A DNA stretch of 63,430 bases, filler included, from Platydemus manokwari (taxonomy: Eukaryota): NCBI GenBank assembly GCA_037951405.1. It is 6 parts of 6 records of this genome, joined end to end, with 100 filler letters (N's around TTAATTAATTAA, not from the genome) between each part and the next. Parts side by side here need not be neighbours in the genome. Positions count along the whole stretch, not along the records: positions 32,489 to 41,733 come from JBBMOY011277983.1; 5 more parts are not named here. One strand, 5' to 3'. Numbering within the stretch: position 1 is the first letter of the stretch; every line of letters starts with the position of its first letter. This document shows, piece after piece, positions 1-63,430 of this stretch. Under the pieces are notes generated by a model. It was not told where the DNA came from. It ran no database searches and saw only the letters and a program-made list of their open reading frames with translations. A program made the position numbers and the translations under genes.

Positions 1-1777
1 CTAATTATATTTTTTTATTATATATTATTATGTTTGTTGAGATTTTTTGACATATTCAATTTATTTTATATTATTCTTGCTGATTATATATTATTTTGAT
101 TTGATTATATTCTCATCCTGTTATTATTAAATAATCGATATTTATTTATGAATTGTATTAATAATAATTTTTTCTCAATTTAAATTATTGATTTAATACA
201 AAAAACTGTACAAAAACATGTTTTTATCGACACAATCAATATATATTGACACTATTTTCATTGATCAAATTCTCAAATCAATTCTGATACACAATACCGT
301 ACAGATAAATAAAATCCTCTCCAACATGTGGAATTTCATTGAAAGAAATGAAATCTAAATATTTGATGAATTATCAAAATACAATAAGAAATGAGCGATG
401 AAATGAATAAATGATCCTAAAACTATGACAATGATATTTTAGGGGCTAATGATCATAATTGCATCAATAAACGAGATTTTGTATTCAGACATGCTAGCAT
501 TCTCTTAAACATGACAGTTTCTTTTCAATAAATAAGAATGGCGTTTTAATTGGTATTTTTATCAATTTAATAGCAATTTTTAATCACAAAATAACAGTTA
601 AGCAGATAGATTTTGTGAACATTTATTTATTTGTTCATGCCCGTTATTAAATCAATGGAATCTCTGTTGTTGTGAACATTCAGATGACTCCCTAATTGAT
701 GGCTCATATTTCGTTAATTAATCATAATTTAAAGATAATTCGAAATTAAATTCAAAACCGAGATTTTGTGTTTTAAAAACTCCTTAATTGATCTCTGAAT
801 CGTGTCTCAAAAAATGTTATTCGATGATACTGAGCCACATGAGATAGAGCATGACACACGTTTGCATGAATTCCGATAGCTAACCAGCTTTACTAATTTG
901 AGCACAGATCACATTCTACTCCTTTCATTGATTGTGTATCGTATGCCTATCAGTTCACCATCACTCATATATATATATTTGCAAAATTCATAAAAAACCT
1001 ATTATAATTAAGTCTGCCGTCATTCTTTCATCCTTATCGATCGCATTACAAATACGGCCTTTTAGAAACTTGTGATATTATCATTCGAATCATTCAATAA
1101 AAATCTAACACGTAATCTCAACCCATAAATGAATGTCTGACGTAAATTAATCAAATAGTCTTCATCGAGTTATTTAAAGCACGATGATATAGTTGAATTA
1201 TTTATTTCTTTGCCAGCCAAGACTATAAGTGGGTTGTCAATATCCTTTGTTACTTTTGCTGTTTCTGATGATGTCGTACCTATCAATTCTGTAATCTTGT
1301 GGAGCTCTCACCGTTACTTGGTTTTAGATAATATTTCTATCTTCATTAGTAATATTTTCCCATCAATTTTTTTCAATACAATGATTTGATTTAAAATTCA
1401 AAATCCATTATAAATATCGGTAATTTTTCCCAATATTGACTTATCGGTGTAAAGTATTATTTTTTATTTTGTTAATGTTAACAGCCAATCACATCGCAGC
1501 TATGTGTTATTCTGTGCCCTTGAATTATTCAGAGCCAACATACAGGAATAAAAGCATATTTTGTCGATTTAATGATTTGTTAGATGATTTTTCATTTTCA
1601 ACCAATCATATTTCGTCCAATGAACTTCGACAACGGAAAATTCGAGTTGAATTTTCAAAATCCATTTTTTATTATAAAAATCTTTATCTATTCTTCTCCA
1701 TGACGATTGGATGTTTCCAATTTATTATTAATTAATATTGTAATAATATTATTGAATAAAATCGATCATTGATATAG

Positions 1778-3332
<1,555 letters not shown>

Positions 3333-3369
3333 ATCGGGTTTCGAGCTCCAGCACGAGTTCGAAATCGAT
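3333..3369 (+). promoter_or_regulatory. 15-bp stem-loop starting 6 nt after the Sec UGA (SRE-like)
   Basis: atcgggtttcgagctc-cagcac-gagttcgaaatcgat pairs with two G-U pairs and one bulged G. Function is inferred. Confidence 0.5.
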
Positions 3370-3397
3370 GATATTTCACCATTCGAATCAATCATTG

Positions 3398-3478
3398 CAA
3401 ATATTATCTCAATAAATGATAGAAGATCTGGAAATGCTGGAAACAGTATCAGGGTTTCTTGATGCGAGATATTATTTG
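3398..3478 (+). promoter_or_regulatory. Eukaryotic SECIS element, type 2
   Basis: Helix I caaatattatctc/gagatattatttg. Core ATGAT (3416-3420) / TGAT (3460-3463). 11-position helix II agaagatctgg/tcagggtttct with one mismatch. Unpaired AAA at 3432-3434 and apical mini-stem tgctg-GAAA-cagta. Lies about 90 nt after the Sec UGA. Confidence 0.92.
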
Positions 3479-4091
3479 TCGTGAATTTCTCCTAGCAGCT
3501 GTAAAAATGCTTATTTGATAAGCCAAATAATATATAATTAATTTGACTTGGTTATTGATAATATCTGATTATATATAATATAATCTCGATAATAATATTG
3601 TTATCGATTACGCCATTAATCAATATGAGAGGGTTTATGTGGTGAGTGCCTTTTAAATAGAATCACGGATTCATAATAATGCAGTTGTACAGATGTGTGC
3701 GTGACTGTGTATGGCTGTGTGTGTGTGCTAGCAAGTAATGATAATTTGAGCGGTTATAAATGATCGCTGTTTAACATTTATCCAAACATTTTAAACTTAA
3801 ATTGTGCATGATTATTATTTCCGTGATCGAATATATTTTGAGATCTTTACGTTATATTTGTGAGGGAAATTAAAAGCAACAAATTTAATATTTTTAAAAT
3901 GGATTTTAATTTTTATAAATTTAAATTTTATTAAAATCTAATATGAGGTAGTTTTTAAATTATTTTATTTATATTAATATTTGTATTATTGATTAGGATC
4001 TGAGCTCTCCTGAAAATATTTTGACTTTTTTTAATAATAAATATTTTATAAATATATTTTTATTGAATATATTTCTAACGAGTATCAAAAT

Positions 4092-5600
4092 TTAAAAGAC
4101 GAAATCATTGTATTGAGTGTGATATTCATCAATCAATCCAGTAAGTCCGACATCACCATTTACTATCGATGAATAAAGATAACAATTTTCAGCTTGATTT
4201 GGTAAATGAAGTAATTGCTTCATGTAACCTTGTATTTTATTACTTTTCTCTTTCAGTGAAGAAATTTTGAGTTCTCTGCTTCTAAACACATTTACAAGTC
4301 TAGAGTGCAAGAAAATTCTATAAGATTTAAGCTTTTTCCAACCCCATAAATCAGAATTGACTATTTTACCAATATCAATTACAAGTTTGTTCAAAATCTC
4401 GTAAGGAGATTGATCATTTTATCACCAACAGGAACACCAAGATACATATAAAATTCTTTAGTCAACAATCTTTTAATATTTACATTATTAATAGATATTA
4501 CAACATCAGTGTTTTCTTGTGGTAAACTTATGAAGGCACATTTATCTGGGTGGTATGGTAAACCAGCCCATTCAGTTATCTCAACGGCTTTATCGATTAG
4601 TTTTTGGAGATCAGGAGTATTATTGGCAGTAAAAGCAATATCATCAGCGTAAGATAGAACCTTAACAGAGCTAATTTCTATTGAGAAATTAGGAATTGGT
4701 AAAGCATCAATACCTTCAAGTAATGGATTAATTGCCAAAGCAAACAGAGTCATCGATATAGGACAGCCCTGTTTGACTTCTCTTTGAATAGGCAAGTCCG
4801 GCGTAGTAATAAGTCCACAAACATAAAATTAGCTTATATCAGTATAGAAAAATTCAATAATATCAATAATACACCTATAAAACGCAGCAGACCCCATAGA
4901 TATTTATGTGGGACACTTGGAAAGGCGTTTGCAATGTCAAGCCAAGCAACAGAAGTGAACAAATGCCGAGTATATTTTGAATGTTCAGAAGCAGCATTTA
5001 GAATGACGTTGTGTTCAATACAACCCTCGTATTTAGAACCACATTTTTGACCCCTGTTGAGCAAGTTATTATCTCTAATCCAATGCTCTAATCTTCCAGT
5101 CAAGATTGACGAAAAAATCTTGTATGAAGTTGATAAGAAAGCGATCGGTCGCCAGTTATTTATATTTTTATACTGACCATCTTTACCTGGTTTTGGAATG
5201 AGGATTGTCTTAAATTTTCGTCAATCGTCCGGAAGTTTATGACTCGAAATGACTTTATAAAAAGGTGAGTTGGAAAAATACCTTCAGAGTCTAAATGTGA
5301 AAATCCACGGTATGTAATTTTGTGACCGCCTGGTGAGATATTATCTGCGGATTTAAAAATAGAGAGAACTTCACTCGGATGAATGGGTTCTAACCCTAAT
5401 TTATCAATGGCAGTTTACAATACTTTTTTAACCCCATGCGGTTGAGCTGGGTTTTTCATGAGAGAAAAAACTAATTACATCATTAATAGATGGTCTAGAA
5501 TTGATTTCGAAATCATCATTAACAATTTCATTAATAGTCTTTCTCATATTTCTTAAAAATTCATTTTCATGTTGCAATCGTTGGTTTTTTATTGAATCCT
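4092..5600 (-). mobile_element. Degenerate R2/NeSL-superfamily non-LTR retrotransposon, RT region
   Basis: Frameshifted RT motifs: TILIPKP, NWRPIAFLSTSYKIF, GQKCG..EGCIEHN, WLDIANAFPSVPH, VKQGCPIS, LSYADDI, KCAF, YMYLGVPVG. Confidence 0.88.
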
Positions 5601-7821
5601 TTCCTTACTCCTAAATATGGTTTATTACGGTTATCATTTTAGTTTTGTATTTTATCCGTAAAGCAGTCAAATTTCATTCAATATGTAATTTGGATCAGAG
5701 TTCTCGACTTTTTTCAATATTTCGGGATATTTTTAGATTCTGCTTTTTAAACTTAGATTAATATTATTATTAATGTTATTATCATTATTATTGTTATTAT
5801 TATTATAATTGTTACTAAATTCTGAATAACCAAATAATTGCTGATAACTAAATCGAAGGTTGCAAGTTTTATTTTTAATTCACGTAGTAATCAGTACAAC
5901 TCAATATATTATAACAAAAATACAGCAAAAAATTGGCTTCCAACTAGCAGTTGGCCATTTTTATTTCGGTATTTATACTCGAGATATGTGTGTAATTTTT
6001 ATGTCACGTTTGAATCACATTTTGATTTGATCTTTACTTTTTTGTGTTGATTTGATTTGTATGTGCGGGATACTGCCTTTATATGTAACAACTATATTAC
6101 AAAAGAAATCTAATAACAAGAGTTGACCGACAATGATGCCAAATTTCCATGTTGTTGTTCAATATTTCCATCAATTAATTGCTAATCCAAATGAACGAGT
6201 AGTGATGATTGTCTAATAAATTGTCAAAATTTAATGTCACCCGCCCATGCTTACTTTGCCATTTAGATTCGTTGTCTTGGCTATGTTTGATAGATAATTA
6301 ATATCGTATTTGAAAATTGATACATAGTTTGATTGTTTGTCAGGCCTGCTACAGTTATTTGTTGTATTTAATACAATCTGTTTTATTCGACAAAGTCTAA
6401 TACCCTATTAATTGATCTAGAGCAAAATTCTACGAAGAGAAGGAATAAAATAGTTTTTATATATTGCTTAATTCTATTTTATTGATAGTTTCATGAATTT
6501 GATTATTATGATAAATTCAAAGAATATTGTAAATGTTATTAATAAACTCCTTGGCTTGGACTCAACCTAATCAATTTCTAAACTTAAATTGAGTGACAAC
6601 ATTCAGTTGCTGGAACATTAAGCCAAATCACCTTTAAGTCTCTAGTGGAACAAGGAGTCAACCAATCAATTTTATTTTATTAGAATCAAATACAATAGAA
6701 TTTTAAATAAAATAATTAAGGCCTTGCTGTTTATTGTATTTTAATGCCTGTTAATCATTTAGTTGATTCGTACTGTTTTAACCATATTTTATAGAAATTG
6801 CTCTTGAAAATTACACTTTAATATAAGTAATATCTATTTGCTAATTTTATTTATATTAAAGTATTATATTTACTAAAAAATAACCGCACTTATTGGAGTC
6901 AGATTATGAATAAATATGGCTTGGAATCCTGCATTGTTATAACTATAATTTTTTGAGCTCCTTTAAATTGTATCGTAAAAATATGGAAACCAGCAAAACA
7001 TAAATGAACAGATTATTAAGTTTTATTTATGTCAAGTAAATATTTTCAAAATTATGTAGTAATAACGACTTCATTTCATACAATAATTCAAATATAAAAT
7101 TTTTAAATAATTTTCAAAAAAGATTAACGTTTATATGTTATATAAATAATTTTAAAGACTACATATCTAATATTTTGATTTTTGAAAAATGCTAACCATA
7201 TAAAGAAGCATTTTTATGATCTATTGTGTTATATTATCAATAGCAAATAATAAATTATTATTATTATTAAAACAAGAGTCTGAAAGAGTTGTTAATCAAA
7301 GAAATGGTCTGCTGTGGTAGCTGGAGTCTTTTGTAACCAATTGATCCAGTAAAAGTAAGTTTTTACACTGGTGGTTCAGAAATAGTGTCGTGGTTAATTG
7401 CCATGTATAAACAAAAACTTAGTAATTAAATATTTATGCAAAAAGGTGAAGGCTAAATATATCTAAAGTATCTTTAATTATACATTGGATTTCATTCTTT
7501 AAAAATATGAAGAATTCTTAATTCGAAATAATGATTATCTTCAGAAAGAATTAGCAATATCTGAAAGGTGTCGAAACTAGCAAAATACATGTTATTAAAA
7601 ATTAAAACTTAAAATTATTAAATAAAATATGCTTTTAATTTCATTTAAATATTATATAATTTTAACTTTTTTACTTAACACTAGATTTTTATTTAAAGTA
7701 CCTACCTATAATTTATCACAATTATTTATTAAAATTAACAAATAATTAATAATAATATTTAAATTAATTTGTATATAAATAATGTTATTTGTATTTGTTT
7801 CAATAATTTGGTTAAGGCGCT

Positions 7822-8608
7822 ATGTTTGGGCGGTCATTAAGAGCTGAAACAAGAAGTCGAGCTAAAGAAGATTTAAAAAGAGTATCTAAGACAACTGAAA
7901 GAGTTAGAAAATGGTAATTCTGTAAAATCCGTGGCTTTAATTAATTTCTGGTTATAAAAAGGACTAAAAAATGGGTGTCAATTAAAGATACAACTTTAAT
8001 GGTTTTCAAATGGACACCAGGTCCATATCAGGAAGGATTGTGTGGGAAAAAGAGCGTCTTTCGAAATACTAACGTAGTTAATTCCAATAAAACACCACGA
8101 TCATTCACTTCAGAACAGTTTTCCAATGAAAGCAAAGATTCTGTCGATGACAATATGCCGCCAAATATTGCAGAGGAAAGCAATTGTTCAGAAGTGACCG
8201 ATGTTACAAATATCACTGAAGGCAAACAGCTTGATTGCAATTCGGGTCGTGGATGCAATGGGCAATTGGATGAATCTATCACTCAAGATTCTGAATCTCT
8301 CATCAATGAAGACGATTCCACAAACATGTCCTATCCGAATCCCGGAACATGGAACACACTCTCTCCAAATCAACCCGTCGAAGGTGTGTCTAAATAAAAT
8401 GCCTTGTTTAAAAAATACATTTAAAACGATTACCACGAAGTTGAGCAGTTTTAAAGGCAAAAATCATTCGAGCGTGACTAAAATAATTTTTACTTTCATT
8501 CAATTAATAACGGCATTTTGATTTTTATAAATTTGTTTTTCAGATGACGATACAAAATCGATGAGCGACTTTGTGAGTGCTTTAAACAGAGAGGATTCAA
8601 ATTTGTGA
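7822..8608 (+). CDS. BCL7: BCL7-family protein (BAF/SWI-SNF subunit), 3 exons
   Basis: Exons 7822-7913, 7962-8383 and 8544-8608 give [50 protein letters not shown] (the BCL7 N-terminal signature) plus an acidic Ser/Asn-rich tail. The third exon is less certain; an unspliced stop lies at 8397. Confidence 0.9.
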
Positions 8609-10222
8609 AAAAAATATTTTTAACTATTTCGTATTTTACAAAAAAAATTGTATTTAATTTGCTAATAAATGTATTTATTAATGAAAATTATAAATAATGT
8701 ATTATGATGAATGAATTATCAATGAATTCGGTCTGATGGTCAACGTTATGATTGGCTGAATCGACATTACCAATTTCACGGTTGAGTGATTTTGTGGTTG
8801 AAATGGAATTTTTGATCTTCATCAGTGATGGTATGTTATATCTATGGAATGATAATGGTAGTTTTCTGGAGTTATTTTTGTTATTTGTGTTGAGTTTTTG
8901 TATTGCTTAAACGTGATTTCGAATTTCATCAGAAAATAACAATTTACAGGTGTTGATAACAATTGAACTCGATTAATATAGACTCATCTGCTCCCGGAAA
9001 ACGAATGATTTTAACTGTGTATGTTGTAGTGATTAAAATCAATTTAAAACCGATATAAAATTTGCACACCGTTTCCTATAAAAACTCGGAATATTTTCAG
9101 GAAGGTTTTTACAAAATCGATTTCTTCTTAATGTGAATACTTAGATATTGAAAAGTAACTCACTATTTTAAAGACCTTATTGGATATTTACTAGAAAATT
9201 AAATATCCCTGTCAGTATTTACTTTTCAAATCTTTCAGGAGTTGCAATAATTGATTCTTCATGAATGAAATACCTTTTTTGTATTGTATAGTGAACTTGT
9301 TTCCTCACTTAACAAAAGAGAAGTCACCTGTCGATGCTTTTGATTTCTACAAACCACGAAAGGTCGCAAAATTCCTAGAAAAGTCTTCTTTCAAGTATAA
9401 TTAAAGCAAAGTGTCAAATTTTCAAAATTCTTAATTACTGTTTAGCAGTATCTCGAAAGAAAAAGAACTAAAAATTTAATCTGAAGTCATTCCTTAAGAG
9501 TAGCTGATGGGAAATGCTGGTGCTGATATTTTGTTAAAAATTACGATAAACGAATAGTTTTATTAAAAATATTTCAGAATTTCACTTGTCAAATAAGAAA
9601 TTGTTGGTATTTCATTTATTTGTAACGAGTTATACTAATAATCATTCAATGAAAGTGATACTATAATGTTTTGAACTCTTGGGCACAGGACCCCACCCCA
9701 ATTAAGAAGAATATTGCCAAAGAATGAAAACAGAATTAAAAATGTATAAAAATAGAACAATAAAATAATTATATCTAAAAATCGAAACGAAAAATAAAAA
9801 ATTATGAAAATAGTAAAAAAAATTGAGGAAAAAATAGCCACGTAAAAAAGGAAATATAAATAAGAAAGGCTCACCATATTCAACGACAGTTACAAATTGA
9901 CTTAGCAACAGAAGATTGATTTTTGGTAAAAGAAAACCCTTATTAATTGTCAAATCTAAATATATTTTGAAGTGTATTTCCAATCAACAATTTGTGTCGA
10001 AAAATAATTATCAATTAACATTCTGCTGGTAGAGTGAAGCATTATACATATCGATCTGCAATTTAGGAGAATACACAAAAAATTTCAAAAGAGTTGATAT
10101 GCTGCACTTACACAGTTAAATTAAATTTGATTCTTTTATTCACAAGAAAATTTTAGCATAACGATGCAATTTTACTTTAACCTTATTATGAAATTTTCTC
10201 TAATATTTATGATTAATTTAAA

Positions 10223-10427
10223 TGGCTTCGACCCAGTCCAACTATTCTTTTAAATAAGGCTCAGTTACTATAGTGAAATTATAAAAAACTAAATGATCAA
10301 CCATTAGTATGCTATTCATCAAACAAGGCTCATATGGCACAAGCAAAGGAAGCTTAATTTTAAAATTGACCTCAACAAAACAGTATATAATAGCTAATCA
10401 AAAGATGCCACCAGGTTATTGTCTCAT
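10223..10427 (+). repeat. Diverged dispersed repeat, copy 1 (other copy 46971-47188)
   Basis: Shares collinear blocks tggMttSgacccagtcYaa, caaccatYagKaYgcta and accWggttattgtYtcat with the second copy. Confidence 0.55.
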
Positions 10428-13400
10428 ATAAAACTAATGTATTACTAATTGATTATTGTATCTATGGTACTAATGGTTACATTTTATTTATTTGTTTTGC
10501 ATTGATTTCTTGATTAAAGTCAGATTAGTTATAAAATATTAATTGATACTTAATTTCCTATCTATTCTGATCTATCTTGTATCAAAGCTTTTATAACAGA
10601 CCTTAACAGAAAAATTAACTAAGTATCAATGTCACGATTTGTATTATATTTCAGAAAGTAGGTTGCGTGATTTAGTATCTAAGTTATAATTGTTATATGC
10701 CTGTCAAGATGTTTGATAAGATTGAAATATATCAATAATGTTGAGATTCTACTGTAACAATTTGAATAAATAGTATAGAAAGACATATCCAAATGTACAT
10801 TTTACTCACAAATATCACAATATAAATCCAATAAAATCCAAAAATCGATTGATCACAAAGCAATACATTTAAAAATTGCTATCTGGTTATATTTCAAATA
10901 TCTCAATTCAATCTGTATTCGTAAAAATCGTCAGTCTAAAAAAGAATAAAGATCAATAAAATGACTAAAACACAAAACATTTAATGATAAAATTTTCGAT
11001 TCGATATACAACAATTATTATTTTTCCCAACGACATATAACGTGCACGTTTTATGGTGAAAATACTGGCAATATTTTTAATAATGACTGCTGGAAATTTA
11101 TAATTTATTTAATTTTAAATTTTCTGTAAAAGTTGGAAAAGAAAGAAAATCTTAGCAATTATAAACGGTAAAGATTGGCGTCTCATTTTAGTAATGAATA
11201 GGCGCCACGGAAGTAATTGCTAAACGCCATATTATTCAGGAAGCACGTGAGCATCCAAATATTGTTCGAGAATTTTACCAATAGATTTTGAGATATAAAT
11301 TCAACTTGCTAACGATTCACTTCTAAATCAATTCAGATGATTCTTTTTAATTCAAGTTGTATCAATTCACTGACTGAGTTTTTCTCTGCCAAATAATCAA
11401 TGTTAATACTACTTAAACCTCGATAATTACGTGATTTTTCCTCATTTTTTATTAATCTTGTTAAAAAATTAAATGATTTTTATTATGTTTGGTAGTTTTT
11501 ACGATAAAGATAAATAATAACATCGAGTTATATATATTGAAAATTACTCTAATATCATTGTTATTATTAGCACACCAAAGAAAAATAATTTTGCAATTTG
11601 GTACATTTCTTTTGCACTTTAAGCATTTGCAAGCCTACATAATATCACAGACATAACAGCCAGTCAAGTGGAAGATTAGCATAACTACACAGTGACACAC
11701 CTAGGGATTGACCTGTCCAGATAATGGAAAATCGATAAATCCAATTGAAACCTGAGAAACAAAATATCAAATCAAAAGGTGATGCACAAACTGCACGAAA
11801 ATATCAAATGTAAATACTGATGTGAAGATGGTCAACTGCCGGTTGAAAATCGAGTAATATGATATTTTTATATTTGATTTATTGAATTTTAGGGTTGTTG
11901 ATGTGCTTATTGATTAGTATGATTTGATGAAAATACAGTCATGTAACTTTCAGTTCTTTTGGATGCAACATTATATATGATCTTTACTTACTGACATAAT
12001 ATTCATACATTTTGCGCACGATTTATAACTTTTTAGGAATAATTAATGCTGTCACATTATATTGACATATCCTCGTTACGTTATTGTTTTTATTTATTAG
12101 ATTTCATTTTATTCATTTATCTTTTTATTTATCAAATTTAATATAATTATTATTTTTGATTTATAGATCTAATATTTTTCTTTGAATTTATTTATCAATT
12201 TATTAATAATATTTATTGATTTTGAATGCATTCATTTATTTATTCAACAGATTAATTTTTATTGAAAATATAAACCTTAAATTTGGTACAAAAAATACTA
12301 AAATAAGAAAAAACTTGAAACAAATTAATATCAGTTTCTGGTGCCAAACACCATTGCAGGTTTATCAAAATGAGTTAAAACTTGCAAATTATATTTTCAA
12401 GAAAACCTGTGCTACTCAGCATTTATAAACGCAAACAAAAAATTCCATTTTTATCGACTTCAACTGGATCTTGCGTATGCCTTCGTGCGCTATATTCTTA
12501 TTTTATATTTTATTATTTCTCCAATACCAATTGGGTCTATCGATTTTATATGACTAAGATTGGTCAAAATCTATATATGAATTTATGAATAGTCATGTAC
12601 TTTACCGAAATGAAATCTTCAATTTATTTCATTTTGATAGGCTAGATAGTGAACCTGTAATCATGTATATGCTTAAAGTATCACAGCAGTGGTTTCATAT
12701 GCCAAAATCGTATTTCCGTGTGAAATTCTTGTATATTAAGTAGCATTAATTCATGATTACAAAATCGATTAATAGTCAATTACTGTTACTGCTAGTTAGA
12801 AATGACTAAATCACTTTAACTACTTTAAAAGTAAATAAATTAAACAGGCCCCGGATTTAAAAACAAAAATATTTTGAAATTAAATTGTAACAACGAATAC
12901 GGTAGATAACAACAACAGGTAATAAAATTACATTTTGAGATGACGATTGGTCAACAAAATGATAATATAAGAGTTACGACAGGCAGAAATTTTCTGACAA
13001 TAATCGACTGGTAGTTGTTCACGAGATTCAACTAATTTTATAGAATTGTCGTCTGTCTTTACCTGTTATTGTACAGCTTTATCTTTTTTATTCACTAAAT
13101 CCACCTAATTACTAGTTTATTAGTCGATTCTCTTTTAGCCCTCATGCCATTGCCTTATCTTGATGTTTTTTGCAGATTGTTGATATGCGCCATTAATGAT
13201 CGAATTCTATTTATGAATTTCGTATTTTAGAGGCATTCTTTTACCAAAACAGGCGTGTGCTAAACGTCTCTGACTGCATCGTCTCTTATGAGAATTATTT
13301 CGAGGTCCCTGTAGGGATCTTGCTTACTTCTGTTTAGCACTCAAAATGTACTACAAGTTATGAGTAATAGATGTTTTTATTGTTAAGGTTATTGAGTCAC

Positions 13401-13544
13401 AATATATGTATAACAATGTGCTGCAATTAATTGATTAATTTTAATACTATCTAAACGTCATGCTGGGAAGTGGAGCTAGATAAAATCAGATTGATCCGGT
13501 TCCATTTAACAAGTACCATGAAACCTGAATAAAGCACAATATAA

Positions 13545-13613
<69 letters not shown>
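13545..13613 (+). repeat. (AAT)n microsatellite at contig end
   Basis: Perfect AAT run of about 23 units abutting the N spacer. Confidence 0.97.
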
Positions 13614-13713
13614 NNNNNNNNNNNNNNNNNNNNNNNNNNNNNNNNNNNNNNNNNNNNTTAATTAATTAANNNNNNNNNNNNNNNNNNNNNNNNNNNNNNN
13701 NNNNNNNNNNNNN
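13614..13713. other. Artificial contig spacer
   Basis: 44 N + TTAATTAATTAA (stops in all six frames) + 44 N. Confidence 0.97.
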
Positions 13714-13789
13714 ATCATATTAGCTGCAATTCAAAAATGTTGCCGTTATGTACGTATTAGCTGCAGCTTATATTCGGGATTTTACAGTA
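13714..13789. mobile_element. Terminus of a Tc1/mariner (pogo/Tc2-like) DNA transposon or MITE
   Basis: Ends ...gcagcttatattcgggattttacag|TA, with an internal repeat tattagctgca (x2). This resembles CxGTA...CCCGAATATAAGC-type TIRs with a TA target site. Confidence 0.55.
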
Positions 13790-15889
13790 TTATTAATTTA
13801 TACCATTTATAATTCAGTTTAATGTCAATTCAATTTAATATCATTTTAAAAATATTTCTTGATCCAATTAACTTAACATTATTATTCACTTGGGTACCTG
13901 TTTCCTTGACACTTTTACAATTTTCAATATCAACTATTTCTGCTGTACTATTTCCTCTTTTCCTCTTTAACAACTCTATTTTCTAATGTTGAATTTGAAA
14001 GAGGCATAAAAACACTGATAATTTGATAAATAGTATTTAAATAACATAAACAATATCTGATATTAATCAGTCTCTTGGAGTTCTCACAACGCCTAGATAA
14101 CAATTAAACATAATATTCTGTTGTTTCTTCGCCTCAATCAACTCTTATCCTCTTATGAAGGGGTTATCGGCTCCAGTTATTATTTCGATGATTTTAATAC
14201 TACTTGTTAAACTATCAGTCCCTTTATGCGTCGTTTACACGGTCCCAAAAGATAATAAAGTTGATATTAAAACGGTATTATTACTACAAATGAAGTGAAT
14301 CCTTAGGTACTTGCAAACTCAAATATCAAAATTAAACTTGCTACTGAATACACGTTTATTGCTATAAATTACTACAGATATACAATCATGGTATGAATTA
14401 CTACTTTCATATACATAAGCAACAAGATGTATGGATACAATTCTGTAAATAGTTCTGGTTATACTGATGCCGAGAGGAGTAAAACCGATTGAGTAAGGCA
14501 ATTAGGATTAATCAGATAAGTAGGAAGATTATGCTAATATTATTAATAGCACATGATTTTACAGTTATTGGTTTTACTATAACTTCTCATATTTGGAGCT
14601 TGAATTCGTCAGAACACGATATCAGTGTCAAATTGATCTTCCAGTAATTACTGGAAGAAAACGTCGGAGAATATTGGCGAGAATCTGATTGTTTTTCACG
14701 ACTTACGAACTTGAATATTTTGGCTTCGTATAACAAGGCACTACAGCTAGTAGTTTTTAATATTGGTTCAAGACTATTGATGGTGTGAGCCTATTTATAC
14801 TATATTTTATTCGGGGAGAATGTCCATTAAGATGAGGGTCTTATTATTTTATTTCAATGGAATTTTGTATTTAATACGAGCCATTAAATTTAATATATGA
14901 GCATTCATTGTATGGGTATTGTTGTTGATAATTCCATCAATAAGGTTCTATTTTATTATATTTGTTGCCAGGCCAGATAAATGAAGGTGATTTATTATTT
15001 CTATTTATCGAACATTTCAATTTAGTTACTGGGTTGATAACTGCCATTATTTTATATTTATTATTGGTGATGTTTAATTCGGGTTATTTATTAGTTATAA
15101 TAATTCATTTTAAATTGGTTTTATCTCGTGGAAAATTATTCGGATAATTAATACATGATAATTGTAATAATTTCTATTATTTTATTCTTTTCTATATATG
15201 TAACTATTTCACACGAATATTATCATTATATCATCTATTAATTATAGCCTAACATTTCTCACAACGTTTAACATTTTAATATTCATTTTAATTCATTTAA
15301 AATCAACCATTTTCCTTTGTTTATAAAAGAATACATAATCTAAACAATATTTCACAATATATCACATCTCTAATTGGAATTGACTGATTAATGGTGAGTT
15401 CGACAAAATACAACTCTATATAAATGGATACAAAATGGATAAAATAGATGTTTTATCAAGAGAGAAAATGGAGAAAAATAAATAATTAGCTCTCTCTCTA
15501 TATATATGGCAAAACCATAGATGATAAGATGCATGGTTAAACTATAAAACAATATAAAGGATGGAGATATTTATTAAATAATTGGTATCTACGTCTCACA
15601 AATGCATTGTTGTAATAATTACGTAATAATTTCTATTAAACAATATCATTTATATTAAACTCAATCATTTATCACGACCATATAAGCTGAGGAAGACATA
15701 ATGTAGCTCTATCGATACTGCGAGAATGTTAAACGAATTAAATATTAATTCAAAGATTTTATTCCAATTTTATATAAAATTGTACCAATTTGTTTTATAA
15801 TTATATTTAAATATATAATTTCGTGTTGTGACTTTTCAGTTCATTTTCGACGCGTGCTTTATAAAATGGTTGCGGCCTTTGCTTGATGA

Positions 15890-16060
15890 CCACACCAGGA
15901 CTCAATTCTGAGATAATCAAATCACTGAAATCCATAGAAAGAAGGAGGTTATAGAGAATATACAAATAAGATCTGAAGCGGCCATGGAGAAGATATAAAG
16001 GAGATACAAAAAAATACGAAGAAGATCTAATAATTAGAGATTTTTTATGTCGATAAATAT
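15890..16060 (+). mobile_element. Possible Gypsy integrase C-terminal remnant between short direct repeats
   Basis: Frameshifted ENIQIRSEAAMEKI..RY...GDF-like segment. Flanked by an imperfect direct repeat tttgttt..ataatt.tatttaaatatataatttcgtgt at about 15790 and 16165. Confidence 0.35.
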
Positions 16061-16569
16061 GTAAAGCATTCGATACAGAGACGATTAAGAATACAAATAA
16101 AATCAAACATTTTAAAGAAAGGAGGATGTGGAAAAAATTTTTAAATGAACCAAAACTATTTTAATTTGTTTATATAATTGTATTTAAATATATAATTTCG
16201 TGTAAATCTTGATTTATAAAATAGTAGCGGCTTACAAATACCATAATCGCACAATATCAGTAAACCAATTCCAGGATATTTAACAGTGAATTTTGTAATC
16301 TAGATATAAGTCAAAAGAAATCAGAGACAAAGTTAAAGAATGCTCAAATTATGAACAATGTTTGACAATAAATATGTATTATCATTTAATATTAACATAT
16401 ATTACATCATTTATTAGTGATATATTGCTCATTTGAAATTTAAGGAATAAAGAACTGTTGATTAATATAATTTTAAATGAATTTAATGAGAAATATCTCA
16501 TATATTTAGAGCGTATCACTTTAACGGCAAGTTAGCTACAAGTTGATTGACTGGAGTTCTTTTTTCTTT

Positions 16570-17200
16570 TCGTATCACATCTAGCACCACTGTGATAATC
16601 TTTGAGAAGGTCACATATCAGGTCTTTTCAACAAGCCACTAATATGCGGTTACATTGAAAACTATGCATTTGAAATACCACCAATGGAATTGAACGTCGA
16701 TGATATATCAAAGAAATTTGAGGGCTGCCCAAACTCGAAATTATTTACGAACAGCTACAACAAAAGGTCGAAAATAATCACAAAGACAAAGTCTTCAATG
16801 AAAGACAGATTGATGAATTGTAACTCAATTCTAGCAAACTGTATTGAGATCGATTCAGACTCATTGTCATGGCTTTAAATATTCTAGTTTGACCAGAGAA
16901 TCTCACAACCCAATACAAACCATACTTGAGGAATAAAAAGGCTTTTCAATTACCGAAAAATCAAAACTTTGCATGCTATTCAATTCAAAGATGAAACATA
17001 CCATTGAGAAAATATTGACCAACTCGGACACTGTCAAAGAACTTCCATCAATCGATGACATATGTAAACATTTTAGAATAAACGCTTCAACATCTGAAAA
17101 TTGACCAATTCTTCAAATATGCTAAGCCAAACAATCAATGCTTGAGCTTCCATCAATCACAAATATCGAAGTTTTTGATAAACTAAAATTGATGCGGACA
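16570..17200 (+). mobile_element. Remnant of an R2/NeSL-like non-LTR element (Zn-finger to pre-RT region)
   Basis: LICGYIEN resembles CHCGYIDN of the 39.9 kb copy. ELPSIDDICKHF resembles LPTIDNIIAHF and LPTLENIIEHF of the 37-39 kb copies. Confidence 0.6.
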
Positions 17201-17369
17201 TTTATGGCCATCTAATTCATTTCGATCGGCAAGACAGAATAAGTTTTACGTTTCTATTTCTGTCTACATTTCAACCATTAGTTGTATGTTAAGAAATCCA
17301 CCCTTATAAAGGATTGCAAAGCAATTACGTTCATGCTATAAACAAAAAAATAAATAACACCACAATTTC

Positions 17370-17800
17370 AGACATGGTTGAATTATTTAATTAGGTGGTA
17401 CATGAACCCGATATTTAAAAAAAGTGTTAATCAAGGAAATGCAGTTATGCTCTCAAGAAATCCATATTCACAATGCTGGACAAAACATTAGAATCCAAGC
17501 AAAGATAAAGTGAAAACCAGAATACTAACCATAATGATTGAGAATAAATGAATATAATAGCAAATAGACAATTAAGAAATGGAAATGATTACAAAAGAAA
17601 AAAAGAGGAACACAAATGGTCATTATATACTCGGGAAAAACATAGTGAAAACAAATGAACAAAAAATTTGGATACCATCACAATATAGAGGAAGTAATAC
17701 GATATATAAGCAATAATTTCGACATGAAAGATTTAGTAAAGGTAACCAAAGATGTTATTAGTAAATATGAGATGTGCAGAAAAATCGAAAGTACTAAATA
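17370..17800 (+). mobile_element. Gypsy pol remnant (RNase H end and integrase Zn finger)
   Basis: LIRWYMN...GNAVMLSRNP (the RW...NADALSR motif), then KIWIP and KDVISKYEMCRK. Confidence 0.55.
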
Positions 17801-18139
17801 TCCCTATTAGAAATAAGTCGTTTTATACTAAATAATTTATTTAATATAATTACGATGTTATATGCATCATTTTATTATTGATGATGTAATAACGTGTTGA
17901 AAGTTTTTTTGAGTTGTATCAACTGACAACTGGGCAATAATTAGTCAACTTGCAAGCAAACAACATGCACACATTATACATACGATATTCACCTTTCCAT
18001 TTACGAATCTCTCTTACAACCCCAATAAAAGAAAAACCAAAATTGTTTTTAACAGAGAAACTATTTGAGAAAATATATTATTTGAGAATATATATATTAA
18101 AGAATAAGATTATATAAACAGATCTAACGCTCATCGGAT

Positions 18140-19500
18140 GACAGCCATATTGCGTCGCAAGGTGAACTTGATAAACATGTTCAAGAAATATTAATCAATG
18201 AAAGAATAAGAGAGTTCATCACCATGGAGATCGTCCTCTATATTGGTTAACAAGAAAGATCGAACTCAAAATTTTTGTATAGATTATATTAATGTCAACG
18301 AGGTAACTAGAAAAGATACTTTTCTTCTAACAGAAATCTACATGATATTAGAGAGATTAAAGAGAGCAATGATATTTTCCGTTACAAATTTTCAATAAGG
18401 ATATCGCCAAGTGGGAATAGACAAAGAAGGCAGGGAAATTACCGCCTTTACAACGATGAAAATACTTTAAAAATATCTCAAAATGCGGTTTGGATTAACA
18501 GAAGCACTTGCTACTTTTCAAAAAATGATTAAGATTGTACTGAATAGTGTATTTAGAGGATATAATAATCTTCTCAGAAAATTAGGAATAACATATGTGT
18601 CTTAACTCAGTGTCTTAAAGTTTTTAAGTTGGGGAGGCTTAAAAATAAAATCCAACAAAATTCAATTCGGATAAACCAGGATTAACAAACGTAGGACACG
18701 TTGTCTCTAAATATTGAATCAAACCAGACCAAAACAATGTGGCAACGATGCGAACGTTTCCAATACCAACAAATATTAAGGAAGTTAGAGAATTTTTATT
18801 ACTTCACGGATATTATAGCGAAATAAAAAAAAAGGTACCAACGAAAAAACTTTCAAAGAAAAACAGCTAGACGAAAAGAAAATTAAAAAGTTAATGAAAT
18901 GTGTAGAAAGAAAAGTAGTTCTCTCGGATCTACAGGTTCACTGGAAATCACATGGAGCTAATTAAGTCATAAGAAACGAAATATTTAAGATAATAGAGGA
19001 AACTTATTGATAATTTCCGAAGCAGTGCAACTAACAAAGGACCGACAACAAGAGAGCCACTACAGTCAATAGACATAATTAATAAATATATGAAATTAAC
19101 TGCAATCGATATTACGGGACTATTGCTAGGATCCACATAAAGAAATAGATACATTTTAGTATTTGGCGATCACCTTAAGCGTTTGCTAAATGTTCTCGTG
19201 ATGACAAATCATAATGCAGAAACAATCGCACAAATATTTGTAGAAATAATAGCGTCCATCAAGAAAAAATGTAATAGCTACAGGAATAGATTTCCTGTGC
19301 AACATAATTTCCGGAATTTTCAAATTATTTCATGTAATGAAGTTGAATATCTCGCTATATAAACCTAAAACAGATGGCCTAGTAAAACGATGTAATAACA
19401 CATTATGAAATATATTAGCTTCGTGCCTATATGCATACAGAAGCACTGTGCACAATACGATGAAAGAGACACCGTTTTATCTAAAATAGCTTTCTCAACC
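18140..19500 (+). mobile_element. Degenerate Ty3/Gypsy LTR retrotransposon pol (RT then integrase)
   Basis: RT: SSPWRS..LVNKKD...FCIDY..VNEVTRKD, GYRQV, TAFTT, MRFGLTEALATFQKMI. Integrase: AIDITG, NRYILVFGDH, PKTDGLVKRCNNTL, AYRSTVHNTMKETPFYL. Many stops and deletions. Confidence 0.9.
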
Positions 19501-20049
19501 AATAGATCTCAACCAACTGAAAATATAATTTCTCATATTGTATAATCTCATAAAATTTTACAATTCAAAAATAAATATTCGAACATTAACAAATCATAAT
19601 ACAAATGAAAACGAACACATTACTATTAACGAGAGGTGAATTAAATTATAATTTAAGATAAGATGAAAAACTAAATGTTTGCGATATATATTTTGTTCAT
19701 ACTTTCATCAAAAGGTAAAGCAACAAAAGTTATATGTAATCAAATACCTTCTTATATTTATTGAAAATTAATTTCAAGATATCCTTATCTCTCGATCTTT
19801 AGCAGAGTCTAAGAAACATAAAATCTTTATTCTTACTAATTTAAATACAGGTCTAGAGCCGCAATTTAATAAAATTATTTACTTAAGATTAAAACCATCA
19901 TTCCCAAAATCATGCACAGAATAGGTTACAATAATGAAATAATGGGTTTATCACGTAAAATAAAATAAAAATAAATATTATATTTACATGGATCTAATTG
20001 TTCTTACTTATACCCATGTTGCATGGACCATTTCTCGTTCCGATTACTG

Positions 20050-21156
20050 TCATCGAGCGTGGTCAAACGATGACTTAACAGTTAGTCCAGATATAATAAG
20101 CAAGATCGTAATAAGCAATGAAAAAGAAACAGTGATTGTCATAATTATAGAATCCAGAATGTCTGAAACTGACTATTTCGAAATCCTTCTTGCATTGCTT
20201 TGTTTCGACTTTTTAGTATTTTTTTCAAAGTGAATCGATATTTGCGATTTTATCGTTGTTCGAATTTTATCTATTTCACTGAACTGATCCTCTATTATAA
20301 GATTATCTGTTTGTACAACGATAACATTTTTTGGTTCCAGTTGCCACTATGATCGTAGCTTCCTTTAGTATTCAACCCTCAATCTGTAATCCTCGTCCAG
20401 TGTCAAATTAGTAAACGATGCCTGCGAAATATTAAAAGCCAATATTATGTTATACTTTAGTCCCATAAGATATAAATTTGAAACAATGTTCTTGTTTTCA
20501 GCGGATTTTCGTCGAAGTGATATTATGGTTGAAGTAGCTTGAATTTGCACTTTGTTTCATTCCTCGATCAGCATCACAACCTTCCTATTACTTTCATTTC
20601 GTAGTATGTTATCAACAACACATATTTTGTATATGTTCAAAGATGAAATTTTACATACGAGTTTTTATGTGTCAATTCCGTTGAATTATATTCTCCTCTC
20701 TGTCCTAGTTTTATGTTAATTTTCAATATTAGCTCATACTCTCATCTACACGCAATGTCATCGGATAGTGGGTCTACTTGAACTTTGGCTCTAATTTCTC
20801 GTGTCCAGAAGTGAACTGTTTGTGAGGTGTCTGGCCATTTATAATCATATAACGGGTTTTGCCAAAAACGATTTTACAATAATATCTGTTTTTGATGACA
20901 AATTTTCGATTATAAAATGTTCCATCTTTTCTTTTAATTTAATTGATTAAGGCATGTTTTGATGTATCATCCAAATTCGAAGTGAGCCAGGTTTGTAGTG
21001 TTTGTAAATCCAAACGGAATTTGAGTAGGTTGAGTATACGTTCAATCCCTCGATTAGTTCCATCTCTGTTCTGGTGGGTATCATGACGCTGGAAACTAGA
21101 TTAATGCATGATATTAATCAACAAAAAATTAAAATAATTATTCGATAATCCCACAT
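20050..21156 (-). pseudogene. Degenerate env-like ORF directly downstream of the Gypsy integrase
   Basis: Begins MWDYRIIILIFC*LISCINLVSS (signal-peptide-like) about 20 nt after the integrase stop. Contains Cys-spaced VCKISSLNIYKICVDNILRN, heptad-like DQFSEIDKIRTTIKSQISIHFEKILKV and a C-terminal hydrophobic IIMTITVSFSLLITILLIISGLTV. Interrupted by frameshifts. Confidence 0.55.
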
Positions 21157-21179
21157 TATTCGATGATTCGATTATTTTG

Positions 21180-21680
21180 TTCTTTTTCCCCGTAGTGGAT
21201 ATTCTTTTTGTCCACTGATACTTTCTTGAATCTTTTTACATTCACTGCTTTTACCTTTTTGTAGTTTCAATTTTAGATTTTTATTTGTAGCTCCACATAC
21301 AACATAGGATATTTTATATGGTCTACACAATTTTGGCAATAATTCTCTGATCGTTTCTGGGAGAAATAGGTATACTAAATCTCCTACTTTATTTGATGTT
21401 TGTGCGTCTTTTTATCATATGGTGCTTTAATTTTGTTTCTGATTGTATTTAATATTCAATCCAGCTTTTGACCATACTGATTGCAATCTTTCTAGCATTT
21501 AGATTTTGTGATCAGCAGTTTCCACATACTGGAATTTTGGATTTTGGCAATTTAACTAGATTGTAATATTGTTTCTTCTTAGATACATCAAGTAAAATGA
21601 CGTTTCAACGGTTCTCTCATGTACTGCATTTTGATAAGCGTATAGAAATAGGCTTATATATAAATCCCAACCTTGTAAGA
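21180..21680 (-). mobile_element. Ty3/Gypsy integrase C-terminal half (degenerate)
   Basis: WDLYISLFLYAYQNAVHERTVETSFYLMY, then KVGDLVYL...PKLCRPYK (GPY/F-type domain) and VNVKRFK. Confidence 0.8.
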
Positions 21681-22820
21681 TATATCTGTTTATAGAAAAT
21701 GAAATTTGGATTTGAAATCTAGAAAGATTATAGGAAAAGCAATGATAATCATTGTAATCTTAATAGTAATTTTAACAGTAGCAGTAAAAAATTGTAGCAG
21801 CTACAGGCGAAACAGAACAGAAAGAAACCAGAATATACAATGCTAGTAAAGGTGCTGTACATATTGTATTTACTGTCTAGATTTAATTGTATATGTTCTT
21901 TTGTAAAAGGATTTTTAATTGATAAGTAAACGTGTCAAAGCTTTTACGAACTAAAGTTATTGGAGACAAATCAATATAACAGGAGTACAAGATATACCCA
22001 ACTATTAAAGCACTGATTCAGGACCAGAAGAAATAGAGATTGATAGTGCCCTCAAAGCAATCCAAGATGACATCTTTGAGAAAGGATGGAAGGCATTAAT
22101 CGTACTCTGTACGAATGTCAAGATCCAGAGATCCAGAGCGGATCTCAAGAAGATAATCATTACCAAGGAATGTAGTCGTTGACCACGTTCGATAAAATTA
22201 AACCAAATTAGGGAAAGATATATAAGCAATCCAAGAGAAATTTGAATAGCTAAATAAAGATTGCCTACAAGTAGAAAATCACCCAATCTTTCCAAAGGAT
22301 GACAATGACGCGAAAAGAAACAAAAGTTCAATTTTTCCATGTGGTATTAGCACAACCAGAATCGGTAAATATTTTGTATTATCAAGGGGAATTGATATAA
22401 TCCAATAATATTACCTCAATAGCTAAGATATCCCACTACAGGACGTCTTAATATGGCCTCGTTGAAGAGACAGTTCACAGTAAGAAAGTTGAAAGGGTTA
22501 CAAAATAAAGAGGTTAGTAACCTACTTTGAGGAATCAAAACTATTGACCACAAAGTGTTTGAATGGCTAGTGGCTTTAAGAATCACTCTCGGCGATTTAT
22601 GTAGCTTACGAGAGCTGAGGAGATATTTCAACTTGGTTGTCTTGCCTTTTTCTGTAATAGAAAAGGAGATGAGTGTCATAACAAGACGAAGATGATACAT
22701 GCGCGAGGATAATGACAATTGAAAGAGTGATTTTGATTTTAGTTACATGGTGAATCAATAAATGTGTTTAGTTAATCTCTTTTATTTTGAGATTAGTAAA
22801 TCTCAAAACATTTAAGAGAG

Positions 22821-22920
22821 NNNNNNNNNNNNNNNNNNNNNNNNNNNNNNNNNNNNNNNNNNNNTTAATTAATTAANNNNNNNNNNNNNNNNNNNNNNNN
22901 NNNNNNNNNNNNNNNNNNNN
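22821..22920. other. Artificial contig spacer
   Basis: 44 N + TTAATTAATTAA + 44 N. Confidence 0.97.
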
Positions 22921-22959
22921 GTCAAATAATATTGAATTAAGTATTGATATTGTTAAAAA

Positions 22960-23296
22960 CGACCCAACGTAGAACAAATTGCAAATTATTATTTCAAATT
23001 AGTGAGGATACTTTTTAGTATTAGAAATTGAGATATACTCAAATATTTAACTATCATTTTAGTAAAATAAGTGATGTCAAGTTATTTAGCAATTCAGTTT
23101 TGTCCATATTCCACATCTCAAAAAATGCCGGATCAATTAAAATTCATTAAAAACATCAAACATCTCATAAAAATTAGAGTAAAACATTTATTATGTAAAA
23201 TTTGTTGATGTCATGATTTATATTTGATAGAATATGTAAGACCGAATCAACCATACTGAAATTAGGTCAAAAGATCCTTTTATTCAAAATTAAGCC
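22960..23296 (+). mobile_element. Partial copy of the GGC-terminated MITE
   Basis: Shares aaattagtgagga..ctttt..ttagaa..attgaga and the terminal taggtcaaa.gatcc.ttt...taagcc with 25322-25923. Confidence 0.65.
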
Positions 23297-23433
23297 TAAA
23301 AATTCATTTTGACAATTTTACCAATCTAGTAAATTTCTAGAATTGATTTTTTGTTTAAAAGTATTACATTAAATTAACATAATTTAAAATTTTGATCATT
23401 ATCGAATAATGTCATTAGTTACAAATAATTAAC

Positions 23434-26400
23434 ATGACTGATATTGATTTAGAAGGATTGGAACGAGTTGACCAAGTCAACAGTTTAATTAAAAAGTTAG
23501 TTGAAAGTGGTAATGATAATGAATCAACTTTTAGAGATATTGATAATTTCTTATCAAGCAAGGAGTCCAAAGGTAAATTGCATTTTTCTATAGCATAAAT
23601 TTGATTGAGACTTTCAGCTTTTGACCGAACCGTGATTAACAAATCAAAGCCTCAAAGTACGAATAAATAAATTTAATTAATTTATTTTATACATGTTTAG
23701 CAGTGGAAAATCCAAATGAGGCATTTTTAAAAGACTTAGAAAAAGATGCAATGGAAAGATCTAAAAGAAAGTCTCAAGCTAAAGCTAAAGCTGAGATAAT
23801 TAAATCAAAAGCTAATGATTACTTTAAAGCATGTGATTATGAGAAAGCGATTGATTATTATTCACGAGCCATAAATGAATGTAAAGATTATGATATCTTG
23901 TATACAAATCGGGCTCAGGTACATAATGCATGTCTTCATTTCTAAATTAAAAGTTAGATCACAGGCTTACTTGAAAATCGACAAGATTAATGAAGCTCTG
24001 AGCGACTGTGAAACGGCTTTGAAAATCTCACCAAGAAATCACAAAGCATTGTTACATAAAGGAAGATCACTTGTGCGATTAAATAAATTCGACGAAGCAA
24101 TTGATAGTTACACTCAAGTTTTGGAAATTGCGCCAAATCTCAAGAAATATATGGAGGAATTCTTTGAGGAGTCTAAGAAACTTAAATGCAATCATGAAAT
24201 GAAGCAAATGAGTGCTTCAGTTTTTAATGAAACAATTACTAACGAGTAAGTTGGAGTTGCAAATTTATAAGAAAAATAGACCCCAATAATTATCGATTAC
24301 GCGTGTTCACATAGCAACTGATTTGTAGGTCAAACTGTTAACACCAATTTGAAGAAATTATGATTTTCATAATCTGGTTGTCATGTCAACTAAATTTTTC
24401 AAAATTTTCGACTGGTTAAAATTGATTTTTTGCCATTGTGCTTTATTTGAAGAGTAAAAGATCAAATTGTTTGTCATTTTTATTAATTAAATGAAGTGAC
24501 GTCATTAGTTTTGTTGTTTTGGAAATTATTAAAATATTATTTTTAATAATAATTCCCATCCAGAAAAGAGGATCTTGTTGGTGGAATTTTGGAGAAATTG
24601 TTATTGAAAAATGATGAACGAATCGAATTCTATGTTGGGGGACTCGAGATGGTATTACAGATTTTCCGTGATAATAATCAACAAATCAATGGAATGAAAT
24701 CAGATTTTAAACTGAATAATGGCATATTTAACGATCAATCTGAAGTGATTATTTTCTTACTGGTTGAAAATGTTTCATTAACGATTTAGATTGAGAATAG
24801 ATGCCGAAATATTTTGTCGAGAAAGTTTAATAACATATCGGAAATGGAATTAACATTATTATCTCTATTAATGGAATTGGTGAAGACAATTATCAAAGAT
24901 GATGAAGAATGTATAATGAAGATATTTCAAGTATTGATTCTGGATTTTGATTTCTTGATATCTTTGAATTTTAATTGGTAGACTCCACTCATTATTAGTT
25001 GCATCGATTTTTGTTGTCAGTATGATAAATCGATTCCATTCTCGTTATTATCGGAAACCGTTAGCATTTTGTATTCCATTTCAAATATCGATATTGGTCT
25101 ACAACAAATATTCGATAAATTCCCTGTCAATTCCATTTTTTCAATCACTCTCAATTCTGTCAATTTGGATAAGAAGAAATATATTATTGTTATTGGAATG
25201 GCTTTATTTCATAATCTGATTCAATCTCAGAGATTTAAGGTGAGATTTAATTTGAGTTTGTTGTTTGTATGTCATGGAAAATGTTTATTTTGTTAATATT
25301 ATATGTTATTATTGATTTTCAGGCTAAAGTTGAGAAAACGGGTCCTAAAATAAAATTTTTAATTAGTCGAGTGTATTGCAAAAAATTATATGGTTTATTT
25401 AATTATATTCTTTAAAAGCATTTTGAATTTTTTATTTGAACACTTGAGAAGAATTTTAGTTGTTTGAAATTAAATATTAAATACAGCAGAGCTTCAAAAT
25501 CGTCTAAAATTTGATTATTTGAAAAAAGGATCAAAGTAAGCCAAATTGCAATTCATTGAAAATTAGTGAGGACCACTTTTTAACATTAGAAGCAAATTGA
25601 GAGACACTCAATTTTAACAATTATTTTTTAAAAATAACCAATAATATTATTAAACAGCCTGTAGTTAACTAACTCGATTTATTATTATAAAAGTTAAATT
25701 TAAAATCTCAAATAATCATATAGAAGTGTTGTGATTGGAATAGGAACTTGATTTTAAAACTATGTTTTGTCTCCGACATTCTAAAAAGTGTAATATTAAC
25801 TTGAATCATACATATAAATTAAACTTAGCAATTATATATAGAATTAATTTATAAAATAATCTCATATACAAAAATTCTTTATTACGAAAGTAGGTCAAAG
25901 GATCCATTTTCTTAACCTAAGCCAGTTTTTACAATAATATAAAATTGCGGCATTTTCGACCGAATAGTTGATAAATATAATTTCAACAATGATTACGTCA
26001 TACAATGAATGTTGAAATCGAATGATGTTTTCGTATTTGTACAGCTCTCGTATTATTTGATATTAAATGGCTAATATTTTTAAAATAAATTTTTATATGG
26101 GCTTATTAACAAATCAATTTAGCTGTATTTATATTAAAATGTTGAATAATTATCTTTATTTTTATTGTTTTTATTATAATTGTTTTTTTATAATCCATAT
26201 AATATATCATTAAAGTTTTTGTGTTTTTTTAAAATGTTTCTGTAATTATATATATATTATAATAATTAATTTAATTATAATATAATTAATGTAAAATCTA
26301 ATCATGTTTTGAATAATTTTTTATAAAACAACTTCTTTCTGTCCATTTAATACAAAAATATTAAACATTATTTTATCAACATATTATAAGTACTATAAGA

Positions 26401-29400
26401 AGTGAGTAATATGAACCATGGAATTGTACCGTGAATTGGTTACATTGTTATCATTATCATTGAAGTAATTTATTACAAGCAATCATTATTATTATTAAAC
26501 AATAATCAATGATATTAATAAATATTAGATTGCAATGTCCAAAGATGAAAAATTGATTATTGCATCGATTGATTGCATGCATGCAATGTTTGTGGCAAAT
26601 CTGTCAGGTAATTGTGGAGATTTGGAATTAGTAATCAGAATTGTTGAACTATTGGCTGATAATAATACGATTCGTTTACAATTATTGAGGCACGACAATT
26701 TCTTGGATGATTGCATGAATACAATTGAAGCGCGGTTAACAATATGTGATGATAAGAAGTTAGTTTAATCGTTATTTATTGATAAGATCGTTATTAATGA
26801 TGTAATTATTAATATGTTGTCATCCTATGTATTTAAGCTGTCAAAACATCTCAATTGAAATAATAATGAAATTATTTTTTTCAGTCATTCATCAGTGCTA
26901 TTGCAATTATTCACATTGATACACAATTTATTAATTAAATCAAAAAATTGTCCTGCCAGTGGTAAAGTCAAATCATTATGTCAAAGAATTGTGATGGCTG
27001 CATCGTATTTGTTATCCAGCAATCCAATTGCAGAGATGCGAAATGTTCTTGTGCAAATTCTTTCACAAATGCTCGTTGTTCTTCCTGATGATAAAGTAGA
27101 TGATTTATAAATAAAATCCCTTTCACACATTAATATCATTATATTTATATTTAGCTAAAAAGTTGGTGCGAAAATAATTCTTCTATTTCTTCATCAGATC
27201 CAGATAATATAAGCATGTGTAGATCATTATCTCGTCATTCATCTCTCACTGATATCGGTTATCTGGATAAGGTTTGTAAACCACTCAAGCTTTGTATCAC
27301 GATATTAGATGCACAAAATCACCCTTTATTGCCTAATGCTATCAAAATATTAGCATTAGCTTCTAAAGTTAATCAATCGGTTCGTTTTCTCTGTTGTGAT
27401 GTTCGTGAACGAGTACTCAAATTGCAATCTCTTTTATATCAAGAGAAAGAGCGTAAGAATCATTTTATTTATAAATAAGACTTAATTGATTTAATTATTT
27501 ATATTAAATTTTACTGATTCTTATTTTATAAATTTGTTTTGAAATATCATTTACAATTATTTTTTATTGATGGAAACTCAGATCTTGGTATAATTTCTCT
27601 CTCCATTGTTATCCGTACAATTTGAAATTGAGAAACTGGCCTTTAAACTACTTTCATGATAATGAATTTTCGCGCATGCGCTAATTTTATATATAATTGC
27701 GATATTTGATTTATTCGTATAATTCAGTTTATATCTCACTTTTTCGGATGCCTAATATGAACAAAATATTTTCAAAATCAAGTTCCTATTTTAATCACAA
27801 CATTTCGATATGATTATTTGAGTTTTTAATTTAAATTTAATTATAAATCGAATTAGTTAACTGCATACGTGTTTAATAAAATCATTGCTTATTTTTATAA
27901 AACAATTGTCAAAATTGAGTATCTCTCACTTAGCTTCTAATGTTAAAAAGAGTCCTTGCTAATTTTCAATAAATTATAATTAGATCTACGTTAATCTCTT
28001 TTTCAAATAATCAAATTTTTAGAGATTTAGCATTTAATATTAAATTTCAAGCAACTAAAATTCTTAAAGTAATTAAATAAAAATATCAAAATGTTTTTAA
28101 AGAATATAATTAAATAAAATATTTAGATTTTTGCAATACAATCGACTAATTTAAAATTTTTATTCGGGGCTCCTTTTCTTGACTTTGGCCGAATTTTCCA
28201 TTAAAACTGCTCCATTCAAGCACATTTTCATAACTTAATTAACATAGAATTTTTTTCTGAGTTTATTTTCATAGTAAAAAATAATAAAGTGCCACGCTTG
28301 TTGTAGAGTTTTAAGGACATTTTTAATAATTAGTTTTACTATTATGTCTCATTTCAAATCCATTTTCAATCAATCACTTTAAATCAGATTTTATGGCCTA
28401 TCAAGAATATCTTAAAATCAATTGATTGCTTCCACATACCCCATTAATTTTTCTAATTATTTCTCATATAAATTTATTGAAAAAATAATGACTTCTATTT
28501 CAGTGAATCAAATATAGTTTTATGGAAATCAAACATTATCTTTTTAAATAATTTGATTTTTATTTGTATAATATTTTTTCGATGATTCAACTTTGTCCTA
28601 ACAAAATTTAGATAAACTCAATATATATGGAGTACCACGACGAGCTCCTCTAACATAGTTTTACAAAGACTTGCACTTTCAAAATTTCCAAATTTTCTTC
28701 AATAAAAAGTTTAAATCGCCTTTAGTAATACGAAAGTATCATCCATTTAATTCATAACATTAGCAACTACTCAGATTTTATTGTCATAATTGTTATCACG
28801 AGATTTTCTGTGATTATTCGTCAACACTTTCATTTGATTTAAATAGTATATAATGGATGAATCTTTAAGATATATGGCGACTCCAGACGGTTTTGGGTTT
28901 ATAAAATTTCTTTATAATAAGGATGTGATTATTATTATTTTGACGTCGTGACACGGTTTAAATTGATTAGGTACATTCTAATAGAAAAAATCAATAATGA
29001 AAAGAATCTGAATTTTTAAATTTTTAGTAAATTTCACCATATTTTGTTTGAAGGGGTTCTCTCTATAATTTTTTTTTATTTGTTAACTTTTGTAATTATT
29101 TGAAAAATGTTTAGTTTCTTTCACATTACAATTTTTTATTTTTGATAAAAATTAATTTTATCGTTATAATTTAAAATGTATAGGAAATTTATTTATTCTG
29201 TTTTATGCTTGAGATGTTATGTATTTTAAATGAGTAGAAAAGTCAAATGAATTTCAATGGATCTTTTGGAATATTATATTTTTAGAATTAGATGAAGTGT
29301 TTTCCGGTAATATCTGTCTCCTTTTTATCAACTGTGTTAACGAAACTCCTCTTGCTGAACACTTATCCAATACTGGTATTATCAAAGATCTATTGCGGAT

Positions 29401-29545
29401 TTGTGCCGACGCCAACAAGACTGACTGTAGACGAAATGCAGCGATTTTTGCTGGTAACTTGGCCCAGTCGAACCATATACATAGAAATGAGCTTTCAAGA
29501 CTTAACGGTTTTAACATTATTTCAAAATTTAATTCTTGGTCTTAA
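23434..29545 (+). CDS. TTC12: Tetratricopeptide repeat protein 12 (TPR + ARM; axonemal dynein assembly factor)
   Basis: About 11 GT-AG exons (approx. 23434-23572, 23618-23657, 23701-23918, 23965-24245, 24564-24744, 24790-24930, 24982-25239, 26529-26758, 26885-27095, 27155-27452, 29286-29545). Signatures: RTVINK, EAFLKDLEKDAMERSKRK, three TPRs (LYTNRAQAYLK...ALSDCETALK) and C-terminal GNICL...NAAIFAGNLA...ELSRLNGFNII. Confidence 0.88.
25322..25923 (+). mobile_element. About 600-bp MITE with 25-bp imperfect TIRs, in a TTC12 intron
   Basis: Left end GGCTAAAGTTGAGAAAACGGGTCCT; reverse complement of right end GGCTTAGGTTAAGAAAATGGATCCT. Non-coding and multi-copy. The TSD is not clear. Confidence 0.8.
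27622..28190 (-). mobile_element. Inverted copy of the same MITE in the last TTC12 intron
   Basis: Reverse complement is collinear with 25322-25923 (e.g. aaaatcaagttcctatt vs aataggaacttgatttt; ttttgcaataca..tcgactaatt vs aattagtcga..tgtattgcaaaa). Ends ttttcttgactttggcc. Confidence 0.8.
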
Positions 29546-30719
29546 TAAAATAATTTTAAATTTTGTTTTTTTATTGTCATATATAAATAATATATTATAT
29601 ACAGATTCACTAGTGTATAATTCAAAATTATCAGTTAAACTTTATTAAACTTGAGTTGTAAAGAAGCTCATGACTGCATAACAAAAATTTTACCACTGAT
29701 ACGGTTACTGATATACTAAACCTCACCACCAACCCTAAATATTACATCAACACCGTACCAAATGCATCCGTGATAGTCAGCTAGCACTATTAGCAATACA
29801 ATTGTTAACTGATATTTATCTCAATGATGTTTTTTAACTCTTACTTTTAATATTTTGGCATTTCAATCTGCCGATTCAAACTCCGATGCTGAGTGCTTTC
29901 TAAGTTCATCGTTTCCGAATAAACTGATATCTTCGGTATTCATCACACTAGGCTCTAAAGTCCTCACCTAGCAATTGATAAAACTTTACAGTGGTTCCCA
30001 TGTACATCTATCTTCGCGCTAGCAATATCTGCAAAAAACGTTCCCCGACACGTTTATAAACAAATATGATCTCAAATTCCGACTAAATTTGCCATATTAT
30101 ATAATGATCATCGATGTATTGGCCTTCAGGCTATATTTGGTCTACCATAAGACCTTATAAATGCATCTGTCAAGTGAGATGAAATTCTGAGAAAAGAAAA
30201 ACGGATATGCATATTGGAATCCTAATTTAAGCCTGCCTACTCATCCATACAAGCACAGCAATCAACCAAGTATAGTGAAGTTTGATGATAAACGACACTT
30301 AAAAAAGGGATATAGCTAAACAACAACGCACACATCGGTTTGACCAATTCTACTCATGCAAAAACTTAAAAACCCAAATAGGACATGGAAAAGCAAATAT
30401 CGAATCAAAATATGATGCAACATAACACAAAACTTACACACAGATCGCGAATATAAAAATCGATGTAAAGATAACCAAATGTCAGTTTGAAGTCACGTTT
30501 CGGTTGATATTTTGTGCAGTATAGTTTGTGTAAGTGTACTGATTAGTACATAAGAAGTCAGTTTTAATTAATTGTTTAGAACTATTCAACACATCCTCTT
30601 CATCCATTAGAAATTTCCAACTTTTAATCGAAGACATCCGAACCCAATAACTAATCAACACGCTCATTGAGAAATTAATTCAAACCAAAATAATCGACAT
30701 AAACCGCCATACTTTTATG

Positions 30720-31070
30720 AAACCCAAACCAGTAATCGCCAACTTAAAAAATGGTTCAAAAACCTGACTATGATTTCCGTTTCAACATCTTGGATCCAGA
30801 AAAGTAGCATTTTGGTTGATTCACTGAAACAACTCAGATTGGAATTTGTACATAGTTTATATGTGAAAATATTTTTGCTTCATTGACCCAGAAATTTTCA
30901 TCATTGTTTTCCAAAAATCCCTCTAAAACAAGCCAGGTATTATTTTCCAAACCTCCTTGCAATTAAAACAATACTCAAACTCCACCAATTCATCATTTTC
31001 AAATTCCCAAAACAAGATATAAACACAGATGTAATCATTTCCTGATTCAGCATACACTTGATTATATAAT
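30720..31070 (+). mobile_element. Highly decayed LINE-like RT remnant (element probably extends about 29.7-31.8 kb)
   Basis: Only weak traces of the KNG..RPIS..S, QxG and KQG..Q..VIS..F..Y motif order, within a C/A-rich strand-biased block. Confidence 0.35.
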
Positions 31071-32388
31071 CTAATTCATACCCCAGTTCTCTACGAACTC
31101 CGTGACAAAATTAATGAGGTTATATCAAACACCGTGATATATGGCAAATATTTGTCCTCTAAATTACTTTCCACCTAACCATTACTTGTCTATGCAATAT
31201 TACTTCTTGAACTCGATTCCTTAGACTTTACCTATATTACCTCTACCTCTCATCAAGTAATATCCAATCTTGACCCAAACCATTTCATTTCCACCAAATT
31301 AAAATTAGACCGGATTTAATTCTTTAAAACCAAGGTAAGCGTCGAACTTGATAATTGATTTAAAAATACCATAAAAATGTCGAAACTTGAAATTTTGAAA
31401 AATATAAATCAATTACGATTCAAATTTGTGCAATATCACATTATGAAACGGCATTGGTCGTCATCAACATTGGCATATGAGGCTTCTGATATCACCATAA
31501 TGATAAAATTCTAAAATTTTCAGGACAAAATAATAAACACATTAAATTAATTTCATCAGTAATTATTACTGCCTTATTAAAAAACGTCTATACAACCTGT
31601 CGAGCCCATACCATAAATCTCTACAGTACTCCAAAATCACAATTTAACATTCACTCAGACATTCAATCTTTCAACTTTACCTGCTAATCCTACGACAACA
31701 AATTGAACATACTCTAAATCAGACTCAAACAACTTACCAATAGAAGATATCACAATTGAGCCAAATATCACTCTAACTAAAATTCCATGCCAGTCCAGTT
31801 AAAGGCATAAGTTGGTTACTCCAGTCTCGTATTGACTTGTCGTAAAAGTTACCATTGGAAGCGCAATGTGAAATTTATTGTCGAAGCAGATTGTTTTATC
31901 ATCCATATTCGGAAACCATCAATCAAAGCCTATATAATCAATTCTAAAGTCGATACGAGGGATTCTCCCACCACTTTGTTTAGAAATTTTTTTAGAAATA
32001 TATGTATTATGAAACATATTACATAATTATTTTAGAATTATCTCATAAATACATTTTTCTTTGAAATATATTCTTCTGTTTTATATGTCAAGTTTCTTAA
32101 TAAAAACTTTACAGGAAAATTTCTTTAATAAAATAAGTATAGTTCTTAAAAATTTTAGCAGTCCTCCATTTCAAATTTTTTATACTATTATATTTAAATT
32201 TGAAAACGTTTATTATTTTTATAAATTTATTTTAGATTTTTTATTAACAAATTTTTTCATTTTATCACACATTAAACATTTTTAAAATGTATGATTTTTT
32301 ATCACAAACATTTTATTTTATTTTAAGCAGTTAAATTCTAGTTATTTTATTCATATGTTCATTCATATTGGAATTTTCTATGTAATGA

Positions 32389-32488
32389 NNNNNNNNNNNN
32401 NNNNNNNNNNNNNNNNNNNNNNNNNNNNNNNNTTAATTAATTAANNNNNNNNNNNNNNNNNNNNNNNNNNNNNNNNNNNNNNNNNNNN
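32389..32488. other. Artificial contig spacer
   Basis: 44 N + TTAATTAATTAA + 44 N. Confidence 0.97.
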
Positions 32489-35341
32489 TTAAATTTATTC
32501 ATTGAAATACAAATTTTAACTCATTTTTGTAAAAGCCGGAATCATACTAATACACCTAATATAATCTCTGAAAATCAGTCAATTTCTGAGATACAAATTT
32601 CGTTTTTCCAATCATTTTAATTTTTTCGTTTCTGTGTGTTTCAACTCTTTCTGAAACTCTTTCATTACTTCTCGTAAATAATTTTCAAAATGATAGCTAT
32701 TATTATTTATTTTTAAATTTTCTTTTTCCATATCTTTAACAATATCTTTGGCTTTTTAGTTCCATTTTCAGTTAATATTGATCTTCTAACGCTTTCAATT
32801 GAGAATATTTATTACAAACCAATCGATAAAACCTCTATTTGCAACCATTTAAACAAAAATTAAAAATTTCTATAATAATTGAATTTCTGTTGATAGAAAA
32901 TTACAATTTATTGAGTCCTGCTTATACTACCGAATGTAAAGTAATGACTTTCCCATTCTTCAATGAGTGTAAAAAATAATTATAACCATTTGATGTCCAC
33001 AATCAGTAAAAATGAAATCTTTTAAAACAATCCGTTTTTAGCCAATTTATGTTTGCAATTTATAATTATTGAGTAATAATTATGTCATAACCTTTTCGTT
33101 CAGAAATCTCTCGATTTAATCCCGATTTATGTTTAATTAATGGTTTTCATAATCTAAGTTGTTTGGAGCCAAAAAGTTAGCAAAAGCTGATATTGATGTT
33201 GTTTGTAGATTCTTTTTAATCTGATCAGTTCATTACGATTGTCAAACGAAACTAATGCAAGATACCAATGAAAAGCTCTCAAAATGGATGATATATACAA
33301 ACTCCATGACCGCATGCGCTAATAGCCAATCAGATGTCTCCAAAATAACAAAACATTCCTAGTGCACATCAACAAAAGGCAACAAAGACTGAGATACCTT
33401 AATATCATGAGAGTGATAAAAGAATTTTGTAAGAAACTAATAAGTAGACTATTCCAAGGAATGAGAAAGGTTAAACCAACAGTTAAATAGACACAGCAGA
33501 TCGATAAACGAAGTCAAATTATGTTATCATTCTTTTATGTTATCATTCATTGGACAAATTTTTATGGTTGTTGTTTCTATTTCAGTTCTATCTTTTGGAT
33601 GCCGTTCCCATTTTGAACTGATTATTAGCTCTGTTACTGATTGTGATTTAGATTGCAAATATTGTCAGATAGATTTTGAGTGTAGCTTATAATTAAATAT
33701 AATATTCAGCCTCGGTGGATATCTAACACTAGGATAAAATTCCTTTACTCTTTCTTCCATTATTATTGAACTAATATTCCTTATCAGGATAATTATTTTT
33801 AAATATTTTTTATATCTTAATGATCAGTGTAGCCCAGTGGTCTATTAATTAGGATAAATTCCAGGGATTACTTTTGTTGTTTTAAAGAAAAACTTTTTTA
33901 TAATAAGTTAATTTTATAAGGAATATCTTTCTCCTTAAGCTTACCATTATTTAAGTAAGTTTACTCTTTTGTTACCGTTGTTTTGGTCACAAAAAAACCA
34001 AAACATTTACGAAAACCATAGAAATAACACTCAAAAGGTTTATACATACAGACTTGATTAACGCGCGCACCAATACCAAATCCGATTCTTCCGACATAAG
34101 AATCCATATTTAAAATTCAATAATCAAGCGGCAATTATCAACAACTGGCAAAAACATCCATTTTCGCCAATGTCATGAGAGATGTAAGAAAATATGTGAA
34201 AAACTCTATCGAGTGAAAAGCGAAACTCTGAGATATCGAGTGATCAAGTATTGTGCGTCCTTATCTAAGTTAGGTCAGGAGCAATCCTCGATCAGTATTC
34301 CAAATTTATACACGGACACGTTCCGTTATGTATTGTCGAACTTATATTTAAGGGTTTGACCTTGATTTTAAATTTTGTGTACAAAGCTTATACTTTCTAT
34401 TGATAATAAATCTTAGTGATCAACTTATCGTTTGGGGTCAGATATTGTTAAGACACGAGTATTTGTTGCGAAAAAAACTAACATGTATTTAAATATAAAA
34501 GTGATCTTCACGAGGTGGTGAGAGAATCCCTCATCTCGACTCTAAAATAAAATGTTTAATATTTTCTTATAGTTGTTGTTCCTGTTTCGAGCCAGCGACA
34601 GAGTTGGCGTGGTTCAGCTTCTGGGATATCAGATTTCTGAAGTTCCTAATTCGTTTTTGATTTTTCTTGGTTTTTTATTTTTTATGATTTTTGATTTTTT
34701 TCGTTAGGATGTTTCGAGAAGACCATAGATTTGCAGAGTAGATTTGTTAGAATTTAATTGATAATAATTTGATAAAAGTATTTCGTTTTACTTCGGTCAT
34801 TTATTTTCTTTGGCTCGTAGGTATCACAATTTGTAAGTGAGGCAGTTGATTGAAGACATTATTGTTGGGCTTCGAAGCAAAGCGAGTATAGCGCATCAAT
34901 ATGTGGCGATATCTTAATCAAAAATATAATGCAAGAAAAGTAAAGATAAATAATGTTAGAGTTTTTTCAATGGTAAATATTAACAATTAATTATAATGTT
35001 AATTAATTAAAAATAATTTTATAAGTTTAAAATTGTAATGAATAAAGTTTCTAACATATGGTGTGATGAGAAATAATTAAACTAATCATGAGAGTGATAT
35101 TGATGAATGAATCGATTTAATGTGAAAACGGTGATCATTGAAATGAAATGAATTAATAATACATTTTTTTAAGATTATGAATTAATAAGTTAATTTATTG
35201 ATGATATTTCTAAATTAGGTAAACCGATATAAATAGATATAAACAGATATAAATAAGGTGCATGTACTTTTTGTGTTAATGGTCGTGTTGGTCTTGGTCT
35301 GTCTTGTTTAGTGTGGGCTTCTTTTAGTAAAGCTGAAATAA

Positions 35342-38300
35342 TTAGAGAAGACAGAAAATTAATCCTATTGTCATCAAGACTTTGTCATTGTGTGGGTCCC
35401 AGGAGCCAAAGACTCCTACATTTAGTACACCTAACGTTGTTTGATGCCTATTAGTCAATGCTATTTGTTGGGTTAACGATTTATATTTATCATAATTAAG
35501 GGATCTATGTAGTTCAAAGTTAGTGTCCATATCAAATGGAAATTTTAAATCAATAATAAAAGTTTGCTTTTTAGAATTATTTCTTACAATTAAATCGGGT
35601 CTTAATTTAGTATTAATTTCAACTGGGGTAGAGTCAATGTCAGTGTCAATCTCGAGCGATTGTAAATATCTACATATAATGTCTAATATCATTGCATGGC
35701 GTTTACTAGATTTCCCTGGGACTATGGAGCAATAAATATTACATTTCCTGCAATTAATTGATTTATTAAATTTAATGTTTTTTGAGGGTTTCCCACTCAT
35801 TATAATGGGACATTTGGACTGCATCATGGAGTACATCAGATAATTTATGCCTATTGTCAACTGAAAAGAAATAAGTTTGATCATAACCAGTGGTCATCTT
35901 TATATGAATCTGAGATTCTTGATCAATAAAATTAATATTTATTTCAAACTTTCTAACTTAATTTTCTAATGACAATGGGTGTTTCAGGGATAGAATATTG
36001 TCACTTAACCAGGAAAGAGCGGTATCTAAATCATTTGAGTGAGATGGGCTCAATCTTTTATTAACTATATATAGTAAATGATCGATAATAAAATCTCTAA
36101 AAGGGTTATCGAGGCTGATTAAGTAACGGAAACAACAAACTATAGACTGGATACAATATTCTAAAAATGCGAGAATTAAACTCAAACCACCGAGTTTACG
36201 TGGTGAGTAGAAAAAAGGGTATGTTGGAAGATTGTAAGCCATTCATTCTAAGTATTTCTCTAGATAAAAATCTTAATTTCTTATCAAATGATTGTGACCT
36301 ATCGTCGTCATTGCCTTGAACTAAAGTGCGGGAGTCAAGTTGTATCGCTTTAACTTGTTGAATGCTAAAGTGAAAAAGCAGACGTGGATGTAGAAATGTA
36401 TTGTATGCCTGAAATTTTTGTGATGGGTGCAAACGTGATTTAAATATATACTCAAAGTCTGTAATTATCCCATTTAAAATATTAGAAATTGGGGTTCGTT
36501 TTGGTGATTCAAATGGGACTCCTAAATATTTATACATGTTTTCACTATCTACTATTGGGATTGAATCATATTCTAAGTTCAAATCTATCCTATTTGCGGG
36601 GTTATTAGTAAAATATCCACATTTTTGGGAATTAATTTTTACATTAATTGAGTCAGATAGGTGGTAAATATGATTAAGTCGATTTTCTAAATTCTCACCA
36701 GAATTTGCTATAATTACTATATTGTCGGCGTAAGCAAGTGTAGAAAATGGTAAACAATAAACTAATACGGGGTCATTTAATTCAGTAGAACCGGTAAATA
36801 AAAAGTCTATTGATAAACAAAAAAGGGTTATTTGATAGAAGATTACCAGAAATAATCAATTTTAATAACCTATTGTTTAATATAGTTGCGAATAGCCTAT
36901 ATGCTATGTCGTTGATTGCACTGGGTCTCCCGGAAGAAACTTTGTGTGAAGTCGCTTTTTTCCCTGTTTAATTATTAATGAAGTTTTACAAGATAATCAT
37001 TGGTTAGGAATTAATTTTGAGGGTAATATTTTATCAAATAAAGTTAATAAATATACATGCTGTGGGTCAATAGTGACCTAGTCTTTATATGTAATGCCAT
37101 CATTGCCCGGTGCAGAGTTTGATAACCCCTTAAATGCAAAATTTAATTCATCTATTGCTATTGGTTTAAGATTGGAGTTATCGTTAAACACTGTTAATTT
37201 TGAATTTAAACTATTAGTAATTGGCGGAGGTGGTGGTTTAGTAAAGTGTGCTATAATATTATCTATTGTGGGCAATGATGTAGGTGTGCATGATAGATGA
37301 GTTTGCCTTAATGTTTTATTAGGTTGTAGATTAAAATTCTGTCTTAACTTAAAATCTGATAACTCGGGCTAGCAAAATGTAAAACTGATGGTTTAATTAT
37401 TTGTTTAGCAGTAAAACGGGATGAGTCAACTAATTTTAAAGCAATACAAGCCATATTTAATATTTCCGTAAGATTGGGGTTATCATTTTCAATTAATTCA
37501 ATAGCGTCCACTAAAATTGAATGAATTATATTAGATGACGTAATATTATTATTTAAGTCTACCACAGTTGCTTTTGGGAATCGTTAATGAAAAAAGTAGC
37601 GGGATCTACGAAAAAGGAAGAAAATTTATTGGTATCAATAATATACAAGTTCCAATGTTGGTGATTCCAGTGAATCAATCAAAAAGCTATCTCCCAAGAG
37701 GCGAGGTACTTAAAAGGAAATGAATTATAAAAAGACTCAATATCACTATTTAAAATAGCAACTGTGGGTTGTGGTTTAATAAAAATTAATTTAGAGGGGT
37801 TGGGGAGTTTACATCTTATTTATGCCTCTATAACAGAACTGGATAGTCAGTCTATATTAATATCATTGGGGGCCAATTCTATATCCTCATAGGACTGTGG
37901 GGAGATTAAACTACTACTCGTTTATGCTCGTCTATGTGAATCTTAAAACTGGAGACGTTACCTATAAAACCGCAGTGACATAATATGGAAAAATCTATAG
38001 GAATATCTAAATTATGCTTATCCGTATAATGTTTAGGGACGTTCTTAGTGTTGGAGAACGGAAAGCAGTATGTTTTGTCACAGCGGGTACATGACGCGGA
38101 CTTATCATCGAGCATAATCATGTGGAGTGGATTAAAATATTTTCGGACCTTCCATATAAATTATTAGGGATTTTATCTGATTTTATGAGTGTCTGGGAGA
38201 CATCATCAGGGTCAACACTGGTATCAACTGTATTATTTAGGTCAACCTTACTATCATTATAAGTTAGAACTGGTGGGTTTGGAGTTATGTTTAAGTCATG

Positions 38301-38400
38301 TTCAACAGTTTGCGTAGATTGATTATTTAGGGTTTGGGTCGAAGTATCAACTTAATTTGAAGCTATTGGGGAAATAGTAGATAATTCCAAATCAATTAAC
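35342..38400 (-). mobile_element. NeSL-like non-LTR retrotransposon (ZnF - Ulp1 - RT - Zn knuckle - restriction-like endonuclease), internally deleted
   Basis: Zn fingers CTRC...HYTDKH and CHCG...HIDEH. Ulp1 remnant HWNLYIID...FVDPA..NCG. RT motifs SAPGNDGITY, LAYADNI, YKYLGVPF, RKLGGL. RLE: RHAMIL...LRPDLIV...IIDLKFPF...DKYKSL...VGVFGSWDPHND. Confidence 0.92.
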
Positions 38401-38579
38401 CTTTTATTTAAATTATTTGGAGACTCGAAATTGGATTTTTTTTAATTATAAATATAACATAATAACATATGAAAGTTACTTAAGTTATCGACGTTAATTT
38501 TTATTAAAATATTTAAAATAATATTTAAAATGACGTCATTTGTAGTATTATTCTTAAAATGGGGGATATGGATATATTG

Positions 38580-39950
38580 AAATTAATCTATTTTAATTAA
38601 CCTATTGTTAAGGATGGTTGGAAAAATCCTATATGAGGTATCGGTCAATGCTATGGGTCTCCATGAAGAAACTATATGACAGAGATTATCTTTACCCGGT
38701 TTTAAAAGAAGACTTGTTTTACATTTCTTTCTATTGGTCAAGTATAGTTTTATTGGCAAGGATTTTATTAAATAAATGTAATAAATAATTATAATTTGGA
38801 TCTAATTTATTTCAATCTTATACCATCGGTCCCTGGGGGAAAGTTAGATAAATTTTTTAGGCCATTACTTAGTTCTTCTAAGGTTATAGGTTTTAAATTA
38901 GAATTTTCTATCTCTATTGGTAATATTGGGTTAAAACTCGGCGATAGTGGTGGCGGTGCCGGTATTGTAAAATGTTCTATGATATTTTCTAATGTAGGTA
39001 GAGATAGCAAGGTAGATGATCGTAATAATTGTTATATTGTTTTCTTAGGTTGTTGCGTATATTGTTGTTTAAGCCGAAAGTCTTATGATTGTGCGACTTA
39101 AGGTGAAAGACTGACAGCTTGATTTATTGTTTACTTGCAAATCGTGTTGGGTTTATTGCGGAAAGTGCATAGTGTGAGTATGTGCGTGAGATTTGGTGAA
39201 TCATTTCCTAGAATTTTATCGCCTCCAGTATTAAAGGGTAGGAATTATTTGATTGGGTAATATTATTAATATTAATTACTTTTTTCGATTTTAAAATATT
39301 TGAAATTAATTTATTAATTTCAGTTCGAAGGTCGGCGTTGGGTGTGTGATATATATCAGACTGGGCACAGTAATTTATAATGTGTTAGACAATAAATAAA
39401 CCGCAGACTGTGTCATTAATTTGTTTTGGAAGATTAGGAATTAAACTTCTTTGAATTAATAAAATATTTAAATAAATTTTCGTTAAGTTTTCCAATAAAT
39501 TATTCCGAGTCGACCATAATCATTTTTTGGCCTCAGTTAGATAAATGGTGGCAGGGTCAATAAAATATGATGAGTTTTTATTTAAATCAACTATATATAA
39601 GTTCCAGTGGATGAGCCAAAATGCTAAGTTGGGGAATGGAAAAGTCTTATAAAAAAAATACTAAAGTCACGCATTAAAATGGCACTGGATTATTGGAGCT
39701 TAATAAAAATGTAATCTATTTGGTTAGGGTTCTTATATTTAATAAATGCCTCAATTGGGCCGATAAATTATACGGTGAGATTTGAATAACCTCATAAATC
39801 GAGTCAATGTCAGTATCTATGATTGGGGAAGAATTATGTTCGTCATTGTGGTTCTTAAATCTTTTTGCGTTATCTATATACCCACAATGACATAATATAG
39901 TAAACTCAGCTAGAATTTCTTTATTGTGTTTATCATTAAAGTGCTTAATG
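38580..39950 (-). mobile_element. Second, diverged, 3'-truncated copy of the NeSL-like element in tandem
   Basis: KHFNDKH...ILCHCGY. Ulp1 domain IHWNLYIVD...YFIDPA...PKQINDTVCGLF. Then LPTLENIIEHF, PPGTDGI, SLLLKPGKD and SSWRPIALTDTSYRIF. Confidence 0.88.
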
Positions 39951-40717
39951 GGTCTTGAGGGTTTTAAGTTTCGAGCCATGTGCGTCATGAAGGTTGAAAT
40001 TTGCGATGAAGATAATCTGAGCAAGCTGAGATCAATACTGGTGTGCTTGATGTACAGTTGTGAGAATTGCTGGAAATCTGGGTTGAAGATGATGATCTTA
40101 TTTGAGTTTGATGGTGATGGGGATCAGACTCAATACATCGATTCTGTGGTCTAAGGTTCTCTGGATATGCCTGATCGTTTTGTATATTGTTTCAATGTCG
40201 ATCCGTCTGAAGGAGAAGTTAGGGCTTTTTTGTTTATTTCTTGAGTTCACAAAATTTATTACAAGCCTTACGGCATGGATCTTGACATTCTGGAAGTACA
40301 AAAAGAGGTTGTTGTTTCTTGGTATAATGTTTTGTTATGCCGCAAACGGAGCGACATTGAAAAGGTTCCAAAGCTTCAAATCTGTTGAGCCACGGTCGAG
40401 ATCATTGGAAGCGTTGCCTAGAAAGACTTGATTAGGTTGTTTAATCGGTGTCATGTATGTTATGTGCTTTCATATTTCTAGTTACATTGTGTTTATGTCT
40501 GCTCTTTTTATGTTGGTGTTTACGTTGTGTGCTAGACTTTTGCGTCTCTCTATTGTGTTTTTTGGTGTCTCAAGTGGTAAGCAGAGTAGTTGTTCGCCTC
40601 TCTTAAATTTCTTTTCGTGTTGCAAGTAAACGATGTTTGCCTTTTCTTTTATTTTTGTGATATTTATGTGGTCGAGGGGTACTCTGTTGCATGTGTTCCT
40701 TATGTAGCCAAAGCAGT

Positions 40718-40797
40718 AGTTGGAAAATGGTTGTCCTAACCCAAATCCAACAAATTTGAGCGAAGCGAATTCGAGTTCGGACAACCATTTTCCAACT
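40718..40797. repeat. Perfect 19-bp inverted repeat (extends to about 29 bp imperfectly) with GCGAAGC in the loop
   Basis: agttggaaaatggttgtcc (40718-40736) / ggacaaccattttccaact (40779-40797). GCGAAGC at 40760-40766. Confidence 0.9.
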
Positions 40798-40959
40798 TCT
40801 TAGTAAAACAATAAAACATTAAAGCCTCGCATATCACCCCGAATTGCACATTTTGCAATTACGGTTAGTTTTTCACTGTAAACTTACTACTCCGATTTTC
40901 GGCGATTGGAAAATCATAAAATAATAACAAGACAGTAAATAAAAAAGATAAATATAAAA

Positions 40960-41733
40960 ATGGATGAACCCAATTTGGAATATTTTTGTGAAGTGTGTTA
41001 TAGATATTTTAAAATTAAAACAGCATTAATATCTCACAGAAAATCAAGAGATCATTTAATGAGAGAGAATGGAAGAGGAGGAGAAAATAGAAATGTAATA
41101 CAAAATGAATTCAAAGAAGTTTATGAAAGATATAATTATGAAAATAGATATCATAACGTAAAATTAGACTTGTATAAAGAGTGTAATATAAAGAGAATAT
41201 ATGAATTAAGAGATGAATTAGTTGATATAATAAATAGTTATTTTGTTTCAATAAAGAGTAAATTTATGTATCAAATAACAATTAACTGTGAATATGAAAA
41301 AGAAGGAGAATTAATAGATTATAGATATTATACAAATCCAGAAAGAATATCAAATCAAAGTTTGATTAATGAAAGTATTTATAATCATTTAGATGAATTA
41401 AATGGTTATATAACTGAGAGAGAATTACCTAATGGATCTGGTTGGAGACTTGTTAAAATAAAGTCATTACTTCTTGAGTTATCAAAGTATAATTCATTAG
41501 CTGGAAGTAGTTATGTAAAAATACCTAGAACTTCAAGAGAAATATTAAACATAAAGAATAATGATAATAAGTGTTTCTTATATTCAATAATAGCTCACTT
41601 TTTTCCAGCACCATCACATTCAGATAGAGTATGTAACTACAGTCCTTTTGTAGAGGATTTAAATATTGAAGGATTATCATTTCCAATGCAAATTAAAGAT
41701 ATTCCCAAGTTTGAAGAAATGAATGATATTAAA
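40960..41733 (+). mobile_element. Polinton/Maverick-type protein-primed DNA polymerase B, N-terminal part (C2H2 ZnF, terminal-protein-like region, OTU-like protease), truncated by contig end
   Basis: Intronless and stop-free. CEVC..F.....LISHRKSRDH zinc finger; GSGWRL...GSSYVKIP...ILNIKNNDNKCFLYSI...DRVCNY...LNIEGLSFPMQIKDIPKFEEMN. This motif string is typical of invertebrate Polinton pPolB N-termini, with DNKCF matching the OTU catalytic Cys. The polymerase core is not visible. Confidence 0.8.
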
Positions 41734-41833
41734 NNNNNNNNNNNNNNNNNNNNNNNNNNNNNNNNNNNNNNNNNNNNTTAATTAATTAANNNNNNNNNNN
41801 NNNNNNNNNNNNNNNNNNNNNNNNNNNNNNNNN
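41734..41833. other. Artificial contig spacer
   Basis: 44 N + TTAATTAATTAA + 44 N. Confidence 0.97.
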
Positions 41834-42284
41834 TAAATGTTCATCAGACAACCGTGACCTGTAGCAAGATTTTTGTCATAATGTTCGTGTGTTTCATAGT
41901 AAGCTTGGCGTGCCGTACTTTGGAGACCCCTGCCTTATATAATAAAAAAAAATTTTCTTTTGAAGACTCTTAAATACTTAGTTTTTGTTTATAAGATGTG
42001 TCCTTTATGAAACGTGTTTTGATTAGACCGTATATATGGAGAAAATCAAATACTACATTTCATCGGATAAATGATACGGCATTAATTCGCTTTACAAATT
42101 TTGTAATTTAGGATTTTATTCGAATAAACAATGGGTTTGGTAATTTATGATGCTATTTAACGCGTATATCTAATACATCTTAATTATTAATTAAAATTTA
42201 ATCACTGTCATCATTATTCGATAGAAAATTAATGTTCGTAAAATATTAATTGATTATTAACAAACAATAAATAAATATTTTTAG

Positions 42285-43791
42285 AAAAAACCAAACAACT
42301 CGCATTACCGTTCTTGATTTTAAAGATAATTTTCTCAAACAAGATGCAGCATTTGTTTTGTGGGTTGAATCTGTTTCAATCATTAAATTGATGGAATTTT
42401 CAGCTCATGAAAACGAAAATATTCCTCCTTGTACAATTGACACTATTTCACCCTTTGATATCAATAATGATTTGTTAATATTTCTCAAGTATTATGATTA
42501 TCGGTCGAAATCCATTCATTTCTGTGGACACATTTTTATTCGAATCCAATCACAACTCAATGTTATCATGCCCGAAATGTGGCGCAGAGCCAATTTACCT
42601 GTAAATACGAAATTATTAATTTACGAAGAACGTAAACCGCAAAGCATAGAACTGTTAAATCCCGATGCAAAAATTGAACAATGTGTGGAAATTTTAATGG
42701 ATGGAAATATTATCGTCTTTCAAGAACAATTACAGAAAAATGATACCGAAGATTTTTCAACTGTCATTGATTATTTCAATGATTATTTCTATCAGAATGA
42801 TATTCTTTTTGTTGATAAAAATAATATCGAAGAACAAGGTTTTGTATTAAGATTTTCTGGTAAATCATCATATGAAGATATGACCAAAGCTGTGGGACAT
42901 TATCTCAATTATCCTAGTGATAAAATTCAATTTTTCAGATCACAACCCGGATTTTCAAATAAAGAAGTGATTGGGAGTTGTATTAGATCTACATTTGATG
43001 GTGAAATCAAGGATTTGTTGGCACAATATCCACGCAATAAAGGTCAACGGAGAATTTATTATGAGAAATTGTCGATACCGGTAGAAGAATTGGAAAATAT
43101 GCGCCAAGTTCATTGTTTTTATGTTAACGACAAATTGAGCGAAGAATTACTCTATACTGTTAATTTAAATCGTTCAGCTTCAATTAAAGATCTCATCGAT
43201 GCTATTTCGAAGCAAATAAACATCCGTCAATCGTCAAATGATCAATCAAATAAACCATCCACCGACGACCATCATGATTCCGAAGAAGATCTTTCGAAAA
43301 ATTTTCGAGTATTTGAAATCAGTTCTTGTAAAATCATCCAACAATACTCCCTGGAAACGAAAATATCACAAATTCAAACATCGATCAATAGGCATTTACG
43401 TGTTGAGGAAGTTCCAGTTGATGAAAGAGAAATCGAGCCGAATGAAGAATTAATTTATGTGGCTCATTTTCATAAAGATTCCTATTCGACTTTTGGAATT
43501 CCGTTTGCTTTGAAAATACGTGACGGAGAAACGTTTAATGCTGTTAAAGAAAGAATTAAACGTCGTTTGGATATATCTGACAAAGAATTTGAAAAGTGGC
43601 GATTCGCTATTGTCGGTGGTAGAGCATCTTATTTACCTGACGATCCAGATTCTATCGTAAGAACCAACGTGTTTCACTCTCATAATTTCAATACAGTTTC
43701 TGGAACCAGACCGTGGCTAGGAATTGAACATAAACCATCAAAACGACCCAGAGCAACTGGTTGTGAAAAGCCAATTAAAATTCATAATTGA
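42285..43791 (+). CDS. USP7: Ubiquitin carboxyl-terminal hydrolase 7, final exon (UBL domains and activating tail); upstream exons not in this contig
   Basis: Acceptor ttttag at 42284, then a long open frame: LLIFLKYYD, LMDGNIIVFQ, DKIQFF, VAHFHKDSYSTFGIPF, KEFEKWRFAIV, RPWLGIEH...EKPIKIHN*, matching the USP7 C-terminus. Confidence 0.95.
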
Positions 43792-46700
43792 TGATTTGAA
43801 CAAATTCTTCGCTCACATCAACTCAATAATTGACATTGATAATGCAATAATATTGTGTGGATAATGTGACTGATGAGCCGCTTGTCCAGCATGTATTTCT
43901 ACTTGTCGCCTTTAATGTAGTTTGATTAAATTTTGGTGTGAGCTCAAATCTTAACATTTTTTTTGTATCATAGGGATATTCGCCTAGTGTATGATAATTA
44001 AATATTGTCAGATTTATTTGAAATTAGTAAATATTTTAGTAATACTGAAAATGTTTGAAAAAATTTTTAACAGATAAACATTGTGGTACAAAAACATAAA
44101 TTTGACAATGATGTTGAGAGAAGCTGCTTGTGAAGATTTTAATGTGGAAATATTTGAAAATATTTTGTTTTTGAGAGTGATATCAAAATCGGTATATTTG
44201 TTAACTCAGATATTTGTTGCGGCGATAAATAGCAGTTGATTATTTGTGAATAAATTGCTTTAAGAGTGTTTTGTATATACATAATAAATATTGCAATATT
44301 TGTAAATATTAAAAGTATAAATATGAAATAATTCATTCATTCATATTTTGAACAGTAAAATTTAGTACCATGAATTAATTTTTAATAATTTTTTAGCGAA
44401 ATTGTATTAAAATCTCTGATTGGACAAATATTTATAAGATGATTTCGCTGTGCTGTTTCATGAGTACTTCAGAGTAATGTGTGGGTAAATCTATTTTCAA
44501 ATTGCATTGTAGGATGATGTGTGGGTCTTTCATAGATTAAGCTATAAATATTTGATACATTTTTAAACTGATTTATTTTTATTTAAGGAAATTTATAGTA
44601 TTAAAATATTTGGATCGCGAAAGTAAACTATAATTTGAGGAACTTAAATTCCTTTGAATTAAATAGTATGTGGTATATATAATTAAAAACTAAGCTATCA
44701 GATGGTCAAGGTCATCTTTTATATATCGTTTCACACCTAGATTATCAACAACTTATTTCTTTGCAATGTTCTAAGAAACACGTTTTCATACCCATTTCAA
44801 AAATCCATTCATCTTAATTAGGAGGAATCGATTACACAATTCAACATTAATTATATTACTTAAGCTCATGGTAAATTTGCACCCGAGGGAATATTTATAA
44901 ACTACCTTTAGAATAATTATCAACTTAAATTAATATATTTTGGTCAGCGCAAGTTTACTGACCACATTTTAACTCATTCTGGAAAATGATTTTCAAACTA
45001 ATTTCTAAAAATCTTCCGTTTATTTTTCTTCTGACTTTGCCTGCTCTCGAAACACAATCTCACTTACAATATAATTATTTTCATTTAGCTGAATGATTCC
45101 AGTAAAATTTTGACAGAGAATTTCAAATGATAAAATAGTCTAATTTTGTGGTTTATCTCCCGTCAACCTGTCTACTTATCTTTCTTATATAATGCTAATA
45201 TTTCTGTTTATGTTTCTCATTAAATCCGTTTTCATTTATCTGTGATAATATTTATTTATAATCATGGACTTATTATTTCTTTCATTATTTTTAAATTTTT
45301 CAATTTATTTAAAGTAATTTTGTTGATTAACCTTTGGAATATTATTTATTATAATTTTTATTGTTTATATATATTTAAAATTTTATAAATGATGATTATT
45401 ATTTCTAATGGATCTCAATGGTGAAGGAATTCAATAAGTTGATTTTGATATATTAAAATCAACAAGATATTCCTGATGATTTAATAAGTAGTTAGAAGCC
45501 AATAATTGATGTTTCCTTCAAGGATCTGACAACTAACAGAAAATTGGGTGTACGCTACAGATATAAATAAATAACAGCGAACAATATGATACTTTTATTG
45601 ATTATAATAATAACTAGCAAATGTTCAATGGGTGATTTTAAAAGCAAAAAATAAAAATCAACGGAGAGTACTAAGTGGCTTCCTAGTTCGATGTGAAAAC
45701 TATAGAAGATTATAATTTTAAAATTTCAACAAATTCTTTTCAGGCTTTGTGAAGGTCGCAATTAATAATTCTCAACAAATCTCCTGTCGAGGATAGAAAA
45801 CAAAATATTCGAAATGAACAATGAATATGTAATTAGAATTGATCATGTAACTGAATGAGTAACTTGAATTAACTCCGTACAATGGTAAAATGATCAACTC
45901 CGAATGATACACTGAAAGTAGAATATGAGGAGAGATTTTTGTGCAAATAAGTGATGAGTGCCTTTTCTTTTATACTATGTCAGGATATGTAGAAGATATT
46001 ATTCATTTTTCATTTACAATTGGTTACGTTGCCATGGTGATTTGAAATTTAAATTCTAATTACCATATTCACAACTATTTTCCCAACGGAAACGTGAATA
46101 ATCGCAGCTACTGCTTTATTTTATTGCTACTCAGAACGTGATTTTATTTTTGTAAATTTTTTTTTCATATTTATTATTTATGGTTGTTATGCGCGTATTT
46201 ATTTATTTTTATTTACACACACACACACATATAAGAAGGATGGGTAAAAATAACGATTAATAAAATTCGAAACAGCACCAACTGTGGTTGATTGGACTTT
46301 ATTACATGGCATCTTATTATATATATAGTATTATTTATGAGATACTGTACCAATATTCAAAAGTCATGCTAAGGAAATTGTTGAATACCAAACATTATCC
46401 AGATAGAAACAATAATTAATATAATTTTTTCTAGAAAAAAAATCCAAAAATAGACCAAAAAAAATAAATTTAGAAATAACAAAATGCCAAAATCGGATGA
46501 TGAAATAAGAATATCAAAAAATAACAACACAAAATAAAGAGTAATATAATTGGAAAATATAGAATTTGAAAATAGAATTTCAAACAAATAAAGTATAAAC
46601 AAACACGATACATAAACTTGAAAAACCACAGAATAAGGCATACAAAACATTGTTAGAATACTTTAATAGCCATCAATAAGCTTACTTAATACGTACATTG

Positions 46701-46970
46701 AATGAATGGCCACAGAAAATTTAATCGTAGCATTCAAGAAATCAATTTGTTACAATCAATTTTGTTTGTAATACCTGTACGATTATTATTTAAGAAAATA
46801 TTCCTGCATATTGGTTAGAAAATTGATTGATGAAAAATAATTGATCTGTAAATACAAAGTAATTTAAGCGACAAAGAAGAATTATTAATTTCAAGCAATT
46901 ACTATTGTTTAAAATTAACTTTAATAATTTTTTAATTAATCAATGTTGATTACGTTACTAGTGCCTTAAC

Positions 46971-47188
46971 TGGATTGGACCCAGTCTAATCATTCAACAA
47001 ATTAAATCTTAAATATTCTCGTAAACTTTAACAATGAAGAGGGGTCACTGGCACATATAAGTCCAACCATCAGGACGCTAATCAACAGATAGTTCTTGTA
47101 GCGAAAGCACAGGAGACTCAAAATCATATCCATAGAAACAATAGAACTCCATATTAATAAACTAAAGAAAACCTGGTTATTGTTTCAT
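46971..47188 (+). repeat. Diverged dispersed repeat, copy 2 (see 10223-10427)
   Basis: Shares collinear blocks with copy 1. Confidence 0.55.
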
Positions 47189-47214
47189 TTCGGTGAACTG
47201 AATCCCAAATTTAA

Positions 47215-48100
47215 GGCTATCGGCATAGTTTTGTGATGCTTGAAAGTTCTAAATATATTTGAGACTAATGGAATCCGGCATCTTCATTGTTATTTTTAGA
47301 TAATTATTTGATTATAAATCTCATTTTAGCAATGCAGTGGCTTTGAAAAACTCAATTCGATGGAAATCGTGGACCGTAATCAGAGAATAATAAAAGTCGT
47401 CTGTGAAATATTATCAATAATAATCAGCACAAAAAAATTAAAATCGAAGTTTAATGAAATTTTTGTTAATAAAAATATTTTTGGATTATTTCTAACGCTA
47501 TTTCACTTTCCTTTATAATCTAACCAAGCGAAACACTGATGGTGTAAATATTCATGATCCGGCGCACACACTTAAACTATTTTTATCCGAAGTTTGTTTA
47601 CAAAACCGTTGGATTTATTGGATTTAAAGCTTAAATTGTAAATATATTATGTAATTGGCTAATGGATTTTCGTTTAAGATTACATTAAGTTAAGTGATAT
47701 TAACTAGTATCGACTAATATTGATTGTTACTGAGATTACATTTTCATATTCTGGATTATTATAAAACAAAATCCACAGATGAAACTATTAAATTTTTTAT
47801 TCGATTTTGTAAAGGGTTGACATTATAGATTTTAAATACAAGAAATTTTGAAAGAATCCATTAAATAAATTCAAAAATTATGTAGCCCTGCTTGATACTA
47901 ATAATTGTTATTCAAATTAAACCAACTAATTTACTAAAAATATGACTGCTGATTTATCATTGAAATATGCTAATGATCTCATTTTTAGAGAGATCAGATT
48001 TACATTCTTATCAATTTTTGACGACCAAATTAAATTTGTATCAGCTGAAATGATAAATAATAAAAGAAATTCAACGATGTAATGCATAAATGCTTTGATT
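47215..48100 (+). mobile_element. Probable decayed P-element/THAP9-like transposase
   Basis: Motifs in the expected order: HDPAHTLKL (DxxHxxK), STDETIKF..., YQFLTTKLNLYQLK (cf. YLLTxxLxQDxLE) and NKRNST..CINAL (cf. NxNPTxxQFxxA). Confidence 0.5.
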
Positions 48101-48589
48101 TAAAATCAAGTGTTAATATATTCCACTTATAAGCGATAACACATAAAAATTTATTTTAATTTACAGTAAAAAAATTTTTCGAATTTTACTTAAATTTAAG
48201 AAATTTGAAGAAATTAATATCATTGAAGATTTATTTAGAATTCTTGTTAAAGACATAAACAATATGATTGGAGAATCCTAAAGTGAATTGTTAATAACAA
48301 AATCCTTAACAACAAAATATTAAAATTAATTTACGACCTGTGAAAAAATATACTTTTAATCAAAATAATTAAAATATTTTATTACCAGATTTGAATTATA
48401 TATAATTTTTTGATAGATTTAATAAGAAGTAGTACTTACTGAGAACCTACCCATACAAAAATGTCTTCCAAATACGAAAACCTCTGCACATTCAAATTAT
48501 CTATTCACATCTATTCACGAATTAAATAAAATCACAAATTCCAACCAATTCAATCTCTATTTTCAAACAATTCATTTTCGAAAATCATT

Positions 48590-48830
48590 CAGGACGCCCA
48601 TACGACGTGAACATATTTAAACTCAACTAAATAGTGTTTTTAATATTCTATTTTATAATATTAAATAAAAATTTTGTCATGGTATCATTGGATATCTACG
48701 ACAGTATTATAAACATAAAATTTGATTTGATCATCCCAGGATTAACAAATACAAAAATCATTTAACGTTTGATAAAACGATGTTTCGAATACACTTTTAT
48801 GAAACTAAAATAAAAGACCAAGCACAAATT
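48590..48830 (+). mobile_element. Possible Penelope-like RT remnant
   Basis: GRP followed by MVSLDIYDSIINIKFD...LIKRCFEYTFM (cf. MVSFDVxxLFTNI...LLxxCLxxTxF). Confidence 0.35.
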
Positions 48831-51800
48831 CTTAAAAATCAAGAGAGACTGTAAAATGAAGTTGAGCAAATAAGGGATCACTAAAACCAAAGACATGATT
48901 ACCAACCAAAAATACTCGAAATTATTTTCGATAGCCTACTTTTTGATAGTTTATATAAGTGATTCACGCATCCAGAGGGTCACTGATGAATATAAGCTAA
49001 TTTTGGGCGCGATAATACTATAATAATGTAAGAAAATGATTATTAAAAATTTTTATGTATCTCGTTTGCTCAAAACGCTTAATTTATCTTTAAACAACGT
49101 ACTGTACGTTCTCGCTAATTTTTATTGAAATATGTGTAATCGCGCACTCAATGCTACTGCTTGTGCGCTTTGTCGCTTGCAACGCCGAGGTCTGGTAGTA
49201 GAGTGGTAGTATTTCTGGTATTCCCCGTAATGATTGACTGAAATAAAACTAAAAGAACGGTTAGTTTGTTGTGATATTACGAGAAGTTAAAATTAAGTAA
49301 CAAAAGATAGTAACATTAAGATTTTTTTATAAATTGCTACTAAAAGTTTTAAAAAATTGATGTGAATCACTCGTTTATATTGTGTGTGTGCTATTTCACA
49401 GTTTAAAATTTCACATACTTATTTACCAGGGCCATTTTAAATCTTAGGCATGCATTTAATTTGAAAATTTCCTTATGCCTCCTTTGCCATTTAAGCATTT
49501 TGTAGCTCGTAATATTCTAAAGGGATGCGAAAATTGAAAATCGAAATCCAATAAATGATTGTTAACTTGAAAGACTGTGACTCGCTATTATAGTAGTGTG
49601 TTATCTTGCCTGTATGTATACTCTCGTATTTCTCATTTAAGGGCGTTTTATCATGATTTTAGAACAGTTACCGATACATTCCATAAAGACAATGTTAACT
49701 AGAATAATAAAATTATATTTTTCAGAAGTCTTCAAATTAGACATTGTGATCTTAAAAGCTGATTCTACCAATAAGATCATCAACAGCCACATCAAACTAT
49801 GAGATATTTTCGAGATATATTATCTGTTAGAATATTAATTGACTCTGACCACCGAAAATTGCAATTTAAATCACATTGAATTCCAAAATTCGATTCGTCA
49901 ATCAACGATAGATAGTCATGCAAGGTAGGATCAGCACCGGAAAATTAAATAACAAAGCAGAGGGCAACCACAAAAATACTGGTAGATACGCGTGAAATAC
50001 AACTCCTTTAATAAGCTCTTATTGTTTGTTAACTTGATGTCTCAGAGCTTCACTTTACATTCGATAGAGATGTTCATATATCGATCTGTCAAAAATTTCT
50101 CTTACAGCTCTCATGCCATTGGCGAATCTCAGTATTTGTTGCCAGTTGTTGGTAAGCACTAGCCATTTATTGAATTTTAAATATGCGTTAATATATGGAA
50201 AGAATCTAATTGGTTTTTGGCACTTGTGGTTATGGAATATGTGTATATCAGTTCTTTGAGGGTTATTTCCATGGTTTCCGCGAATATTTTGATTGTTTTC
50301 ATGACCTACCTAATACAGCGGTGTTTTCCAATCTATACTTTGTTATAATCTAATAAAATAAGGTATAAATGATTTAATTATGAAAACTGCTTGTAAATTT
50401 TTTTCCTGTCTTTATTTCGCTCACATGTTACCTGTGCTAATGAATTTGCATTATGTTTTGTAAAGTATATTTTGTAAAAATAATTACTCGTCAAATTTTT
50501 CGTTGCATACATTCTGATATCATTTGAAGATAGTGTTGACTTAAATACGGTTGACTGAAGGAAGTAGTTTGTATTATTGATATTAGAATTTATGGAATCA
50601 AAATCTGTCCCACTAAATCAAGTCATTATTAAATCTCGAAGAATAAAACTATAGAAAAACTGATGATATTGTTGAGACTATTGCTGAACAGTGCTGCAAC
50701 GGTAAATAACTATTGGTGGTATTCATAAAAATAATATTTAATGAAACCAGTAGTTAATAACGATTGTGTGTCTTCCACCAATAAATGACTCAGTAGTAAA
50801 GTAACTCAAATAGAAATTCATTCCTCAAAAAAAGTAAATAGAGTATATTAAAAATAAAGGACACCCAATAAAGCCTTAAAGCACAAAAAAATTTTCAAGA
50901 TTTAAAGAATAAAAAAATTATTCAGTTAATATCAAGATAAGTAAAATGCAATTGTAAAACAATTCAAATGATACACAAGAACAATAAAACTAATCAATAA
51001 ATATGATAAACAAATGACCATGAAATTCTTTTATTATTTATATTAGTAAAAACGTAACTGTAATTGGTCCTATTTTGATTGAATTATTTTAGCGAGATAG
51101 CTACTATGTCGCTGACTCTTAGAAACATCTAGTGTCACAAGTGATTTGTAGGTGGTTAGATCTAAGGTCCCCATAATCAGGGCTTTGGGCACAGTTTGAT
51201 TGAATCTGAATTTTTATTTATACTTTAATTGGACCAGGTTCAATATAAAGTTTCCAAAAAGATATTTTAATAATAAAATATACCTTTTAAAATGATAAAA
51301 CAATTAATAAATTTATTATTTTTCTTCTCAAAGATTTGGAGGGAACCAGTAATTTTTAGATGGAGAATTCTGAAGACGGATTGTAGAAATAAAAATATTC
51401 GTTATTATCTTTGTAGTTTCGCACTAATAATTTCTCTTAGTATATCTTGACAATTTTAAATTGAATTTTATTGTAGTGGGTTGTTAAATGCTGGAAATAA
51501 TACATGTTTGTTCCTACATATAATTTTTTTTTACTTTAGTTGGTTATACATACGAGTGTCTTTCTTTGTTAAGTTATTTCTTTATTTCGATTGTCACGTA
51601 TAAAATAATTTTGTGGTCATATATTATAATATTTAAGCTTTTTTAAAGATCAATTTAAGATGGATTTGTTCCTCTTATATCTTGGCAAAATCCACTTCAT
51701 CGATAGATGTCTCTGCAAGATATATCAAGTTGCTTCTTTTAAAATCTTATGTCATTCAAACAAAAGTTGAGAAATAACTCATAAATTAGAATTATCAAAA

Positions 51801-52144
51801 CACAGTGTCCCGAGAAAACCGATACAATACATTCCTAATATAATACATTAAAAATCTACTGAATTTCGAAAATAAAGGAATACAAAACGGACTGTGGTCA
51901 CATCTATTATTAATGAATAAATAAATCTGGTAAAATGTGGCCACAATAAATAAAACCGGCTTATATTTTATTATTAGTTAATAAATAAGCTTTTTACTAT
52001 CATAAATATATTATCATTATTTTAAATTATAATATATCTTTGAAGCTCTAAAATCGATTATCTTTTCTAATAATAATCCGATTTTAATTTCGATAACAGA
52101 TAAAATGAATTCCCATCAAATTTTTATTTTATAGAAAATAAACT

Positions 52145-52198
52145 TTAGTTGGGATTTGAACCCCTATCATTATTTAAACGCCTACAACTGAGTGGTGC
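52145..52198 (-). repeat. Degenerate tRNA-like (SINE head) sequence
   Basis: Minus strand has A-box-like ctcagttgtag and B-box ggttcaaatccc, but no complete cloverleaf. Confidence 0.3.
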
Positions 52199-53199
52199 AT
52201 ATTGAAATTTTTATCTAAAATTTGTTTTAATTAATTCATTCCAAGAATTTTATCACCATTTAAATCTATTAATCAATAAGTTATAGGTTTACTTCTGAAA
52301 ACTTCTTTACAAATAAAATTTATAATTTAAATATGATTATGTGTAAGATTGCTTTTATTAAAGGATTCATATTTCATAAATGAAATTCTCCATTTTGATA
52401 CCCAAGACTAAAAACTTACCACTTGTAATTGATTGTTATGGGTCACTATCAGAGAAGGATGTCAGCTTAGCTGTTTCACCTCCGAAAAAATCACTGTCTT
52501 TAAAATTAAAACCTCTTAATTTCATAATATTCGGAATTTATTCGCACTCGTACTTCTTAATAAATAACCATTGGTTTTTTCATGTTTTGATTTATTAGAT
52601 CTTGAAATTTCTTTATCACAAATCTCACAAAAATGTCACCTTTGATTCTCGGCTTTTTATAATGTTACTCATCAATTTAAATTTTTATTTAAAATAATTT
52701 TATTGATGTCGAAACCATTAATAGCCTTTTTTAAACGTAAAATTGTTATTATTTTTTCAACTTTTTCATGCATATCATATTTTACTATATATTTCTCATT
52801 ATTTCTGTTGTCACGAGGAGAACATGATGATTTTGAAAAAAAAATGATTAACTCATCTTACCTATAAGTATTTTTATATAATAGAAACAATGTCCCATTT
52901 TGTATTATCATTATCTGTCAAGTATAAATCTGCACAGCCTTCCATTTAATTGTCGTTCTGAGCCATTTGATACAATAGTTTTTTTGTTTTTTGCTGTCAA
53001 GACTTGTCTATCTGAACTAAATAACCGCAAAATTATTGTGTATTATATTTAGGGTTACAATTCTATCAACAAAATATATGCTTATTGTGACAGTAATCAG
53101 TTATCTTACATTTTATAATTACAAATATATTAGGTGTATAACCTTAAAATTTCGGTTTTTTTTGAAAAATATTTATTTATTTAAAGTACATTTTGCATA

Positions 53200-53299
53200 N
53201 NNNNNNNNNNNNNNNNNNNNNNNNNNNNNNNNNNNNNNNNNNNTTAATTAATTAANNNNNNNNNNNNNNNNNNNNNNNNNNNNNNNNNNNNNNNNNNNN
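53200..53299. other. Artificial contig spacer
   Basis: 44 N + TTAATTAATTAA + 44 N. Confidence 0.97.
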
Positions 53300-53460
53300 A
53301 CATATTTACATAATTTCAGATTTTTAGAAAATATGGTTTTTTGAAAAAATGCCTTGGGACACATATGTCCCTGCAGCAGTTTAATGCAAATAATTTTCGC
53401 ATCAGTAATTTTTGAACATTGTCTAGGAGTTATATATCCCTGCAGTATTGAAAGGGTTAA
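53300..53460. mobile_element. piggyBac transposon terminus
   Basis: Ends ...gaaaggg|TTAA (53451-53460). Subterminal repeats gggacacatatgtccctgcag and ggagttatatatccctgcag. Confidence 0.75.
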
Positions 53461-54409
53461 AGCTTAGATATGAAGCAAAGTTAAAATATTATATACGGAC
53501 ACAAATTCAGATATAATAACAATTAAAACAAAATATATTTAATGGGATCATATAATGATGAAAAATTGTAAAAATGAATTTGATTTTACGGCTAATTAGA
53601 ATTAAATTTAATCAATACTACGTGCAATTATTTATTTTTCGATAACTTTCAAATAAAAAACTCCTGAAAGATCTAAATTTTGAAATCAAATCATACGTAT
53701 AACAACAAAAATTTAGAAAACAATTTAGTTCCATTCATTGATTTTCTCTTGTATTTTTCTGTATATTACCATTTATATTATAATTAATTATATTTTATGT
53801 TTTTATTTATCTATGATTTAAAATTTTATTTTCAAATAAGACAACCTGATTGAAAAAGAAATTCTATAAATGTTTGAACTACCATTTGTAGAACACAACA
53901 ATTCTGGAACAATCAATCCGACTCCAAAAACGAAACAAGAGTCGCACACTACGTTATATTTATATAACAATATATAACAATATATAACCTCAATTTACAC
54001 AATCAAGGGCTTAGTCCCTATTAAAGTTTCCCCACAGAAATATAACATGGATTCAATCCGCTTCACAAAACTGCATCATGTAAATAATTATTTTTATTCT
54101 TTATTTTTAATATTATTGTGCTTATGACCATTATGATGCTTATTTCAATCCCAACTCCTTTCAACCTTTTGTAAAATTAATTAATTTTGTTATTCCTTTT
54201 TATTGATCTATAATTTGACATTTTATCTTATTCATAATATACATGTACCGTCTAGAGTCGGGTGTACTTATTGAATATTATTTCTAAAAATAAATGAAAT
54301 CCCCATACACATATAAATCTAAATTCCTCGCTTACAATAATTCTCTGATAATTTTCAGTTTATTTTTATGAACATTATATTAAATCAAAAAGCTTAATAA
54401 AACCAACAG

Positions 54410-56093
54410 GATACAATATTCAGACCAACCCACTTAATAACAAAATAATCGATAAATCTTCATCGTCATTTATCAATTATAATAAATGTTTGATATCACT
54501 TCAACGAATACCATTAAATGTAGTGCCTTTATTGATAGAATAACTGCTGATTATATTAATTTATCACGTACTGTAGTACCCTTACATCTTGAAAAATGTT
54601 CGACTTTAATTGATTGTCACTGGTACCGAAACCTTATTCCAACTTAACAGTCAATCCTAGATGTCACATCAGCTTATCTTAATCACTAGATTCACCGAGT
54701 TCCACCGTATTGATAGACAATAAAAATACTCTCTTAAAAGTCTGTCCCAAACAAAACACAACAACATTACAGAAATTTATAAAGATATCACATTGACCGT
54801 TTTGGAATCCATTTTCGTTAACAAAACTGCTCGTTTTCAAACCAATTAAAATGCAAACCATAATTTAAAACGGTCAAAGAAAGAGACCGCCGTATTTATA
54901 ATTAATTTCCTTGAATTGTCAGTTTTTATAGTTAACAAATCAATACAAGCTAAATTATTCCAATCGAATTTTCGATTTTATAATGAAAGTCAATAATTGT
55001 TTCTCATGCTTATCATAGTCTGTGTCACAGAGAAAGTAAGTCCAAAATGTCCATCGCTTCAAATCCATTATTTGTGATTAATTATATCGATTATTCTAAA
55101 ATTCCTAGAAAATCCACACTAATGATATCCTCTGTGAAAATAATTGGCGAAAATATTTTGTCATAAAAACTCTCACAATTATGAAACATTATTCCTATCA
55201 CTAATTCAGATTACAATAAAATCGATTAATGATTACGTAACGCACTATTAGTAAGATTAAGTTGGAAGCATGATAAATAATCAAAATTGTTATGGATTAT
55301 TTGTGAGGTATTGTTGTATTGTGAAACATTTCTTAATAGGAGCTATTATTCGATAGATAAGTTAAATCGAAAACCATTTTGCGAGATTATCATATCTGAA
55401 ATTGGTTGTGTGTGATATTCACATTTTCAGCTTTAATTTCAGTCTAATTAGGAAATATATTGTAAATAGTTTGTTGTCATTTCATTTGAGCATTTTAATA
55501 TTATTATTATTACAAGAACTTTGATAAAAACTAAAACAACTTGAAAATATTTAACCAGAATACAAATAATTCATCTATGGATTTTAAGATCAATTAATAA
55601 ATAAATGATTATTTTAAAATAGAAAATATATTGATATTAATAAATATAAATGATCAATGTCAACTGTTTGATAATATTAATATTAAATATACTTTTGAAG
55701 CTTGAAGTTCTTGCATTCGTATTCAATTCGTATCTTATCAAATATGAGCATTTTATGATTAAATAAATTGTTCTCAAAATAAATAATAGTTATAATGATA
55801 ATTATAATTATTAATAAAATTATATTTGTATATTATCATTATTATTAATAGGGTAAGAATAATTTTAATAATACAATTTTAGTGTTTATATTCTTATTTT
55901 TATTACTACAAAAATAATAATTATTATTATTAATCGATTAGAAAATCACAAATAATCTTTTAAATTAAGTCTATGACTGGATTATAAATCTACATCAAAA
56001 TGTATTGATTTATTGAAAATACTAAATTTAACTTTTGTCTTTCGAGAATAATGCAATGTTAACATCTAGAATTTATTTTTGTACTGTACGAGA

Positions 56094-56140
<47 letters not shown>

Positions 56141-56930
56141 CATTGTTTTGTTGTTAAGAACTTAAGAACAAATAAACAAAAACCCATTTTTGAAATTTTA
56201 TTCAGTTCAAGATATGTGTGTGCGGAAATCATACAACTTCATGCCTCTTCAAAGTTCGACACTGGTGATACTCTAAAATCCATTTTTGTTTAATTATTAA
56301 AGCAAATTTATATTATTTCCAAAATTCTTAAACAATCTTATTCATTAAAATTATTCTCAATAAAACAATTGTAAAAAATGTTTCACAAAACACCATCTTA
56401 AACATAGTCTTTTATCTCCTACAATGTGATGCTTATTGGTGTTATTTTTAATGAGTTTTAATTATCTCTTGTAAAAGTATTGATTAGAAATTTATTCAAT
56501 GAAAAATTTTAGAATTTCTCCAATTTAAAATAGCATTTCAACTCATATCTTATACCAATGAATCTATAGGATTGGGATATTTTAAATTAACATCAAATTA
56601 TAATACAATAAAACGACGAGAAAATAATTTTTTATTACATTTATTTGATTAATATTTCTAAATTCATGGATGAGCCCATAACATAATTTTGCCATCCCAA
56701 ATTCAAAATTAAATTTAAAAATCAATATTCATTCGATAAACATTTTGATGGTGCTTTATTACTGTTTCAAATGCTCAAAACAAATTTACATCAATTACTA
56801 ATCATCAATACCTCTGATTTATCATTGAAATCATTTGATAATATCATTACTTATACACCAACTGAAAATTTGTTAATGAATTATGAAATGTGGAAAATCA
56901 TTTGTCAACATCATATGAATATCGTATAAG
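54410..56930 (+). CDS. Candidate multi-exon gene or pseudogene of unknown function
   Basis: Series of 30-50-nt GT..AG segments separating short open frames (KETAVFIINFLELSVF..., KIHTNDILCENNWRKYF, CYGLFVRSYYSIDKLNRKPFCEII) and an 80-codon terminal frame (FCHPKFK...YEMWKIICQHHMNIV*). No consistent full model and no recognised homology. Confidence 0.3.
56095..56140 (+). repeat. (TTA)n microsatellite
   Basis: About 15 perfect units. Confidence 0.95.
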
Positions 56931-58043
56931 AGATGATTTAATGAATAATTACCGGAATAGAATGATGAGATAAATTTCATTACAGATCAGATGTCATCTT
57001 CGAATGTTGAAACGGATATTATTGAATAAATGAGTTCTGTATTATTTTATTTTTGTTTCATTTTATCTTTTGATTCAAATATTGTTTGTAAAGTTTTTCG
57101 ATATAATTCAATTAGATGATTCCCCATTGTACAATAGTATAACTAAACAAATCTCATCAAAAATTTTCCCATGTGATTGAACTCATTTATTATCATAGCT
57201 TTTAATATTGCTCCAATCAGAAAACCATTTCGTTATTTATCACAGATAATTAGTAATTTATTTCGTTTATTAACACAGAAATTTAAAAAAATTTATTTTA
57301 AAAATTTTGATCGTTTCTTTGACATGTTATTAAATTTGGTTGACTGGTTTAAACTGCGAAAATGGATTAATTTACAAAAACCGTTATTGCAACTTTAGTT
57401 AAACAGTTAAATATGAAACATAGTTTTGCATTTCTTGTTGTAACGAGACTTCATGAATAAAACCACCCGTAATAAAAGTTTTATCGAAATGTCTAATTGT
57501 AATTTGGGCTTAATTTATTCAGTAACATTTAAAAATTAGTATTTGTAATGAAAGAATGTTATCATTGATAAATCAAGAAAGTGTTGAAAAGTATGCAAGG
57601 CATTTTTTACACGAGGTGTGTAGATAATACATAAAAAATTTGATTATGTTTAATCAGAATTTAGTAACATAAATTATACTGAAAATATTTCTTTTCGGAT
57701 ATTAATAACGCGATAATAGATATTTCAAGTCAATTGTTTTAATAATCGATTTACAATAAAAACTTTTAAATGGGCAATTTAACGGAATCACATTTATATT
57801 GGAACTGAGTTTCTTGCGATGAACTGGTATCACAAACTTTTGAATTATGGAAATAGAAACAATTCAAGTACTTTTCTTTGACAATATTTATATTGGAATG
57901 TTTGGTAGAAGTTGAAAATATTAATTAAATAATTTAAATTAAAAAACTAATAAATCAGGTTCTTACAGTTATTTTAAGAACCAATATCACAAACCAAATT
58001 AATAAAATAGAATTGAATTTATTAACTATAATTTCAATTCTTA

Positions 58044-58454
58044 CCCCCGAAATTCTTCTTCATATCCTTTGGGTATTAAATTGAATGGTAGATAAATTTG
58101 TCTAACATCACGGATATAGAAAGTTCCCATCGTCCAAAGTTCACTTCTGTTTATTAAATTAAATTTATCCATTGATCTATCTTTACAATTTATCAATTCA
58201 TTGACATGATATTTTTTCAAAATTCCTCGTGGGAAATTCACAGAATTCAAATTGATTAATGCGGCAAATTTTCTACCAAACAATTCTCCCAGCATTTGTT
58301 CGTCGTTGAGAAATATTTTCAGACAGTAATTTTCCTTTTCTGTTTCGTTAATGTCTGGTTTACAAATAGAAAATCTGTTTGTGTTCGATATATTCATTGT
58401 TGAATATAATGTACAAACTTTCGATAAAATCAGATAACCCACAATTAGCAACAT
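58044..58454 (-). CDS. Candidate first exon of an unknown secreted protein
   Basis: About 137 open codons in very AT-rich DNA. Hydrophobic N-terminus MLLIVGYLILSKVCT, several Cys and NxS/T sites, ending at a strong donor GG|GTAAGA. Confidence 0.4.
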
Positions 58455-61400
58455 TAGCAATTCATCAAATATTGTAAATATCTAACCATTTATTCTGAAT
58501 AGATTAACTGATAAATTCATTCACATGGGGATTAATAATTTTTTTTCTTCCAAAGTTTAAAAATTCAATACGTATTTTGTAATTTATTGATAGATGAGTC
58601 TTTGATTTGGTTGATTACATTCACTAATTTATTATATGCAAATAATTCTCATAAGCAATCACTTTTAACAAGCGATCTGATTGGTTAATTCTTTTTCATT
58701 TCTATCATGTATATTTTTCAAGCTACGGTTGAAATTGGATTACATATGTAACATTTATTCTATCAGAGTTTTTTTGTCGATGAACTTGTTAGTTTTTCTT
58801 TGCTAAAAAAATCAGAATATGTTTCTTTTTTATCATTGGATAAGTATTTTGATAAAATGATATCAGAATTAAATAGAGATAAAATTAAAAGTCTTCTTAA
58901 TGTTTTTGTGTTTCAATCGTAGGAAATTTATTTGAATATTTATAAATTCGGATAATATTTGATGATATATTTTGAGATATCTTTTGAACGAAATTCATTA
59001 TTATTATGTTGTTTTAATATTAAGCAAGAAATAAAAAAATAACAGGATTAATCATTGATATTTTCTTTTTTTGATTTTGTTTAAATAGTATATTAAATAA
59101 AATAAAACAAAAATCATAAATTTTATTAGTGTTATTTATTGAAATGCTCGAAGTTGGTCTCTCATGGCAAAAGTTCATTGAAGCGTGCACAAAAGATTTT
59201 CACACGTTGGATTTTAATTTGTTTGGATATCTTTAATATCTAAGTAGACTTTGATTCCAAAAAATGATTATTTTATGAGTTATGATAATCTTACTATATG
59301 TATTCCAATTTAATTTCAATAAGTATAAAACTTCAATCATTATCGATCATTATACTTCTACAGATACTTACGTTATAATATGTCATATTGTCTGTCACTA
59401 GGATTATCTTAGTTGTTGAGATATAACGTAAGTAATTTATCAGGTAATTTGCACGTAATTTACTAGGGTATTTATATAGATTTATTCAAAAACTGTGAGT
59501 AGGTTCCTGTAGTTTTTTCAGTTATAAACTACTGAAGCATGGGGTATATATCAAGAATAAAATATTTCAAAAATTCTTCCCCAGAATCTTAGTTATGCTT
59601 TATTAAAAATCTCATTATTTTAAATTAAAATTTATTTTGTTCTTTTACTATTTTACAGCGGCAATAAAGGATCTAAGTTTACAATAAATGTCAAGTATGA
59701 CGGACTTTGTGAATGAGACAGGAAAGTACATAAACTACAACTAAAACACTTGTACAATCCTAGAATTGTAGATACAGACAATTAAAAAGTTTATCTACAC
59801 CTAATCGGAAGTCATGCAGGTTGGTTGATTGGACTAATGAGATGACTTATTCAAGTAAAATAATCGACATTCATAGAATAAACTTGAGATGTTCTTAGTT
59901 GATATTTCTTAAAAAATTCCCAACTGCGGTAATTAAATTGCTTTGCAAATACTAATATAAATATAAATAACTGTATTTGATATTATCGTGATTAACAAGA
60001 TATTAAGCAATAAAAATAAAGAGATGTAGATATTATTCATGTAATTGTTTGAATTTTAAAAGTAAATATGTTGTTCTAAAGGGTAAATGGTCAAACGAAT
60101 ACTAATAACGAAAATGTATATTATTCTACCCGAGTTGCAAAGCAATTGGTTAGAATAAAATATAATTTACGCAGACTATTCTCTTTACCAGAAATCATTA
60201 TCAGTTATTTCGTAAATGTTCCCATTACGGATAATTTGATTGTTATTATGAAAAATAATTATTAATTATTTGATTAAAGAGCAGACCTATGTGCTGCAAA
60301 TTTTATTATGCAATAATAATACAAATTAAACCCATAATGTCCTACTTATGGGAAAGTTTACACCCATGGGGAATATATAAGTTTGATTTACTTGTCATTA
60401 CATTTTTTAATTGTATATCTACTTGATTAACATTTTGTACAGAGAATATCTGATTGGTTACTTTTGTATGATTAATTTTTTGTAAATAGGAATTTATGGG
60501 ATTTTTAATGAAATGAGCGCATTATTTATACCTCTGTTGGTACATGTATCTTCTTTCTTATTTCGAATCGATTGCTCAGATAATCCTAAAGCTTCTGTTG
60601 GAACTTTTAAGAATAATGTTGTTTATTTAATACTTACCTGAGTACTTTTATTCTTATATGGTCCTATTTCATAAATAATGATGTATTGATCCGATCACTT
60701 TCATTAAAGTCTACTATTTTAAATTATCGATTTGGTGTTGCTTATTTATTCCACTTATTTCGACTTGGTTATCTAATTGTTAAAGCAAAATACTCCAAAA
60801 GGCTTTTAAATTATTTACTATTTCTTTATAAGATTTAATTATTTTGAGAAAATTTTTCTTATTTTTTGTAAATAATTCATCATTTATTTTACATCTGGCA
60901 TGTTCATTATTAATTGTTCTTGCACACACAATCACAGAAATTCATGCCCATTAACTCACCAATCAAACTTAGAGATAAAACACCTGTTTTATGATCGATT
61001 CGCCATTTTATATCAAGCATCTAAACGATTGCATAATATTTCAAAAAGAATGATTCCTTTGGTTCATAACAATCAATGGTTCGATATTTTACTTCCTATT
61101 TTATCTTTTGTCTGCTTATTCGTCGTTTAATTTGTTTTTCAATTTTATTTTTCAATTTTGAATTTTATTTATGAGACGTTATTGTTTGGTTTTGTTTTAT
61201 GTTGCTATTTACTTAATTGATTGTATCGTTTAATTTTCCATTAATTATAATGTATTTTCATAATAATTTAGCATTTCCATTTTGATATCAAACAGTAGAT
61301 AAATGATGTTGTTCTCAATCACATTGAAATAAACCAAAACATCGAATTCTACCAGCTTCTATTAATCAATATTCTTATCACCCATCCATAATAAGTTTAA

Positions 61401-63430
61401 AATTCTCTCTAAAATACACTCGATAATATTTGTTCAATCAATTTATATGTAGACAATTATTGGGCATTTATTTCTTCGTGCCCGTCTATGGTGGATAACT
61501 TAGGCTTTAAACTCTTTTAGAAATCAATAAGAGATTTAATTCAGATAAACTTAATGAATAAAATTTACTCAAAAACCTTAATAGGCTCATGATGGAAACT
61601 TGTAATTATGTTAATACTGAAGACATAATTTACTAAAATCATGTTTATAACCTGATTATGTTATTATAAATTCTTGTCAAATTGGTATTCGAGTAATTAT
61701 TTTACTTATTACTTTATGATAGCATGAAAATTTTAATTTGGTGATATAATTCTCATTATTTTATCAAATTTCGATCAATTTTATATATTTTTAAAAAAAT
61801 GTGATAAATTCAAAATTTTGAGAATATTTTCATTAACAGATAAAGAATCTAGTTTTTGAGAATTTTCTACACGTGATATTATGGATTACGGAACTGAAAT
61901 CTTTGCACATATCTGTAATTATCTGATAAGCCAATAATAATTACAATCTAATGCACGGACTAAATATATTTTACTCATATATTTCATTTATCGGTTTTGT
62001 CCATGAAATAACAAAATCACATGTTTAGAAACATGAGTAGTTTTTCATGCAAAATTTCTTTCGAATTTTTTGAATCTTATCTGAGAATTTTCAATTATTA
62101 AAAAGTATTCAAGATACTTCACTACTTAAATTACTATTTTCTACAGAATTATGTTCATTAATAAGTAATGTTCTTATAAGTAAATAACTTATGCTTTAAA
62201 ATATTTGCAATTTTATCCTAATCAATTTATATAACTTTCCAATAGCTCATTGAGTCCTTTTCGAAAATTTTAAATTTAATTAGACTGTAAAATGAACGAG
62301 TATTTCAAAGATTATTTCTATTGTTAATATTCTATGGGGAATTGTCTAACCATTTATGAAACCTTTTTGAGAAATAGAGAAAACGAGATCTTCCTGAATA
62401 TAATTATCATGAACGTTCATGAATATCACTAAATTAAAGATTTTCAAAAAATTGAAAAAGAAATTTAGTATATTTTGGCTGTATTTACGACTAAGTATTG
62501 TTTAATGTTTCAATCAAAAGGCTTCTATCGAAAGTTGTTAATTGCTGATATTGTGGTGGATTGTCTGTAAACATTTCAACAACGATGTGCTATTTTATCG
62601 GATTTATTAGCAATGCTTAATAAAATAATTTGATAAGTGAATAATTAATTGAATTTATCTCGAACTCCTTATCGTTTTCGAATGAATCGAATATTAGAAT
62701 TTGAGTAATTTAAAGATATATGCATAAAAACATTTATTAGATAAATGAACATATTTACAAATCAAAACAATGTACGATTATCTAATGCGCAGCAATGAAA
62801 TCATATAAAAATTCAAAAAGACCGAAAAGATAAATTATGGGAATAACTATAAATGATTGTGTTTAATTCTGACCCCATTCATTTTATTTAATTTTTATGA
62901 TATTTTATGGTTTGACAACAGACCTAACGTTGTATAATTGAAAATTGCTGTAGAGAAATGCGTGATTAGGATGACTATCTTCATTATTTATCATATATGA
63001 CACCATTTATTTCGTTATTTATTAATTCGTAATTATTAACTGATACAAAGATTATAAGAGTATTTTTTTAATTAAACTATGACAGTGATAAAAAATAAAT
63101 TTTATTATGAATTTTATTCCTACTACAAGTGCATAATCTTCAGAAAAAAATAAAGATTCAGCTATCAATGATGCTGAAACCTGAGACGGTACAATCATAT
63201 GTGATCAAGAAACTTTTATTTGTTAGGGGTTACAATTTATTAAATTTATTAATTAAAATTATTCACGTACAAAAATGCTTATAAAATTTCAATACATTTT
63301 AGTATATTAAATTAATATTTGAAATATTTACCTGCGAGTTTATTTTTGTAATTTATTTGATAAATTCCGATTACAATATAGAAAATCAAGAATTTTAATA
63401 ACTAAAATACCTACATTATGTTGTGATTTT

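Follow-up and report, generated by a model that had tools for sequence, protein, structure and literature searches.

The window, a stretch of 63,430 nucleotides (filler included) joined from six parts of the Platydemus manokwari genome (GCA_037951405.1), contains at positions 32489-41733 the whole of contig G000:C1277983 (JBBMOY011277983.1), from a 911-Mb assembly of 1.99 million contigs. The contig ends inside a gene for a family B DNA polymerase of the protein-primed kind (pPolB). Upstream of this gene lies a structured terminus whose first bases, AGTAGT, begin at position 40715 (contig base 8227), 245 nt from the ATG at 40960. The features of the locus are as follows.

40300-40714, minus strand: host flank, part of an interrupted non-LTR retroelement (10 contigs stop at 40713)
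40709-40714, no strand: expected site of the 6-bp target-site duplication (TSD) of the window copy, from the sister insertion L009/L026
40715-40720, plus strand: terminal AGTAGT microrepeat, the element's first bases (16/39 contigs start at 40714-40715)
40715-40800, no strand: terminal fold-back (97-101 nt in intact sister copies)
40715-41045, plus strand: terminal inverted repeat (TIR), ~330 bp long; it takes in the first ~28 codons, which encode the zinc finger and are common to the polymerase and the other-end ORF
40757-40769, plus strand: purine tip with the GNA mini-hairpin GCGAAGC (40760-40766) between GA steps, inverted here and normally on the 3'-end strand
40846-40859, plus strand: conserved internal motif GCACATTTTGCAAT, overlapping hairpin 2; aligned copies keep the sequence, not the stem
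40894-40915, plus strand: hairpin 3, not conserved (fully paired in 1/20 copies)
40960-41733, plus strand: N-terminus of the polymerase, 258 aa, cut by the contig end, with a C2H2 zinc finger at its start
Residues ~64-179 of the window polymerase: terminal-protein domain, with Ser160 in GSG
C-terminal part of the window polymerase fragment: start of the vOTU-like domain, with a putative Cys205 assigned by motif position

Minus-strand remnants of non-LTR retroelements with reverse transcriptase (RT) extend across 35345-40713 and include two partly duplicated copies ~1.8 kb apart; an RT fragment at 36199-36855 matches RVT_1 with an E value of 4e-6, under the curated cut-off. The remnants also contain what we take to be a restriction-like endonuclease motif, for which there was no Pfam match. 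In another part of the window, an uninterrupted 466-aa ORF (42391-43791) matches the USP7 C-terminal domains PF14533 and PF12436.

The junction was searched with positions 40600-40960 against the assembly contigs, and 40 of 89 candidate contigs were scored, 39 of them besides the source. Sixteen of these 39 begin at 40714-40715 and have unrelated flanks, 13 begin further inside the element, and 10 match the left part alone (40600-40713), ending at 40713. None of the 39 spans the 40713/40715 junction. All five fetched copies of the left-flank repeat continue past the junction with a common sequence that is absent from the window, and the flanks of hairpin-bearing copies are mutually unrelated. 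The earlier note had placed the left end of the element at 40715, and this is borne out by the sharp start of homology, which had no upstream continuation among the 39 contigs, and by the unrelated flanks: the element, a Polinton lodged in a retroelement, has its left end at position 40715. A pattern search for the right junction or partner end of the window copy gave no match, and none of the loci compared had the retroelement continuation adjoining a terminus. L001 and L012, whose flanks share a 5-bp inverted match, were rejected as paired ends; the match was taken as chance because the L012 flank is not the retroelement.

Longer homologues of the window ORF are family B polymerases with full polymerase motifs and an Endonuclease_7 domain that has a DHDH...CN core. 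A first look yielded 3329 candidate homologues in the genome; DNA_pol_B_2 matches in L046 had E values of 3e-4 and 0.011, under the cut-off. In AlphaFold, the window protein is modelled with a mean pLDDT of 59 (mostly 77-87 for residues 81-150 and less near Ser160). The model has a sheet of four strands and two helices. A GSG loop, placed after the second helix and before the last strand, holds Ser160, which 6/6 aligned sequences keep unchanged. Structurally the model is closest to 4IR1, the little finger of Pol IV (Z 8.3, rmsd 2.9, 96 aligned), and the top Foldseek match is an adintovirus protein (E 9e-9). Likeness to the Pol IV little finger is described as a signature of the PRD1-like terminal-protein domain in PMC11161782, whose text also describes this terminal-protein topology with a Ser as in the window polymerase. 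As modelled, the polymerase keeps the terminal-protein fold with a priming-type Ser160. The homologues, the 4IR1 match and the adintovirus match together establish the downstream gene as a Polinton-type pPolB, as had been proposed. The accompanying suggestion, a structured origin in place of protein priming, is unsupported because the terminal-protein fold and the priming-type Ser are kept; for a dedicated recombination site, the other role suggested, we found no evidence.

The family displays a pPolB, TIRs starting with AG/AGT, a 6-bp TSD, an rve integrase, and a packaging ATPase with capsids, and the element is an endogenous Polinton. These genes are distributed over sister contigs: the second end is linked to the integrase, the ATPase and the capsids, and the polymerase is linked to the same capsid block on its opposite side. 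Contig C1687955 (L239), of a sister subfamily, combines a fold-back end, the other-end ORF, an ATPase, a double jelly-roll (DJR) major capsid protein (PF21738, over the cut-off) and a putative minor capsid protein. The rve integrase fragment beside the other-end ORF in L229 has an E value of 1.2e-4, under the cut-off; the integrase is linked to sister contigs, and no contig ties it to the window's own subfamily. Two further loci were noted. L096/L252 (G000:C1140117) represents a different Polinton lineage, with a polymerase, a PLA2-domain gene and an integrase in tandem in long open frames. In L255 (G000:C1849278:3000-6831), a Polinton fragment with the second-end ORF lies between inverted repeats of ~155 bp that are of a different type; another TIR element may have captured it.

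At about 41045, copies of the element split into a second ORF. This ORF is preceded by the same terminus and has its first ~28 codons in common with the polymerase before diverging (680 candidates at first look). The TIR is therefore ~330 bp long, and since it covers these codons the two genes share their N-terminal zinc finger. The other-end ORF, ~167 aa (L225:1423-1923, L131:803 onward and many more), is without a Pfam match beyond the finger. L009 and L026 belong to a single insertion as its two ends, each with the family terminus and the fold-back. A 6-bp duplication is common to the two flanks, which are continuous in eight empty-site copies of the host repeat; nine copies had been fetched, one of which ends before the site. 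Flank 6-mer pairing by itself is weak (4 observed against a null mean of 1.3 and maximum of 4). Inverted ends with a 6-bp TSD, predicted from the window, thus hold for the family, and the partner end of the window copy itself was not found. None of 24 long loci checked holds both ends of an element on one contig. A second 6-bp inverted flank match occurs in L010, where the minus strand at 1435-1500 has a 14-nt copy of the element end, 65 bp upstream of the main end and flanked by the reverse complement of the main end's 6-bp flank; this looks like a local inversion bringing in the other junction.

The structures that had been noted upstream of the ATG are all present as described: AGTAGT, a perfect 19-bp inverted repeat (40718-40736/40779-40797), GCGAAGC, and hairpins at 40839-40864 and 40894-40915 that pair fully in the window. 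The DNA folding energy of 40700-40960 is -39.2 kcal/mol, against -18.9 +/- 2.9 for shuffles (z -6.95, 0/200). The main fold-back, 40715-40800, has 32-nt arms that are 88% complementary. Its tip is inverted, ~11 nt are deleted from the second arm, and one pair is broken at 40798; the window copy is a rearranged minority form with an inverted tip and a deletion in its second arm. The plus-strand orientation of GCGAAGC is accordingly that of a minority isomer, most copies having the motif on the opposite strand. The GA steps on either side of the GNA tip could, we presume, form tandem sheared G.A pairs.

The two smaller hairpins fared differently. Each is fully paired in 1/20 aligned copies, namely the window itself. 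They were rejected as structural elements, and the proposed cluster of three hairpins is not supported. The motif GCACATTTTGCAAT within hairpin 2 may be a protein-binding or promoter site; in the sister families L099, L219 and L226 it sits within a large loop.

About 100 distinct termini were compared, of which 37 were chosen by eye as intact, with both arms and a short tip; two of the 37, with a flank in common, probably represent a single insertion. In the intact copies it is the outer ~97-101 nt of the TIR (~330 bp) that fold back on themselves. Mismatches common to at least three copies (families A-C) are, on the plus strand with its 5' end at the terminus, ten C.A, three C.T, one C.C and one T.T. 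The 3'-end strand has G.T, G.A and G.G (14:0) and A.A at the same places, and none has the opposite polarity; independent sites number ~6-7, not 14, because positions 27, 32 and 33 are inherited across families A-C. Private mismatches, by comparison, show no such bias (17:12 and 10:10; tested against the shared ones, Fisher p 0.017 and 0.0013). Eight copies of seven further families gave a mismatch polarity of 24:7. The 3'-end strand folds better in 29/29 pyrimidine-tip copies, an asymmetry that partly restates the G.T versus A.C count.

The tip has the same preference for one strand. On the plus strand it is pyrimidine-rich in 29 and purine-rich in 8 of the 37 intact copies. The purine strand carries C-GNA-G in 28/37, with N being A in 15, C in 8, T in 4 and G in 1; by sequence these 28 copies have the d(GCGNAGC) features of a C-GNA-G loop, a two-pair stem and a free N. 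In the variant AC-GAA-GT one stem pair is swapped. When the pattern was searched genome-wide with a free NNN loop, 16/19 matches were GNA and the other three lay outside termini; in viral contigs the tip pattern gave two matches, and the one examined sits outside any hairpin. According to PMC13037366, GNA is the only one of the 64 triloops that forms the mini-hairpin. Shared mismatches and the GNA tip favour the strand whose 3' end is at the terminus. The fold-back is a real, selected feature, and the idea that the big hairpin is a selected single-strand structure is upheld by the polarised mismatches and the conserved GNA tip.

The fold from AGTAG to CTACT persists even in families whose stems are entirely different. 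Several families have only a 25-30-bp outer stem around a loop of 110-230 nt. The terminal duplex on the 3'-end strand is therefore the common denominator. Large-loop sister families are represented by L219, L222, L226, L212, L231, L099, L044, L075 and L218, and several of them enclose a GCACATTTTGCAAT-like motif, which is outside the hairpin in the window's family.

Inversions confined to the tip, with the stem polarity unchanged, were found in 8/37 intact copies, a 29:8 distribution that departs from 1:1 (p 0.0008). Both tip orientations are present in families A, B and H, and 0/10 tips of family C are inverted. At least three tip variants of family A occur both ways round, so tip inversion has recurred. 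Stem mismatches are reversed in 0/36 intact copies that have mismatches. Inversion of a spacer by intermolecular template switching is described in PMC8604942, and the tip inversions fit template switching rather than transfer of a whole hairpin. An assembly artefact was rejected as their source, the perfect inner stem of ~9-10 bp being under the assembly k-mer length; k-mer contigs of run X1, which may be the same data set, also carry an inverted tip.

Broken termini point to the tip as well. By hand tally, 26 of 32 termini without a first arm begin within positions 41-57, which is the tip (binomial p about 6e-15, computed for 25/32). Where one arm is overwritten by the other's complement, ~10/11 copies, judged by eye, are missing an arm wholly or in part. 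In about seven copies (L005, L019, L027, L033, L164, L172 and L194) the sequence opens with the second arm's complement. All copies with a reversed first arm are without the second arm, as would be expected for template-switch homogenisation followed by breakage (cf. PMC8604942). The bias of starts towards the tip and the arm loss in overwritten copies make it likely that the structure forms in vivo and breaks at the tip; perfect versions of the fold-back likely do not persist. In L019 (G000:C1285397:1-388), two element ends stand back to back via a single half-hairpin, one side like polymerase-end copies and the other like the second-ORF end; it could be an integrated circle, a junction within a concatemer or a tip break that was repaired. 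In L011 a 548-nt insertion is flanked by half-tips in inverted orientation. These single cases would also fit hairpin-closed intermediates, which could account for the 26 truncated ends at the tip as well.

To our knowledge, the copying of displaced strands and the preparation of ends have never been observed in Polintons; Kapitonov and Jurka are said to have put forward a racket model in 2006. We lean towards a reading in which the fold-back forms on the displaced strand as a local panhandle that rebuilds the duplex origin for protein-primed replication. On a linear genome in free form, the terminal-protein domain would prime at AGTAGT, and one strand would be freed by displacement. The 3' end of this strand would fold at once, its G.T and G.A pairs and GNA tip making a stable, nuclease-shielded isomer. 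The perfect outer 22-26 bp would then give back a double-stranded end, at which protein-primed initiation could take place a second time with no need for distant TIRs to pair, and the hairpin polarity would thereby stay fixed. Template switches of the polymerase inside the short inner stem may sometimes invert the tip alone, as in the window copy. Once integrated, the hairpin would be a fragile site, with mismatches likely limiting arm loss. The local panhandle is the simplest model for the kept terminal protein, AGTAGT, fixed polarity, 3'-strand mismatches and optional tips. Strand polarity as such fits any function of the 3'-end strand, be it self-priming, end protection or packaging.

Self-priming would make replication a hybrid: the folded 3' end would be extended into a hairpin-closed duplex or inverted dimer, which the endonuclease VII/HNH domain of the polymerase would resolve asymmetrically, the mismatches keeping polarity. 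A paired 3'-OH is a ready primer. The Endonuclease_7 domain with its DHDH...CN core, the 26/32 truncated ends that start within the tip, the end-to-end junction with one tip in L019 and the inverted half-tips of L011 all speak for this scheme, and hairpin priming has been proposed for the palindromes of virophages and of polinton-like viruses (PLVs) (bioRxiv 10.64898/2026.07.28.741278). Yet the terminal-protein domain and the AGTAGT repeat are kept, no intact copy has a transferred (fully inverted) hairpin, and the large-loop families are without a defined tip; tip breaks are moreover expected from host processing of integrated palindromes, and pPolB endonuclease domains are read as intein or homing insertions in PMC11161782. 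We regard self-priming as an unlikely though serious alternative. Equally speculative is a large clade of Polintons, with endonuclease VII in the polymerase, that would have two modes of replication, terminal-protein priming at open ends and hairpin self-priming from the strand-polarised 3' fold-back with its GA/GNA cap, and in which the nuclease domain of the polymerase would act as terminal resolvase. No HUH Rep nickase was present in the ORFs scanned at the loci examined; the Endonuclease_7 activity of the polymerase is putative.

A role outside initiation is rather doubtful. The fold-back would then help to excise the element from host DNA that is single-stranded, shield the 3' end, or act in packaging through a signal read from mismatches as in poxvirus telomeres. 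Such roles would draw on the nuclease resistance of mini-hairpins (PMC13037366), on the need for vaccinia hairpin mismatches in packaging and not in DNA synthesis (PMC8956199), and on the packaging ATPase and capsid genes of the family. Against them, all families have just one feature in common, a perfect outer duplex that starts at the priming microrepeat, which is what an origin needs, and mismatch positions and tips vary between families. It is improbable that the fold-back is a neutral relic, an end duplicated long ago by folding back and retained without selection: fold-back copying of linear ends is common and many copies have lost an arm, but stems stay paired though their sequences diverge completely between families, shared mismatches are polarised and private ones are not, and the loop varies at the N of GNA alone, which largely refutes this reading. 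Obligatory flip-flop of the parvovirus/poxvirus type, with the whole hairpin inverted at each replication round, is highly improbable and was rejected, unless integration selects one isomer: both tip orientations in families A, B and H, the inverted tip in X1 and the ~7 copies starting with the second arm's complement would suit it, but the tips are 29:8 rather than 1:1, family C has none inverted, stem mismatches are never reversed in the 36 copies, and copies with a reversed first arm all lack the second.

The family resembles Polintons/Mavericks of the adintovirus type (TP-vOTU-pPolB) in its AG-started TIRs, 6-bp TSD, terminal-protein fold of the pPolB and endonuclease insertion, and, in sister contigs, in its rve integrase, A32-type ATPase and double jelly-roll capsid. 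It differs in that each TIR starts with a ~100-nt fold-back with strand-polarised mismatches and a GNA tip. In the available text of the nematode Polinton preprint (10.1101/2023.08.22.554363) and the adintovirus paper (PMC8502044), the word 'hairpin' has no occurrence. Among the main texts of openly accessible papers that were searched, none describes mismatch polarity, GNA tips or inverted tips for the TIRs of Polintons.

Terminal palindromes have been reported in integrated virophages of Halocafeteria seosinensis and in PLV subtype 4, mostly non-pPolB (bioRxiv 10.64898/2026.07.28.741278). There too, in integrated polisuviruses, the palindrome is inside the TIR and adjoins the TSD. Those palindromes go preferentially with non-pPolB replication genes (52-nt in subtype 5), whereas ours accompany a pPolB whose terminal-protein domain is retained; the polarity of mismatches, the GNA tip and the inverted tips present here are unmentioned in the available portions of that preprint. 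The panhandle is the standard model for displaced strands, and PMC11886824 describes it as being without direct evidence even for adenovirus and PRD1. Those systems likewise prime by protein at a terminal direct microrepeat and rebuild a duplex origin on the displaced strand (PMC11886824), but they pair two distant ITRs, and here the duplex would be rebuilt within one end. Parvovirus ITRs and poxvirus telomeres are imperfect hairpins with two inverted-complement forms and conserved mismatches (PMC11575299, PMC8956199). The present termini share all three properties, but only the 12-22-nt tip inverts, in ~1/5 of copies, the stem polarity is fixed, and the loci examined contain no HUH Rep gene. 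The C-GNA-G loop with a free N is common to the d(GCGNAGC) hairpins of phage G4, ssiA and N4 origins or promoters (PMC13037366); here it stands atop a ~43-bp terminal stem of a eukaryotic viral element and is absent from the large-loop sister families. Bidnavirus ITRs are stated to form no hairpins (PMC4061559).

The ~100 dispersed termini amount to a natural mutagenesis that tells which strand must fold, that the outer AGTAG duplex is indispensable and that the tip is optional, and they give exact oligonucleotide substrates for distinguishing protein priming from self-priming. They suggest a function that the endonuclease VII domain of these polymerases, so far unexplained, might perform, extend terminal palindromes from non-pPolB protist virophages to pPolB Polintons, and flag Polinton ends as fragile sites in the host genome. 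Two-mode replication, if true, would join end replication of the adenovirus type and of the parvovirus/poxvirus type in a single enzyme, as a working link between the two.

Relatives beyond the genome were sought in 107 viral and metagenome loci with related polymerases, 52 of which had at least 900 bp upstream of the match. A fold-back lies within 1.8 kb upstream in 8/52, the clearest being those of L289, L314, L347 and L354 (145-249 nt). In L314 and L354, both metagenome relatives, the putative termini have GA steps below the tip, on the strand that carries them in the P. manokwari copies, and a GGGTTCTGG stem motif like that of families B and C; the stem mismatches of these two show no polarity, which counts against the panhandle reading. 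Long fold-backs, where an element probably ends, were also seen in the polymerase contigs L278 (4675-4776 and 13253-13287), L343 (5567-5734) and L277 (5755-5831), some of them right after the polymerase gene.
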